Below are positions 1-64,000 of a stretch of 64,000 nucleotides of DNA, piece after piece. Positions within the stretch are counted from its first letter, which is position 1; every line of letters begins with the position of its first letter. The position numbers and the translations under genes were made by a program. The notes under the pieces were generated by a model. The model did no database searches. It worked only from the letters and a program-made list of their open reading frames with translations, and was not told where the DNA came from. The stretch spans positions 19,415 to 83,414 of IMG/VR virus record IMGVR_UViG_2913177423_000001; one strand, written 5' to 3'. The stretch is from a virus. Taxonomy: Duplodnaviria; Heunggongvirae; Uroviricota; Caudoviricetes.

Positions 1-8027: not shown

Positions 8028-9388
8028 GCCTGGTTAATTGGGAAGAGCACCGCGCCAAATTTATAGCGTTGCGTGAAGAAAAAGGGATCACCGTAAAGGA
8101 ATACTGCGAGCAACACGACCTTAGCTTCAATACCGCCAGAAAGCATCTCAATATGAAAAAAAATGAGGTGCGGTCGCAGGTGAAGACTACAAAAAAAAGC
8201 ACCAAATCACCTGAAAAAAAACGGGCAGGAAGAGCAAAAAAAAGGCCAGAAGAGGGTACAGAAACAACAAAATTTACAGAAACTGACAATTCACAGAGCG
8301 GAAGTTCTTTCCGGAGCATGCCGAGAAAGAAAACTTCGGATCATAAAAATAACGACAATAATAACAATGAGATAAAAGAATCTGTCAGGAGATCATTGCG
8401 CGAAAAAATGGCGAAAATGATCCCCGCCGAAGATAAATGCGCCTCAAAAACCGAGGGATCTTCAGCAATGATCCCTGGCGGTGCTGTGCAGCGTGCCACG
8501 TTGCCCACTACGAGTGTGGCTCGCGACATGATGAAGAACGGCGCAGAAGAGCACCTGCGGTTAGCAATTCAAATGGCGCAAGAACGCGCACTTCAGTACC
8601 AAAGCATTGTTGATCAGGAGGCCGAACGCCTACAGGCGGAGATAGACGCCCTGGGTGATGAACAGCCAGAAGGAATGCACCCTGGGCAGCGACTTCTCGG
8701 TCTAATCAGTGACGCGGCCTACTACATGAACGATTTTATCAGTAGGTTGGCAGCGATATATCAGTCCGAACAAAAGCTGCGACAGGGTGATGAAAAACTT
8801 CGTCAGGGTGCTCGCCAGCAAGCATTCAGAGAGGCCGAGGCCAGAGAAAAACTCGAATTAGCACGCCTACAGGCCGAACAGCGCGGCAAAGAGATTGAAT
8901 ATCGAATTGGCGCTGACGCACGCGCAGCCAGAGTTATCGCCGCCGCTATACGTATGCGTGAGCGCGAGGAACTGGACGATATCGGTGTTGCTGAATACAT
9001 CGAGCGTCAGGGTGTCAGTGTCCCGGCTATCCTCGCGGCGCGCGCGGCAAAAGCTATCGATCTTCTCGAACCGCCAGTTTCTGACATCAATGATGTTGAT
9101 GATGAACAGCTGGACAAAGAGGCAAGGGAGTATGCATTGCTTCAGGCAAACCATTCTCAATGGCTGGCAGAGCGCCGGGCAGATGTGGCTACCATTGTTG
9201 AAGACCTGGGGTGCGGAGATTACGACAGCAATGGCGAGCGTAAGGCTGGGGAATTCGAGGCCAACGACGAAGAGTTAGATATTGACCCTTCGGCAACGGC
9301 TGAAATTTACGGTGATTATGATGCATCAGACGTAGGGTATGACGCCGGAGATGATGATATCGCGATAGAACCTCCGGAGGACGATTAA
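8024..9388 (+). CDS. pacA: terminase small subunit (PacA-like, N-terminal HTH DNA-binding)
   Basis: 454-aa ORF coupled to large terminase (stop/start overlap at 9388); N-terminal HTH-like segment, acidic C-terminus. Confidence 0.65.
   Translation: MSLVNWEEHRAKFIALREEKGITVKEYCEQHDLSFNTARKHLNMKKNEVRSQVKTTKKSTKSPEKKRAGRAKKRPEEGTETTKFTETDNSQSGSSFRSMPRKKTSDHKNNDNNNNEIKESVRRSLREKMAKMIPAEDKCASKTEGSSAMIPGGAVQRATLPTTSVARDMMKNGAEEHLRLAIQMAQERALQYQSIVDQEAERLQAEIDALGDEQPEGMHPGQRLLGLISDAAYYMNDFISRLAAIYQSEQKLRQGDEKLRQGARQQAFREAEAREKLELARLQAEQRGKEIEYRIGADARAARVIAAAIRMREREELDDIGVAEYIERQGVSVPAILAARAAKAIDLLEPPVSDINDVDDEQLDKEAREYALLQANHSQWLAERRADVATIVEDLGCGDYDSNGERKAGEFEANDEELDIDPSATAEIYGDYDASDVGYDAGDDDIAIEPPEDD
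8339..8473. promoter_or_regulatory. candidate pac (packaging initiation) site: cluster of five GATC sites
   Basis: GATC at 8339, 8391, 8419, 8457, 8470 within 135 bp inside pacA-like gene; P1 pac is a Dam-site cluster within pacA. Confidence 0.35.
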
Positions 9389-10896
9389 TGGCTGGCGGGC
9401 GCAAGATTAAATGCGTCACCAGCGATCCACGCTGGCGCGATTGGGTAATCAAATACCGCTACAACTTTACCAAGGCTGTTATTGATATTTTTGGATTGTT
9501 TCCCTCACCTCAGCAGCAGGAGATTATCCAGTCCGTACAGCAAAAAGGGAGCAGAACCACTGTTACCTCTGGTCACGGTACAGGGAAATCGTCGTTAACG
9601 GCTATGTTGTTGCTGATTTATTTGATTCTGTTCCCCGATGCCCGTGTCATCATTGTTGCTAACAAGATAGGCCAGGTTAAAACAGGCGTATTCAAATACG
9701 TTAAACAGTATTGGGCGAATGCAGTTAAGCGTCACGGGTGGTTACAGACCTATTTTGTCCTGTCTGACACCATGTTTTATGAACGTTCCCGCAAAGGGAT
9801 CTGGGAAGTTCTCTGCAAAGGTTATCGACTCGGTAACGAAGAAGCACTGGCGGGGGAGCACGCGGCACATTTGCTTCTAATTCTGGATGAAGCATCAGGT
9901 ATATCTGATAAAGCGATCGGCGTAATGACTGGCGCTCTGACTGAAGAAGATAACCGAATGTTGATGCTATCCCAGCCAACAAGGCCAAGTGGTTATTTCT
10001 ACGATTCGCACCATTCTCAAGCTAAAACCCCAGACAACCCGAAAGGGATCTGGACAGCAATTGTTCTTAACTCAGAAGAATCACCGTTCGTCACACCACA
10101 ATTCATCAGGCAGAAACTCCTGGAATATGGCGGTCGCGATTCTATTGAGTACATGGTTAAGGTGCTTGGTCAGTTCCCTCGGGAGATTAACGGCTATTTG
10201 CTTGGTCGTGATGAATGCGATCGCGCAGCGCGGCGCAAGGTGTTGTTGGAGAAAAACTGGGGATGGGTGGCAACAGCTGACGTTGGTAACGGGCGAGACA
10301 AGTCAGTTCTTAATATCTGTAAAGTGTCTGGTCACCGGGAAAAGCGGCGTGTTGTTAACTTTAAGATAATGGAAATGCCAGGGACTATGGACCCGCTGGC
10401 TTTTGCTGACTTTATATACAACGAATGCACGCCGGATAAATACCCGAATATTACAATCGCGGTTGACGCTGATGGTTTTGGTTCAGATACCTGTGCGCAG
10501 TTGGTGCGCCGTGGTGCTAATCCGGTACGTATTCGGTGGGGGAAACCCATGTTTTCGAACAAAGACAAGGAGCGTTTTGTTAACCAGCGTGCCTACGCAA
10601 ATATTATGGCTCGTGATGCCATAAAGTCAGGCCGTATGCGTATAGACAGTGACCCTAAAACGGCAGAGCAAGCGTCAAAAATCCCTTTTTTACTGAATGA
10701 AGAAGGGAAGATGGCGATGATGCGCAAAGAGCACATGCGGCAAAAGCTAAACATCAAATCGCCTGACCGATGGGATACCTACTGCTTCACTATGCTGGTG
10801 GACTATGTGCCTGCAAATGAAGATATCGGTGCGGAAATGGCTACCTTCCGCGACCAGGTTCTTGCAGACATAGAAATGCCGGATCTGGATATATAA
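9388..10896 (+). CDS. pacB: terminase large subunit (PacB-like)
   Basis: Walker A GHGTGKSS, Walker B LLLILDEASG, C-terminal nuclease-like AVDADGFG. Confidence 0.85.
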   Translation: MAGGRKIKCVTSDPRWRDWVIKYRYNFTKAVIDIFGLFPSPQQQEIIQSVQQKGSRTTVTSGHGTGKSSLTAMLLLIYLILFPDARVIIVANKIGQVKTGVFKYVKQYWANAVKRHGWLQTYFVLSDTMFYERSRKGIWEVLCKGYRLGNEEALAGEHAAHLLLILDEASGISDKAIGVMTGALTEEDNRMLMLSQPTRPSGYFYDSHHSQAKTPDNPKGIWTAIVLNSEESPFVTPQFIRQKLLEYGGRDSIEYMVKVLGQFPREINGYLLGRDECDRAARRKVLLEKNWGWVATADVGNGRDKSVLNICKVSGHREKRRVVNFKIMEMPGTMDPLAFADFIYNECTPDKYPNITIAVDADGFGSDTCAQLVRRGANPVRIRWGKPMFSNKDKERFVNQRAYANIMARDAIKSGRMRIDSDPKTAEQASKIPFLLNEEGKMAMMRKEHMRQKLNIKSPDRWDTYCFTMLVDYVPANEDIGAEMATFRDQVLADIEMPDLDI

Positions 10897-10921
10897 AGCC
10901 CCGGCGATGCGGGGCTTGTGA
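10896..10921. terminator. bidirectional intrinsic terminator between convergent pacB-like and repressor genes
   Basis: hairpin AAGCCCCGG-CGAT-GCGGGGCTT. Confidence 0.55.
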
Positions 10922-11959
10922 TTACCAGAGTTTGGCGGCGCGCTGTGTTTGGGAGAAAGTGAACCCGTAACGTTCTTCTATGGTTTTACCGTATCTTTTA
11001 CGGGCATCTGTCAGTTTTATGCCCGTAAGGTCATCTCCGGACATCATCATTACGTCTATTAACTCCAGATCCATTTTATTCAGTCTCGCCATTGCTTCGC
11101 GCGCAGTTTGTATTTTACGCTCAATGATATGGCGAATAGCCGGATCGGCTTCTTCAAGCATTTTGGTCGATTTGTTCTTTAAGCTCTCACTGCGGATATC
11201 GATGTTCCGCAAGATGTATGACTTCGCAACATAGCTTGGTTGGTGCTTCTCCAGATCGCGAACGCGATAAAGACTAAAATCACCAATCAGGCCACAAGGT
11301 ATCGACTCGACCCCAGAATAAATAGTAATGCTGCGACGTTCGCCGACATTATTAACAACGGGTACTGTGGTATCCGGAAGTTTTGCGAAAACTAAGGCGC
11401 CATGTGCGCCGACCCTGAATCGTGACAGAGTATTGCTGTCTTCGATGTTTGTTGTCAGCACGACATCTGTATATCCCTCTTTGCGCGCCCGGTAAATTTC
11501 ACCTTCAGGTTCCGCCGCAAAAAAGCGGCGCTCTTCTTCAAGCGCCCCAACAATTTGTGAAAAAATCTTGTTTTTCAGGCTCTTCTTAATAATTGCGTCA
11601 TACTTTTTGAGCAAATTTTCGCGTGTAAATGAGCGAGTAGTAGTCGCGCTTTGCACAACAATATGCGTGCTTTGATTCGTGTCCTCTATGATGATTGGGA
11701 TCGGAGAATATACAGACTCAACAATGTTAGACGCTTTGCCGTCGGCATTACGGCACAAGTCAACAAAGGCTTTCCATTCTGCGAGGCACTTTTCAGCTTC
11801 TTCTAGTACATTCTGGTCATGCGTTAGTGCAACGTGGCGGAATTCCTCGCCAGCATAACTGGTATCATGGAAAACAGAGTTTGCGACCACCAGCTCTTTC
11901 CACCGTTCAGCGGTTTGCAGGAACCGTTTGTACTCTTTCTCGATCGACTTCTTACTCAT
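10922..11959 (-). CDS. putative master immunity repressor (C1 analogue by synteny; no sequence-level match claimed)
   Basis: 345-aa ORF divergent from recombinase and convergent with pacB as P1 c1; operator motif copies directly upstream. Confidence 0.45.
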   Translation of the reverse strand: MSKKSIEKEYKRFLQTAERWKELVVANSVFHDTSYAGEEFRHVALTHDQNVLEEAEKCLAEWKAFVDLCRNADGKASNIVESVYSPIPIIIEDTNQSTHIVVQSATTTRSFTRENLLKKYDAIIKKSLKNKIFSQIVGALEEERRFFAAEPEGEIYRARKEGYTDVVLTTNIEDSNTLSRFRVGAHGALVFAKLPDTTVPVVNNVGERRSITIYSGVESIPCGLIGDFSLYRVRDLEKHQPSYVAKSYILRNIDIRSESLKNKSTKMLEEADPAIRHIIERKIQTAREAMARLNKMDLELIDVMMMSGDDLTGIKLTDARKRYGKTIEERYGFTFSQTQRAAKLW

Positions 11960-11970
11960 TATTCCTACTC

Positions 11971-11992
11971 GATTTAGTTTTCTAACATAAAA
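11971..11992 (-). promoter_or_regulatory. operator-like motif (rc ATGTTAGAAAACTAAATC) at repressor-gene start
   Basis: motif copy 12 nt upstream of the minus-strand ATG at 11959. Confidence 0.55.
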
Positions 11993-12057
11993 TTACTATG
12001 ACAAATCTATGTCGAATAACAGGGTGAGTAAAGGATCAAGATGCGTTTTTTTATCAT

Positions 12058-12076
12058 CAAATTTAGAAAATTCTGC
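12058..12076 (+). promoter_or_regulatory. operator-like motif variant CAAATTTAGAAAATTCTGC
   Basis: variant motif copy in repressor/recombinase intergenic region. Confidence 0.4.
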
Positions 12077-12152
12077 TTAAAAACTGCCAGGCATAACTTA
12101 AAGCCCACGCCAGCAATGCATTGCCCATCTACGCGGGAAGGAAAAAAATTCC

Positions 12153-12184
12153 TAATTTTCTAACTTTAGATAATTGGCATTATT
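12153..12184. other. rox: rox/lox-like recombination site (14-bp inverted arms, 4-bp spacer)
   Basis: TAACTTTAGATAAT-TGGC-ATTATTTAAAGTTA; arms are inverted repeats with one mismatch; 160 bp upstream of recombinase gene. Confidence 0.7.
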
Positions 12185-12344
12185 TAAAGTTAGTATATAA
12201 TAATGATCAAACGATCAGTATTGACAGACTCAAAAAGTCATGGTTCGAATCAAGGGCTTAAATTTTAAATTCTCACGGATAACTAGCCTGTCATTTTTTG
12301 TTTTTTCGCGTAGCGACACCAATTTATAGAGGTGAAATGATTAC

Positions 12345-13373
12345 ATGAGTAAACTTATTATCTCCGGTAATCCTGGCATGTTTCTTCGTGATATTGGTGC
12401 TGAGTACCAGGAAGCCGCCAAAAATTTCATGCAGTTCCTTAATGACCAGGGCGCTTACTCACCTAATACACTGCGCGATCTGCGCCTGGTCTTTCACTCC
12501 TGGGCGCGTTGGTGCCACGCTCGTGGTCTTGCGTGGTTTCCGATCTCCCCGGAAGCTGCCCGCGAATACCTGCTTCAACTGCATGATGCGGATCTGGCTT
12601 CAACCACCATTGAAAAGCATTACGCCATGCTCAATATGCTGTTGTCACAATGCGGACTGCCGCAACTCTCTGATGACAAAAGCGTATCCCTGGCGATGCG
12701 GCGCATCCGGCGCGAAGCTGCAACCGAAAAAGGCGAACGCACAGGCCAGGCTATACCGTTGCGGTGGAATGATCTGAAATGGCTCGACGTGTTGCTGTCC
12801 CGTTCCGAGCGGCTGGTGGACCTGCGCAACCGGGCGTTTCTCTTCGTGGCATACAATACCCTGTTGCGTATGGCTGAAATGTCCCGCGTGCGTGTTCGCG
12901 ATCTGGAACAGACTGGTGACACTGTAACGCTTCACGTATCCCACACCAAAACCATCACGACCGCCGCCGGACTTGATAAGGTGCTCTCCCTCCGGACAAC
13001 TGCGGTTCTCAATGACTGGCTGGACGAGTCCGGACTACGTGATCACCCGGATGCGATACTTTTCCCGCCAGTACACCGGAGCAACAAAGCGCGGATCACC
13101 ACCACGCCACTAACCGCGCCCGCGATGGAGAAGATTTTCAGTGACGCCTGGGCGCTGCTGGGTAAGAGTGATGCCACCCCAAATAAAGGCCGTTACCGGA
13201 CGTGGACAGGCCACAGTGCGCGTGTTGGTGCCGCCATAGATATGGCTGAAAAACAGGTGTCTTTGGTTGAAATTATGCAGGAAGGTACATGGAAGAAGCC
13301 CGAAACACTGATGCGTTATCTTCGTCGTGGCGGTGTGACAGCAGGTGCCAATAGCCGCCTCATGGATTCATGA
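12345..13373 (+). CDS. dre: Cre-family tyrosine site-specific recombinase (Dre-like)
   Basis: 342 aa; blocks SWARWCHARGLAWFP, VSLAMRRIRRE, AYNTLLRMAEMSRVRVRDL, WTGHSARVGAAIDMA align with P1 Cre; cognate site upstream. Confidence 0.9.
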   Translation: MSKLIISGNPGMFLRDIGAEYQEAAKNFMQFLNDQGAYSPNTLRDLRLVFHSWARWCHARGLAWFPISPEAAREYLLQLHDADLASTTIEKHYAMLNMLLSQCGLPQLSDDKSVSLAMRRIRREAATEKGERTGQAIPLRWNDLKWLDVLLSRSERLVDLRNRAFLFVAYNTLLRMAEMSRVRVRDLEQTGDTVTLHVSHTKTITTAAGLDKVLSLRTTAVLNDWLDESGLRDHPDAILFPPVHRSNKARITTTPLTAPAMEKIFSDAWALLGKSDATPNKGRYRTWTGHSARVGAAIDMAEKQVSLVEIMQEGTWKKPETLMRYLRRGGVTAGANSRLMDS

Positions 13374-13374
13374 G

Positions 13375-13394
13375 ATTAAATTTCTAACACACCT
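13375..13394 (-). promoter_or_regulatory. operator-like motif (rc GGTGTGTTAGAAATTTAATC)
   Basis: motif copy 2 nt after recombinase stop. Confidence 0.5.
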
Positions 13395-13447
13395 TTTTAG
13401 ATTGTTATCTTTGCTGTAAAGTACCCTCTCCTATTTCGGAGGGTGCT

Positions 13448-13792
13448 TTGCAGAGTCAAATCACGGAATCAAGACGCTTTAAGGTTGATGGTTACACCGT
13501 AACCTTCGCCGCTGGTGTTAAGAACAGTCATGCTGTCGTTGTATTTGGCATCATGACCGGACTTGAGGCCGTCCCTGTGTTTACCCTCGAAAAAAACTGG
13601 CGAAATCTGGAGGAAGCGGAAAGCTACGTCCGGAGAGTAACCATCGCTGCCGCCGAAAAACTCCTGTCCCACTATCAGGAAAATTATCGCACTATGGTCG
13701 AGAAGATTAATCTCGCTTTCACTCGCCCCACTACAGGCTTTATCGCCCCGGAGACTAATGCAGGTCGCTATCCTGCAAGGGGGCGTCGGTGA
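13448..13792 (+). CDS. hypothetical protein (114 aa), first gene of accessory operon
   Basis: TTG start after GGAGGG RBS; 4-nt overlap with next ORF. Confidence 0.4.
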   Translation: MQSQITESRRFKVDGYTVTFAAGVKNSHAVVVFGIMTGLEAVPVFTLEKNWRNLEEAESYVRRVTIAAAEKLLSHYQENYRTMVEKINLAFTRPTTGFIAPETNAGRYPARGRR

Positions 13793-14265
13793 AAAATTAT
13801 TACCCATCTCTGAATTGTTACCCGTCTTCGTATCCGGAATTGTCCGGGAAGCTGTTAGCTCTATTGGCTAAATCACCAACTGAATGGTTTAGGCCAGTCG
13901 TTATCAATCCGCACTTCCTGGATTACGGATCTGTTCGCACTCGTAACGAACTCAAAAACCTGCTGGCGCATGGATTCATTCGACATCGCGCCGGGAAAGG
14001 CTATCAGTTAGCGATTGCGCCAGAAGAGGCCGTGCGGCTATTCGCATATCGTGACAGCCAGACAAAAGCGCGGGTAATAGCTCAAATACTTCATAACGGC
14101 AGCACCTATGCCCGCCAGTTTGGCGGCGACACGTCGCAGTTCTTGCGGGCTGTGCGATCGCTGGAAGAACAAGGAGTTATTGAAAGTTCCTGTCTTCCTG
14201 TTCCTACCGTTCCACATATCAAACGTCGGGTTTACACCTTCACGCAGAGAGCAAAAAAACAATGA
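13789..14265 (+). CDS. hypothetical protein, possible winged-helix DNA-binding
   Basis: ATG overlapping upstream stop; segment LAIAPEEAVRLFAYRDSQTKARVIAQIL is wHTH-like (weak). Confidence 0.5.
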   Translation: MKNYYPSLNCYPSSYPELSGKLLALLAKSPTEWFRPVVINPHFLDYGSVRTRNELKNLLAHGFIRHRAGKGYQLAIAPEEAVRLFAYRDSQTKARVIAQILHNGSTYARQFGGDTSQFLRAVRSLEEQGVIESSCLPVPTVPHIKRRVYTFTQRAKKQ

Positions 14266-14756
14266 TTTACGTAAAAGTGAAACGCCTACATCCGGCAGCG
14301 AAACTTCCAGCTTATGCCACTGCCGGATCGGCGGCGATGGATTTTGAGGCTGTTGAAATAACACCGTGCGTCGATAGCAATGGTGCAATTTCCTCAAGCT
14401 GGTGGGTGCATACCGGGCTGGCTATGGAGATCCCGCCCGGCTGGTGTCTGAAACTCTATCCGCGTTCCGGATTGGGCTGCAAAAAACATACTCGCCTGGC
14501 TAACTGTGTAGGAATTATCGACTCCGATTATCGCGGTGAAATCATGGCAAAACTGATTACTGATCCCGGCGGTGAAGGCGTTTGCCTCAAGCCAGGAATG
14601 GCGGTCATGCAAGGCATTTTTGAGCGTGTTGAACAAGTCTCTCTTGTCGAAGTTGAGGAACTCAACGAAACGGAACGTGGTGCTGGTGGCTTTGGTAGCA
14701 CATCAGAAGGCCGCTTTGAAATTAAGCGTTCACCGCTTCAGTACGAAAAGTTATAA
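14262..14756 (+). CDS. dut: dUTP diphosphatase (dUTPase)
   Basis: dUTPase motifs PRSGL, GIIDSDYRGE, RGAGGFGSTSE. Confidence 0.85.
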   Translation: MIYVKVKRLHPAAKLPAYATAGSAAMDFEAVEITPCVDSNGAISSSWWVHTGLAMEIPPGWCLKLYPRSGLGCKKHTRLANCVGIIDSDYRGEIMAKLITDPGGEGVCLKPGMAVMQGIFERVEQVSLVEVEELNETERGAGGFGSTSEGRFEIKRSPLQYEKL

Positions 14757-14770
14757 GCAGAGGGACAACT

Positions 14771-15457
14771 ATGAAGGAAAAGCTTTTGAAGACGCTCCCT
14801 GAGTACAAATACCACGGAACCATTCGCGCATCGAAAATCAAAAAGATCAAGCCTATTGGCGGATTAATTCCTCTCTGGGGTGATATTGAGGTCACCGAAC
14901 CAAAAGGGGTAACGATTCGTGTTGATTTAATGTTTTTACAAAAATACCGACCACAAATTGGCGGGTATTTGGTCGTTCATGAGGACGGATATTTGTCCTA
15001 TTTATCAGAAAAAACATTTAAAGAGGGCTTTAGTCGAATTGATGACATCTCAGAAAATGAAACAACAGTCATCATTGCCGATGACAAAGGCATGATGATT
15101 AATCTTGCCGGGATCGTATCTATTTATGCTGATGACATCACTAACCAACAAGAAGAAATCGACCTTGAGGCAGCCGACTTTTCTGACGCGCTGATGTGGC
15201 TGAAGGATGGCAAGAAAGTTGCTCGACGCGGGTGGAACGGCGAAAACCAATTCTGCTGGCTGGTTCCTGACAAACAGGGCGCTTCAAGACTAACCCCTAT
15301 AAAACATGCCGCAAGCGGAGAGCTTGAAATCAATTTCGGCTCGCCCCTTGCTCCTTATGGAGAGCATTTCACTTTGAAAAATGCACAAGGTGTCTTTCTT
15401 CCGTGGCTACCTTCTGTCGGCGACCTGCTGGCATGTGACTGGTTTGTAGTGGAGTGA
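14771..15457 (+). CDS. DUF2829 (Tad2-like) domain protein with 130-aa N-terminal extension
   Basis: C-terminal DFSDALMWLKDGKKVARRGWNG ... VFLPWLPSVGDLLACDWFVVE matches DUF2829 signature as recalled. Confidence 0.6.
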   Translation: MKEKLLKTLPEYKYHGTIRASKIKKIKPIGGLIPLWGDIEVTEPKGVTIRVDLMFLQKYRPQIGGYLVVHEDGYLSYLSEKTFKEGFSRIDDISENETTVIIADDKGMMINLAGIVSIYADDITNQQEEIDLEAADFSDALMWLKDGKKVARRGWNGENQFCWLVPDKQGASRLTPIKHAASGELEINFGSPLAPYGEHFTLKNAQGVFLPWLPSVGDLLACDWFVVE

Positions 15458-15463
15458 TTTGAC

Positions 15464-16237
15464 ATGGAAAGCACCAAAACAACTCAATACCGCTTGCGTA
15501 ATGGCCTGCTGGTGGCTGTTAACGCCGACATGTCACTGCCGTTTGACACGATAGAACGCACTATCATGACGTATCTCGGCTTTAATGAAGAGCTGAATGA
15601 AGAGCATGGCGTAGCTATATGGAGTGATGCAGACAGCGGCGTTCGTCGTTACATCACTGCCAGAGGCAAAGACTACTCTCTGGAAGAACTGTTTACCCTT
15701 GCGCAGTCTTTCGAATGTGTAGCATTGGACCTGTTTAATGATCCTGCTATAGCGCAACGACTTATCCGCGAGCTTGGGCTGTCGGTTACCCCAATTATCT
15801 TTAAAAATGGCAGCCTGACTGGCACATGGCGCGTAGAGCGCATCTCAAACTACCTTCCATATAACCGCCAGTTAAACGGGGTAATTTCCGGCGTCAATCA
15901 GCCTGTAGCGTGTGAAAACGCAAACCTGGTTGTCGCTGTTTTGGCAACTGCATGTCGCGTTATTGGTTTGACTAAACAGGCATTTATCCATTTTCCCAAT
16001 GGTGCAGAAGGTGGCGTAGAAATTATCGCGTGTGATTTCGAATTTACCTGGATGCTTCGTGAATATCTGGACCGAACAGTGTTCCGCGCCGAAGAACTGG
16101 ATCTGTATATCACGTCAACGATTCCTGATGATGTGCGAGCTGAAGCAATCGCTACAGCCAGAGCGAAATGCCGTGCGTCGATTGCAGAACAAGCCAAAGA
16201 AGAAGTTACAGTTAAGGAAGTGGCAGATGGTAACTAA
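15464..16237 (+). CDS. hypothetical protein (257 aa), translationally coupled to terminase paralog
   Basis: stop overlaps downstream start; no recognised domain. Confidence 0.55.
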   Translation: MESTKTTQYRLRNGLLVAVNADMSLPFDTIERTIMTYLGFNEELNEEHGVAIWSDADSGVRRYITARGKDYSLEELFTLAQSFECVALDLFNDPAIAQRLIRELGLSVTPIIFKNGSLTGTWRVERISNYLPYNRQLNGVISGVNQPVACENANLVVAVLATACRVIGLTKQAFIHFPNGAEGGVEIIACDFEFTWMLREYLDRTVFRAEELDLYITSTIPDDVRAEAIATARAKCRASIAEQAKEEVTVKEVADGN

Positions 16238-17321
16238 GAGCAATATTTATAAAGATCCGCGCTGGCTGTCGCTGGTGGAGAAATATAAAGACAATTGGGT
16301 ACTGGCAGCAAAAGAATTGTTTGATATTGATTTAAGCCACCAGCAACAACAAATTGTTGAAGCTATACAGCCCAATAATGCAAAAGCTACTGTCACCACT
16401 CCGCATGGGATCGGACGACCGCAAGTGCTTGCTGTTATTAGTACCCTTTATACGATTATGTATCCTGATTCCCGGACAGTAATTGTTTATCCAAAATCAA
16501 ATGCTTGCAAAAGAGGAATTGTTGCATATGTGTGGCAATGTTGGGAGGCATTGCTGAAAAAACAACCTTTTATCATTGAGTATTTTAAGGTCGGTGATAG
16601 CGGTCTGATGTTCAATGAATTTTGGGGAATGTGCTTTTGTAACTACCGCCTTAACTATGAAGATAGCATTGCAGGTCACTACGCCGACCATCTTTTATTC
16701 ATTATTGTGGATTCCGCACATATCAGCGATCGGGCATACAGTATTGTGTGGGCAAGCATGACTAGTGGTGATTCACGCATATTGCTCACTTCAATTCCGT
16801 CACCAGAGGAAATAGGCTTTTTTTATGATTCACATCATGGACGTGCTTTAGCTGAAGATAATCCGAGTGGTGTCTATAAAGCCATTAAGCTGAGTGCTGA
16901 GGATTCACCATTTATTACCCAAGAATATCTTGATCATTTTGCCGAAAGGTATGGCGGGCGAAATAGTGATGACTATCGTCGTATGATTCTTGGTGAGTTC
17001 CCTGGTATTAGGGAGGCTGTTCTTGAATCAGATATGCCGAAGACAATGCGCTTTTCGATGCCTGATGGTAGTGAATGGACAATGCCATTACGAGTGATAG
17101 CCCGGCATCATGCGCAGCACCACGCCAAAAAACATAGCGTCACGACATTAGAATGGTTGAAATCGCACACTATTCCACTCTTCACTGCAGATCACAATGC
17201 TATCGTTGAGTGGGCCAAAACAATTCCGTGGGAGCATGTCGCTGAATACGCTCACATGCTAAAACCGCCGAAAGACAGACACGAAATTAGCTGGCTGACA
17301 GCCGAAAAAATCATTGAATGA
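16227..17321 (+). CDS. degenerate terminase large-subunit ATPase-domain paralog
   Basis: homologous to PacB-like N-terminus (DPRW..QQQ..; YFYDSHH..DNP.G..SPF..YGGR) but Walker A is PHGIGRPQ, Walker B is FIIVDSAH (no Asp-Glu), no nuclease domain; start moved to ATG 16227. Confidence 0.6.
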   Translation: MVTKSNIYKDPRWLSLVEKYKDNWVLAAKELFDIDLSHQQQQIVEAIQPNNAKATVTTPHGIGRPQVLAVISTLYTIMYPDSRTVIVYPKSNACKRGIVAYVWQCWEALLKKQPFIIEYFKVGDSGLMFNEFWGMCFCNYRLNYEDSIAGHYADHLLFIIVDSAHISDRAYSIVWASMTSGDSRILLTSIPSPEEIGFFYDSHHGRALAEDNPSGVYKAIKLSAEDSPFITQEYLDHFAERYGGRNSDDYRRMILGEFPGIREAVLESDMPKTMRFSMPDGSEWTMPLRVIARHHAQHHAKKHSVTTLEWLKSHTIPLFTADHNAIVEWAKTIPWEHVAEYAHMLKPPKDRHEISWLTAEKIIE

Positions 17322-17330
17322 TATCAACAA

Positions 17331-17358
17331 AAAGCCCGCCTGGTCTGGCGGGCTTCTT
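17331..17358. terminator. bidirectional intrinsic terminator
   Basis: hairpin AAAGCCCGCC-TGGTCT-GGCGGGCTT plus T-run, between convergent genes. Confidence 0.7.
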
Positions 17359-17359
17359 T

Positions 17360-17749
17360 TCATAACACAGGGCAATCGTCAAATTCCCCACTCCGGGCAT
17401 CATTGATGATGTGGGTGATCACGCCAAACACAGCATTGCTGCCTGTATATCCATCGTCATCCTTCGGCAACGCTTCCTTCTTGCCGGATCTTAAATCCTC
17501 CAGGTGCTGATGCGGATGCTTCCGGTATCTCTTTACGCGATATTCCCCCTCTATAGCACATACAAGCAGCGAACCATCAACTGGAGTGAGTGAGGAATCG
17601 ACCACAAGCAACGCTCCTTGCAATATGCCTTCGCGGTAATGGCTGTCAGCCGCCCGCATGAAGTAGGTGGCTGATGGATGCCTGATTAGGTGCTGATCAA
17701 GAGATATGCGGCGTTCAGCGTAATCCGCCGCAGGAGAAGGGAAGCCCAT
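17360..17749 (-). CDS. humD: UmuD-prime homolog (HumD-like, S24 LexA/UmuD family)
   Basis: 129 aa; UmuD-like core GSLLVCAIEGEYRVKRY ... AVFGVITHII; LexA box directly upstream. Confidence 0.8.
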   Translation of the reverse strand: MGFPSPAADYAERRISLDQHLIRHPSATYFMRAADSHYREGILQGALLVVDSSLTPVDGSLLVCAIEGEYRVKRYRKHPHQHLEDLRSGKKEALPKDDDGYTGSNAVFGVITHIINDARSGEFDDCPVL

Positions 17750-17767
17750 AGCGTTTTCACCTCTAAA

Positions 17768-17787
17768 TACTGTTTATATATACAGTA
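17768..17787. promoter_or_regulatory. LexA (SOS) box TACTGTTTATATATACAGTA
   Basis: CTGT-N8-ACAG palindrome about 19 nt upstream of humD start. Confidence 0.7.
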
Positions 17788-17847
17788 TACATTAAAGAGG
17801 CTTGAAGTGTGCAATAGAGCGATGCTTTGCGCTCGCCTGGTGGCGCG

Positions 17848-18099
17848 TTATTTTTTGGCTATATCATCTTTCTGATATACCGGATCGTTCCCTTTTGGCA
17901 GCTGGAGGCTTAACTGCCGGTAGTGCCGTAGCCGTTCCATGAAATAGGTGCGCAGGTTCTCCGGCTGCTCACGGGCTACCTGTTCCGCTATGACGGGTAT
18001 GTTCAATCGCTCTTTGTAGGCTACGCCGCTGGCAGCAAGATCTACGTTTACCTTGTCTCGCTCTTCCTGATTTTTAGCCGCAATATTCCAGTCTGACAT
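17848..18099 (-). CDS. hot: DNA polymerase III theta-subunit homolog (Hot-like)
   Basis: [36 protein letters not shown] aligns with E. coli HolE. Confidence 0.8.
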
Positions 18100-18120
18100 A
18101 AAATAGCCCTAATTTATTGA

Positions 18121-18567
18121 TTAGTGTTCATCCCAGGGAGACATATCCGGAAGGGTATCAACAATACGGAATTTACCGGGATAACGGTATCTACAGCCCG
18201 CCTGAGTCCATACAGTAACGACAAATCCCCCGCCCTGTTCATCTTCAGGTAGCAGGCGATCTGCTTGCTCGGAAACCATGTGGACCACAAAAGGAGCATC
18301 ACTACCGTCTTCGAATAGCACCTCAAGGGCGTCCCGGCCTTCCAGGCTACCTCTGCTGATGATGACATATTCTGCACCGCGCATTTCTTTCAACAAATGC
18401 TTTGCGGAGTCAGGCACAAGCAACCTGGCTGCGCCAGCGTTCCACGAGAGATACACATATCCAGCTCGTGCATTTTCTGACTTCCAGTAGTCAGTTTCCT
18501 TTAACGCCTGACCTTCGTTCTTAATGAAAAACATAAAAACTCCCTTTTCAAATTTTCGAGTAAACAA
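18121..18567 (-). CDS. hypothetical protein (148 aa)
   Basis: ORF in minus-strand array; start uncertain. Confidence 0.5.
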   Translation of the reverse strand: MFTRKFEKGVFMFFIKNEGQALKETDYWKSENARAGYVYLSWNAGAARLLVPDSAKHLLKEMRGAEYVIISRGSLEGRDALEVLFEDGSDAPFVVHMVSEQADRLLPEDEQGGGFVVTVWTQAGCRYRYPGKFRIVDTLPDMSPWDEH

Positions 18568-18616
18568 CTTAGCGCGGAATCAGTATTCGCCCCAAGATGT
18601 AAAAAGTCCACCAGCG

Positions 18617-18889
18617 TTATGGTTCGCATTTCCATATGGTGTTCTGAACGCCAGTACCGGGCGCGAGATGGGGGTTAGCGTTCGCGCTATGCTGATATAC
18701 GGCTTTAGACTTTCCATATTGCTGACAGGCTTTATCTGCGGTTTTTTGCAGGCTATCCAGCCCATACCAGCCATCTGACTGAATGCTTACCTTTTCACCG
18801 TCGTTGTATTGCACCATCGCACACCCGGACATAGCCAACATCGCACCGACAATAACGCTTTTCCATAAAACTCTATGCAACATATACAA
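18617..18889 (-). CDS. putative lipoprotein (signal peptide with lipobox LAMSGC)
   Basis: N-terminal hydrophobic signal and Cys lipobox. Confidence 0.5.
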   Translation of the reverse strand: MYMLHRVLWKSVIVGAMLAMSGCAMVQYNDGEKVSIQSDGWYGLDSLQKTADKACQQYGKSKAVYQHSANANPHLAPGTGVQNTIWKCEP

Positions 18890-18952
18890 AAATCCCCTCT
18901 GTGAATTAAGGGGATTTTAACATGGTGATCGGATATCAGCTTTATCCGGAAT

Positions 18953-19705
18953 TTAATCAGCCTCCAGTGGCAATAACGCCTTAGCCATTTCATGAATCAG
19001 CATGGCATCAATGACGCCTAGCGTATGGCCCGGCTTAATCTTTAATGCGGCCTCAAGATAGCCTCTTTCCAGAGTGGTTTTTACGCTTTTCCTGGGCGCT
19101 TGTTGGGGACTATCCGGAAGATCCGGATGGTTGCCAGCCTCATAAGCTACCCGCAACCAGTGCATGAATGTTTCCGCAGACACACAACCACAGTCCACAT
19201 CGATTTTCCCGCGTTGCTGTTCCAGCCATTGCTCAAAATCTAACTTGCAAGCCTTACTTTCAAGTTCATCACCATTGAACTCGACTTTCTGCGACGCTAT
19301 GAGAGCGGCTTCGTACTGTTCGCGAGAGACAACTGACTGGTATTCATCGCTATCAAGGTCACGAATTGGAAGCTCAATCTCACGACAAAAATTCCGCCCA
19401 TAGAACTGGTCTTTTTTGTGGTCTGAGCCAAAAGCAAAAGTCGCGCATGGCGCCATTAAATTGACACTGAGTATGTGACAATAACTCATGCCATCAGGCC
19501 ATCCGCCGCACTTAGGCAACTCCTTCACTAATAAGTCGATCAGCTTCATTGTTTTACCATCTTTGCAAGTCGCCAAAGCCATTTGAGCAAGCGCCAATAC
19601 TTCATCTGCCGTATATCCAGCACCGTGACCATACATTTCTATTCGGGAAATAATCTCTGATATACGCTCTTTATTGATTCTGATCATAGTTCTATTTCCT
19701 TGCAT
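18953..19705 (-). CDS. hypothetical protein (about 245 aa)
   Basis: long minus-strand ORF; start may be internal ATG at 19687. Confidence 0.55.
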   Translation of the reverse strand: MQGNRTMIRINKERISEIISRIEMYGHGAGYTADEVLALAQMALATCKDGKTMKLIDLLVKELPKCGGWPDGMSYCHILSVNLMAPCATFAFGSDHKKDQFYGRNFCREIELPIRDLDSDEYQSVVSREQYEAALIASQKVEFNGDELESKACKLDFEQWLEQQRGKIDVDCGCVSAETFMHWLRVAYEAGNHPDLPDSPQQAPRKSVKTTLERGYLEAALKIKPGHTLGVIDAMLIHEMAKALLPLEAD

Positions 19706-19908
19706 GGTTCGCCTTTACGGCACACAGTAGCGCGATCATTTCTCACATTAACCACTGTCACCGTCCCATCATCACATTGAGTAACAATGAAAGGGTATTC
19801 GCTCTCTTTTATGCAATGTTGCTGTTCTCCAGCCGTTACAACAAAGGGGATTAATAAAGTCAAAAGCACTGCTAATTTACTAAATGTAGCCATAGCGATC
19901 GTTACCAT
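19684..19908 (-). CDS. hypothetical small secreted protein
   Basis: N-terminal signal-like hydrophobic segment; Cys-rich mature part. Confidence 0.4.
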   Translation of the reverse strand: MVTIAMATFSKLAVLLTLLIPFVVTAGEQQHCIKESEYPFIVTQCDDGTVTVVNVRNDRATVCRKGEPCKEIEL

Positions 19909-20108
19909 AACTTTCCTCCTGACTCAAAGTCAGCTATAAGCCAGGCTGCAAAAAGCGGAAACCCGCTCCAAAAACCACACGCCTCCGTACCCCATGTCAC
20001 ACCACCAGCCAACAAAACAAATAAACCGCAAAAGCATACAAACAAAAAAGTAATCCAAATTTCTTTCTGTTTTTCATTATGGTTGACTCCAGTTATCTTC
20101 AATAACAA
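19902..20108 (-). CDS. hypothetical small membrane protein
   Basis: hydrophobic ORF filling gap in tightly packed array; weak. Confidence 0.3.
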   Translation of the reverse strand: MLLKITGVNHNEKQKEIWITFLFVCFCGLFVLLAGGVTWGTEACGFWSGFPLFAAWLIADFESGGKLW

Positions 20109-20370
20109 TACTTAACCTCTGAAGCCATTCAGCTAATTTCAACATGGCTTCTCTTTCGCTTAAACCACGCGGAAAATCATCAAGCGAAATTGCTGGCTTG
20201 ATGATCCCCGAATTATCCATTTCAACGGTCAGATTTTGCTCCAGCACGGTATTCCTTACGCGGCTATTGTGCCGAAGCAAATATACTGAACGTGATTTAT
20301 TGGTTTTGTGGTCGAACGTATATTCGGTAAGTATCATCTGGCTTCCGCCATGATTATTACCGCGCCACAT
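20077..20370 (-). CDS. hypothetical protein (97 aa)
   Basis: ORF in operon array. Confidence 0.4.
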   Translation of the reverse strand: MWRGNNHGGSQMILTEYTFDHKTNKSRSVYLLRHNSRVRNTVLEQNLTVEMDNSGIIKPAISLDDFPRGLSEREAMLKLAEWLQRLSIVIEDNWSQP

Positions 20371-20382
20371 AATTACTCCGTG

Positions 20383-20799
20383 TTAATAAGAGAAATAGAC
20401 CGTTGCAACACTGTTATATTGGTCGAACGAAATAGCATTTACTTCATAGCTGGTGGGCAGCTTCTTACCAAGAATGTAGCCTGGCCATGAGTTCCACGGA
20501 ATTTCTGCACGGTCGTCGTCTTGCCACATTACGCAACCAAGAGAGCCAACCATTTCACCATATCGCTTGCCACAAGTAACAAAGCCGATATTCGGCTTTT
20601 CTTGTGTTACTGATACCGTGGTGGTATTGGCAGATGCATTGATTGCAGTACGCCGCGCTTGCTCGCTAGCGATAGAAGCATTTACTGCCGCCGTGGTCGC
20701 TGCTGTTGCCGCCGCTCCAGCGGCAATAACTGACGCGTGGGATAAATGACTGGCTGATAACATAGCCAGAAAAATAATAGCTCTTTGAAATTTAGCCAT
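20383..20799 (-). CDS. hypothetical secreted protein (signal peptide, Ala/Thr-rich linker)
   Basis: N-terminal signal-like segment IIFLAMLSASHLSHA. Confidence 0.5.
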   Translation of the reverse strand: MAKFQRAIIFLAMLSASHLSHASVIAAGAAATAATTAAVNASIASEQARRTAINASANTTTVSVTQEKPNIGFVTCGKRYGEMVGSLGCVMWQDDDRAEIPWNSWPGYILGKKLPTSYEVNAISFDQYNSVATVYFSY

Positions 20800-21073
20800 T
20801 GATATTCACCTTTATTGCGTACACCTTTACCGGATTCTCTCCAAAGTGCGGATGTGTAATTGTCTTTATTTCATACCCTTCATACGGGACGTCTATTCTG
20901 CGACTGGAGTCGTCGCGCTTCGGATATCCCCTTGTGATAATCAGGCGGTCATACTCCCGGAACATAATTCGCTTATTCCAGTAGTCATTACACAGGCGAT
21001 ACTCTTCCGTTTTCTCTCCGCGAATGATGGCATCGAAGTATTCACCTTTAACGGCAAGTTGCAGGTTAGCCAC
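20792..21073 (-). CDS. ASCH/DUF3850-like domain protein
   Basis: GTG start 6 nt after AAGGAG RBS; LAVKGEYFDAIIRGEKTEEYR resembles ASCH/DUF3850 N-terminus. Confidence 0.45.
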   Translation of the reverse strand: MANLQLAVKGEYFDAIIRGEKTEEYRLCNDYWNKRIMFREYDRLIITRGYPKRDDSSRRIDVPYEGYEIKTITHPHFGENPVKVYAIKVNING

Positions 21074-21575
21074 GGTTAACTCCTTGCTGTGTGGCGTCGA
21101 GTAATAAATCCCACAACCGCTGAGAGCAATTTCCGCATGTACAGCGTTGACCCACAACGTTTATCGCGTTGCTGATTTCCGGCGTTACCTGTTTAGGAAC
21201 CATAACCCAACCATCCGGAGTTACCGGAGAGTTGCGCATTGCGACCTTTAATGCCTCATAGAAGCAACTTTTCAGATTGTTGAACTGACGCCCATTTAGA
21301 GGGCCGTGTTCAGTCAGCATGTTGTGTAATTTCCATGCCGCGTCGTTTACTTCGTTGGATGACAGGGGAGGCAGCTTGTAAGCCTGGCTTACAGGCTCGT
21401 CACCATTAAGCATGGCAGCGCGGAGTTTCTGTATCTCCCGTGCCATTATTGCGTCCTGACGAGGAGTGAACATATCACCTGCAATAATTCTGTTTAGTTC
21501 CTCGTCAGTGAACTCATAATCATCAGGAACATTGTTAACCTCAGCATAAAGAGGCTTTTTGGTAGAAATGGTCAT
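21066..21575 (-). CDS. hypothetical protein (169 aa)
   Basis: ORF in operon array, stop overlaps downstream start. Confidence 0.5.
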   Translation of the reverse strand: MTISTKKPLYAEVNNVPDDYEFTDEELNRIIAGDMFTPRQDAIMAREIQKLRAAMLNGDEPVSQAYKLPPLSSNEVNDAAWKLHNMLTEHGPLNGRQFNNLKSCFYEALKVAMRNSPVTPDGWVMVPKQVTPEISNAINVVGQRCTCGNCSQRLWDLLLDATQQGVNRG

Positions 21576-22198
21576 CGTAAAACACCCTCCACACTTACCA
21601 GTCCGTTCCGCAAAAGATAATCCATCGCCCTATCTGGTAATTTGCAATCAGGTTTTGCTTTTTTCAGTTGGCTGACCAATTGTTTAACCAGCATTGTTAA
21701 TTCGATAACCTGGTAGCGCGGCAATGGTGAATTATCGGATTTGTCCTGACTGTCTGCGCTGCATGAATGCCCTTCCAGCCAAGCCAATGCTTGTCGCATG
21801 AAATACGCAATATGTTTGCCGTGGTAATCGTCTTCATCGATGTGAAAAGCGATACTGCGGATGTATTCAATTGCGTTTTCAATGGCCTCCGGCGTTATCG
21901 GCGCTGACATATTTTGATTTTGGAATGCCAAGACGCGGCTGGCATCCTCAACACCTTTAACTGCATCTGCGCAGTAGTTATAGCGATTGCATTCCACTAA
22001 CTTCTGCTTGAGATTTTCAATTGCTTGCGCGATTTTATCCGGCACTGGCGGTTCTGCCCGGCCTTTCCAGCCTTCCCACATGGCAGCCATCATCACGAAC
22101 CAGGTGTTTCCACAGCCATCTTTTTTGTTATCAAAGAACCAGTCAGCGAACTCTAGGCTCATGCCATTTTGTTCTGCTATTTCATATCGATTATCCAT
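21572..22198 (-). CDS. hypothetical protein (208 aa) sharing a C-terminal module with ORF 25272-25895
   Basis: C-terminus LPDRAMDYLLRNGLVSVEGVL parallels LPNDAMNYLKSCGVVSEDAV. Confidence 0.55.
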   Translation of the reverse strand: MDNRYEIAEQNGMSLEFADWFFDNKKDGCGNTWFVMMAAMWEGWKGRAEPPVPDKIAQAIENLKQKLVECNRYNYCADAVKGVEDASRVLAFQNQNMSAPITPEAIENAIEYIRSIAFHIDEDDYHGKHIAYFMRQALAWLEGHSCSADSQDKSDNSPLPRYQVIELTMLVKQLVSQLKKAKPDCKLPDRAMDYLLRNGLVSVEGVLR

Positions 22199-22213
22199 TG
22201 TTCATCTCCTTGT

Positions 22214-22495
22214 TTAGCATGGCGGCGCGGCGTATAGCTTACGGGTCTGAACGCCTTCCCCAAGGCGTTTCTCTCCCTCGGCAAACCATTCGAAAGCACA
22301 TTCCCCGCAATCTTCCCATTCCCCCCATTCATCATTTTCTGCATCCCACTGGCGATACTGATATGCCACAGGCTCTGCTCCCAGCGATGCCAGCGCAATT
22401 TCATAAGCACGGCGCTCAATATTGTCTCTAACGTCCAGGCTACCGATTCGCTCTTTGATTTCTTTAATCAGTTCTTTGTCTGTAAAAGTGTTCAT
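22214..22495 (-). CDS. hypothetical acidic protein (93 aa)
   Basis: ORF in operon array. Confidence 0.45.
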   Translation of the reverse strand: MNTFTDKELIKEIKERIGSLDVRDNIERRAYEIALASLGAEPVAYQYRQWDAENDEWGEWEDCGECAFEWFAEGEKRLGEGVQTRKLYAAPPC

Positions 22496-22498
22496 AGG

Positions 22499-22687
22499 TT
22501 ATCCTCTAAGTGCCACAACGCGCACTTCCGGGTCAAAGGATGATGAATTTTCATCTGTAATATCAGCGACATGGACTACGAAATCGTTATAGTCACCCTC
22601 TGATTGGTCATAGCCCTGCCAGACCACGACAGCCTCAGGAGGCATTTTTCTGAGCTTGCTGATTAACTGCCTCACTGTCAGTGACAT
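22499..22687 (-). CDS. hypothetical small protein (62 aa)
   Basis: start moved to ATG abutting upstream stop (ATGA overlap). Confidence 0.4.
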   Translation of the reverse strand: MSLTVRQLISKLRKMPPEAVVVWQGYDQSEGDYNDFVVHVADITDENSSSFDPEVRVVALRG

Positions 22688-22688
22688 A

Positions 22689-23243
22689 TCACTCTCCTTT
22701 GATGCGAATGCCAGCGGCGCGGATAGATTTCCATTGTTCCCACATTCGGTTGAAGTCTGTGCCTGATAAGGTTGCGTTACGGTATCCAGTTTCGGTACGC
22801 AATCCTTCAAGCGTCGATTTGGAGATACAAATTGAATGCATTACCCATGATTCAAACAAATCACGCTCCCGAGCTTCGCAACTTTGCTTACTCATATATT
22901 CGATACGATCAGCCATCGCAGCGCACTCTTCAAAGTTGCTAAATGCCTTTCGCTCCCATTCAGCGCATTGTTTTCTAAGCTCTGCAATCAGCTTGTCTTT
23001 GCCTTCCAGCTCAACGCGCAGCTTCCCTACCGTTAGCGCAATATCCTCATTCTCCTGATCGCGGTGTTTGATGTATTGCTGGTTTCTTTCCCGTTCATCC
23101 AGAAGCGCTAGCACAATGTGTGGCGTTATCAAGGACTCAAATTCGGTAACAGCTTGCTCACCTCGCTTGTAATTCTTAATCCCACCTAAATTTTTCGCGT
23201 TCTGTGCCGCCTCACGCAGTGCCTGGTAATTAATTTCGCTCAC
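22689..23243 (-). CDS. Ead/Ea22-like coiled-coil protein
   Basis: coiled-coil core KLRVELEGKDKLIAELRKQ shared with paralogs upstream. Confidence 0.5.
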   Translation of the reverse strand: MSEINYQALREAAQNAKNLGGIKNYKRGEQAVTEFESLITPHIVLALLDERERNQQYIKHRDQENEDIALTVGKLRVELEGKDKLIAELRKQCAEWERKAFSNFEECAAMADRIEYMSKQSCEARERDLFESWVMHSICISKSTLEGLRTETGYRNATLSGTDFNRMWEQWKSIRAAGIRIKGE

Positions 23244-23947
23244 TGGCTGCCTCCTTTGCGAAGCTCTGCGGCAAAGTCAGTGGCATGTTCACCGAGTAGT
23301 TTCCAGTTATCGCGTATATCAGATGCAAGCGACTGTTCGGATTTTGAGTTACATTTCTGTGCAAACATCTCCACCCCCTGCGCCCGCACTTCAGCCAGGA
23401 AAGCGCCAGTAGCAGGAGTGTCAATGCAAACACTGTCACGAAGGATGAAGAACGCATTAAGCATTCCTCTTTCTGGTACATCGTCCTGGCATTCCTCATA
23501 TGCAGCCAATGCATCCATCATTTTCTGACCGAATTGCGGAGGTTGTGCAGATTTCAGTGCTATATTCTCCGCCGCCAGCGTCGCGCGATTGCTCTCCAGT
23601 TCTGCAATGCGCTGTTTTGCGGCATCAAGTTCAATCGACAATTTTTCCAACTGCTCTTTATGCTTTTTGTATGCCTGATATGCGTGCCAGGACTGTCCTT
23701 TGCGCACACTTTCAGTAATATCAGAAATCTGTTCTGGTGTTAGCGTGGTCAGTGGCTGCGCCGGGAAAATCAGCACTTTCCCGGCATCCCAATCAAAACC
23801 CGCCTGAATTGACTGAACCTCAACTGATGGTGTTGAACCAATGCTACCTGGTGAATGGATAACAATCGCCATGTCCATATCACGATGCTGGCAGTGTTTG
23901 TTGGACAAGATACGATTCACCAACTCAGAAAATTTGGAAAATTTCAT
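23240..23947 (-). CDS. Ead/Ea22-like protein, paralog A
   Basis: [14 protein letters not shown] and [14 protein letters not shown] match paralog 24267-24968; start at ATG overlapping upstream stop. Confidence 0.55.
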
Positions 23948-24270
23948 GCTGATTCCCTTTGCTCTTCTTGGATAATGTTGTTGCAATCTTTCACGCACTC
24001 GTCACAGATGAAAACGTTGTCCCCGGCAATTAACTTTTTGACGGTGTGCTGGGATTTATTGCAGAAGCTGCAATAAAGCGTTGGACTGGCTGATACGGAT
24101 GGTGCTCCGGATGTCAGCCGCGCGATGTCGTCCTTGCGGCGCAACATCACACGGCAGCACTCAGCAAGTTTCTCCGGGGAGATTCCTTCCTCCGTGGCGA
24201 GTGCCTCCAGTCGTTCAAGCACGTGGAAGGCTTTTTCCTGGGTAAATGCAGAATGTGATATGGCCATCAT
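23944..24270 (-). CDS. small protein with C-terminal ClpX-type zinc-binding domain (C4 zinc ribbon)
   Basis: [39 protein letters not shown] closely matches ClpX N-terminal ZBD. Confidence 0.65.
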
Positions 24271-24968
24271 CTCTCCCCTTCAAAGTTCGGGCGCAGGCAG
24301 GATTGTCCTTTACGAAGCAGGGCTGCGAACCTGTCAGCCGCATCCGCGCAAGCAGAAGCAACGGAATCAAAAAATGGATCATCTCCGGTATCGCGCATCG
24401 TCAAAGCGAATGCCTCCAATCCCTGAGCCTGTATTTCTACAAGATAAGCCTCAGATATAGTGCTTTTCGCTTCACCTAACTCGTTATGAGCTATGTTCGC
24501 TACACATGCGATGTCTATATCTGGATGATTAATTGGGAGATGGCTAAGAATTGCCTCAAGTGCTGCTTTTTTGTTTTGGCATTCCGCCACCAGCGCCCCG
24601 CTATTGCTTTCCAGCTCTGCAATACACTTTTTAGCGGCCTCCAGCTCAACACGCAGCTTCTCAAGCGTTAGGGCCATCTCCACTTTCTCGTCCAGCAGTT
24701 CAATCACATCAGGATCGCTACCATCAACTACTGATATGCGCGAATTTTTGTAATGCTCGTCAGCATAAGTTCGTCCAGTTTTGAAGCGTCCGTCAGCCTC
24801 CATGCCGGAACAGGCATAAACAACATGTGATCCAGATATGCGTTCCATTGACATTTCCTCGCCACAAACAGAGCATTTAGGCGCTGGTTTCGGTGAATAA
24901 CGTTCACGTAACGGATAGTAAAGCTCGATCTCCGCCAGTTGCTCTGGCGTTAAACCTTCAGACTTCAT
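24267..24968 (-). CDS. Ead/Ea22-like protein, paralog B (N-terminal Cys4 zinc ribbon)
   Basis: CSVCGEEMS...YACSG motif plus [14 protein letters not shown] coiled coil. Confidence 0.55.
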
Positions 24969-25275
24969 GCACTCTCCTTTCGAAATAAACGTACTGATTA
25001 ATCATGCCCAGGGGCATTTCGAGTTTTTCCGCGATCTCACGGCGGGGAACGCCACACTGATGAAGCTGCCGCGCCAGCTCTATATCGCTCTGCCGATATT
25101 TGGCTGACTGGTGAAAGTCACCTTTCAGAATCATTCTGATCCCCAGTTCCCGCGCTTTAGTCCTGACAGCATCTCCGGTACGCCCGATCAGCCTCCCGAT
25201 ACTCTCGACTGTCATAGTTCCGGCGCACTGGCGGAGTATCATGATTTCTGCCCTTCTCCATCCCCGCCATCTCAC
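24958..25275 (-). CDS. putative HTH DNA-binding protein
   Basis: two HTH-like segments (TMTVESIGRLIGRTGDAVRTKARELG; GVPRREIAEKLEMP). Confidence 0.5.
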   Translation of the reverse strand: MRWRGWRRAEIMILRQCAGTMTVESIGRLIGRTGDAVRTKARELGIRMILKGDFHQSAKYRQSDIELARQLHQCGVPRREIAEKLEMPLGMINQYVYFERRVHEV

Positions 25276-25895
25276 GCTGACATCCTCTGAGACATAAACT
25301 CCACAAAACGAACTGCATCTTCAGAAACAACGCCGCATGACTTCAGATAATTCATTGCGTCATTAGGTAGCGGATTAGTTGGTTCGGCATTTGCCAGGGG
25401 TTGAGATAAACGCGTGATTAATTTGACCATTCTCCGCTGCCGGAGGTTGTATCCTTCAGCTAAAGACAGGTAACTGGAAAGGGTATTGCTTAAGCGGGCG
25501 CGAAGCTGATCCGTGCCGTGACATTCAATAGCAACATCACGTAACGCATCGACCAGTTCACGGTAAATATGCGCAGCCATTCTGCAATCTGAGTCAGACG
25601 GCGCTTCATAAATTACCGTCAGCTCCAGTTTTTCAGCCAGGGCGTGTTCTGCTCGTGCTCCTGCGGACGCTTCCCAGCCATTAAGCAGATAGATAGCATC
25701 AGCAGAACGCACCATTGCCAGGCAAATATCCATGTATTCGCTCTGACAAAGGCCACCAGGTAATACCGCCGGATTAAGAACGATATGCCCTTCAGCCATC
25801 AGCTCGCTCGCTTTCGCATTAAACGCCGCGCGGTTGTAATCTGGATAACCAGTCATCGGACCCGCGATGTAAATTTTCAAAACACGTTTCACCAT
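25272..25895 (-). CDS. DUF4406-like protein (nucleoside 2-deoxyribosyltransferase-like fold) with C-terminal extension
   Basis: N-terminus KIYIAGPMTGYPDYNRAAF ... YLLNGWEASAGARAEHALAEKLELTV; start moved to ATG 25895 overlapping leader ORF stop. Confidence 0.55.
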   Translation of the reverse strand: MVKRVLKIYIAGPMTGYPDYNRAAFNAKASELMAEGHIVLNPAVLPGGLCQSEYMDICLAMVRSADAIYLLNGWEASAGARAEHALAEKLELTVIYEAPSDSDCRMAAHIYRELVDALRDVAIECHGTDQLRARLSNTLSSYLSLAEGYNLRQRRMVKLITRLSQPLANAEPTNPLPNDAMNYLKSCGVVSEDAVRFVEFMSQRMSA

Positions 25896-26050
25896 CAAAA
25901 TTTCCCCAGCATCGTGACGCAAAACATAAGCACTGCAAAAAGCTCAATACCAAGCTCAAGTAGCGCCAACGCGCCGAAAAACAGCACATAAAACAGGCCG
26001 ATCTCATTCACAGGTGGCTGGTGGATCGCACTTAAGGCTATAAGCATCAT
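25895..26050 (-). CDS. hypothetical small hydrophobic leader protein (51 aa)
   Basis: GGAGGA RBS then ATGATG; two TM-like segments; stop overlaps downstream start; not in ORF track (below cutoff). Confidence 0.3.
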   Translation of the reverse strand: MMLIALSAIHQPPVNEIGLFYVLFFGALALLELGIELFAVLMFCVTMLGKF

Positions 26051-26086
26051 GTCCTCCAAACAGTAAACAGCGACTGATATTAATGT

Positions 26087-26123
26087 TTTGTGTTAGAAAA
26101 TCAATTTTGAATATCTAACAAAT
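26087..26123. promoter_or_regulatory. inverted pair of operator-like motifs between divergent operons
   Basis: TTTGTGTTAGAAAATCAATTTT and inverted GAATATCTAACAAAT. Confidence 0.55.
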
Positions 26124-26168
26124 ATGATCAATCATAAAAAAATCGCTGATAAGTAAGAGGCAGCCAAC

Positions 26169-26747
26169 ATGCAGAGACAGAGTTATTGGGAGAAACAGAG
26201 ACAAAAAGCCATGCAAAAACTGGCTGATCCGGAATGGCGGGAAGAGCAAAGGGCAAAACGTCTTCAGCAGGCTCAACGCCAGCAGCAACGCGCAAGGGAA
26301 AAAGCCGCATCGCCTGAATATCGTCAAAAGAAACTTGAAAAAGTGAGGCAAAGTGAACAGCGCAGAAGAGAGAGGGCGGCGTCAGCCCTCCCCAAAAAAA
26401 CGCGCCCGTCACGCGGATTAAAAGGGAGATCACTCACAGCAGAAGAGCGCCGGATACAGGAGGCTATAGGCAAACTCCCCTGTATTGCCTGCCATCTTCA
26501 CGGGAAGCATAGCCCTGTCGTATCTCTCCACCACATATTTGGCAGAACGGCTAAAGATGCCCATAAATACGTTCTCCCTTTGTGTAAATGGCACCACCAG
26601 CACGCAGCGCCAGCAGAGATCCGCGAACAATATCCCTGGTTGGTTCCTGTTCATGCTGATGGAAAAATAGGCGGGAAAGCAGATTTTATACGGCACAATG
26701 CCGAAGAGATGACGCTCTATCAGACGGTGCAAGAAATGGTGAATTAA
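26169..26747 (+). CDS. ref: Ref-like HNH endonuclease (recombination enhancement function)
   Basis: basic/Gln-rich N-terminal half; C-terminal HNH-like CIACHLHGKHSPVVSLHHI ... LPLCKWHHQ; operator upstream as for P1 ref. Confidence 0.7.
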   Translation: MQRQSYWEKQRQKAMQKLADPEWREEQRAKRLQQAQRQQQRAREKAASPEYRQKKLEKVRQSEQRRRERAASALPKKTRPSRGLKGRSLTAEERRIQEAIGKLPCIACHLHGKHSPVVSLHHIFGRTAKDAHKYVLPLCKWHHQHAAPAEIREQYPWLVPVHADGKIGGKADFIRHNAEEMTLYQTVQEMVN

Positions 26748-26763
26748 TTTTCTAACATTTTAT
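26741..26763 (-). promoter_or_regulatory. operator-like motif (rc ATGTTAGAAAATTAATTC)
   Basis: motif copy overlapping ref stop. Confidence 0.5.
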
Positions 26764-27078
26764 GTTGAGTTTGAAATTTACTGATTGTACATTTTGATTA
26801 GATTGGTTCACCGCTCGACGCAACGAGACAAATCCTCAAGGATTTCGTATGATTGCCAATGTCATAGTTATGGCAGCGCAATACAGGTGGCTAAAAGCCC
26901 CCGTTGACTCACGGTGTTCCAACCTGTATTGCGCCGCCACCAGACCGTGGAACAGTCTGTGACGGCTTCGAAAGCAAGGAGTCACTATGAACAATTACAA
27001 ACTTTTCCCATCACTCACCGTCTACTCACGCAATAACCTGCGTTCTTTGCTCCCATCAAAACTGGAGGGAGTATCAAA

Positions 27079-27246
27079 ATGACCGTTCGCTACCTGAATT
27101 ATCAAATCCAGAACATCACTGGCGGTTGCTATGACTGGTTTGTCACTCTTGGTAAAGAAGTGATCACCGGGAAGCTGGATGAAGTGAAAGCTAAAGCAAT
27201 GGCCTACGCCTGCAAGCAAGCCCAAAAGAAGAAAAGAAAAGCATAA
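27079..27246 (+). CDS. hypothetical small basic protein (55 aa)
   Basis: GGAGGGAG RBS 7 nt upstream; MTVRYLNYQIQNITGGCYDWFVTLGKE...KKKRKA; below ORF-track cutoff. Confidence 0.35.
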   Translation: MTVRYLNYQIQNITGGCYDWFVTLGKEVITGKLDEVKAKAMAYACKQAQKKKRKA

Positions 27247-27289
27247 GAAAACACACTGTTGCGCCCTGGCATTATCGTGGGGTATATTT

Positions 27290-27425
27290 CTACGGCACCT
27301 TAGAAAAACGGGTGCCGGGATTGGTCTCCCGGTAATGTCAAAGGCGACACATAGACGCCGCAAGCGTCTTTTTTGTTGTCGGCGCACTCGCACACCTATC
27401 AATGGTGGGCTGTGTGGTGGCTTCC
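27290..27425 (+). ncRNA. candidate C4-like antisense regulatory RNA in immI-like leader
   Basis: TTGGTCT (27327) and GTGGGCTGTGTGG (27399) complementary to AGACCAA and CCACACAGTCCAC 60-80 nt upstream of icd-like RBS; hairpins and T-run at 27352-27378. Confidence 0.25.
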
Positions 27426-27538
27426 TCGGAAGCGCCGGTTCCCTTTGACGCCGGTAAGACCAACTCCACACAGTCCACCGCCAGTAAGATTGGTCTCTTC
27501 GGCGGTGGTATCGTTCACTGTCAAAGGAGGCTGCCAAT

Positions 27539-27754
27539 ATGGCTACTACCCCTACCCCAACTCATTCTGAATTTATCTGGCGTTTCTATTCCTGCCAAAA
27601 ACACCTGTATATCTGCGTAATGGCTGCTACCGAAGCAGAAGCTCGCTCATACCTTCCTGATACTCCCTGCATTTTTGCTGCCCGCTTCACTCTTGATGCG
27701 ATGGAGATCCTCAATTACTGGAATCTGCCGATGAACTGCGTGGAGGTGCACTGA
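27539..27754 (+). CDS. icd: Icd-like cell division inhibitor
   Basis: 71 aa; pattern FIWRFYSC ... ATEAEARSYLP ... CIFAARF; AGGAGG RBS; stop overlaps ant start. Confidence 0.55.
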   Translation: MATTPTPTHSEFIWRFYSCQKHLYICVMAATEAEARSYLPDTPCIFAARFTLDAMEILNYWNLPMNCVEVH

Positions 27755-28680
27755 TGAATCTGTCCATCTCTCAAAAAGCGACAATGACCAGCATTGAGAT
27801 CGCGGAGCTGGTAGGTAAGCGTCCTGATAACGTTAAACGCACCATTGAACACCTAGCGGAACGGGGCGTAATATCTTTTCCTCAAATTGAGGAAAAGCCC
27901 ACCGCAGGGCGCCCGGCGAGCTATTACGTCTTCGAAGGCGAGCAAGGCAAGCGCGACAGCATTATTGTCGTCGCACAGCTTTCTCCTGAATTTACCGCCC
28001 GGCTGGTGGACCGCTGGCGCGAACTGGAGAATGCCAGGGGACCGTTAAAAACAAAGGCCGAAATTCTGGCTGAAATGGCGCAAATGCATCTTGAGCATGA
28101 ACGCAGGATCAACGCCGTAAATGCCCAGGTAGCCGAAGTTTCGGCACAAGTGTCCAGGGTCGCTGAAACCGTCGAGCAAATAAAGAAAGGCAATATGCCG
28201 GAAGGTTACATTGGCTACCGCCAGCTGGCGGCGAAATGTGGCTTGACTGAAGCCAAATGTCGCAACCTGGTCAACGCTTACCGTATCCCCACCGATACGC
28301 ATGAGTTTTTAACGCCCGATGGTTTGCTTGCCCGACGCTCCATTGTGGCCCTGGCCCCCTTCCGGAAAGCCTTTAAGCAGGTTATGTCGGAGGCCGAACC
28401 ACGTAATAAACGCTGGTATCATCCAAAAATGGGCCTCTTTCAGGCAATCCACCATCCTTTACCGAAAATCCCAAAAGATAATCTGTCACTGCATACAGCC
28501 AGAGAGAAGATCAGAAGTGGATATGCAACGGTATGCCGTCGTGCCTCATGGTCTGAAGGTGTATGGGTATGGCCCGAAGGCGGATCAAGGAAGCACTGGC
28601 GCACTATCCGAGATGGTAAAATTCATGCTATTGATTTAGCGCCAGAGGATATGGTTGCTATGGACTGGATTGTTAGTTAA
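27754..28680 (+). CDS. ant: antirepressor (Rha/Ant family N-terminal domain)
   Basis: N-terminus MTSIEIAELVGKRPDNVKRTIEHLAERGVI typical of Rha-type antirepressors. Confidence 0.7.
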   Translation: MNLSISQKATMTSIEIAELVGKRPDNVKRTIEHLAERGVISFPQIEEKPTAGRPASYYVFEGEQGKRDSIIVVAQLSPEFTARLVDRWRELENARGPLKTKAEILAEMAQMHLEHERRINAVNAQVAEVSAQVSRVAETVEQIKKGNMPEGYIGYRQLAAKCGLTEAKCRNLVNAYRIPTDTHEFLTPDGLLARRSIVALAPFRKAFKQVMSEAEPRNKRWYHPKMGLFQAIHHPLPKIPKDNLSLHTAREKIRSGYATVCRRASWSEGVWVWPEGGSRKHWRTIRDGKIHAIDLAPEDMVAMDWIVS

Positions 28681-28687
28681 TTACTGT

Positions 28688-28711
28688 TGCCCCGGCCTGT
28701 CCGGGGCTTTA
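28688..28711 (+). terminator. intrinsic terminator after ant
   Basis: hairpin GCCCCGGCC-TGT-CCGGGGC plus TTT. Confidence 0.5.
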
Positions 28712-28739
28712 ACTGCTAAATAATCGGATTCTCCGCACG

Positions 28740-29051
28740 ATGAAGAAAATAGATTTCACTTACTCTGCCGCCACAGTCCAGCGACGTTTCAGTCTCATAA
28801 GGGAAGTGGAACTATCAAAAACCGGGTATCAGGTTCTGTTGGATGAAGAGTTATCACTGATGGTAATAGCAGAAAAATTGGCTATGCCGAATGATCGGCA
28901 CAAAGTCATTGCAAGCCTTGACCTGGTAACAAACAGATACTGGGAAGCAGAGGGACCACATGGAGATGGTGTAATACGCGAAATGATTGAACAAGCGACG
29001 CCCCTACGCTATCGGATACGAAATGAAGTCACCATAATTGAAAGGTCTTAA
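28740..29051 (+). CDS. hypothetical protein (103 aa)
   Basis: ATG ORF, no recognised domain. Confidence 0.5.
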   Translation: MKKIDFTYSAATVQRRFSLIREVELSKTGYQVLLDEELSLMVIAEKLAMPNDRHKVIASLDLVTNRYWEAEGPHGDGVIREMIEQATPLRYRIRNEVTIIERS

Positions 29052-29182
29052 CGATAGTCTGCCACGAATAGTAACTTCCACTGCCTTAAGTTATTTAATT
29101 GCATTACAAAGTGTAAATTAGTAATATTAGAGTCTCACACAGCACTATAACTATATGTTTTTTATGTAAAAGGACGATAATT

Positions 29183-29533
29183 TTGGCTACTAAAGTTAAA
29201 CTAGAAAATCCGCAAACTGGCGAGTCAATAACAGGTTTTTATGGCTTTTCCTGGACTACATTCTTGTTTGGCGCTTTTCCAGCTTTGTTCAGGAAAGACT
29301 TTATAACTTTTGTTGGGGTATTCGTTGTGATGCTGATACTGGCATGCCTCACATTCGGAATTGGCCCTTGGATAGCCTCGTTTATCTGGGCGTTCATGTA
29401 CAATAAATATTTCACCGTAAATAAGATAAAACAAGGATTCGTATTTGCTAGTTCTCACACAGAAAATGAGTTAGCCGCCAGCAAACTTGGATTAGCCTTA
29501 AATCAAAACAACTGCAAAACTATTACCGCGTGA
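29183..29533 (+). CDS. small inner-membrane protein (DUF2628-like)
   Basis: two TM segments; motif GFYGFSWTTFLFGAFPALFRK. Confidence 0.5.
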   Translation: MATKVKLENPQTGESITGFYGFSWTTFLFGAFPALFRKDFITFVGVFVVMLILACLTFGIGPWIASFIWAFMYNKYFTVNKIKQGFVFASSHTENELAASKLGLALNQNNCKTITA

Positions 29534-29537
29534 AACC

Positions 29538-29570
29538 AAAAAAGCAGGCTTATTTTAAGCCTGCTTTTTC
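29538..29570. terminator. bidirectional intrinsic terminator
   Basis: hairpin AAAGCAGGCTT-ATTTTA-AGCCTGCTTT with T-runs both strands. Confidence 0.7.
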
Positions 29571-29575
29571 GATTA

Positions 29576-30451
29576 CTAGTCCTGCTGACAATTAAGGAAC
29601 ATAAACGCACGTTTGTCCGTTAAATCAGTAACATAATATTCACGAATACCATTCGGTTTTATGCGGCGAGCATACACAAACTTATGAACTGGCTGGTCGC
29701 TGCCATAACTAACCTCAGTGCGAAATTCATCGACCGTGCTACCATCCTTTTCTGTCTCTTTGCGTATCAGTTTATTGTTCAGATCTGGCTGAGTCTCATC
29801 CATTCCGCTAAATGCATCTTGCCCGGTACTATTACCCCGGTTGCCACGTGGTAAATCCCACGAAAAATAAGTCCCATAGTCTGTAATTACCTGATCCCAC
29901 GCCCCGGTTTCATCCATATAATGACTACGCTTCCCTTGGTATGTTACGTCAACCTTACAGGAAAACGTTGGCGCGCTATTACTTGCAGCTGAGGCCGTTG
30001 AAGATTGTGTAACACTGCCATTGTTGGCATTTCCATAGTTCCAGCCATCATGCAACGCTTTAACCCACAGATTAGTCAGGGATAGCGTAACATCATTCCC
30101 CAACGCCTGGCTGATTCGAAGCCTCTGTATCCGGCGTAACCCATACTCATAGGCTTCATCGTCATTAATCACTCGCCCACGTTGAGCGGCTACCACCCCA
30201 GATTGCCACGCACGATTAATTTCACGAATAAGATACACTTGTGGATCAACGCCGTATCTGTTGTATTCATAGTAAAGGCTCATTGCGCCGTGTTGGCTCT
30301 GGTATTCATTAGCCCATGATATAACCGCGTTTCTTCCATAATCCGCGAGCGCAGAATGACTTGACAGAAGAAGAGCAACGCCAACAGTCTTCAGTAATTT
30401 GAATCGGCACAACTTTTTAATAATACGATTGGGAAATGTTTTTTTGCTCAC
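29576..30451 (-). CDS. secreted protein of unknown function (291 aa, signal peptide)
   Basis: GTG start; basic N-region then TVGVALLLSSHSALA; stand-alone gene between terminator and non-coding DNA. Confidence 0.6.
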   Translation of the reverse strand: MSKKTFPNRIIKKLCRFKLLKTVGVALLLSSHSALADYGRNAVISWANEYQSQHGAMSLYYEYNRYGVDPQVYLIREINRAWQSGVVAAQRGRVINDDEAYEYGLRRIQRLRISQALGNDVTLSLTNLWVKALHDGWNYGNANNGSVTQSSTASAASNSAPTFSCKVDVTYQGKRSHYMDETGAWDQVITDYGTYFSWDLPRGNRGNSTGQDAFSGMDETQPDLNNKLIRKETEKDGSTVDEFRTEVSYGSDQPVHKFVYARRIKPNGIREYYVTDLTDKRAFMFLNCQQD

Positions 30452-30732
30452 TTTTCAACCTTTTGCCACAAATCCAGACCAACTACCTAATAATAATAAC
30501 TAACCACTCTGTTTTTTTGATAAGCACCAAATCGTTTACAAAAAAAATAGCAAATGACTATTGACACTATTCTGGAAATCACAAACTGCACATAATCCAT
30601 CGCGCTAACGGCTCCCGTTGAAGGTTCTTTTGACGATTAACTTTCAGCCGAAGCGCGGTAGGGAGTCATAACGCCAAAGCAGGCCGCCATGTGCGGCCTT
30701 TTTTTGTATCCGTCATCCGTGGAGGAAGGACA

Positions 30733-31386
30733 ATGGAAAAGATCGCAATATTCAGCCTGACCACCAGCAAACCGCAAATGCTCACTGCAATACTGAAAGA
30801 CGGCGCTCTCGTGATTAACGAAGTAAAACCCCTTCCCGCGTCAGCATTGGAACAAAAGCAAAAAATTCCTCCAGCTATAGCAGCCCTGCGGAAAAGCAAA
30901 TTTAAGGTGCTGGTTGACGAAATTACGCCAACGATCTCCGCTGGCACCGGAGCAAGCCAGGTAACACTCAAGACACGTCATGCCGACGGCAGAGCTGCGA
31001 TCATCGTAGGGATGGAAAGATACAGAGAGCTAAAACTCCAGAAGCTATTATCCCTGCCGCAAAATAACAAAGGAGCTTTCGAAATCCCCGACTCCATCGT
31101 TGACACCGAATACAACGGTAACGGAGAAGAAGTCTACCGAGTGAACTGGCAGGATATCAGGCCGGAACATATTCTGATGATCCTGTGTTGCTACGCGACC
31201 GTATACCACAACGTTGCCAGCGCGGATTACGTGGAACAGATGACAGGCACAGTCGAGAAAGAGCACAAAACAGGCATCCTCGCTTCGTTCCTGTCCATTA
31301 TTGGGCATGAAAAGGTTAAAGCAGGCACCTCCCAGCCAAAGTCACTGGCTGGGAAAGAAGTTGATGAAGATACCGTGATACTTTGA
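30733..31386 (+). CDS. hypothetical protein (217 aa)
   Basis: start moved to ATG with GGAGGAAGG RBS. Confidence 0.55.
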   Translation: MEKIAIFSLTTSKPQMLTAILKDGALVINEVKPLPASALEQKQKIPPAIAALRKSKFKVLVDEITPTISAGTGASQVTLKTRHADGRAAIIVGMERYRELKLQKLLSLPQNNKGAFEIPDSIVDTEYNGNGEEVYRVNWQDIRPEHILMILCCYATVYHNVASADYVEQMTGTVEKEHKTGILASFLSIIGHEKVKAGTSQPKSLAGKEVDEDTVIL

Positions 31387-31715
31387 TCACATCAGTAGCT
31401 TTGTTAACTCCCTCAATACCAGGTAGAAGAGTAACAAAAATACTGACGCCAGTATTTGCGTGGTCAATGAAGCGTTCATAAACAGATCAATTAGCATTAT
31501 TAATTCGAAAATAACATCCATGTCATTCGCTCAGTTTAATTTTTAATCTACTGCCAGTAAGTAATGAAGCTGGCCCCGCATAAAGATTAATGAAAGTCAC
31601 TTGTCACCAGTGAGGGGATTTATGAATCACATCTCCCTGAGCTGGTGGCCTGTCTGTTTCTCGCATTTCACACCCTGCATACAGTTTCCCCAGGTTATGA
31701 CTGAGGATTTTTGTT

Positions 31716-32045
31716 ATGGGCTATAGCAGACTCGACGATCGATACATTGAAGACGATATTCTGCGCGCACTGTTCCACCAGGAGATGATTAAACGGGTAT
31801 CGGAATATCACCCGGATAACTTCCAGTACACGATAAAAATTGATGAAGTCTATCGTTCAGACCTGGCTGCCTACCGGGCGTATGGGAACGCAGATTTACG
31901 CTGGGTATTCAGAGTGCTGGTGGGGCATGAATCAGAAATGGAAGAAATGCCCGCCGGGACCACGTTAACTCTCCCTGATGTGGCATGGCTGAGAAACAAG
32001 ATCCGTGATTATGCTGGCGCTGAACCGGAGATAAAAAATGCCTGA
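31716..32045 (+). CDS. hypothetical protein (109 aa); C-terminus weakly resembles LysM-like tail protein X
   Basis: ends ...AGTTLTLPDVAWL; stop overlaps next ORF start. Confidence 0.45.
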   Translation: MGYSRLDDRYIEDDILRALFHQEMIKRVSEYHPDNFQYTIKIDEVYRSDLAAYRAYGNADLRWVFRVLVGHESEMEEMPAGTTLTLPDVAWLRNKIRDYAGAEPEIKNA

Positions 32046-33234
32046 TTTCCTGAAAAACCAGGACGGGCGCTATATCACTGACGGCCTGTCCTCTAAGGAC
32101 TTCACGCGTATATTCGACCTTATCAGGAAAGAACAAACCCGTAAGCGCCGACAAGCTCACCGAACGCTTACACCTGGCAGACTGAGGAACAAATCCGCCG
32201 AAGATATTCTCAAGTTAGGGAAGAAGAAAGGCGGCACGTTCTTTACGCGAGACGATCTGAAAGGTTTCGAAAAGCTACGGAGTAAAACGCGCGAAAAATA
32301 TGACAGCAAGACGGCTGGCATTACATACGCCCAGCTGGTGGCGTCCAGCCAGGCTATCGATATTAAGCGTGCAAATAACGCCGTAGACGACGGTTCCGGT
32401 ATCAAAAGAGCTACGCCCGTATCTCTTCGCCACAACGTGATTAATATCCGCGTAGAAGCATCAGATATATCCGTCCACCAGCATCATATCGTCCGGATAC
32501 GCTTTGAAGAATGGGATCAGATGGTCGATGACATCGCAGAAGACGATAAATCAGCCCTGAAAGTCACTAAATCACTGTGTGCTGGGCGGGTATCTTTCGA
32601 TTGTGACTGTGGTCGTCATCAATACTGGTATCGTTACATCGCCACTGCGGGTAACTTTGCCCTGGCACCGCCAAAAGAATACGCCTATCCAAAAGTTCGC
32701 AACCCGAAGCTGCAAGGCGTCGCCTGTAAACACGTGATCCACTCAATGACGCGGTTACAGTCCGCCAGTTGGCAAATGAGTATTGCTCGTGCGCTACAAA
32801 AGGCTGCAACGCAAATTGCATTTGGTGACGATCGCCGCCGTACAACCAAACACTTCTCAAAAGAAGACGAGAAGGAGTTTAATCGCAATCGTAGCAGTAA
32901 AACGAACGTTGAAGCCGCCAAACGCGAATGGAGGCTCTATCAGAAACGCCAGGCCGCTTTAAGCACAAAACTGGCAAAGGACAACGGCAAGATTGACATG
33001 CTACGTGACCAGCTGACCAGGGCCAGAAAGTTGTCAGACGCACAGAAAAAACGAGCGGCAGCAAAAGAAGCGGCCTTGCAACGCGAGAAACAGAAAAACA
33101 AGGAGCTTCAGCAACGCCTTGCCGATCAGTTCGCACTGAAGAAGCAGGCGTTCATTGATGCGCTTGTCATGGCAGGAACGTCACCTGAGCAAGCTGAAAA
33201 AATGTTTATGGAGTATGTGAAGAAAGGTTCTTAA
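32038..33234 (+). CDS. SWIM-type zinc-finger protein with basic coiled-coil C-terminus
   Basis: CxC-N27-CxH pattern (FDCDCGRHQYW ... ACKHVIH). Confidence 0.55.
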   Translation: MPDFLKNQDGRYITDGLSSKDFTRIFDLIRKEQTRKRRQAHRTLTPGRLRNKSAEDILKLGKKKGGTFFTRDDLKGFEKLRSKTREKYDSKTAGITYAQLVASSQAIDIKRANNAVDDGSGIKRATPVSLRHNVINIRVEASDISVHQHHIVRIRFEEWDQMVDDIAEDDKSALKVTKSLCAGRVSFDCDCGRHQYWYRYIATAGNFALAPPKEYAYPKVRNPKLQGVACKHVIHSMTRLQSASWQMSIARALQKAATQIAFGDDRRRTTKHFSKEDEKEFNRNRSSKTNVEAAKREWRLYQKRQAALSTKLAKDNGKIDMLRDQLTRARKLSDAQKKRAAAKEAALQREKQKNKELQQRLADQFALKKQAFIDALVMAGTSPEQAEKMFMEYVKKGS

Positions 33235-33242
33235 TTTACAAC

Positions 33243-33266
33243 AAAGGCGGTTATCCCGCCTTTTAT
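33243..33266. terminator. bidirectional intrinsic terminator
   Basis: hairpin AAAGGCGG-TTATC-CCGCCTTT plus T-run. Confidence 0.65.
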
Positions 33267-33267
33267 A

Positions 33268-34017
33268 TTACTTGTCCTTTGATGTCGATTGAGACTCATA
33301 TATTGCCTCTACGTCATCTATTAGTTTATTAATACCCCACAATCCAGTGTCTTTATAAAAATCGCTTTCTTCAATTGCTTTTAATAAATCGGCAAAATCT
33401 TCTTGGGTGGAAATTCTTTTCTTTTTTGCTTTATATACATCGACAATTACTTTTATGCCGTGATACAGAGCCACTCTGGCACTCTCAATCTCTCTCTTCT
33501 TCTCTTCAATTGCAGACAATAATTTATATTGATCTTCTGTTTGCTTTTCTAGACTTAAAAGCTTGTTCTCTTTTTGCTTCAGGTTGATCTGCAATTCTTT
33601 TATTCTTGCTCTCTCTTCTAAATCAAACTCATAGTCAATGTATCTGATTCTTGCATAGTTCCTCCCTGTTGCTTTTGATATACACATTGTTATATAAGGC
33701 ATTACCACTGACGCAGTGGTTCCATATATAAATGGCATAACAAAATGAGCCACAAACGGAGATACAACGATGGGACCAATATAAGGAAAGTGATATTTCT
33801 CGCCAACCCATACTATAGACAATGTTGTATATATATCGTACTTTGATTTAAATAAAATAATAATATCCTGCCAGTTAACGACAAAAAAAGAAACCACAAC
33901 ATATGCAAACAACTTATTAAATAACTTGTCTCTTATGGCTTCTTCGATTGTGTTCTTGACTGTGACATTTTCATCTTTATTTTCTAGTGATGAATCTTTG
34001 CTCATATAAACAATCAA
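33268..34017 (-). CDS. AT-rich membrane protein with cytoplasmic coiled-coil domain
   Basis: about 32 percent GC against the element background; 2-3 N-terminal TM helices then charged coiled coil; start may be internal ATG at 34005. Confidence 0.55.
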   Translation of the reverse strand: MIVYMSKDSSLENKDENVTVKNTIEEAIRDKLFNKLFAYVVVSFFVVNWQDIIILFKSKYDIYTTLSIVWVGEKYHFPYIGPIVVSPFVAHFVMPFIYGTTASVVMPYITMCISKATGRNYARIRYIDYEFDLEERARIKELQINLKQKENKLLSLEKQTEDQYKLLSAIEEKKREIESARVALYHGIKVIVDVYKAKKKRISTQEDFADLLKAIEESDFYKDTGLWGINKLIDDVEAIYESQSTSKDK

Positions 34018-34066
34018 ACCTTCTTATCTTTATTTTTGGTAAAGGCGGTCATCCAGACCGCCAAAC

Positions 34067-34426
34067 TCAAACACCAACCAGGCTTTCAAGAGGAATACCA
34101 AACTGGGAATGTAAACGACGAATCATAGGTAACGTCAAATTTCGTGTCCCATTAAGCACTTCGTAAACACGGTTTGACTTACCAATTGCCGGTTCCAGAT
34201 CCTTCACTGTCAGCCCTTGCTGTTCCATACGAAACTTAATGGCTTCAATAGGTGATGGTGGCTCTATTGGGTAATGCTTTTTCTCGTACTCTTCAATGAG
34301 CAGGCACATTACTTCAAAGAAATCGCCTTCCGGTGTGTTCATTTCCGGTTCGTTATCGAACATCGGTTCGACCGCACGCAGTGCGGCCTCATAATCTTGT
34401 TCTGTACGGATAGGTTTAATGTTCAT
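34067..34426 (-). CDS. higA: HigA-family antitoxin (HTH-XRE)
   Basis: 119 aa; C-terminal HTH LTVKDLEPAIGKSNRVYEVLNGTRNLTLPMIRRL; directly downstream of HigB-like ORF. Confidence 0.7.
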   Translation of the reverse strand: MNIKPIRTEQDYEAALRAVEPMFDNEPEMNTPEGDFFEVMCLLIEEYEKKHYPIEPPSPIEAIKFRMEQQGLTVKDLEPAIGKSNRVYEVLNGTRNLTLPMIRRLHSQFGIPLESLVGV

Positions 34427-34429
34427 GAT

Positions 34430-34732
34430 TTACTCCAGTTCTATTGTATCCGCTTCAATGGCATCGTATTCCTTATGTGTTCCAATAAACTTAACGAACA
34501 TCCATCCTCGCTGATAAGCAATTGCGACAATTAACCTGTAATCATTTCCCTTAATATTGAACACCACGCGCCTGTTTTTAAGGATGCTGGCTGTCCGGTA
34601 CTGTTCTTTGATCTCAGCCGGATTTTTCCAGTCAGCCTTTGTTGCTTCATCAACCCATGCCTTTAATGGCTGTTCTGCATCGGGATTCTTCGCCCAGAAA
34701 TCCCTTAGTGTTTTTACCGAAATTATTTTCAT
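34430..34732 (-). CDS. higB: HigB-family toxin (RelE/ParE superfamily)
   Basis: MKIISVKTLRDFW ... RVVFNIKGNDYRLIVAIAY ... GTHKEYDAI; start at ATG with GAAGGA RBS. Confidence 0.7.
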   Translation of the reverse strand: MKIISVKTLRDFWAKNPDAEQPLKAWVDEATKADWKNPAEIKEQYRTASILKNRRVVFNIKGNDYRLIVAIAYQRGWMFVKFIGTHKEYDAIEADTIELE

Positions 34733-34835
34733 CACAGATTCCTTCTCTCTGAAAGCAGAGTAGTCCCAATATGGGACAATGTAAAGCACTTTAGTCCCAT
34801 GCTGGGATATGAATTGAAATCACAATCTCCAGACA

Positions 34836-35669
34836 ATGCACCTTCGATACCTGATACATCGACCTTTGAGGATGCTTATGGGCCGTTTTGACGAATGGTT
34901 TGCTGACGATGCAAACCTGGTAAGTAAGGAGTCAGAACATGACAGCACGCAGAGAGAAACGCCAGCGCCGATTGAAGAGGATGCAGGAGGCGCGCCGGAA
35001 CATGGCAATACCGGATCGGATTCATTCAGCATTCTGGAAGAGCAATCCACCGCCGAAGCTGATCGCCATGATAATTTCCCTGGTAGCGGCGGTAGTTTTA
35101 CTCCGGACACTGGAGAACCTGATATAGCCATTCTGCCATCTTCCCTGGCAGGCAGAGAACCAACTCCACAGCTAAAAACACGCTATAACGGGCATAAAGC
35201 CTTTAACGACCAGATCCGTGCTGACTGGATGTTAATTATTGAATCCAGCCCAGACGCGTTCCAGGCGCTCTTATACCGACCTGATGTCGGCACATATGGC
35301 GTGGTCAGCGACGAAACTGGAGAAGAGTCATTCACTGAACTGGATAACAACCAGCGCGAACTGACTTACCAGGAACCTGAAATCGTTTATGTGCTGGATA
35401 ACCCTGATGGGCGTGACTCTTTCCATGCTCTTGACTCAGACGGTGAGCAGGACGGTCTGACTGATGACGTCCTTATTCTGCGAATCGCCGCAAATAACGT
35501 ACCCGTCGGCTCAATTCTTGAGTGGAATGAAGAGATGGCAAATGGTGTAGCTCGCCGCTGGTGGTATGTACACCGTATTTTCAGTTACGGCACACAGCAT
35601 GTCGGCTCGCTTTACTACTGCATACCCGCAAGAAACTTTGATACGACTCAGAATGGGGTGATCGAGTAA
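34836..35669 (+). CDS. hypothetical acidic protein (start uncertain)
   Basis: long ORF, Asp/Glu-rich; first gene of rightward cluster. Confidence 0.5.
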   Translation: MHLRYLIHRPLRMLMGRFDEWFADDANLVSKESEHDSTQRETPAPIEEDAGGAPEHGNTGSDSFSILEEQSTAEADRHDNFPGSGGSFTPDTGEPDIAILPSSLAGREPTPQLKTRYNGHKAFNDQIRADWMLIIESSPDAFQALLYRPDVGTYGVVSDETGEESFTELDNNQRELTYQEPEIVYVLDNPDGRDSFHALDSDGEQDGLTDDVLILRIAANNVPVGSILEWNEEMANGVARRWWYVHRIFSYGTQHVGSLYYCIPARNFDTTQNGVIE

Positions 35670-36433
35670 TGTCAAACAATACCCTCCTGGCGCGGATCGG
35701 CGAATGGCAGACAACACGCACAGGGAAATTCCAGACTACTGGCCTTGAGAGCGTGGATAACGCGTTCGCTTCGCTCATTAGCAACATTTTTTCAGATATC
35801 TTGCTGGTGGAACCTACGCGAGAAGAAAAGCGTTTTGCATCGTTTCTGAATCGCCCACCAGCCGAACGTGTTTACGTGGCTCGTTTCGATAATGCTATTG
35901 AGTTTCTTAAAGCCGTGCGCCGCGCAAATGCCGGGCAAGGAAGAAAACCGGAAAACCAGAACATTAATCGCGATGCCTTGCCGTTGATCAACATCTCCCG
36001 GTCTATGGATATCAGCTATATCAATGATGATCAGCAGATAGACCGCAGGCAAACTGCCAGTTTTTGCAACCCGGATACTGGAATGCCTTTAGCGACTCTG
36101 GAATACACCCAGGCTATCCTGACTTATGACGTTACGTTAATGGCTACTGATAAAGCAACCATGAGTCTGATGTGTAATTCGCTGGGCGCGCGGCTCCGCC
36201 TGATGACCGGAACACAATTTGAGGCAAACACTAACCTGGTGCGTGTTCCTGTTCCTCTGATTTGCTCCATTCAGGATGCTAAAGACGTTGGATTTACGGA
36301 TGTTTCGGCACCCGTGGGAGAAGAGAGGATTTATGCTACTCAGGCACCTGTAAGCGTCATTGCGGATGTAATCACAGCCTGGGAATTGGACGCGAAACGC
36401 GTTGTTACTGAAACCTCGCTGGCTATGGGGTAA
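35669..36433 (+). CDS. hypothetical protein (254 aa), probable virion/baseplate-associated
   Basis: start overlaps upstream stop; precedes spike-like gene. Confidence 0.5.
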   Translation: MSNNTLLARIGEWQTTRTGKFQTTGLESVDNAFASLISNIFSDILLVEPTREEKRFASFLNRPPAERVYVARFDNAIEFLKAVRRANAGQGRKPENQNINRDALPLINISRSMDISYINDDQQIDRRQTASFCNPDTGMPLATLEYTQAILTYDVTLMATDKATMSLMCNSLGARLRLMTGTQFEANTNLVRVPVPLICSIQDAKDVGFTDVSAPVGEERIYATQAPVSVIADVITAWELDAKRVVTETSLAMG

Positions 36434-36436
36434 TCA

Positions 36437-37417
36437 ATGTCCCAGGAGTTACAACAATACTTCCTCCAGTCAGTCACAATTAACGATAACAAAGTGCCAC
36501 GAGACTGGATTTTTACCGCAGTGTACGTGGAAAAGAGCAGCCTTAAAGCGCCGTTATTGAAGCTGGAAATTCATGACATGACAGGCACCATAATTGATGA
36601 CTGGAAAGCTAAATACGGTGCATCGCTGGTGGCTGAAATGGGCGATCCAAACGGTAATGCTGGCACTTTTAAAACAACTTTTTTTGTTACGTCAGCAATG
36701 CTGGCTGGGGATGTAGTTACCGTTATTGCGGTCAGTGAAGACGTGCATCGGTTTAAGATCCCCTCCCCTCGCACCAATCTACACACGAACAAAACGCCGG
36801 ACACCATATTCAAGGCGTATAGCGGCAATCTTAAAATTTCCAGCAGTGTCCTAAAGCGTGCGGTTACATATCACCTGAACGCAGGCGACAAGCCGTCAAA
36901 AATGCTCTCAGAGATAGCACGCGACAAAGGTGCATTGTGTTGGGTCTGCCGGGGAGAATTTAACTTTTACACCCTGGCTGATCTGATGAAGCAAACTCCA
37001 TCCTTCACCTACGAAGGTAATAATCCACAAGCGAAATACACCTTGTCAAAAATGCGCATGATTCAACAGGAACATGCGACAACAGCAAAGAATCAGTACC
37101 GTTTTGTGGGCTATTCCATGACTGATGGTTATATCGAATATGGCGATAGTTCCCTGCCTGTACGTTACATATCCGATTCCGATATGGAAACTCTTCGCAA
37201 TATGCAGCTGTCTCTCGTCCCCAAAATGGATATAGAAGTTGCAGGCAATCCGGATATAAAGCCAGGAATGCTGATAGAGATTCTTGTATACCGTTATGAT
37301 CAAGAAAACCGTATCGATGAATCAATGCCACGTAAGCTCATAGTGAAAAACGTCGCTCACTTTGAAGATCGTATAGGCTACACAACCAGAATGATATTAG
37401 GAGTGCCAAATAAGTGA
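36437..37417 (+). CDS. hypothetical protein (326 aa), probable baseplate component
   Basis: coupled to downstream spike-like gene (4-nt overlap). Confidence 0.5.
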   Translation: MSQELQQYFLQSVTINDNKVPRDWIFTAVYVEKSSLKAPLLKLEIHDMTGTIIDDWKAKYGASLVAEMGDPNGNAGTFKTTFFVTSAMLAGDVVTVIAVSEDVHRFKIPSPRTNLHTNKTPDTIFKAYSGNLKISSSVLKRAVTYHLNAGDKPSKMLSEIARDKGALCWVCRGEFNFYTLADLMKQTPSFTYEGNNPQAKYTLSKMRMIQQEHATTAKNQYRFVGYSMTDGYIEYGDSSLPVRYISDSDMETLRNMQLSLVPKMDIEVAGNPDIKPGMLIEILVYRYDQENRIDESMPRKLIVKNVAHFEDRIGYTTRMILGVPNK

Positions 37418-38067
37418 AGCGTAGAGCGCAGATAGTAGGAACCGAACACCCGGCAGGACTCATGCGCGCTCAGGTTCGAATTTTACCTGACTGGAATGGA
37501 GTTCCCGACGATGATCTCCCCTGGGCAGAATACCAGTTACCCATAGGTAACGCGTTTGTACCTACAGTAAAAGGCGACCTGGTATGGGTAGAGTTTCCTT
37601 ATCTGGATGTTAATGGTCGAATTGATACCAGACGCCCAATGATAGTTGGCGCGGCTCAGGATGCGCCTGGTGGAGTACCAAACGTCGCGCCGGAGGCGTC
37701 AGGCAATGGTAGCGGCTGGACGCCACCTGAAGTAGACGGAGCGCCTCCCCGCCCGCAATTTTCGGCGACAAAAGATTTCGTTATTCACCGCAACAATGTG
37801 CTCGAAGTGCGAACGGTTGGCGGTGGATATGAAATAGCGAATACGGCAGCAGGCTCAAGGATAGGAATGAATGAATCAGGGCAGATATACATCATTGGCC
37901 CGGCTGATGTAGTAGTGAATGCGGGAGGGAGTGTTAACGTCAAATCAGCCGATAACATCAGCGTTAATGGCAAAAACATTTCTGTGACAGCCGACGAAAA
38001 TATTGATTTCAAGGCAGGAGGCACCTTCCAGGCTATCGCAAGCAACTTTGATTTCAAGAAGGGATAG
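37414..38067 (+). CDS. baseplate central spike protein (gpV-like OB-fold)
   Basis: N-terminal GDLVWVEFPYLDVNGRIDTRRP resembles P2 gpV-type spike; Gly-rich C-terminus. Confidence 0.5.
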   Translation: MKRRAQIVGTEHPAGLMRAQVRILPDWNGVPDDDLPWAEYQLPIGNAFVPTVKGDLVWVEFPYLDVNGRIDTRRPMIVGAAQDAPGGVPNVAPEASGNGSGWTPPEVDGAPPRPQFSATKDFVIHRNNVLEVRTVGGGYEIANTAAGSRIGMNESGQIYIIGPADVVVNAGGSVNVKSADNISVNGKNISVTADENIDFKAGGTFQAIASNFDFKKG

Positions 38068-38076
38068 AAAACACAT

Positions 38077-38120
38077 CCAATTGTGTTAGATAATTGAATA
38101 GAATTTTCTAACACAATTGG
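38077..38120. promoter_or_regulatory. perfect palindromic double operator (CCAATTGTGTTAGA ... TCTAACACAATTGG)
   Basis: 14-bp perfect inverted termini enclosing two motif copies, ending 7 nt before rdgC-homolog ATG. Confidence 0.6.
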
Positions 38121-38126
38121 TGAAAC

Positions 38127-39032
38127 ATGAGATCTGTCGCTTTCAAAAACATCTTCATCTATCGTCTTTCACGTGAAGTTAACTGGAGTGCCGCAGAAGT
38201 ATCCGATGCTCTTAGCAAATTCGTGTTTACTCCTTGCGGTTCTCAGGACACAGCTAAAGTCGGTTGGACACCTGTTCTTGGTGACAACCTCACCCATGAA
38301 TACCAGGGTTTTCTGCTAATACAGCATAAGCGAGAAGAAAAAATTCTCCCTTCGCAGGTGCTCAAGGAAGAGTTGCAGAAAAAAGTCCTGAAACTCGAAG
38401 AAGAGCAAGCACGCAAGCTGAAGAAAACGGAAAGAGACAGTCTTAAAGATGAAGTCCTGCATTCCCTTTTGCCTCGCGCGTTCACGAGAAAATCACTCGC
38501 CAAAATCCTGATCGACCGCAGCAACCATCTGGTATTCGTTGAGGCAAGCAGCGCCAAAAAGGCAGAGGATCAGCTGGCTTTATTGCGAAAATCGCTCGGC
38601 AGCCTGCCCGTCATTCCATTCACACCACGCGAACCGCTGGAAATCACAATGACCGAGTGGTTTAAAAACGGCTTCCCTGCCGGATTCACAGCAGGTGAAG
38701 ATGCCACATTAAAGGCTCTGTTTGATGATGGTGGTGCCGTTCGCTGCAACAAAGTTGATCTACAGTCCGACGAGATTATGTCTCACATTGAGGCGGGGAA
38801 AGTAGCTACGACCGTTGCAATTAACTGGATGGACCGCGCGTCGTTCAGAGTAAACGATGATATGAGTATCAAAGCCCTGACATTCTGTGATGATCTCTAT
38901 GACCAGAATGACGATATCGACCGGGAGGATGTAGCACAACGATTTGATGCTGATTTCGTGCTCTTTACGGGCGAATTATCTGCACTGTTTAACGCGCTGG
39001 TGGAGGCCATTGGCGGTGAAGCAGAACGATAA
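38127..39032 (+). CDS. hrdC: recombination-associated protein RdgC homolog
   Basis: near-colinear match to E. coli RdgC ([59 protein letters not shown]). Confidence 0.85.
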
Positions 39033-39048
39033 TAACCGACCGCTTGTT

Positions 39049-39696
39049 GTGAGTGTGTGTGATTTTACGGGGGGAATGGTTGCCCCCTGGCTGGAATACG
39101 GTGTCGATGCCGCTATCGTCGATCCACAGCACTTATCGACCAGTGACGAGCTGATGCAATCAGGTGCCGTTCTGACGCGTATTAGTGCGATCATCGATAG
39201 CGATGAAGTATACGCTTTTCTCCGTAAGAATTTGCAGCGCATCGTGTTTCTGGCCGGGTTCCCACCGTGTACTGACCTGGCTGTTTCCGGCGCGCGCTGG
39301 TTTTCGGACAAGGCTAATAAAGATCCGGTCTTCCAGTTCAAAGCAATGCAGGTTGTCTGGCAGTGTTATGACATTGCAAAGATGATCGGTTGTCCGTACA
39401 TGATTGAAAATCCGGTCAGCAAAATATCGACATTCTGGCGTAAGCCAGATCACATCTTTCACCCTTACTTCTTCACTGCATATTGTCAGGAAGATAACTA
39501 CACCAAAAAAACATGCCTCTGGAGCGGCCAGGGCTTTGTCATGCCTGATGCCCTAATGGACGAATCATTAGGCAAGCCAGATAACAGAATCCATGCCGCG
39601 CCACCAGGGCCTGACAGGGCTAATTTTAGAAGTGCTACTCCACATGGATTCGCAAAGGCAGTTTTCGAAGCGAATAAGGGGGTGCTCTATGAGTAA
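39049..39696 (+). CDS. putative DNA (cytosine-5) methyltransferase-like protein (short)
   Basis: motifs CDFTGG, FPPC (PC-motif) and IENP (ENV-like); GTG start inferred. Confidence 0.5.
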   Translation: MSVCDFTGGMVAPWLEYGVDAAIVDPQHLSTSDELMQSGAVLTRISAIIDSDEVYAFLRKNLQRIVFLAGFPPCTDLAVSGARWFSDKANKDPVFQFKAMQVVWQCYDIAKMIGCPYMIENPVSKISTFWRKPDHIFHPYFFTAYCQEDNYTKKTCLWSGQGFVMPDALMDESLGKPDNRIHAAPPGPDRANFRSATPHGFAKAVFEANKGVLYE

Positions 39697-40594
39697 ATCT
39701 ATAGCAAGCATAGCCATAGAAAAACGGGATACGATGGCTGAAATTAGCTATATGCGCACCATTCGGACTCCGGATGAATATGAGCGTCCGATCTTCAAAT
39801 GGGTAGGTGGTAAATTCTCAGAATTGCCTACAGTGCTTGAGCATCTACCACACGGCAAGCGGTTAATAGAACCGTTCGTTGGTGGCGGTTCCGTATTTAC
39901 GAATGCAGGATTTCGCCACAACCTGCTTAATGATATTAACGGTGACCTGATTAACTTCTATCAGACATTGCAGCGGGAAGGACATTCGCTCGTCACGCTG
40001 TCATATAGTTTTTTCAAAAATTACAACAACGCTGACGCTTACCTCGAAGTGCGTGAGGCATTTAACAGAGGAAAGTATGACCAGCTACATCATGCTGCCG
40101 CCTTTTTGTACCTTAATCGGCACTGTTTTAATGGCGTAACACGGTACAACCAAAATGGCGATTTCAACGTGGGGTATGGCAAATACAAAGCGCCCTACTT
40201 CCCACATGCAGAGATGGAGGCGTTTTTGGCTGATGACGTACTCAAAAACACATCCTTTGTATCAGGTGACTTTGCTGGCGTCATCGAGGCGGCTGGTGAA
40301 GACGATGTGATTTTTTGCGATCCGCCGTATGAACCGCTGCCGGATACAGAGGGATTTACCAGCTATTCAGGAAATAGCTTCCGTTTCGATGAACAAAAAA
40401 GGCTTGTATCACTGTTGGTGGCTGCCCACCAGCGCGGCGCGAAGGTAGTGATAACAAACAGTGGCGCGCCCAAAATTCGCGAATTGTACGAAAGAAACGG
40501 TTTTAAGCTGTACCACATGCCAGCCAGACGGTCCGTGTCATGCAAAGCATCCACGCGAATAGTCGCTAACGATATCATTGCAACGCTCAAATAG
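39689..40594 (+). CDS. dam: DNA N6-adenine methyltransferase (Dam family)
   Basis: KWVGGK motif and catalytic DPPY; ATG overlapping upstream stop. Confidence 0.8.
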   Translation: MSKSIASIAIEKRDTMAEISYMRTIRTPDEYERPIFKWVGGKFSELPTVLEHLPHGKRLIEPFVGGGSVFTNAGFRHNLLNDINGDLINFYQTLQREGHSLVTLSYSFFKNYNNADAYLEVREAFNRGKYDQLHHAAAFLYLNRHCFNGVTRYNQNGDFNVGYGKYKAPYFPHAEMEAFLADDVLKNTSFVSGDFAGVIEAAGEDDVIFCDPPYEPLPDTEGFTSYSGNSFRFDEQKRLVSLLVAAHQRGAKVVITNSGAPKIRELYERNGFKLYHMPARRSVSCKASTRIVANDIIATLK

Positions 40595-40618
40595 AAAAAG
40601 CCCCAGGCGGGGCTTTTG
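40595..40618 (+). terminator. intrinsic terminator
   Basis: hairpin AAAAGCCCC-AGGC-GGGGCTTTT. Confidence 0.65.
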
Positions 40619-40661
40619 ATGCCGATACAGTGTCAATTTGATATCAATATGGTTGTATATT

Positions 40662-40720
40662 AACACCATTACGGCACCACTTTGACACCATTATTGCACC
40701 GGTACATGATAGACACCAAT
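40662..40720. repeat. centromere-like iterons (11-bp periodic (A/G)CACCA repeats), downstream cluster
   Basis: ACACCATTAC GGCACCACTTT GACACCATTAT TGCACC ... Confidence 0.5.
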
Positions 40721-40737
40721 GAGGCATCAAATCGGTA

Positions 40738-41022
40738 TCATTTTGCATCCTCTGACTCAGCAAGCATGAGGATGGCATGTCGAATCAGGTTCAATTTGCT
40801 GCGGTTAAGCTTTTTGCTTAACGCATCGAGCACCCCGTACTCATATTCATTAAAGCTCACGCGTATGGATTTAAAGTCACGCGGCGCATCTTTATCTGGA
40901 GTTTGAGTTGCAGCCTCAACGCCCGGCACCAAATCGGCTTTAATGGCGAACTCTTCAATGCGGCGCTCTAGTTCAGGGTCTTTTACAGCTTGTGCATTCA
41001 CTGGCTCACGGCGCTTAATCAC
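40738..41022 (-). CDS. ParG-like small centromere-binding protein (putative ribbon-helix-helix)
   Basis: 94-aa ORF coupled downstream of ParA (4-nt overlap). Confidence 0.5.
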   Translation of the reverse strand: MIKRREPVNAQAVKDPELERRIEEFAIKADLVPGVEAATQTPDKDAPRDFKSIRVSFNEYEYGVLDALSKKLNRSKLNLIRHAILMLAESEDAK

Positions 41023-41651
41023 GATAACAACTCCTTAATCAACATCTGGATCTCGCCCTTTGCTTTCCCGTTGTCCATTTCAACAACACCCTTCCCTTCT
41101 GCCATGCAGTCACGATAAATCTTACGGTCACGGACGACAGTTTTCAGGAGTTCAAGTTGCGGGTATTCAGCAAGATATTCCCTTGCCTCATTGGCTTCGT
41201 TAACGACCGGGTTGGATGGTGCCATAGTCAGCATGGCATACGCCTTAAGTTTAGGGTTGAAATCCATCGCCTCAGCTATAACCTCAACAAGGTGCGGTAG
41301 AGTATCCAGATCCGGCTGGGAAGGACGGAACGGCACCAGAAGCACATCTGCCGCTGTCATGCCTGTACGCATCTCACGACTGTCGCGACCAGCAGTATCG
41401 ACGACAACGTACTCGTAACGTTTATCCAGATCGAGCAGCGTCTCACGAATATTATCGAACTTCTGCACGCAGTGAATGACAGGGGCAACCTCACCTGCAT
41501 TACGGTCTGACGCCCATCGAGCTGCCGTTCCCTGTTTATCAGCATCAATCAAGACGACATCTTTGTTTTTTCGGGCCAGCTCGGCACAAATATTGACGCT
41601 GGTGGTTGACTTGCCACAGCCTCCCTTTTGACTTGCTACCAGGATAATCAT
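41019..41651 (-). CDS. parA: ParA/ParF-type partition ATPase (small Walker-type)
   Basis: deviant Walker A KGGCGKST; 210 aa. Confidence 0.85.
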   Translation of the reverse strand: MIILVASQKGGCGKSTTSVNICAELARKNKDVVLIDADKQGTAARWASDRNAGEVAPVIHCVQKFDNIRETLLDLDKRYEYVVVDTAGRDSREMRTGMTAADVLLVPFRPSQPDLDTLPHLVEVIAEAMDFNPKLKAYAMLTMAPSNPVVNEANEAREYLAEYPQLELLKTVVRDRKIYRDCMAEGKGVVEMDNGKAKGEIQMLIKELLS

Positions 41652-41714
41652 GTCCGCACCTCGGCTTTATTACGGCTCTATTTTCACACTAAAACAGTAC
41701 CGATTTAACACATC

Positions 41715-41882
41715 AACGGTACAGCAATAGCACCATTCTTAATGCCAGGAGTATAACATCAAATCCGATGGATACTGGTACACGTTTTGCGCCTGAATAG
41801 CACTAAATTAGCACCAAATATGCACCAGTACATTAACAACACCAATTCGGCGTTGTTTTGGTGCCACTTCAACACCATTTTG
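41715..41882. repeat. centromere-like iterons ((A/G)CACCA at about 11-bp spacing), upstream cluster
   Basis: about 8 copies between parA start and parR-like stop. Confidence 0.5.
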
Positions 41883-41940
41883 ACACCAAAACTGAACAAA
41901 AAAGGCTGCAATTTGCAGCCTTAAGATAGTGTATGAACCG

Positions 41941-42285
41941 TCAATCAGGTAGAGAGTCAGCCAGATTGCGCGCCGACGCGCTTTTGGCAACAACTTGCTC
42001 CTTCACTGGCTCAATGGAGGCAGGTCGCTCTTCAACCGCAGCAGGTAGTTCCAGGAAGGACGCCAGCATTTTTCGGATCAGATCCGGGTTATTGTCTTCG
42101 GTTAGCAGGGAAGCCAGTAATCCTGGAAGCCTGCTATCGACTTCTCCCAGCGCAAGCCCTGCCAACAATGCAGTTCTTGCCATATCGCTATGTTTTTTTA
42201 TCTTCTCGCTCGCCGCCTTTTCATTGGCATAAGCCTCTGGGCGAAGATAAATCATCACTTTCTTACGTTCCTGAGACATGGACAT
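41941..42285 (-). CDS. ParR/StbB-like partition adaptor
   Basis: 114-aa ORF immediately downstream of ParM-like gene; followed by minus-strand terminator hairpin. Confidence 0.45.
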   Translation of the reverse strand: MSMSQERKKVMIYLRPEAYANEKAASEKIKKHSDMARTALLAGLALGEVDSRLPGLLASLLTEDNNPDLIRKMLASFLELPAAVEERPASIEPVKEQVVAKSASARNLADSLPD

Positions 42286-42291
42286 ACCTCG

Positions 42292-43248
42292 TTAACCGAT
42301 TGCTTTCAGGCCATGAACAAGAGCAAGTTGCGGGTCATCCGCCACGAAGAAACGGTCATCGCGAATATTAACTTGCTCGCGAATTGCATCAGCCACCAGT
42401 GGTGCGCCGCCACCGATCACCATGACATGCGTATATCCTTTAAAGTCGCCAATCACATCAAGAACGCGGGTACGCAGACGGTCAATACTTGCAGCAATGG
42501 CCTTTTTCACATCACCAATAGCTGATGGGTCATTGATATTGTCGTTCAGATAATCTTCATCGTGGCGGTTAATAATGAGCTGATCGACATTGTAATTTGA
42601 CGTTTCGGTATTGGCTCTGGCAAGTGCTTGCCTTACTTCCCTGGTAACCAGAGAGACGCCAAGATTCGAATCGCCAAAAACACGGGAAACTGCCGTCATT
42701 TGCCCGGCGACCATTGAAACATCAAGGGTAGTTCCACCCAAATCGACGATAAGAACAGAGTGGGCAGGGTTCAGATTGTCGCACAGGCCAATTCCTGCCG
42801 GAATAGACTCCGGGCGTACCGTAACTTTCTTAATCGTGAACACATTGCCTTTATTCAGCGTGACGGGGCGCATAAGGCTGGCTTTTTTGCGCTCGATGTT
42901 ATCGAGATTGTATTGCGCGTCGTCGTCGTAAAACTCCGCCAGAGGCAGCGTGACCACGATTTCTACTTCCTGCGGCTCAATGCCACTGGTCAGCAAAGCA
43001 TGGTGAACAGCCAGGACGTTAAGCGGGCTGTATTGCCATTCCACGTTATTCGTCGGCAGAACATCTGGCGAGATCAAATCATACGAATACTTTTCGTCGT
43101 CAATGACATAGTTAAACGGCTTGCCAGCACCAAATGTTGCGGACCAGCCGCGCTTAAAGCTGTTAGGACTGATGTGCGTGCGAGTTTCCCCGTCGTGTTC
43201 CCACAGCATTTTGATATTTGTTGAACCATCGTCGATAAAAATGCGCAT
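42292..43248 (-). CDS. parM: ParM/StbA-type actin-like partition ATPase
   Basis: MRIFIDDGSTNIK phosphate-1 motif, LIVDLGGTTLD phosphate-2, VMVIGGGA adenosine motif. Confidence 0.8.
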   Translation of the reverse strand: MRIFIDDGSTNIKMLWEHDGETRTHISPNSFKRGWSATFGAGKPFNYVIDDEKYSYDLISPDVLPTNNVEWQYSPLNVLAVHHALLTSGIEPQEVEIVVTLPLAEFYDDDAQYNLDNIERKKASLMRPVTLNKGNVFTIKKVTVRPESIPAGIGLCDNLNPAHSVLIVDLGGTTLDVSMVAGQMTAVSRVFGDSNLGVSLVTREVRQALARANTETSNYNVDQLIINRHDEDYLNDNINDPSAIGDVKKAIAASIDRLRTRVLDVIGDFKGYTHVMVIGGGAPLVADAIREQVNIRDDRFFVADDPQLALVHGLKAIG

Positions 43249-43269
43249 CTTCTTGCTCCACTTCTGAGA

Positions 43270-43435
43270 CACATTTGAGAATCAAATCATGATTTTAAAA
43301 GAGAAGGAATCGAAAATCCACACAATTCGAGATGAAAGAGAGTCGTTATTGAGATTATTTTGAGAATATCTTTAACCACTTTCTGGGTTTGATGCAAAGG
43401 TGAGAACAATTCGAGAATAAAACGAGAATTTTAAA
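43270..43435. repeat. parC-like centromere iterons (TTGAGAAT / TCGAGAAT repeats)
   Basis: about 8 copies of GAGA(A/T)T-core repeat upstream of parM-like gene. Confidence 0.5.
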
Positions 43436-43513
43436 TATTTCGTGATTTCACTCTCTCTTTGAGTGACGAAATAACAAAGTGATGACAATAGGCGAATAAC
43501 CAGGAGATGAAGA

Positions 43514-43798
43514 ATGAGCGCAATAGCCACCAGCGACACACTTTGTTCCGGTCACGGAGGATTCCCGCCGCGGCTGGTTGCTGAAACCGTTCCCTGGTTC
43601 ACCGTCAACGGTAAGCCAGTTGTTGTGGATGGTGCCATGTTCCCCAGCCATACAGACGGTAACAGCACACATCCGGGATCGGCTGTATCGACGCGGGCAT
43701 GGTATTCAATAGGTGGAAAGGGAGTCGTCTGCGTAGGCGATCCGCTTTCTTGTGGTTCTGTTATCGCCAACGGCGAGGATATTTTTCAGGTCGCATAA
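43514..43798 (+). CDS. PAAR-like spike tip protein
   Basis: TVNGKPVVVDGA and IGGKGVVCVGDPLSCGSVIANGE resemble PAAR repeats. Confidence 0.5.
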   Translation: MSAIATSDTLCSGHGGFPPRLVAETVPWFTVNGKPVVVDGAMFPSHTDGNSTHPGSAVSTRAWYSIGGKGVVCVGDPLSCGSVIANGEDIFQVA

Positions 43799-44601
43799 TG
43801 CTTGATTCAATAGGTGAAGTTAAAGCCTTCCAAATTCTGTCCGGCGCTGGTGCCTCCACACCGGAATCAATATCCATAAGCCGGGCGGCTTCTTCAAAAG
43901 CTTCGTCACTCGCAAGCGACATACAGGAAATGGTTCATCCTGATAAAACCTATCCTGATTCAGTGTCTGCCTGGACGACTCAATTGCTTGGATTTTCCGA
44001 ACAACTCAATGAGGCAAGCAAGGCATCATCAGCCCTGGCTGACTCTCTTTCCCCATACACGACGCCATCAGAGCTGTTACAGATGAAGATTGGCTGGGAG
44101 TGCCACGCAAAAGGTAATGAACTGATCCCCACGCCAGCGTTCGCCCTGGTTGAGGGGATGGGGAATGTTTCCATACCGCAATCACTAACGGACGCATTGG
44201 CGGCGCTGAAACTTGACGATCTGAATACCGCCATGAACGCCATAAACGCAAAAATTGAAGCTGCCGGGAGTGCTGGGGGTGATAGTGATGGTGGACAGGC
44301 TGGTGGTGGGGCAGCTCAGGCTCCGGACATTACTCAGGATGAAATTGATGATTTACGGGAAGCTGTAACAGTAGCTGAAGTTTCACTCTCCGGGATTAAT
44401 TCAGCAAGTGAGAGTGTCGTAGCCCTTGCTGACCGCATTAAAACGTCAACAACTCAGGCCGCCAAGGGGCTAGAGAACGCTGTAGCCATCACCTTAACAG
44501 GTTCTCTACTGGGCGATGCAGTAATGAGTCCGGCAATCAGTTTAATCATGCCACAAGGCGTTATCGATGCGCTCCAAAAGAGCACCAAAAAGGAACCATA
44601 G
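43798..44601 (+). CDS. hypothetical virion-associated protein (268 aa)
   Basis: ATG overlapping PAAR-like stop (TAATG). Confidence 0.5.
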   Translation: MLDSIGEVKAFQILSGAGASTPESISISRAASSKASSLASDIQEMVHPDKTYPDSVSAWTTQLLGFSEQLNEASKASSALADSLSPYTTPSELLQMKIGWECHAKGNELIPTPAFALVEGMGNVSIPQSLTDALAALKLDDLNTAMNAINAKIEAAGSAGGDSDGGQAGGGAAQAPDITQDEIDDLREAVTVAEVSLSGINSASESVVALADRIKTSTTQAAKGLENAVAITLTGSLLGDAVMSPAISLIMPQGVIDALQKSTKKEP

Positions 44602-44656
44602 CAGCACCACTTAGGCACATAAACGGATGTAAATTGGTACATGTTTAACACCAAAA

Positions 44657-45130
44657 GTGAACCTGAAGAGGATGGTTTTGAAAAAGATAATTTTGATTGT
44701 AATTGCGCTTTTAGCCATTTCTGGAATTTACCGAACAACGACGGCAGTTATCGAACACATCAGGTATGTCCGGTCGCTTGAAGACTCAAAATCACTACTG
44801 GAAAGCACAAACAACACGCTTTCTACCGCATTACAGTTAAGTGAGAACGCTCGCTCTGCCATGCAGGCCGAAAACGAAAGAGTCAAAGCTCTGGAAAAGG
44901 AGTACCAGCGAAAAACAGCAGAACTGAATACCAAACTGATCAAACAACGGGAGGAAAGCCAGAATGAAATCACTCGTCTTGAAACTGCGTTACGCCGTGC
45001 TGGGATTAACGATGTGCGTGTGCCTGATGACGTTATCAGGATGCAGCGGGAACGGGCAAAAGCCATCAACCAGCGTGCCAGTGAAAATTACCGTAGAAGC
45101 CACCAGCAAGCCGCAGGCAAATCTGATTGA
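44657..45130 (+). CDS. i-spanin (Rz-like)
   Basis: N-terminal TM then coiled coil; o-spanin ORF embedded in its 3-prime end. Confidence 0.6.
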   Translation: MNLKRMVLKKIILIVIALLAISGIYRTTTAVIEHIRYVRSLEDSKSLLESTNNTLSTALQLSENARSAMQAENERVKALEKEYQRKTAELNTKLIKQREESQNEITRLETALRRAGINDVRVPDDVIRMQRERAKAINQRASENYRRSHQQAAGKSD

Positions 45131-45296
45131 TTACTCCCCTTGTTTAGTGCCAGAGGACACGCCAGTGCTGTTAAACAAGTATCCAACATACACAGAACAG
45201 TTATTCAGCACGATCGATGAATGCAACCAACGAAACGCACTGAATAACCAAAGGAATAGGGAGATTTGGGAAGGGAAGGGGGATCACGGCTCCTGA
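44964..45296 (+). CDS. o-spanin (Rz1-like outer-membrane lipoprotein)
   Basis: signal peptide with lipobox LSGC; begins in +1 frame inside i-spanin. Confidence 0.55.
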   Translation: MKSLVLKLRYAVLGLTMCVCLMTLSGCSGNGQKPSTSVPVKITVEATSKPQANLIDYSPCLVPEDTPVLLNKYPTYTEQLFSTIDECNQRNALNNQRNREIWEGKGDHGS

Positions 45297-45769
45297 AGCC
45301 AGATATCCTGGCTGTCAGCTTCTTCGAAACCGTGGCAGACGTTAAAGTCACTCAAACGATACTGACGCTGACGGCCTCTATTTCGCTCATGCCAATGCAT
45401 ATATCCACCAGCAAATGCCAGCGGGCAATCGCTATAGTCTATATAGCCAATACCATTCCCCAGGCGGGCCTCGCGTGCGCCAGCTTTCCAGGACAACAAA
45501 AACGAGTCACGATCTGCCAGCATGACAACAAAATCATCCGGCTCACCTATGCAGTGAAGAATCCCTGCTTTACATAACTGTTTTAGCGCCTTCGATTGGC
45601 CCAGGATGTCTTCGCCATAATACTGAAAACAATCATCAACAACAGCGGGATAACCAGCAGGGGGATTCAGGCTGGTTGGTATCGCTGACGCGATTGCCAG
45701 CATTAAGCGATATTGTGATTTTGATGGATTTGCGTGACTCATTTTTTCCTGCCTGTTCACTGTCGCCAT
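45284..45769 (-). CDS. hypothetical protein (start uncertain)
   Basis: minus-strand ORF convergent with spanins. Confidence 0.45.
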   Translation of the reverse strand: MATVNRQEKMSHANPSKSQYRLMLAIASAIPTSLNPPAGYPAVVDDCFQYYGEDILGQSKALKQLCKAGILHCIGEPDDFVVMLADRDSFLLSWKAGAREARLGNGIGYIDYSDCPLAFAGGYMHWHERNRGRQRQYRLSDFNVCHGFEEADSQDIWLQEP

Positions 45770-46149
45770 GCGTTTTTTAACTCTGGGATATCAGCCATTT
45801 CAATTAACTTTCGCAGTCCAGCACTGACTTTCCCATTGCCAATCATAGCAAGCCAGTCTCTCACAGCTTTCGGCATATAGAGCGTAGCTGTTACCGGCTC
45901 TTCAACTCTCGCGGGACATCCGCATACAGGCCATTTAATTGATTCCATAACTTCGGAGGCCGGGGTGAGGGCGGGAACATTAAGAATATCTCTACCAGAA
46001 AACTGGATGACGATTCGTTCAGCGAGGGAGAGTATCTCACTTTCAGCAAGAATTGATGCCAGTTGCGCCTCAACAAGAAAGCGGCTCGTTGTGTTCAGGG
46101 AGTGGCTTTTCGCGCCATTTTTATACGAAACAAAGATCCGATACGCCAT
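45757..46149 (-). CDS. hypothetical protein (130 aa)
   Basis: ATG 12 nt from operator-like motif. Confidence 0.45.
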   Translation of the reverse strand: MAYRIFVSYKNGAKSHSLNTTSRFLVEAQLASILAESEILSLAERIVIQFSGRDILNVPALTPASEVMESIKWPVCGCPARVEEPVTATLYMPKAVRDWLAMIGNGKVSAGLRKLIEMADIPELKNAWRQ

Positions 46150-46160
46150 AACCGTAATGA

Positions 46161-46182
46161 TTTATGTTAGAAAATTAAAATT
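46161..46182 (+). promoter_or_regulatory. operator-like motif TTTATGTTAGAAAATTAAAATT
   Basis: motif copy between divergent genes. Confidence 0.5.
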
Positions 46183-46307
46183 AAACCACATAACAACGTG
46201 CGTGTTAATAGATTTTATTTTACTAATGCTATTGACTAAATCACAAAGTTGGTATTGTTAGCGCGTCAAAAGAACCTTCACGCCGCGCCCGAATTTAGGG
46301 CTTAACC

Positions 46308-48005
46308 GTGAATAAAAACATTCAGCCAGCTCGTGATCGCGAGCGCGATATTATGAATCGGGCGGCAAGCGTCATGGCTATGACCGTCGATCCGACCACC
46401 GATGCTGCGGGCAATATGATTGCTGATCAGGCAGTGATGATGGAGAACCTGGACAAAGCTATCCAGAAGGAGGCTATGTTTGAAGGCGTAAATCCAGAGG
46501 TTGCACGTCAGATCGCTGGTGGGTGGGCTATGTCTCTGCATGAGTACAAGCGCCAGCATGGTCACTACCCGGCAAGCGACATCCTGGCAAACGCACACAT
46601 GGCACTTGAGCGCCTGATGACTGAATGTGCCAGCGATAAGCATGAAGGTACTGGCAGGGCAATGTTTGAGTCTGTCGCTCAATCGATGCGCAGCTCTGAT
46701 GGTGTAATGAAAGTAGCTCAGTATGCAGCTCTGATTCTGCCTGCATCGCTGGGTGCTGCTACCAGTGATGCCTGTACTTTTGTTCCTTGTGAACGTGACG
46801 AGTCAAATATCTATGAACTGGTCAACGTAGCAGGCACAAAATTCGGCACCTTCAAGCAAGGTGACGAACTGAATATGCAGTCCGCAGGTGTTTATTCTCA
46901 AATGAAACGCCTGTATACCCTTTCCACTAAAGGTGATGGCAGCACCAAAACTTTCCAGTTCGACATCCAAAATTTTGAGGGCCAATCCTGCCCGCTGCGC
47001 GCTGGTTATAACAAACTGCTGATCAACCGCAAACCGTCCAAGGTTGACGACGGCGATGGCAACCTTTATTTCAATGATAAAGACAGCAAAGGCAATGCTT
47101 TCTCCGCCACCGCAAAAGTCGCTTATGACACTGGCGTCATCGACATTACCTTCACTCAAGCGCCAGCAGAAGGGACTGAAATTGCTGTTCAGGTCGAAAT
47201 TAACATCGAGCGCAATCCAAGCCTGATTCCGGTAATCAACCAGGCTATGCGCAAGTATGAAGTTCGCCCATCTCAGTACGTAATTGCTTCCGAACACACA
47301 GTAATGTCCGCTTCCGATTTAAGCCGCGAACACGGCCTTGAATTGGCAGCTCTTCAGTTCTCTGCAATGCGCAACTGGATCTCCCATGAAACCGACATCA
47401 TGCGTCTTCGCACCCTGGTATTCCATACCGTTTATGGTCGTGAATTTGATGTGGCTCTGCCTGAAGCTCAAAACTATGAGTCCTGGGTCGGCCTCCTGCG
47501 CCACGCAGTAAACGCCCTGTCTCAGGAAATGGCAAACCGCACCCTGACCACGGGTATTCGCGGCGGCTTCGCAGGTGGTGACGCAGCTAACTTCCTGCGT
47601 TCTCTGCCTCCACAGCACTTCCAAATCGCGCCGGGCTACGTTCAGTCACCGTATGTGCAGTACATCGGCACCCTGTTTGGCACGATTCGTATTTACGAAG
47701 TGCCGCAGCCTGTATGTGAGCAATTCCAGGCACAGGGATATGACTTAGGTCTGGATGACATTTATTTCTATGGTCGCGGTGAAGGCATCGGTAAAGCCGG
47801 GCTGATCGCTGGTGATGCGGTCCCAGCAATCCCGTATGTGCACGAAACCAATCCATCTCTCGTTAACCGCACCACTCTCTGGGGTAGTGCTATCAACGAA
47901 GTCCACCCGCGCAACGGTGAGAATTATTTCGCCCGCCTGCGTCTGACTCGTGCCAAAGAAGGTGCAATCGACATGCTGACCGGGAAGGTCAACGAAAAAA
48001 AGTAA
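46308..48005 (+). CDS. major capsid protein candidate (P1 gp23-like by size and context)
   Basis: 565 aa (about 62 kDa), first gene of late structural block; assignment by size and order only. Confidence 0.45.
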   Translation: MNKNIQPARDRERDIMNRAASVMAMTVDPTTDAAGNMIADQAVMMENLDKAIQKEAMFEGVNPEVARQIAGGWAMSLHEYKRQHGHYPASDILANAHMALERLMTECASDKHEGTGRAMFESVAQSMRSSDGVMKVAQYAALILPASLGAATSDACTFVPCERDESNIYELVNVAGTKFGTFKQGDELNMQSAGVYSQMKRLYTLSTKGDGSTKTFQFDIQNFEGQSCPLRAGYNKLLINRKPSKVDDGDGNLYFNDKDSKGNAFSATAKVAYDTGVIDITFTQAPAEGTEIAVQVEINIERNPSLIPVINQAMRKYEVRPSQYVIASEHTVMSASDLSREHGLELAALQFSAMRNWISHETDIMRLRTLVFHTVYGREFDVALPEAQNYESWVGLLRHAVNALSQEMANRTLTTGIRGGFAGGDAANFLRSLPPQHFQIAPGYVQSPYVQYIGTLFGTIRIYEVPQPVCEQFQAQGYDLGLDDIYFYGRGEGIGKAGLIAGDAVPAIPYVHETNPSLVNRTTLWGSAINEVHPRNGENYFARLRLTRAKEGAIDMLTGKVNEKK

Positions 48006-48152
48006 TGGTGGCGAACGTGTCGGTATCACCTACGTCAGTTGACGTAAATGAAGGTGAAACTATCGCCGCGAGCACTTCAAAGGCACAGAAAAAAACAAAG
48101 CAGAAGTAAGGCAAAAACACGCCCCTGAATAAGGGGCGTTCAGGAGAAAAGA

Positions 48153-48431
48153 ATGGCAAACATTCAAGTAACTATCACGCCATCTGACGCAACAGACAAA
48201 TCTTTCACTGTTGAGTCCGATCACCCTGAAATTGTCCAGGTTGATGGCACTACATGTACCGCTCTTAAGGCAGGGCAGGCAGTGCTGACAATCAAAACTA
48301 ATGACGGCAATAAAACCGCACAGTGCACGGTCACTGTTAGGGAGGCACCTAAAAGCGTAAGCGCCGTCAGTGTTGAACCGACTACGAAAGAAGTAACCGT
48401 AGGCGACAACTTCACGGTAAGCGAATCCTGA
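48153..48431 (+). CDS. Ig-like (Big_2-type) domain protein
   Basis: 92 aa beta-rich Thr/Val pattern with AGRBS; between capsid-like and sheath-like genes. Confidence 0.55.
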   Translation: MANIQVTITPSDATDKSFTVESDHPEIVQVDGTTCTALKAGQAVLTIKTNDGNKTAQCTVTVREAPKSVSAVSVEPTTKEVTVGDNFTVSES

Positions 48432-48499
48432 TCAGAGGCTACCCATTAACCGTGGGTAGCCTTGCCTCGTTCTCTCGCTTTAGAGGATAAGAACACAGC

Positions 48500-50155
48500 A
48501 TGAATAAGATTAGTTTTTCGGTAGGGCAGGCAGCTGGCGTTGCTGTAATGGCGGTAAATGCTGACGCTACCCTCACCAATACCAGCGGTGGCGCATCCGT
48601 CTTTGCTGGACTTGTAATATCGCGTCGTGGCGCACCGGGTAAAGTGCTGAAAGTTGACGATACGACTTTTCAAAGCGTATTAGGTTCACCTATTCACCCT
48701 CGCCAGGGATCGGCATTTGAACCATACCGCCACGTGGAACGTGCCGTAAAAGGCGGCTCTGGTTATGTCGTTCGTGTTTGCGCTAAAGACATGAAGGTGC
48801 CGGGTATTTCTGTTTCCGTTGCGGGCAGAGCAAAAGCGGCTAAGGCGAACAAAACACTTACCGTGGAACCTACTGAAACCACAGTAAATCCAGGTGACAC
48901 ATTGAGCGTTGCCGTTGCTTCAACTGCAACAACGAAATCAGTAACCTTCACTCCAAAAGAGACACCCCAGATTGATGATGGGATGGCCGTATTCTTCATC
49001 AAAGATGGTGATGCATCTCAAAACCGCATGTTATCACTAACTCGCGATGATGAAGAAAGCGAACTCTTTACGCTGACGCTGAAAGAAAAACAAACCGATG
49101 GGTCCGTTGAGGTGCTGGAAAGCCACCAGGTGTCCTTCAATCCAGAAGGCACTAACGACATGGGCCAACCAGCATGGATTCCGACACTGCTTGAAAGCCA
49201 GTCCACTCGCATTGGTGCCGTCCTGGCAGATAATGCGGAAGCATCTGCTGCTCAACTCATGTTTGAGGATGTGGCTTTTGAAGGCGGCACTGATGGCGAT
49301 CTGTCCACCATTGACACTGAAGACTATCTGGAAGCATTAAAAGTCCTCGAAGCTTCAGAGGTTAATTACACCGCATTGCTGTCACTGGGCTGCTATGACG
49401 CTTCCGTCTTAGCCGCGCTCAAAAATCTGGCTGAAGACGTTCGCGTAGACATGTTCTACGACCTGAATGGCAATCAGATGCCAGAAAATGCCATTTCAGA
49501 AGCCAAAAGCCATAGTTTTGGTGGCTCACATCAACCAAGTCGTTATTACTTCCCATTCTCCTGTCGAGACACCTTCACTGGTATGAATGTTGTTTACGGC
49601 ATCAGTTGCGACGCATTTGTCGCAAAAGCGAAAGGTGTTGCGCTGGTTTCTGATGTTGGTGGCTGGCACTACGCTCCGGCAGGTGTATCTCGCGCGACGA
49701 TTGATCGACAGAATATTGCCCGAATACCAAATATCGGTGCCGTTGATCGCGAAGCGTTCGTCCTTGCACGCATTAATCCAGTTTCTGTTGCTGCTGATGG
49801 TTCTGTCTACATCGACGACTCTTTAACAACTTTCAGTAAAAACAACTACCTGCGATTCCAGCACGTTTCGTCTCTGATGAATGCTATTGCCCGCAATTTC
49901 TATGAAGTTGCTCAGACAATTAAGCATGAACCTGACGGCATTACCCAAGCGACGCTGATGAAAGCAATGACTGAATTGCTTGATCGATTCTATGCCTCAG
50001 GTGCGCTAGTGACGCCTCGTGACAAGTCTCAAGGCGAAGATCCATATGTTGTCCAGGTTGTCCAAAAAGACATCGACCTGTGGGAAGTATCCTGGTCTGT
50101 CTGCCCAACTGGAACTGCTCGCCGAATTGTCGGCAAACCAATTCTGATGCGCTGA
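48500..50155 (+). CDS. contractile tail sheath protein candidate
   Basis: 551 aa preceding tube-like genes; assignment by size and order. Confidence 0.45.
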   Translation: MNKISFSVGQAAGVAVMAVNADATLTNTSGGASVFAGLVISRRGAPGKVLKVDDTTFQSVLGSPIHPRQGSAFEPYRHVERAVKGGSGYVVRVCAKDMKVPGISVSVAGRAKAAKANKTLTVEPTETTVNPGDTLSVAVASTATTKSVTFTPKETPQIDDGMAVFFIKDGDASQNRMLSLTRDDEESELFTLTLKEKQTDGSVEVLESHQVSFNPEGTNDMGQPAWIPTLLESQSTRIGAVLADNAEASAAQLMFEDVAFEGGTDGDLSTIDTEDYLEALKVLEASEVNYTALLSLGCYDASVLAALKNLAEDVRVDMFYDLNGNQMPENAISEAKSHSFGGSHQPSRYYFPFSCRDTFTGMNVVYGISCDAFVAKAKGVALVSDVGGWHYAPAGVSRATIDRQNIARIPNIGAVDREAFVLARINPVSVAADGSVYIDDSLTTFSKNNYLRFQHVSSLMNAIARNFYEVAQTIKHEPDGITQATLMKAMTELLDRFYASGALVTPRDKSQGEDPYVVQVVQKDIDLWEVSWSVCPTGTARRIVGKPILMR

Positions 50156-50196
50156 TTTATTACCCCCGCAGGAATGCGGGGGAGAGAGGTTTGAAA

Positions 50197-50931
50197 ATGA
50201 AAAATTATACTGCTGATCCTTTTATGCGTGCGATTTTTGGTTCTGGCTGCTTTGAAAGCGGTGATAAATCCACGCTGGGAAATGATGATAAAGCCATGCT
50301 GGAAAGCGCCGAACAGAAAGGAACTAACACTCAAGCAAAGCCAAAAGAAGATATTGAAACCGCGATGATGGAAGCGGTTGAGTCTCGCGCACAAGGAGAT
50401 ATGCGCAGCCTGGCGGCTTCCATGCTTGCTGGCTGGATTGAGGATGGCGATCCGGAAGCTGACTCATTTGATGCGTTAGCAATCACTATGGCTGGCCTGG
50501 CTGATATCGATGAAGACACCGATTTTACCGATGAACAAGTCGATGCTTATAACGATGCTCTTGCAGCCCTTGCAGATGCTGCTGTTGCGCTTGGCGCAGA
50601 CCAGGACGACGTAACCGAGATGATCGACGATGAAGATGACTCTGCTGCCGAACGTGTATATGACGCGCTTTCCGAAAGCGACGCCGACATGATGGAAGCG
50701 GCTATTGCCATTTACACCGTTGCTGGTGGTGACAGCGCAATGCTGGAAGCGGTACGTAAAAAAGTGGTCCGTGATGGCAAGGTTACCATTATCCGTAAGC
50801 GCCCGCGCCCTCGCCGCATGACATCATTGCAAAAACAGGCGCTGAAAAAAGCACGCCGCAAAGCGCACACATCCGTAGCAAATATCAACCGCAAAAAATC
50901 AATGCGCATTCGCAAAAAACGCGGTTTGTAA
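50197..50931 (+). CDS. hypothetical bipartite protein (acidic N-terminal, strongly basic C-terminal tail)
   Basis: GGAGAGAGG RBS; Asp/Glu-rich body then RKRPRPRR...RRKAHT...RKKSMRIRKKRGL. Confidence 0.5.
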   Translation: MKNYTADPFMRAIFGSGCFESGDKSTLGNDDKAMLESAEQKGTNTQAKPKEDIETAMMEAVESRAQGDMRSLAASMLAGWIEDGDPEADSFDALAITMAGLADIDEDTDFTDEQVDAYNDALAALADAAVALGADQDDVTEMIDDEDDSAAERVYDALSESDADMMEAAIAIYTVAGGDSAMLEAVRKKVVRDGKVTIIRKRPRPRRMTSLQKQALKKARRKAHTSVANINRKKSMRIRKKRGL

Positions 50932-51057
50932 GTGACACAGGCCGCCTGCAAAGGTGGCCTCTTTCTGGGAGGAATAGCTGTGTATTGCGGGGCAAGTTTA
51001 GCTGATGGCATAAGCCCTTTTTTAAAGGTTTATATTATAAACGAGTCCAATACAGAT

Positions 51058-51576
51058 ATGGTGGTTGGCTATATCGGAGAAGGTTCGTCTGCGGAATTAG
51101 CATCACTATGGCAATCTCCATTTGAAGATAAAGCTATGGGAAGTTTGTTAGGAACAATTAGTGATGCAGCTTCATCATTGACTGGCATAGTACAAACTTT
51201 AAGTGGCCGTACAAGCAAAAGCCGATTCAATTCCACGTTAATCTGGGAAGGGCAACAACCACCAGAGTTCAATCTAGTGCTGGATTTCTTAGCAACATCC
51301 AATGCGAAAATTGAAGTTAATGACGCAATTACAACCTTATTAAAAATGGCCTCTCCAGAGTTAAATGACGTTGCGCCAATGGGAAGGATTCCTGAAACAG
51401 TCACAATTAATATTGGCAGAAACGTCCTGCTGACTGGCGTTGTTATCAAAAGCGTAAGTTACCAGCTGGACGCCCCGCGCACACCGGAAGGCTATTTCAC
51501 TCATAACACGGTAACCCTGCAATGCAGCGGAAATACCTCGATTAACCGTAGCAACATATCATCTGTTTTTGTGTAG
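51058..51576 (+). CDS. hypothetical tail structural protein (start uncertain; frame open from 50932)
   Basis: ORF within tail module. Confidence 0.4.
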   Translation: MVVGYIGEGSSAELASLWQSPFEDKAMGSLLGTISDAASSLTGIVQTLSGRTSKSRFNSTLIWEGQQPPEFNLVLDFLATSNAKIEVNDAITTLLKMASPELNDVAPMGRIPETVTINIGRNVLLTGVVIKSVSYQLDAPRTPEGYFTHNTVTLQCSGNTSINRSNISSVFV

Positions 51577-51584
51577 GAGTATTT

Positions 51585-52076
51585 ATGTCCGGTTTTGCAA
51601 ATACAAAAGCCGATATCGCCTTTCTGAAATCTCGGTTTAATAAAAACCTGGCTGCGGGCGAAAAACTTATTGGCTCTGAATATTGGATGACCATTAAAGG
51701 TTATGAGCATTTGTCTGTGCTGGTTCGTACTGCTCAGTTACCAGAAATGACACGCGAAGATGTGGAAGATTACGCTCCTGGTGGCATGAAATTCAACCAG
51801 CACGGACCACTACGCAACTCTGGTGAATTTCAGGTCACATGTGCGGAAACCATCGAGGGCGCAGTTCTCGCTGCTGTAAAACAAATGGTATACGGCAAAG
51901 AATATCTGGAAATTACATTACAGGCAGCTGCTGAATCCAATAGCGGTAACCATAAAGGTCTGATCCGCACATATTCTCACTGCAAAGTGTATTCCGACGC
52001 CGTGGACTTCTCCTCCGAAGACGTAACGGCTGTTGTTAAACCTTCTCTGCGTATTGTTTACAACTGGGCAGAATAA
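51585..52076 (+). CDS. tail tube protein candidate
   Basis: 163 aa, size and position typical of myovirus tube. Confidence 0.45.
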   Translation: MSGFANTKADIAFLKSRFNKNLAAGEKLIGSEYWMTIKGYEHLSVLVRTAQLPEMTREDVEDYAPGGMKFNQHGPLRNSGEFQVTCAETIEGAVLAAVKQMVYGKEYLEITLQAAAESNSGNHKGLIRTYSHCKVYSDAVDFSSEDVTAVVKPSLRIVYNWAE

Positions 52077-52130
52077 TCCCCGCTCCCGCCCTTGTGGCGG
52101 GAACATCTTTGTTTTGGAGTTGTAGGCACG

Positions 52131-52682
52131 ATGACACCAACCGAATTATTAGAAAGCGTTAAGGCACGATTTAATCCACTGCTTGTGCGTGAAGAAGAAA
52201 CGCTGAAAGCCTTCCTGATCAAAGCTCTGACCACGTATCAGGACAGGGCAGGGGTAGTGAAAACGTTAAAACTTGAAAAAGCTGGTGGTACTGCAATTCC
52301 ATTGCCAGAAGATTATCTCTCTCTGGTTCATGTTACCGACAACAATGGCCTGTTGGTCTATTCGGATGAATTATCCGGCTTTATTGAATTAGAGCTAACA
52401 GGTTCAGAACGCTGGCCTTTTCGGATGCTCTATCTGGTTAATCTACGCGACAGAAAGCTGGATGAATGGCAAGTGCCTCCTGCAATCATTGGAATGCTGG
52501 AGGAATATCTGGAGGCGCTTATCAATGTCAGAAATGTCGCCCGGCAGCGTAGAGCGTCCATCGACGGGAAATTTGACTACTCCGATCTGCCCGATGAAGC
52601 CACGCTATATGCCCGCGTGCAGGAGATTGAGGAAAAAATGTCCTCAAACCGGGCCATTATTCCGGGGGCTACCATTTTTTAA
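52131..52682 (+). CDS. hypothetical tail-module protein
   Basis: ATG with upstream GGAG. Confidence 0.45.
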   Translation: MTPTELLESVKARFNPLLVREEETLKAFLIKALTTYQDRAGVVKTLKLEKAGGTAIPLPEDYLSLVHVTDNNGLLVYSDELSGFIELELTGSERWPFRMLYLVNLRDRKLDEWQVPPAIIGMLEEYLEALINVRNVARQRRASIDGKFDYSDLPDEATLYARVQEIEEKMSSNRAIIPGATIF

Positions 52683-52697
52683 CGCTGGAGGCGCAGA

Positions 52698-53405
52698 GTG
52701 AGTATTTTCAGCAGCGTTGGTAGAACGTTGACCACCGCATTGTCATTTAACACGAAATCATTCACCAGCAACCTCATTAGCGACATTCTTGATAAAGCCA
52801 TATCAGGCGGCGGGGTAAGCGGGAATTACAGTAGCGATATTGCCTACGGGAAAAATATTGTTGCTACCGCTATGCGTATCCGTTACGCCCAGGGGTGGCA
52901 GTGGACCGTTGAAGTGGATGGTCTGAACGGCTTCGATATGTTCGTGAAGGATATCACCTACAGCAGTGGGAACATTGAGACAGAAAGCAAGGTGATAGGC
53001 AGCGTGGAGTTCAGTAAGCCAACCTACGTTAGCGCCGGGCCTGTCACTATGACCGTAAGGGATACCGAAGACGGCAAGATCATGAACTGGTTCAAAGAGC
53101 GTCGCTCTCGCGTAACAAATCCGGACGGAACAATAAACCTTCCTCCTGAATATCTGATGAAAATCCGTCTCTACCGGGTAACTCAGGACGGAGGAAAAGA
53201 ACTGGAAGAAGAAATGCGCGTATTTCCTACGCAACTTGGGGAAATCACACGTTCACGTGATCAGGTGTCAGAGTTCTTGTCATACCCAATCACTTTCCAG
53301 AAATACACATCCGCAGGCTCAGGTGTTTCTGCTTTGGTCAACGGTGCAGCAGGTATGGCCACAAGTGCGTTAAAGGGGGCTATCAGTGGAGTGATCAAAT
53401 TCTGA
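52698..53405 (+). CDS. hypothetical tail-module protein (235 aa)
   Basis: GTG start after GGAGG RBS. Confidence 0.5.
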   Translation: MSIFSSVGRTLTTALSFNTKSFTSNLISDILDKAISGGGVSGNYSSDIAYGKNIVATAMRIRYAQGWQWTVEVDGLNGFDMFVKDITYSSGNIETESKVIGSVEFSKPTYVSAGPVTMTVRDTEDGKIMNWFKERRSRVTNPDGTINLPPEYLMKIRLYRVTQDGGKELEEEMRVFPTQLGEITRSRDQVSEFLSYPITFQKYTSAGSGVSALVNGAAGMATSALKGAISGVIKF

Positions 53406-53492
53406 AACGCTTTAATTATGTGTGCTGGCGGGATGATCATTTCCCGTCAGCAACCACGCCCCCAACGATAGCGGGTAGGGAAGGATGCGCAA

Positions 53493-53788
53493 TTTTGAGG
53501 GCATTTTTTACATCATCAATCCATCTGTAATGATGGCATTCTTTACACATTCCAATGTAATCAATAAGTTAACCTAACAAACGATTAAGGAAAATAGCAA
53601 TAAGAATGCCAGACACACACGATATAGACTGAGGGTGATTTTTACATAATCATTGTATATCAATAGGTTACATGAAAACCTAAACTATAAACGACAAGAT
53701 ACATGCGATTTAGATGTAAAAATTGCCCTCAATTGCCGATCGTTGAGGGCAAATTCTACACCTACAGAGTGGTGTAAAAATTGCCCTT
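53493..53788. repeat. iteron array downstream of repA (incA-like), 19-22 bp TGAGGGCAAATCTTACACC-type repeats
   Basis: copies near 53493, 53629, 53713 (inverted), 53741, 53770 (inverted). Confidence 0.6.
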
Positions 53789-54542
53789 AAGACTGTTGAT
53801 AGGTAAATTTTATCCTGGAAACTTTGCCGCCTTCCGTCACTTCTGAGAAGACTATTTTCATTTTTGTATTTTTTTCAATCTCTGCTACAGCCTTCGTTAA
53901 AAAACTTCTCTTAAATTCAGCATACCGCTGGTAGCTTTTTGGCAGCCCGTAACGCTCCCGCATCCATTCGACGCCCAGTATGGCAAAACCGCTTCCATCA
54001 TCCTTTCTGTACTGGCATAAGGACTCATAAAGCCGCATAGAATAAGGATTTGTTAGGCGAGATACTTCGGTAAAATTCAGCCTTGTGAATCTCTTATCAA
54101 GCAGAGTAAAAAATGGCATGAGATATGGATTCAGATGAATAATGTAAGTCCCGCGCCGTGGTGAATAGGCATCCTTAATCATCCAAGGATAAGACTCATA
54201 ACTGTCTTCTGATTCAGTCGATTCATCAGGGTTATATATCGTGACTTTCTTCTCGCTAAGTCCTGAGATGGCCTTACGAATATCCTTGCTGGCTTCGGCA
54301 GAGGGCAAATTATACATCTCTGCATATTCGTTGACCGTTAACTCACAGGCACCTGAACCAAGAACGCCATCCTTAGAAGCATAACGAAGTCTTCCCACCA
54401 CAATAAACAACAATCGCTTTTGGTCGCGCGTCAGGTGATAAGCCGCCTCTGTGATCTCGTTGGCCTGGGCCAGACTACGACTAATTGGTGTCGCTGATTC
54501 AATAAGACTGACGGCTTTTGCCGTTAATTCCGCTCTGTTCAT
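53787..54542 (-). CDS. repA: iteron-binding replication initiator RepA (Rep_3 family)
   Basis: Rep_3-like blocks (LTRDQKRLLFIVVGRL, SYPWM, RLYESLCQYR); start at internal ATG; flanked by iterons. Confidence 0.75.
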   Translation of the reverse strand: MNRAELTAKAVSLIESATPISRSLAQANEITEAAYHLTRDQKRLLFIVVGRLRYASKDGVLGSGACELTVNEYAEMYNLPSAEASKDIRKAISGLSEKKVTIYNPDESTESEDSYESYPWMIKDAYSPRRGTYIIHLNPYLMPFFTLLDKRFTRLNFTEVSRLTNPYSMRLYESLCQYRKDDGSGFAILGVEWMRERYGLPKSYQRYAEFKRSFLTKAVAEIEKNTKMKIVFSEVTEGGKVSRIKFTYQQS

Positions 54543-54565
54543 AACCCTGTGTGATCCTTCAAATG

Positions 54566-54685
54566 GTGAGGGCAATTTTTACATCACTTTGAGGGTAATT
54601 ACTACACCTTTTGAGGGCAAATCTTACACCTTCTGAGGGCAAATCTTACACCGATCACGCTTAGTTGAGGGCAAATCTTACACCT
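54566..54685. repeat. origin iteron array upstream of repA (five direct repeats)
   Basis: GGTGAGGGCAATTTTTACATCA, TTTGAGGGTAATTACTACACCT, TTTGAGGGCAAATCTTACACCT, TCTGAGGGCAAATCTTACACCG, GTTGAGGGCAAATCTTACACCT. Confidence 0.7.
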
Positions 54686-54779
54686 TCCTCCTCTACAGGC
54701 CGCGCCACCACTGGCTCCAGCGATGCCTAAAAAGGATCTAAAAATGATTAAAAATGGAAAAAGGTTTATAAAAATACTC

Positions 54780-54788
54780 TGTGGATAT
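54780..54788 (-). promoter_or_regulatory. DnaA box-like site (rc ATATCCACA) in AT-rich origin flank
   Basis: 8 of 9 match to TTATCCACA next to iterons, AT-rich stretch and GATC site. Confidence 0.3.
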
Positions 54789-54929
54789 GTGAATAGCGTC
54801 ACTTAAGGTGTAAAAATCACCCTCAATAATCACTACACGATTGACAAAATCATCACTCAATCCCCCTCCGAAATCACACACTCCCTATCCTCTGGAAAAT
54901 GAACAGATACCTGCTTATCGGAGGAATAC

Positions 54930-55751
54930 TTGAACATTCCAAAATTCCCATTGCCTTCCCGCCCTGAGACAGAAATTCAGTTCCACGCACCCACCGTGAA
55001 GGATGCGCTGAAATATTCTGACCTGAACCCGGCAGAAGATGAAGCAACTACTACAGAGTACCTGAACTCTATGCAGGATGGCGAAATTAACGACAGTGCT
55101 TACTGGACAGTCCAGGATCGCAGAACTGCCCTTTGGTGGATATTTGTTAATTCACGTCCCGATGCAGTAATGACCTACTCCTATGAGTGCAGTCACTGCG
55201 GTAATACGCATCACGCTGATATAAACCTGAGCGATCTGGCTCAAACAGTAGAGATACTCACTGTACCGCCTTACGTAAAAACCAACGTACCGGTAAACGG
55301 TGTACCAACTGACTGGATACTTAAACCATTAACCGGGAAAGGCGCGGAACTCCTTGAACGTATGCGTGCGTCACTTCCTGATATGAAAAGCCCTGAATAC
55401 AGTGCAGGCGTGGCCCGTATGCGCATTGCAGAACTCGCTTTATGCACGGCACTGGACGACGATCCGGAAGACTTCACTCAAGCAGCTAACCGCCGTTTCG
55501 ACATCATTGAAAGCATGGCGCTTGAAACGGAGTTTACTCCGCTTGTAGCTCGCATACAGCTTATGCAAAAAGACCTTCGCCACGGCCTGAAAATGTCTAT
55601 TGAGAGAGGCAAAAGCCGCCTAATCCTGCCTCCGCAACATTGCAAAAACGCTAAGGAGGGTGCAGACGTGACTACCACGCTGTACGTCCCCTTTCTCAAT
55701 AGAGAGTTTATCCCATCAATTAGATCTGAATGGATGGCTAACCATTATTAA
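54930..55751 (+). CDS. hypothetical protein (273 aa)
   Basis: ATG ORF between replicon and tape-measure gene. Confidence 0.5.
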   Translation: MNIPKFPLPSRPETEIQFHAPTVKDALKYSDLNPAEDEATTTEYLNSMQDGEINDSAYWTVQDRRTALWWIFVNSRPDAVMTYSYECSHCGNTHHADINLSDLAQTVEILTVPPYVKTNVPVNGVPTDWILKPLTGKGAELLERMRASLPDMKSPEYSAGVARMRIAELALCTALDDDPEDFTQAANRRFDIIESMALETEFTPLVARIQLMQKDLRHGLKMSIERGKSRLILPPQHCKNAKEGADVTTTLYVPFLNREFIPSIRSEWMANHY

Positions 55752-55871
55752 CAACCTGACTCTGTATGGATATCAGCCTGTTAGTGACGTTGAACAATTA
55801 CCGCAATGGCGAGCACTCCACATGTCAAAAGCCCTGGAAGAAAAATACAAAGCTCAAGCCGGGAATAAACG

Positions 55872-58800
55872 TTGATCGCCGCTGGCAAAAGAGAGGTTAT
55901 TTTGAAAGAGAATAAAGACCGCATCGCAATAATTGACGCTATTCAGGGGGCGAGCACAAACGAACTCAAGGCTCTTGCTGAGATCAAAGACGCCATTCTC
56001 TCTGGTAGAGGGTCTATAACTCAACTTAATGAAAGGCAGGGTAAAGTTAGTCAAAGACTATCCCGTAGACGCATAGCAAGCGAACCCGATGCCTCTGATG
56101 ATGCCAAGAATACCCAGGCCAACCCATATATAAAGCGCCTTCCGATGAAAAAAGGGAGGACACAGGTCAACAACGGAGAAAAACGACTCATTGTTGCAAC
56201 CAACACATCAGAGCGCGTTCATTTTGCGTCATCACGCCAGTCCGCCCAAAAGTTGAAAGGTTCTGTACCAGTAGCCGCCAATTCTGCCCCTCTTGAACCA
56301 CAATCCCCCCAAAGCCAAAAAGGACCGCTTCGGGATAGTAATGGACGCTTTGTATCCCAGAAAAACAACGAGGATATAGCCAGAAAAAAAGAATGGCAGA
56401 ACGCACGTAAGGCCGACGCCAAACTACAAGAAGGCTTCCTCCGGAAATTAGGCTCCATTATGGGGGTAGATGGCAATCGGTCTTCCAGTGAAGAGTCCTT
56501 AACAGATGCCGCAGGTGTCGGCGCTGGTGGCCCGTTGTGGATGGCTGCTCGCGGCATGTACGACATTACTAAAGAGATCACAGGTAAAGCAGAATCTCTT
56601 AAAGAATGGGTAGAAAAGGGGAAAGGTGAGGCTTCAGCTTCAAAAGTGACATCGCCAGCAATCACTTATCCGGCAGCGGTGAATGCTCAAAAAGCAACAT
56701 CCGCAAAAGCGTTTAATAATGCTGTTGAGACAAAATCCACACAGGCAGTAGAAGAGCAAACAAAAATCCTTCAGACCAATGACAACAAAATAATTGATGG
56801 TCTGGAAAATGTCTCTGACGAAGTAGTTAAACTCCGCAAATCGGTGTCTTCTGGGAATAAGTTCGGCTTAAGTGATCTCTGGAGAAATCGACAAGGCGGA
56901 AGAAATAAAATCAATTTTGGCGATCAGACAAGTAAAAACAAAAGGCGTAAATCGAAAAGGAAAGGTCGCAATCTGGGGAAAAAAGCCCTTTCCGTTGGTG
57001 AAAAAGCCGCTGCCGGAACCGCTGCCGCTGGAGCTGGTGCCGGAGCTGCAAAGACTGTTAAAACAAAGGTTAGTAAAGCCAAAGACATCAGCACCACTAG
57101 CGACGTATCTAAGGGTATTGGTAAAGAGGCAAAAAACACTGCAAAGGCAGTTAAGCCAGTAGGTGTAGTTGCCGAAGAGGCCACAATTAAAACAGGTGAA
57201 ACTGTTGCAAAGAAAAAAACCGAATCCGTAGCCCTCAAAAGTGCTGCAAAAATAGGCGTTAAATCAGCTGCATCTACAGCTGCAAGAGCTATCCCGATCA
57301 TCGGATCGCTGGCTATGGCGGGATATGACGCAATAGATGGTTACACTGATACAGATGCGCAAAAGGCAGCCTTTGGCTTAAGTGATGATGATGCAGTATC
57401 CACACAGCAAAAATCCGCTTACGCAACAGCTAATGTGCTTGATATGGGCGGCTTAGTGTCGGGCGCAACCAACCTGATAGGCAAAGGGATTTCTGCGTTA
57501 GGCTTCGAAAGGGCAGGTGAAAAACTTCAGAATTTTGATACCGGAGATATTGCTCGTGGTGTTAATGGCGCAGTAGATATCACTAAATCTGCTTTTGGAA
57601 GCCTTAAGGATAAATTTTTATCCACTGATGAAAACACGAAGCAAGTAAAAAAAGCGGTTGAGGATGGCACCAAGAAGACTGTCGATGCGATTCATTCTTT
57701 AGGTGAGCAGCTACAAGGCGGGCGTGATGGTGAAGATGGTGTTGGTGAGCACGGGTATACTTCCCCGGCTGAATTTAATGCCCCTACCAGCAACACCATT
57801 GCAGCGGATCTGAATATTGGTGGCAGCAACGCTAAAAACCGCAATTACCGGAATAATAATCTCGGCAACCTTGTTTTCGCTAATCAGGAAGGGGCGACGC
57901 TGGAAGCGCCAAATGCAAAAGGTGAGCAACGTTTTGCGCGATTTAACACGCCTGAAGAAGGGATCAGGGCGCTGGCAAACCAGGTGTCAAGCTATTACAA
58001 CGGCACCAGTGCCGCAGCGGGACACCAGAAGTTACAGACGGTATCAAGCATCATTTCCAAATGGGCGCCGCCAAATGAGAACAATACCAATCAATATATT
58101 GATAACGTCAGTAAATATCTTGGCGTCTCGCCTAATGAAAAAATAGATGTCAGCAACCCAGAGGTTATGACGCAATTAGTTCGTGCAATAGCAACGAAAG
58201 AAGGCGGAAACCCGGCGGTTAACAATGAGTTCATAAAGAATGCTCTTGGGACATTCAACGCAAATACTGGTCGTTGGGAAGGGCGTTTCTCCGATGAAAC
58301 ATTGGCGCGACTTAATAAAATTCAGAAAGAGAATGGCGGTCAGCTAATTGCTCGTGATTCGCAATATAGCGTTGGTCGCAAGGTGAAATATGCTGATGGA
58401 ACATCTCCGGCAAAATCTGTATTGAATGCAGTTCCAACAGCAACACCTAAGCCAATTGAAGTTGCACAACATGCCCAGGCAGCCAAAAAGCCACTAAAAC
58501 CAGGCAACCAACCACAACCGATTAATCCAGAGAACGCTGATGTTAATACCGGCACGCCATCAAGTTTGCCTGAGCGGTTAATCGCCATAAATGAAAGCGG
58601 AATTAGTGGCGTAACTAATTTGTTTGGCGGCGCGGCTACCAGCCTTGCTGGAACACACCTGGACTTGGTGAAGGATTTTGCGTCGGCTACTTCATTAGGT
58701 TCTGTATCTTCGCTTTCCGAAAAAGCGAAGGGAATGGACCAGGCTCTGACTGAAAAAATATCCGGATTAACAGGCAAACCTTTTGGATTCAAAAAAGCCT

Positions 58801-59561
58801 CCCAGGTAGCTGATATCAGAGAGGCTATACAAAAAAGGCCAACCCATGAACGCGATATATCTTCAGTCGATCTTCTCGCTGGCGCGTCACAGCCAACAGA
58901 GAATAAAAAAACACCTGTAAACCCAAAAGGGATTCCGGTCTATGACAATGGCTACAAGGTAATAGACGGCGAAGATAAGGGATTTCTTGGCTCTTTGTTT
59001 GATTCGTCATTAACAGGCATGAAGCGCATTGGTTCGGCTGTATTACCTGCAATTGGTGACAACGTTTCACAACTTGTAGGCGGCATCGATGGCACTGGCA
59101 TATTGAATGATTTTGTCTATCAGGCTACAGGGCAGAATTCAACAATCGCCAGGGCGATTAGCCCACTTACAAGAAGTGCTGGTGGTTGGCTAAATAATGG
59201 CATTCAACAAACCGCTGATAGCATCAGGGGAATATCAACTGAGGCAAATAATGCCATATTTGGCTCTGCGTCAGCCGTGCAGGAACCTTTTCTTGCTATG
59301 CCGCCACAGCTTCCCACTGTAACCGATCTTGCTCGAAGCGGAATAAGGCAACCATTAACTACTGACACTGCAAATAACGATCCTGCTATGTTGAAGGCAT
59401 TGGATAACGTCTGTTCTATCCTGAACGACCTTCTGAATGTGAGCAAAAATAATACGAAAGGCGATCCGGATAAGGTTGTCAAAACATCGCAGCCACAGCC
59501 GCGACCACGTGCGAGCACAACCATTAATGACCCGTCGCTGGATGCTCTGCTTGAGGATTAA
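55872..59561 (+). CDS. tail tape-measure / injection protein (Sit-like, about 1229 aa)
   Basis: very long Lys/Ala/Gly-rich ORF ahead of baseplate genes; start codon uncertain (TTG 55872 or 55902). Confidence 0.6.
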   Translation: MIAAGKREVILKENKDRIAIIDAIQGASTNELKALAEIKDAILSGRGSITQLNERQGKVSQRLSRRRIASEPDASDDAKNTQANPYIKRLPMKKGRTQVNNGEKRLIVATNTSERVHFASSRQSAQKLKGSVPVAANSAPLEPQSPQSQKGPLRDSNGRFVSQKNNEDIARKKEWQNARKADAKLQEGFLRKLGSIMGVDGNRSSSEESLTDAAGVGAGGPLWMAARGMYDITKEITGKAESLKEWVEKGKGEASASKVTSPAITYPAAVNAQKATSAKAFNNAVETKSTQAVEEQTKILQTNDNKIIDGLENVSDEVVKLRKSVSSGNKFGLSDLWRNRQGGRNKINFGDQTSKNKRRKSKRKGRNLGKKALSVGEKAAAGTAAAGAGAGAAKTVKTKVSKAKDISTTSDVSKGIGKEAKNTAKAVKPVGVVAEEATIKTGETVAKKKTESVALKSAAKIGVKSAASTAARAIPIIGSLAMAGYDAIDGYTDTDAQKAAFGLSDDDAVSTQQKSAYATANVLDMGGLVSGATNLIGKGISALGFERAGEKLQNFDTGDIARGVNGAVDITKSAFGSLKDKFLSTDENTKQVKKAVEDGTKKTVDAIHSLGEQLQGGRDGEDGVGEHGYTSPAEFNAPTSNTIAADLNIGGSNAKNRNYRNNNLGNLVFANQEGATLEAPNAKGEQRFARFNTPEEGIRALANQVSSYYNGTSAAAGHQKLQTVSSIISKWAPPNENNTNQYIDNVSKYLGVSPNEKIDVSNPEVMTQLVRAIATKEGGNPAVNNEFIKNALGTFNANTGRWEGRFSDETLARLNKIQKENGGQLIARDSQYSVGRKVKYADGTSPAKSVLNAVPTATPKPIEVAQHAQAAKKPLKPGNQPQPINPENADVNTGTPSSLPERLIAINESGISGVTNLFGGAATSLAGTHLDLVKDFASATSLGSVSSLSEKAKGMDQALTEKISGLTGKPFGFKKASQVADIREAIQKRPTHERDISSVDLLAGASQPTENKKTPVNPKGIPVYDNGYKVIDGEDKGFLGSLFDSSLTGMKRIGSAVLPAIGDNVSQLVGGIDGTGILNDFVYQATGQNSTIARAISPLTRSAGGWLNNGIQQTADSIRGISTEANNAIFGSASAVQEPFLAMPPQLPTVTDLARSGIRQPLTTDTANNDPAMLKALDNVCSILNDLLNVSKNNTKGDPDKVVKTSQPQPRPRASTTINDPSLDALLED

Positions 59562-59941
59562 TGCTGATGCTTTACGAAATAGACGCAAGACTTCAAACGA
59601 ATGAGAGTGGCGTCATTATTGCAGAGGGTAGTAACGCTACCTGGATGGCCCGCCTTGACGAGTGGCTACGAACCCCCGAAGGGAGCGTTTATGGCTTACC
59701 GTCATGGGGAAACCCAATGGAAGAGTTTAAGCACGAACCATTCGGTTCTGAAACTTCGCACATAGTTGAAGTGGCTATCGAAGGGAGAATGATGACAAAA
59801 CTACGACAAGACCTGCCCGGTTTAGATGTGCAGGGGATTCGCTGTACATCCATTTCTGAAGATTCTTTATTAATCAGTTTTTATGCGAAAGGGGGGAGCA
59901 TGGATATTGTTATGCAGAAATCAAGCGAGGTGGGTGCGTGA
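59561..59941 (+). CDS. baseplate wedge protein (gp25/W-like)
   Basis: 126 aa; GLPSWGNPMEEFKHEPFGSETSHIVEV resembles gp25/GPW. Confidence 0.5.
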   Translation: MLMLYEIDARLQTNESGVIIAEGSNATWMARLDEWLRTPEGSVYGLPSWGNPMEEFKHEPFGSETSHIVEVAIEGRMMTKLRQDLPGLDVQGIRCTSISEDSLLISFYAKGGSMDIVMQKSSEVGA

Positions 59942-61368
59942 CGATTACCGAATTACTCGACAAATTTAATACCAAGCTGAATGAAAACCCCTGGTGGTCA
60001 CGTTTTGTAAACAGTCAGTTTGTACAGATGCAGGCGGTGTTCGGTGCGCAGGTGATTTATATTGCGCGCACATTTGCAAGTCGCGCTCTGACCGAGGGAT
60101 TTATTTCAACGGCCACACGGAGAGCAAGCATTTTAGCGGGAGCTGAAGACCGCAGTTACGTCGGGCGATTTGTGAGTGCTTCATACGGCACAATTTCGAT
60201 AACGAATAAAACAGATCGGGATATAACGTTGCCTGCGGGAGCAGAGTTGCTTGCCAGCGACCAAACGCCACTTGCAATTATTAACAGTGTTATTGTTCCT
60301 GCCGGGGGAGCTGTTCACGGTGTTGAAACCAAACAGCATGAAGCCGTGAGCGTGACATTTGATGTTGAAAAAGAAACCGCCTTTCTTACGCTGTTGCTTT
60401 CCAGGGAACTGACAAAAGAAGTGTCCAGCCTCGATGTTACTGTGATTATTAATGGTGCAGAAGAGAAATGGACCTACAACCCATTATTTCGAATGTCCAG
60501 AGACAAGAGCAAACACTATGTATTGGCATATAAGCCAACGGAACAACTTGGCGTCAAATTTGGTGATGGTTCTATGGGGATGATGCCGCCAGCTGGGTGC
60601 CAGGTGCGAATTGATGTAATGGCAAGTCTCGGTGACTACACTTTGGCTGAAGGACAAAAGTTAGAACCTGCTGGAAATATTGCTCAATATGTAGAGTCAC
60701 TGGAAATTAAAACCGATTCGATTATTACCGGAGGCGGTGGAATGGAAACCACAGAAGAAACCCGAAACCGTGCACAGTATTATGTTGCATACGATGAACA
60801 AGTCGTATGGGGAGGTGATTATCGTCAATTCATCCAGAACGTGGTACACGGCACGTCATGGCTTAACGTTTGGGGGGAAGCGTTACAAGAAAAAATAACC
60901 GGATTTGATGTGCGCAACATCAATAAGATTTTCTTTTGTGGGCATAAGCCGGGCGTAAGCCAGGAACAACTAAAGTCAGAAATACTTAAAGCCCTGGAGA
61001 ATGTGCCAAACGAATTGAACAAGCGGTTCGAATATGTGGACACAAATGAGCAGCCATTTACTATAACTTTCACAGGCATTGCACGTAAAAACGTTCTGAT
61101 AGATGACGCTAAAAACGCCATTAGAAAGGCGTTAGAGGATAATTTTGGTCGTGATTCGTCTTCATTTAGTTTGTTGTTACAGAGCGATGATGATTCCCAG
61201 CAATGCTATGCGCAGGTAAAAGTTAAAGACATTTGGCGCGTTATAGAATCACTGGATATGTTTCTCTCTTACGATATTACAACACAGAATATGAAGGATG
61301 CTGTTTACTTCAATGACTTTATATACCTTGACGTAAATTCATCTACCTTCAGTATTTCCTATCCGTAA
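59938..61368 (+). CDS. baseplate J-like protein
   Basis: 476 aa, coupled between gp25-like and fiber-proximal genes. Confidence 0.5.
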   Translation: MTITELLDKFNTKLNENPWWSRFVNSQFVQMQAVFGAQVIYIARTFASRALTEGFISTATRRASILAGAEDRSYVGRFVSASYGTISITNKTDRDITLPAGAELLASDQTPLAIINSVIVPAGGAVHGVETKQHEAVSVTFDVEKETAFLTLLLSRELTKEVSSLDVTVIINGAEEKWTYNPLFRMSRDKSKHYVLAYKPTEQLGVKFGDGSMGMMPPAGCQVRIDVMASLGDYTLAEGQKLEPAGNIAQYVESLEIKTDSIITGGGGMETTEETRNRAQYYVAYDEQVVWGGDYRQFIQNVVHGTSWLNVWGEALQEKITGFDVRNINKIFFCGHKPGVSQEQLKSEILKALENVPNELNKRFEYVDTNEQPFTITFTGIARKNVLIDDAKNAIRKALEDNFGRDSSSFSLLLQSDDDSQQCYAQVKVKDIWRVIESLDMFLSYDITTQNMKDAVYFNDFIYLDVNSSTFSISYP

Positions 61369-61378
61369 TGAGGCTGAA

Positions 61379-62224
61379 ATGAAAGAGAATTGGTTTAAGG
61401 AGCGGTTAACTAAAGCAAAACAGGATTCTAAGCTCTGGAGCGCCTTCATAGGCGCTTTACAGGACGTCTGGGATGAAGCTGTAGAACCGATATTAACCAG
61501 AATAAGTAACAGAAAATCATTCTTCACGATGGCAAGTGAAGATATGGATACTCGTATCGCGGAATACGGGCGCTTTTTCGTTATTACCGAAAAAGATAAG
61601 ACCCGTAGACCAATGCTTCTGGCCCAACGTTTAGATGAAGTGCATTTTAAAGGAACTCTCCGCCCGATTGAGCAGACGTTCTGGCGTGAATTCGGCACAA
61701 TCCCTGTAACATGGGAGCCTCTTTACGCCCCCGTAGATTTAGAAAAGCATCCCTATGGTTCGTATTTTGCTACAGCAATTGAGATACCTACAGCGCAGGC
61801 CCAATTTGGAGAATTCTTTCTAACATCACGAGGGCTGGTTGTTGTTGATCAGAATAAGCTCTATCGCTCATATGGCGAGTATAATAAAGGTACGGCAGTA
61901 CAGAAATTATTAGCAGATTTTGAAACAGTAATCGCGCCTTTGTTACCGCTGCATATTGTTTTTGATGGAGTGTCCTTCCAGCTTAGTGCTGTATTCCCTG
62001 AAGTGGCAGAAATACTAAATTGCTTGTCTACGGACGTTTCGGTAATTGAAGGTGTTTATGTTACTGATAGTATGACTGATATGCTATCCCGTAGTGATAA
62101 CTCCTGCCAGGTAGACAATATTTCGCTTGATGCTATTCCGAACAGAACGGCAGAAAAGCAACTACATCTTGATATAATCCCACTAGATGCCTGGCCTTTA
62201 GATTACCACCTTCAGCCTGTTTGA
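61379..62224 (+). CDS. baseplate/tail-fiber attachment protein candidate
   Basis: 281-aa ORF in baseplate-fiber block. Confidence 0.45.
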   Translation: MKENWFKERLTKAKQDSKLWSAFIGALQDVWDEAVEPILTRISNRKSFFTMASEDMDTRIAEYGRFFVITEKDKTRRPMLLAQRLDEVHFKGTLRPIEQTFWREFGTIPVTWEPLYAPVDLEKHPYGSYFATAIEIPTAQAQFGEFFLTSRGLVVVDQNKLYRSYGEYNKGTAVQKLLADFETVIAPLLPLHIVFDGVSFQLSAVFPEVAEILNCLSTDVSVIEGVYVTDSMTDMLSRSDNSCQVDNISLDAIPNRTAEKQLHLDIIPLDAWPLDYHLQPV

Positions 62225-62320
62225 TAATTCTTCCCCCGGGCGTGCGGGGGAAGAACAACGGAAATCACAAACTGAGCATACTCTCCTTCGGTTCATTGCT
62301 TATGAAGGGGCTATGTTCGT

Positions 62321-62767
62321 ATGGCAGAAAATTTAAAGGCAAGAGATGGCAATAGCCTGTATAAGGCACAATTGCTTTCCTACTACTATTCACGCCGTGC
62401 CGAATCAGCGATCGGTAAAGGTGCGCGTTTCGTTATCTCTAAGGCGTATTGGTGCAAATCTGGACTGGTAACTGCAAATGGTGCTGGTGGCTGGAATATT
62501 GCTGACATTCCACTCGATTTTAAATTGAGTGACGCTCAACAGTTTGCTGCTTCCGATCTGATATTGTCCAGTGTGGATGGAATTATCACTATCAATGCTG
62601 CCTTCCCTCAAGAAAGAATGCCGGATAACACGCCCTATGACTTTAACACGCTTGTGCTTGTTGATGCTGAAGATCAGGCTTTTGGCGTGCTTTGTACCCA
62701 ACAGGATACTCTCTACAAAGGTAAGCGTTACAGCATTCTCATGACAATCGAGCAAGTTGAGGGATGA
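62321..62767 (+). CDS. hypothetical protein preceding tail fiber gene
   Basis: 148 aa; stop overlaps tail fiber start. Confidence 0.45.
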   Translation: MAENLKARDGNSLYKAQLLSYYYSRRAESAIGKGARFVISKAYWCKSGLVTANGAGGWNIADIPLDFKLSDAQQFAASDLILSSVDGIITINAAFPQERMPDNTPYDFNTLVLVDAEDQAFGVLCTQQDTLYKGKRYSILMTIEQVEG

Positions 62768-62769
62768 TT

Positions 62770-64000
62770 ATGGGAGCTGATAAAACGAAAAGCATAATGA
62801 CACTATCTTCACGTGTCACGCAGCCACTGCTTGCTGATGTTCAATATTTCGAACTGTATAGTAGTTCGGCTCTTAACAGGAAGTTAAAAAATATTGTTTT
62901 GCCAGGTTTTTACTGCGGATTTGAACCAGTTCCCGGCACAGGATTGAGTGTCCGTATTACTTCTGAAAATTCAGATGGTAAGGGTGCTGCTTCAGTAGAT
63001 GTAAATAATGTTCAGATATCCGTTCAACAAATAGAAGATGTGATTGTTCCGGTAAAGGCCGGGGCTACGAACATTATTGTGCTGGAAGCTAATTTTGAAC
63101 ATGGTGTAAAAACTACCCAGGTAGATATCACATCTTCTGTCAGTGCTGCCAGAATATACGCTCGCACGGACAACACTATCGGGCAGAATCAAATTGAATT
63201 ATGTCGAGTTGTCGTGCCTAGCGGTGCTACAGCCGTGACTAAAGAAATGATTGTGCTTAAATACCGCGTCAATCGTGCTGTTGGCGTTGAGTTCTCTAAT
63301 GAAATAAGCAGTACAGAAGAGAGAAAAGCGGCTACTCCCCTGGCTGTCAAAACCCTCCATGATTTGGTTGATACAAAAGCCCCGATCGACAGCCCGAATC
63401 TGACAGGGACGCCAACTTCGCCTACACCAGAACCTGGTACAAACAACACACAGATCGCAAATGCGGCCTTTGTCTATGCGGCTATAAATGCGCTGATCAA
63501 TGGCGCACCAGGGACTCTGGATACACTGAAAGAAATTGCGTCCGCCATCAACAACGATCCGAAGTTCAGTGAAACTATTAATAAAGCACTGGCTCTTAAA
63601 GCACCTTTGGCAAGTCCTGCATTAACGGGAATCCCTACTGCGCCTACCGCTGCACAGGGAACAAATAATACTCAGATCGCTACGACTGCTTACGTACGGG
63701 CTGCTATATCTGCATTGGTCGGCTCATCACCAGAAGCTCTTGATACCCTGAATGAGCTTGCAGCAGCACTTGGCAATGACCCGAACTTTGCGACAACAAT
63801 GACAAATGCGCTGGCAGGCAAACAGCCCCTTGACGCAACTTTAACCGCACTTGCGGGGCTTGCAACTGGCGCAAATAAATTGCCGTACTTTACAGGTAAA
63901 GATACTGTTGCCCAGACTGATTTAACTTCAGTCGGTCGCGATATCCTGGCTAAAACAAGTGTCCTTGCTGTTATCCAATACCTTGGTTTAAGAGAACTCG
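62770..64000 (+). CDS. tail fiber protein, N-terminal part (3-prime truncated by window end)
   Basis: repeated SPxLTGxPT(A/S)PT..GTNNTQIA(N/T)(A/T)A(F/Y)V modules and KLPYFTGKDTVAQTDLTSVGRDILAK; frame open to last base; not in ORF track. Confidence 0.75.
   Translation, partial: MGADKTKSIMTLSSRVTQPLLADVQYFELYSSSALNRKLKNIVLPGFYCGFEPVPGTGLSVRITSENSDGKGAASVDVNNVQISVQQIEDVIVPVKAGATNIIVLEANFEHGVKTTQVDITSSVSAARIYARTDNTIGQNQIELCRVVVPSGATAVTKEMIVLKYRVNRAVGVEFSNEISSTEERKAATPLAVKTLHDLVDTKAPIDSPNLTGTPTSPTPEPGTNNTQIANAAFVYAAINALINGAPGTLDTLKEIASAINNDPKFSETINKALALKAPLASPALTGIPTAPTAAQGTNNTQIATTAYVRAAISALVGSSPEALDTLNELAAALGNDPNFATTMTNALAGKQPLDATLTALAGLATGANKLPYFTGKDTVAQTDLTSVGRDILAKTSVLAVIQYLGLREL

What the first reader, a model, noticed from the sequence alone, without database searches (positions are those of the whole stretch)
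53493..54830. Rep_3 replicon with iterons on both sides of repA plus a DnaA box
Five direct 22-bp iterons lie upstream of repA (54566-54685), four to five more downstream (two inverted), and one inverted copy at about 54800, next to an AT-rich tract, a DnaA box-like site and a GATC. This is the architecture of P1 oriR with incC and incA, but the iteron sequence is distinct, predicting a separate incompatibility specificity.
Basis: partly seen in the sequence, partly recalled or inferred. Interest (0 to 1): 0.45.

Follow-up and report, generated by a model that had tools for sequence, protein, structure and literature searches.

The report
Plasmid origin of D6-like phage-plasmid
This is the plasmid-maintenance origin of a phage D6-like phage-plasmid, an already catalogued replicon that is related to the F plasmid's ori2/RepE system and not to P1's oriR, so it is real but ordinary.

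Summary
Twelve copies of a 19-bp iteron (TGAGGGCAAWTHTTACAYC) lie in 53496-54825 and nowhere else in the 64 kb (0.2 expected by chance). Five are direct upstream of repA, five are downstream in mixed orientation, one is inverted beyond the AT-rich tract, and one lies inside repA.

The layout works like P1 oriR/incC/incA, but the homology is to mini-F ori2-repE-incC. RepA is 50% identical to RepE (E 9e-86) and has no significant similarity to P1 RepA. The tandem DnaA boxes, the AT-rich tract with its GATC, the GC-rich box and half of the iteron (TTGCCCTCA) all align with F.

The locus is not new. It is 92-94% identical to more than 100 E. coli, Salmonella and Shigella plasmids of about 90 kb and to phage D6. 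RepA is 99.6-100% identical to D6 orf42. Iterons next to this gene have been mentioned in print.

It differs from F in three ways: the half of the iteron that RepE's second DNA-binding domain (WH2) contacts in F has diverged, there is no separate operator, and the downstream iterons point both ways.

Two side observations may be unreported: a conserved iteron inside repA, and an orphan P1-type iteron just outside the replicon.

The parts
53787..54542 (-). repA, a 251-aa iteron-binding initiator with two winged-helix domains (WH1 + WH2). The start is the ATG at 54542.
   Evidence: Pfam Rep3_N 3.5e-29 and Rep3_C 2e-15. It is 50% identical to F RepE over 228 aa, E 9e-86, and matches PDB 1REP/7UXY at E about 1e-73. 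It is 99.6% identical to D6 orf42. RefSeq annotates the same 756-nt CDS in D6 and pPSS-10_3.
54567..54684 (-). Origin iteron array: five direct 19-bp iterons at 54567-85, 54590-608, 54612-30, 54634-52 and 54666-84. In the repA sense they read GGTGTAAGATTTGCCCTCA, the same orientation relative to the rep gene as F's ori2 iterons.
   Evidence: The cores are invariant and the spacers variable across D6-like sequences. The TTGCCCTCA half is identical to the F iteron TGTGACAAATTGCCCTCA.
54575..54583 (-). Candidate repA promoter: an extended -10 element, TGTAAAAAT, lying inside the proximal iteron. This is inferred, not shown.
   Evidence: My own sigma-70 scan. The hexamer lies within 1 nt of the same distance from the ATG as F's TGTGACAAT, which sits in the left arm of the repE operator. 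Only 24 nt separate the last iteron from the ATG, so an F-style operator cannot fit. The stricter tool scan found no promoter here.
54690..54727 (.). GC-rich spacer between the iterons and the AT-rich tract. It contains CAGGCCGCGCCAC at 54696-54708.
   Evidence: GC is 57-58%. It aligns with the GC-rich box of F, Pantoea and Erwinia origins. The 13-mer is identical in P1 oriR and in the phage SJ46 replicon.
54728..54779 (.). AT-rich tract, the presumed DNA-unwinding element, containing a GATC at 54736-54739.
   Evidence: GC is 25% in 54740-54799. TTTTTAGATCC aligns with F's TTTTTAGATCT, and GAGTATTTTTATAAA aligns with F's GATATTTTTATAA. The tract is conserved in D6 and pPSS-10_3.
54780..54796 (-). 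Two tandem DnaA-box-like sites 8 nt apart: CTATTCACA at 54796-54788 and ATATCCACA at 54788-54780.
   Evidence: One search finds one box at 8 of 9, which is not significant alone. The pair aligns in position with F's TTATCCACTTATCCAC and with TTTTCCACTTATCCAC in Pantoea and Erwinia. It is invariant in D6-like sequences.
54807..54825 (+). Distal iteron, inverted relative to the array, on the far side of the DnaA boxes. It reads GGTGTAAAAATCACCCTCA on the + strand.
   Evidence: It is present at the same position in all 18 D6-like loci that reach that position and was not detected in F, Pantoea or Erwinia.
54300..54318 (-). Iteron-like site inside repA. In the repA sense it reads GATGTATAATTTGCCCTCT and encodes E-M-Y-N-L-P-S.
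   Evidence: 2 mismatches. The same sequence sits at the same codons in Pantoea and Erwinia homologues that share only about 62% nucleotide identity. It is the best-conserved 7-codon window in the gene, 20 of 21 nt. All 5 degenerate codons are identical against a background of 0.22 per codon, p about 5e-4.
53496..53789 (.). Downstream iteron cluster, presumed to control copy number and incompatibility like F incC or P1 incA. Relative to the origin array: 53771-89 inverted, 53744-62 direct, 53713-31 inverted, 53630-48 direct, 53531-49 weak direct, 53496-514 direct.
   Evidence: The positions are conserved in all D6-like loci. In F, Pantoea and Erwinia the downstream iterons are all inverted.
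53417..53458 (.). Orphan P1-type (IncY) iteron TATGTGTGCTGGCGGGATG at 53417-35 on the + strand, with a degenerate inverted partner at 53440-58. It lies at the left edge of the inserted replicon.
   Evidence: It matches P1 incC iteron 11 at 17 of 17 positions. It scores 25.6 bits on a matrix built from P1's iterons, whose own scores are 18.4-31.1; the next best site in the window scores 16.2. Neither the window nor D6 has a P1 RepA homologue. The segment is absent from 2 of 19 D6-like loci. As RNA it also forms a -23 kcal/mol hairpin.

Best explanation
The 1.5-kb block 53406-54929 is the plasmid-prophage (theta-type, iteron-controlled) replicon of a phage D6-like phage-plasmid. It is a diverged homologue of the mini-F ori2-repE-incC replicon. 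It sits between the tail genes tub and pmgB, antisense to them.

Proposed mechanism, by homology with F; none of it was tested here.
1. RepA monomers bind the five direct iterons. The WH1 domain reads the conserved TTGCCCTCA half and the WH2 domain reads the diverged GGTGTAAGA/GATGTAAAA half.
2. Host DnaA binds the two tandem boxes. Together they open the 25%-GC tract lying between the boxes and the iterons, and the host replisome loads there.
3. RepA bound to the proximal iteron covers the extended -10 of its own promoter. Autorepression therefore runs through an iteron, as in P1, and not through a separate inverted-repeat operator, as in F.
4. The downstream iterons, and possibly the one inside repA and the distal inverted one, titrate RepA and pair with origin iterons (handcuffing or looping). 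This would hold copy number low and define incompatibility.
5. Because the WH2 half-site differs from F's, and the whole iteron differs from P1's, the specificity should be distinct from both IncFIA and IncY.
For: Identity of the locus.
- 92-94% nucleotide identity over the full 1.5 kb to 111 plasmids, 108 of them non-mobilizable, and to phage D6.
- Window 39-64 kb is colinear with D6, 95% covered at 90% identity.
- The neighbours are tub, pmgB and sit homologues.
- pPSS-10_3, a circular 90.5-kb plasmid, carries this as its only typed replicon, rep_cluster_1704.

Homology to F.
- RepA against RepE: 50% identity, E 9e-86; PDB 1REP at 5e-73.
- The origin core aligns element by element with F ori2: tandem DnaA boxes, the AT-rich tract with TTTTTAGATC, the GC box, and iterons in the same orientation.
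- The 12-mer AAATTGCCCTCA is identical to F's iteron.

Iterons.
- 12 sites against 0.2 expected, conserved in position across 19 D6-like loci with variable spacers.
- Plasmids from Pantoea and Erwinia whose Rep is 60-63% identical carry the same iteron type in the same layout.

WH2 half-site. The review PMC4980987 states that RepE's WH2 domain contacts GTG/GtCA, that is, the TGTGAC half. That is the half that differs here.

Autoregulation. Only 24 nt lie between the last iteron and the ATG, and the extended -10 inside the proximal iteron is placed as in F.

Compatibility with P1. Co-residence is reported.

F replicon functions used for the analogy are taken from PMC13028717.
Against: - No experiment on this replicon was found. 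Autonomous replication, RepA-iteron binding, promoter position and incompatibility are all inferred.
- The promoter call is weak: the -35 matches 3 of 6, and the tool's stricter scan found nothing there.
- A stronger promoter-like site (TTCACA-17-TATAAA, 54793-54765, minus strand) overlaps the DnaA boxes and could drive repA instead.
- The downstream iterons have mixed orientation, unlike F and the Pantoea and Erwinia relatives, so their control role could differ.
- The primary D6 genome paper (Gilcrease and Casjens 2018) was not available. I cannot say what it already states.
Confidence: 0.88

Rival explanations
1. One reading: this is a P1 oriR-type replicon (an IncY relative) carrying a new iteron specificity.
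For: The gross layout is the same: DnaA box, AT-rich tract, five iterons, repA, then more iterons. The host element is a P1 relative. A single P1-type iteron and the 13-mer CAGGCCGCGCCAC shared with P1 oriR are present.
Against: RepA has no significant similarity to P1 RepA (E 0.054). tblastn with the window's RepA finds no P1 in the phage collection, and tblastn with P1 RepA finds no D6. The iteron sequences are unrelated. P1 has five GATC heptamers and this locus has one GATC. In P1 the replicon sits elsewhere in the genome (repA at 61771-62631, between upfA and parA), and tub and pmgB are 14 bp apart.
Confidence: 0.04
2. It is simply an IncFIA (F ori2) replicon and would cross-react with F, meaning the same incompatibility group.
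For: 50% identity to RepE and an alignable origin. The 12-mer AAATTGCCCTCA is identical in both iterons.
Against: The outer 6-7 bp of the iteron, where RepE's WH2 domain makes its base contacts in F (PMC4980987), differ at essentially every contacted position: TGTGAC against GGTGTA/GATGTA. There is no F-type operator. PLSDB types it rep_cluster_1704, not IncFIA. The WH2 recognition segment differs (PKSYQRYAEFKRS against PQSYQRMPDFRRR), while the WH1 segment SAEASKDIR is identical.
Confidence: 0.05
3. The replicon is a decayed relic, and the element is maintained by another system such as repL or an unrecognised origin.
For: No experimental proof of function was found. The predicted promoter and ribosome-binding site are weak.
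Against: The ORF is intact and full length, the same 251 aa as RepE. The protein is 98-100% conserved while the intergenic spacers vary. All iterons and DnaA boxes are conserved in position in 19 loci. It is the only plasmid-type replicon typed in a circular 90-kb plasmid.
Confidence: 0.03

Closest known systems
Plasmid replicon of Escherichia phage D6 (orf42 'replication initiation protein', NC_050154) and D6-like plasmid prophages such as pYU39_89 and pPSS-10_3 (MOB-suite rep_cluster_1704)
   Same: RepA is 99.6-100% identical. The 1.5-kb block is 92-94% identical. Every iteron, the DnaA boxes and the AT-rich tract are at the same positions, and the block has the same insertion site between tub and pmgB. 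[quoted passage not shown]
   Different: Only point differences: about 6-8% of nucleotides, mostly in spacers and in the AT-rich stretch downstream of repA. One origin iteron has C to T (TGAGGGTAAT). The orphan P1-type iteron is the GGCGGG variant, where D6 has GGAGGG.
Mini-F ori2 (oriS) / incB - repE - incC replicon (RepFIA, IncFIA)
   Same: Homologous initiator, 50% identical and also 251 aa. Both have tandem DnaA boxes 8 nt apart, an AT-rich tract with TTTTTAGATC, a GC-rich box, direct origin iterons in the same orientation, and a second iteron cluster right after the stop codon. The half-iteron (AAA)TTGCCCTCA is identical, and an extended -10 lies at the same distance from the ATG.
   Different: Five origin iterons here against four in F. 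The half of the iteron contacted by RepE's WH2 domain has diverged (GGTGTAAGA/GATGTAAAA against TGTGACAA). There is no inverted-repeat operator; a full iteron occupies that place. The downstream iterons have mixed orientation, where F's are all inverted. This locus has an extra inverted iteron beyond the DnaA boxes and an iteron-like site inside the gene. No sopABC partition genes are adjacent; the neighbours are tail genes.
P1 oriR / incC - repA - incA replicon (IncY)
   Same: Functional layout: DnaA boxes, an AT-rich region, five origin iterons reaching almost to the gene so that the promoter must lie within them, and control iterons downstream of repA. Both are low-copy plasmid-prophage replicons of related phages. 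The 13-mer CAGGCCGCGCCAC is shared.
   Different: No detectable RepA homology. The iteron sequences are unrelated. P1 has five GATC heptamers and nine incA iterons. The P1 replicon lies at a different genomic position and is linked to parAB.
RepE-like replicons of Erwiniaceae plasmids (Pantoea sp. pAPP145_3; an Erwinia aeris contig)
   Same: Rep is 60-63% identical. They have the same iteron type (nnTGTAGAAATTGCCCTCA), 4-5 direct origin iterons ending about 25-40 nt before the start codon, the same intragenic iteron-like site, tandem DnaA boxes and an AT-rich tract.
   Different: Their downstream iterons are more numerous (8 to about 20) and nearly all inverted. No distal inverted iteron was detected, and the AT-rich tract has no GATC. 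They are not in a phage context as far as the 5.7-kb loci show.

Membership tests
Rep_3 (PF01051) iteron-type theta replicons | Initiator with Rep3_N (WH1) and Rep3_C (WH2) domains | tested here: met
   Pfam Rep3_N 102 bits against a cut-off of 22.4, and Rep3_C 57 bits against 21.1.
Rep_3 (PF01051) iteron-type theta replicons | Tandem direct repeats (iterons) next to the rep gene, at about two helical turns | tested here: met
   Five direct 19-mers spaced 22-23 bp, with one 32-bp gap. In total 12 sites against 0.2 expected.
Rep_3 (PF01051) iteron-type theta replicons | AT-rich unwinding region and DnaA box(es) beside the iterons | tested here: met
   A 25%-GC tract. Two boxes match 8 of 9 positions of the relaxed consensus TTATNCACA, aligned with F's pair. 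The sequence match of either box alone is not significant.
Rep_3 (PF01051) iteron-type theta replicons | Autonomous, Rep-dependent replication | not testable with these tools
   Indirect only: a circular 90-kb plasmid carries this as its sole typed replicon.
D6-like phage-plasmid replicon (rep_cluster_1704) | Rep near-identical to D6 orf42, in the same genomic context (tub - rep - pmgB - sit) | tested here: met
   99.6% amino-acid identity. The context is identical. The flanking 25 kb is colinear with D6.
D6-like phage-plasmid replicon (rep_cluster_1704) | Same iteron set at the same positions | tested here: met
   All sites are positionally conserved in 19 loci.
Mini-F ori2/RepE (IncFIA) | RepE orthologue | tested here: met
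   50% identity over 228 aa, E 9e-86. This makes it a homologue, not a near-identical orthologue.
Mini-F ori2/RepE (IncFIA) | F iteron TGTGACAAATTGCCCTCA, which determines incB/incC specificity | tested here: not met
   Only the (AAA)TTGCCCTCA half is shared. The half contacted by WH2 in F differs at every contacted base.
Mini-F ori2/RepE (IncFIA) | Inverted-repeat operator between the origin iterons and repE, bound by RepE dimers | tested here: not met
   Only 24 nt lie between the last iteron and the ATG. No inverted repeat of the half-site is present beyond a 5-7-bp TCACAC remnant.
Mini-F ori2/RepE (IncFIA) | Typed as IncFIA by replicon-typing schemes | tested here: not met
   PLSDB/MOB-suite gives rep_cluster_1704 for pPSS-10_3 and IncFIA for true repE plasmids.
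P1 oriR/RepA (IncY) | P1-type RepA | tested here: not met
   BLASTP E = 0.054. There is no reciprocal tblastn hit.
P1 oriR/RepA (IncY) | 19-bp iteron GATGTGTGCTGGAGGGAAA in incC and incA | tested here: not met
   The functional arrays have an unrelated sequence. Only one orphan P1-type copy exists, at 53417-53435, outside the arrays.
P1 oriR/RepA (IncY) | Cluster of five GATC (Dam) heptamers in the AT-rich region | tested here: not met
   The AT-rich tract has a single GATC, at 54736.

The most novel reading that the evidence does not exclude
Two details could be new biology, and neither is excluded by my evidence.

(a) The orphan P1-type iteron at 53417-53435. It scores within the range of P1's own iterons, no cognate RepA is present in the window or in D6, and it is present in 17 of 19 D6-like sequences. 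It could be a working decoy or pairing site for the RepA of co-resident P1/IncY phage-plasmids. That would let D6-like elements depress the copy number of a competing relative.

(b) The iteron-like site inside repA. It is conserved at the nucleotide level across lineages that share about 62% nucleotide identity. It could be a genuine RepA binding site used for autoregulation (a transcriptional roadblock) or for pairing with origin iterons.
Probability: 0.15. Interest if true: 0.5.

Novelty: already known. Interest (0 to 1): 0.2.

Why it matters
D6-like phage-plasmids are widespread in clinical E. coli, Shigella and Salmonella. According to a 2025 preprint, their replicon is missing from the common typing databases, PlasmidFinder among them, so these elements get mis-typed or overlooked. 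Knowing that the replicon is a mini-F relative, with a defined iteron consensus and a changed WH2 half-site, gives a usable typing marker. It also gives a concrete prediction: compatibility with both IncFIA and IncY. Beyond that, the locus is a textbook iteron replicon and raises no open question.

Tried and rejected
- I first recalled that D6-like plasmids carry the PlasmidFinder 'p0111' replicon. The literature shows that p0111 and IncY are the two replicon types of P1-like elements and that D6's rep is a separate, untyped one. The p0111 example, phage SJ46, has unrelated iterons (TGTTGACTATACGCGA).
- P1 homology is rejected: BLASTP E 0.054, and no cross-hits in either direction.
- The Gilcrease and Casjens 2018 D6 genome paper (PMC5800970) is not held, so I could not check what it says about the origin.
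- Rfam found nothing credible in 53300-55000; the only match was BsrG at E 0.7, 15 bits against a 55-bit cut-off.
- The tool's promoter scan found no repA promoter. My relaxed scan gave only a weak extended -10 candidate, plus a stronger site over the DnaA boxes.
- I looked for a P1-type late promoter upstream of pmgB in 54826-54929, using LPsit and LP23 as guides. There was no convincing match.
- I looked for an F-like operator inverted repeat between the proximal iteron and the ATG. Only a short TCACAC remnant and a 5-bp GTGAT/ATCAC pair turned up, which I do not count as an operator.
- I tested whether the P1-type iteron pair is merely a terminator hairpin. It folds well in the window (-23.3 kcal/mol), but there is no U-tract. 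D6's version folds worse (-16.9) yet keeps its P1-iteron score at 23.7 bits, within the range of P1's own iterons. This remains unresolved.
Full report

Yes. In 52800-55600 the repeat finder returns families of a 19-bp core, TGAGGGCAA(A/T)T(C/T)TTACA(C/T)C.

A pattern scan of the whole 64-kb window at up to 3 mismatches finds 12 sites, all inside 53496-54825. Dinucleotide-preserving shuffles give 0.20 on average and never more than 2.

- Five direct copies lie immediately upstream of the minus-strand ORF 53787-54542. They start at 54567, 54590, 54612, 54634 and 54666, spaced 23, 22, 22 and 32 bp.
- Five lie downstream of its stop codon. Those at 53496, 53630 and 53744 have the same orientation as the upstream array. 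Those at 53713 and 53771 are inverted.
- One inverted copy is at 54807-54825.
- A sixth, weak downstream copy at 53531-53549 is conserved in position.

Between the upstream array and the distal inverted copy, in order:

- a GC-rich stretch of 57-58% GC;
- a tract of 25% GC that contains a GATC at 54736;
- a DnaA-box-like ATATCCACA at 54780-54788 on the minus strand.

The box is not significant as a sequence match: the window has 9 one-mismatch sites against 14.6 expected. Its credibility comes from context, described in section 3.

**2. What is the element?**

The ORF encodes a 251-aa protein with Pfam Rep3_N and Rep3_C domains.

- The 1.5-kb block is 92-94% identical over its full length to 111 PLSDB plasmids from E. 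coli, Salmonella and Shigella. These are about 90 kb and 108 of them are non-mobilizable. It is also 92.3% identical to Escherichia phage D6.
- The protein is 99.6% identical to D6 orf42, annotated 'replication initiation protein', and 100% identical to proteins encoded on many IMG/VR contigs.
- The flanking genes are the D6/P1 tail genes tub (52698-53405), pmgB (54930-55751) and sit (55872-59561).
- Window 39-64 kb is colinear with D6, 95% covered at 90% identity.
- Elsewhere the window carries a P1-family C4 antisense RNA and three tRNAs.

So the window is part of a D6-like phage-plasmid, and the finding is its plasmid-maintenance replicon.

PLSDB/MOB-suite types the closest plasmid as rep_cluster_1704, with no other replicon. 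[quoted passage not shown] A 2025 preprint notes that the D6 replicon is absent from common typing databases, and that P1-like and D6-like elements co-reside in a few E. coli isolates (10.1101/2025.09.12.675607).

**3. What is it related to?**

Not P1, except by analogy.

- RepA against P1 RepA gives no significant alignment (E 0.054).
- tblastn with the window's RepA finds no P1 record. tblastn with P1 RepA finds P1, P7, SSU5 and SJ46-type phages but not D6, and nothing in the window.
- P1's iteron, GATGTGTGCTGGAGGGAAA, is unrelated.

The real relative is mini-F.

- RepA is 50% identical to RepE over 228 residues (E 9e-86). It hits the RepE crystal structures at about 1e-73 and thousands of IncFIA plasmids at about 50% identity.
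- Read in the repA sense, the origin aligns with F ori2 element by element:

| Element | Window | F ori2 |
|---|---|---|
| Tandem DnaA boxes, 8 nt apart | CTATTCACATATCCACA | TTATCCACTTATCCAC |
| Start of AT-rich tract | GAGTATTTTTATAAA | GATATTTTTATAA |
| GATC in AT-rich tract | TTTTTAGATCC | TTTTTAGATCT |
| GC-rich box | present | present |
| Direct iterons | same orientation relative to the rep gene | reference |
| Second iteron cluster after the stop codon | present | present (incC) |

- The iterons share the half (AAA)TTGCCCTCA exactly and differ in the other half. F reads TGTGACAAATTGCCCTCA; the window reads GGTGTAAGATTTGCCCTCA or GATGTAAAAATTGCCCTCA.
- According to the review PMC4980987, RepE's WH2 domain contacts GTG and GtCA, that is, the TGTGAC half. 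So the WH2 half-site is the one that has changed.
- The protein sequences fit this. The WH1 segment SAEASKDIR is identical in both proteins. The WH2 segment differs: PKSYQRYAEFKRS here against PQSYQRMPDFRRR in F. Assigning these segments as recognition helices is my inference from the known RepE fold.

Intermediate relatives exist. Pantoea sp. plasmid pAPP145_3 and an Erwinia aeris contig encode Reps that are 63% and 60% identical to this RepA. They have the same iteron type, the same tandem DnaA boxes and AT-rich tract, 4-5 direct origin iterons, and 8 to about 20 downstream iterons, nearly all inverted.

**4. How it most likely works**

Everything in this section is inferred from homology. 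None of it was shown here.

- RepA monomers bind the five origin iterons and DnaA binds the tandem boxes. Together they melt the AT-rich tract between them and the host replisome loads, as described for F oriS (PMC13028717).
- The downstream cluster would act like F incC or P1 incA, titrating RepA and pairing with origin iterons to hold copy number low and to determine incompatibility.
- Autoregulation must differ from F in detail. F has a separate inverted-repeat operator (AGTGTGACAATCT...TTGTCACACT) between its iterons and repE. Here the fifth iteron ends 24 nt before the ATG, so there is no room for one.
- My relaxed sigma-70 scan places an extended -10 (TGTAAAAAT, 54583-54575, minus strand) inside that proximal iteron. 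It lies within 1 nt of the distance from the ATG at which F's TGTGACAAT lies in the left operator arm.
- RepA bound to the proximal iteron would therefore occlude its own promoter. That is the arrangement P1 uses at incC.
- The promoter call is weak. The -35 matches 3 of 6, and the stricter tool scan found nothing. A stronger promoter-like site (TTCACA-17-TATAAA) overlaps the DnaA boxes and points toward repA; F has a similar one at the same place.

**5. Differences from every relative examined**

D6-like replicons have a distal inverted iteron beyond the DnaA boxes and a mixed-orientation downstream cluster. Neither feature is seen in F, Pantoea or Erwinia.

The replicon is a 1.5-kb insertion between tub and pmgB, which are 14 bp apart in P1. 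It is oriented antisense to the tail operon. P1's own replicon is elsewhere in its genome, next to parAB.

**6. Side observations**

(a) The intragenic iteron-like site encodes E-M-Y-N-L-P-S.
- It is the most nucleotide-conserved 7-codon window of the gene across the window, Pantoea and Erwinia: 20 of 21 nt, against a gene-wide mean of about 11.7.
- All five degenerate codons are identical, where the background is 22% per codon (p about 5e-4). The site was chosen by the iteron scan, not by conservation.
- This suggests selection at the DNA level.

(b) A P1-type iteron lies just outside the outermost D6-type iteron.
- TATGTGTGCTGGCGGGATG at 53417-53435 matches P1 incC copy 11 at 17 of 17 positions.
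- It scores 25.6 bits on a matrix built from P1's 14 iterons, whose own scores are 18.4-31.1. The next best site in the window scores 16.2.
- A degenerate inverted partner follows at 53440-53458.
- It matches neither the SJ46 (p0111) nor the SSU5 iterons.
- It is present in 17 of 19 D6-like sequences and absent as a roughly 45-bp indel in two.
- It has no cognate RepA.
- It also folds into a stable hairpin with no U-tract.
- A relic, a decoy for P1 RepA, or a plain hairpin cannot be told apart here.

(c) The 13-mer CAGGCCGCGCCAC in the GC-rich box is identical in P1 oriR and in SJ46, although those Rep proteins are unrelated to this one.

**7. Verdict**

The P1 comparison holds as functional analogy only. 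The family is mini-F/RepE-like, and the specific replicon is the already sequenced and annotated, though apparently not experimentally dissected, replicon of phage D6 and its many plasmid relatives.

I rate novelty as already known and interest as low (0.2). The intragenic iteron and the orphan P1-type iteron are minor leads.

Noticed in passing
window 53417-53458: An orphan P1/IncY-type iteron, TATGTGTGCTGGCGGGATG, matches P1 incC copy 11 at 17 of 17 positions and scores 25.6 bits on a matrix built from P1's iterons. A degenerate inverted partner follows it. The pair sits between the tub stop codon and the outermost D6-type iteron. Neither the window nor D6 has a P1-type RepA. The segment is present in 17 of 19 D6-like loci and missing as a roughly 45-bp indel in L024 and L025. 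It also forms a -23 kcal/mol hairpin with no U-tract.
   Followed up: partly
window 54300-54318 (inside repA, codons E-M-Y-N-L-P-S): An iteron-like sequence lies inside the repA coding region. All of its synonymous positions are conserved in Pantoea and Erwinia homologues whose genes share only about 62% nucleotide identity. It is the most conserved 7-codon stretch of the gene (p about 5e-4).
   Followed up: partly
window 54696-54708; L005 (P1) 6816-6828; L028 (SJ46) 1160-1172: The GC-rich 13-mer CAGGCCGCGCCAC, which lies next to the origin iterons, is identical in the D6-like origin, P1 oriR and the p0111-type SJ46 replicon, although their Rep proteins belong to different families. In the window it is inverted relative to the origin polarity it has in P1.
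   Followed up: partly
window 53406-54929 compared with P1 45373-45388 (L007): The whole replicon is a 1.5-kb insertion between tub and pmgB, which are 14 bp apart in P1. It is oriented antisense to the tail operon. Late transcription must therefore either read through repA antisense or restart before pmgB. No P1-type late promoter was found upstream of pmgB.
   Followed up: partly
window 54765-54793 (minus strand); F locus L004 about 4147-4176: A strong sigma-70-like site (TTCACA-17-TATAAA, 10 of 12) overlaps the tandem DnaA boxes and points through the AT-rich tract toward repA. F ori2 has a comparable site (TCCACT-18-TATAAT) at the same place.
   Followed up: no
window 27295-27485; 4398-4554; 6027-6102: P1-family immunity RNAs (isrK-like RNA and C4 antisense RNA, both above the Rfam gathering scores) and three tRNA genes (Arg-TCT, Thr-TGT, Met-CAT). 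These are consistent with a P1/D6-type phage-plasmid.
   Followed up: no
L009 (Pantoea sp. pAPP145_3) about 3230-4370: About 20 iterons of the D6/Erwiniaceae type follow the rep gene, nearly all inverted, many at a spacing of about 43-45 bp. That is a far larger control array than F incC (5 iterons) or P1 incA (9).
   Followed up: no
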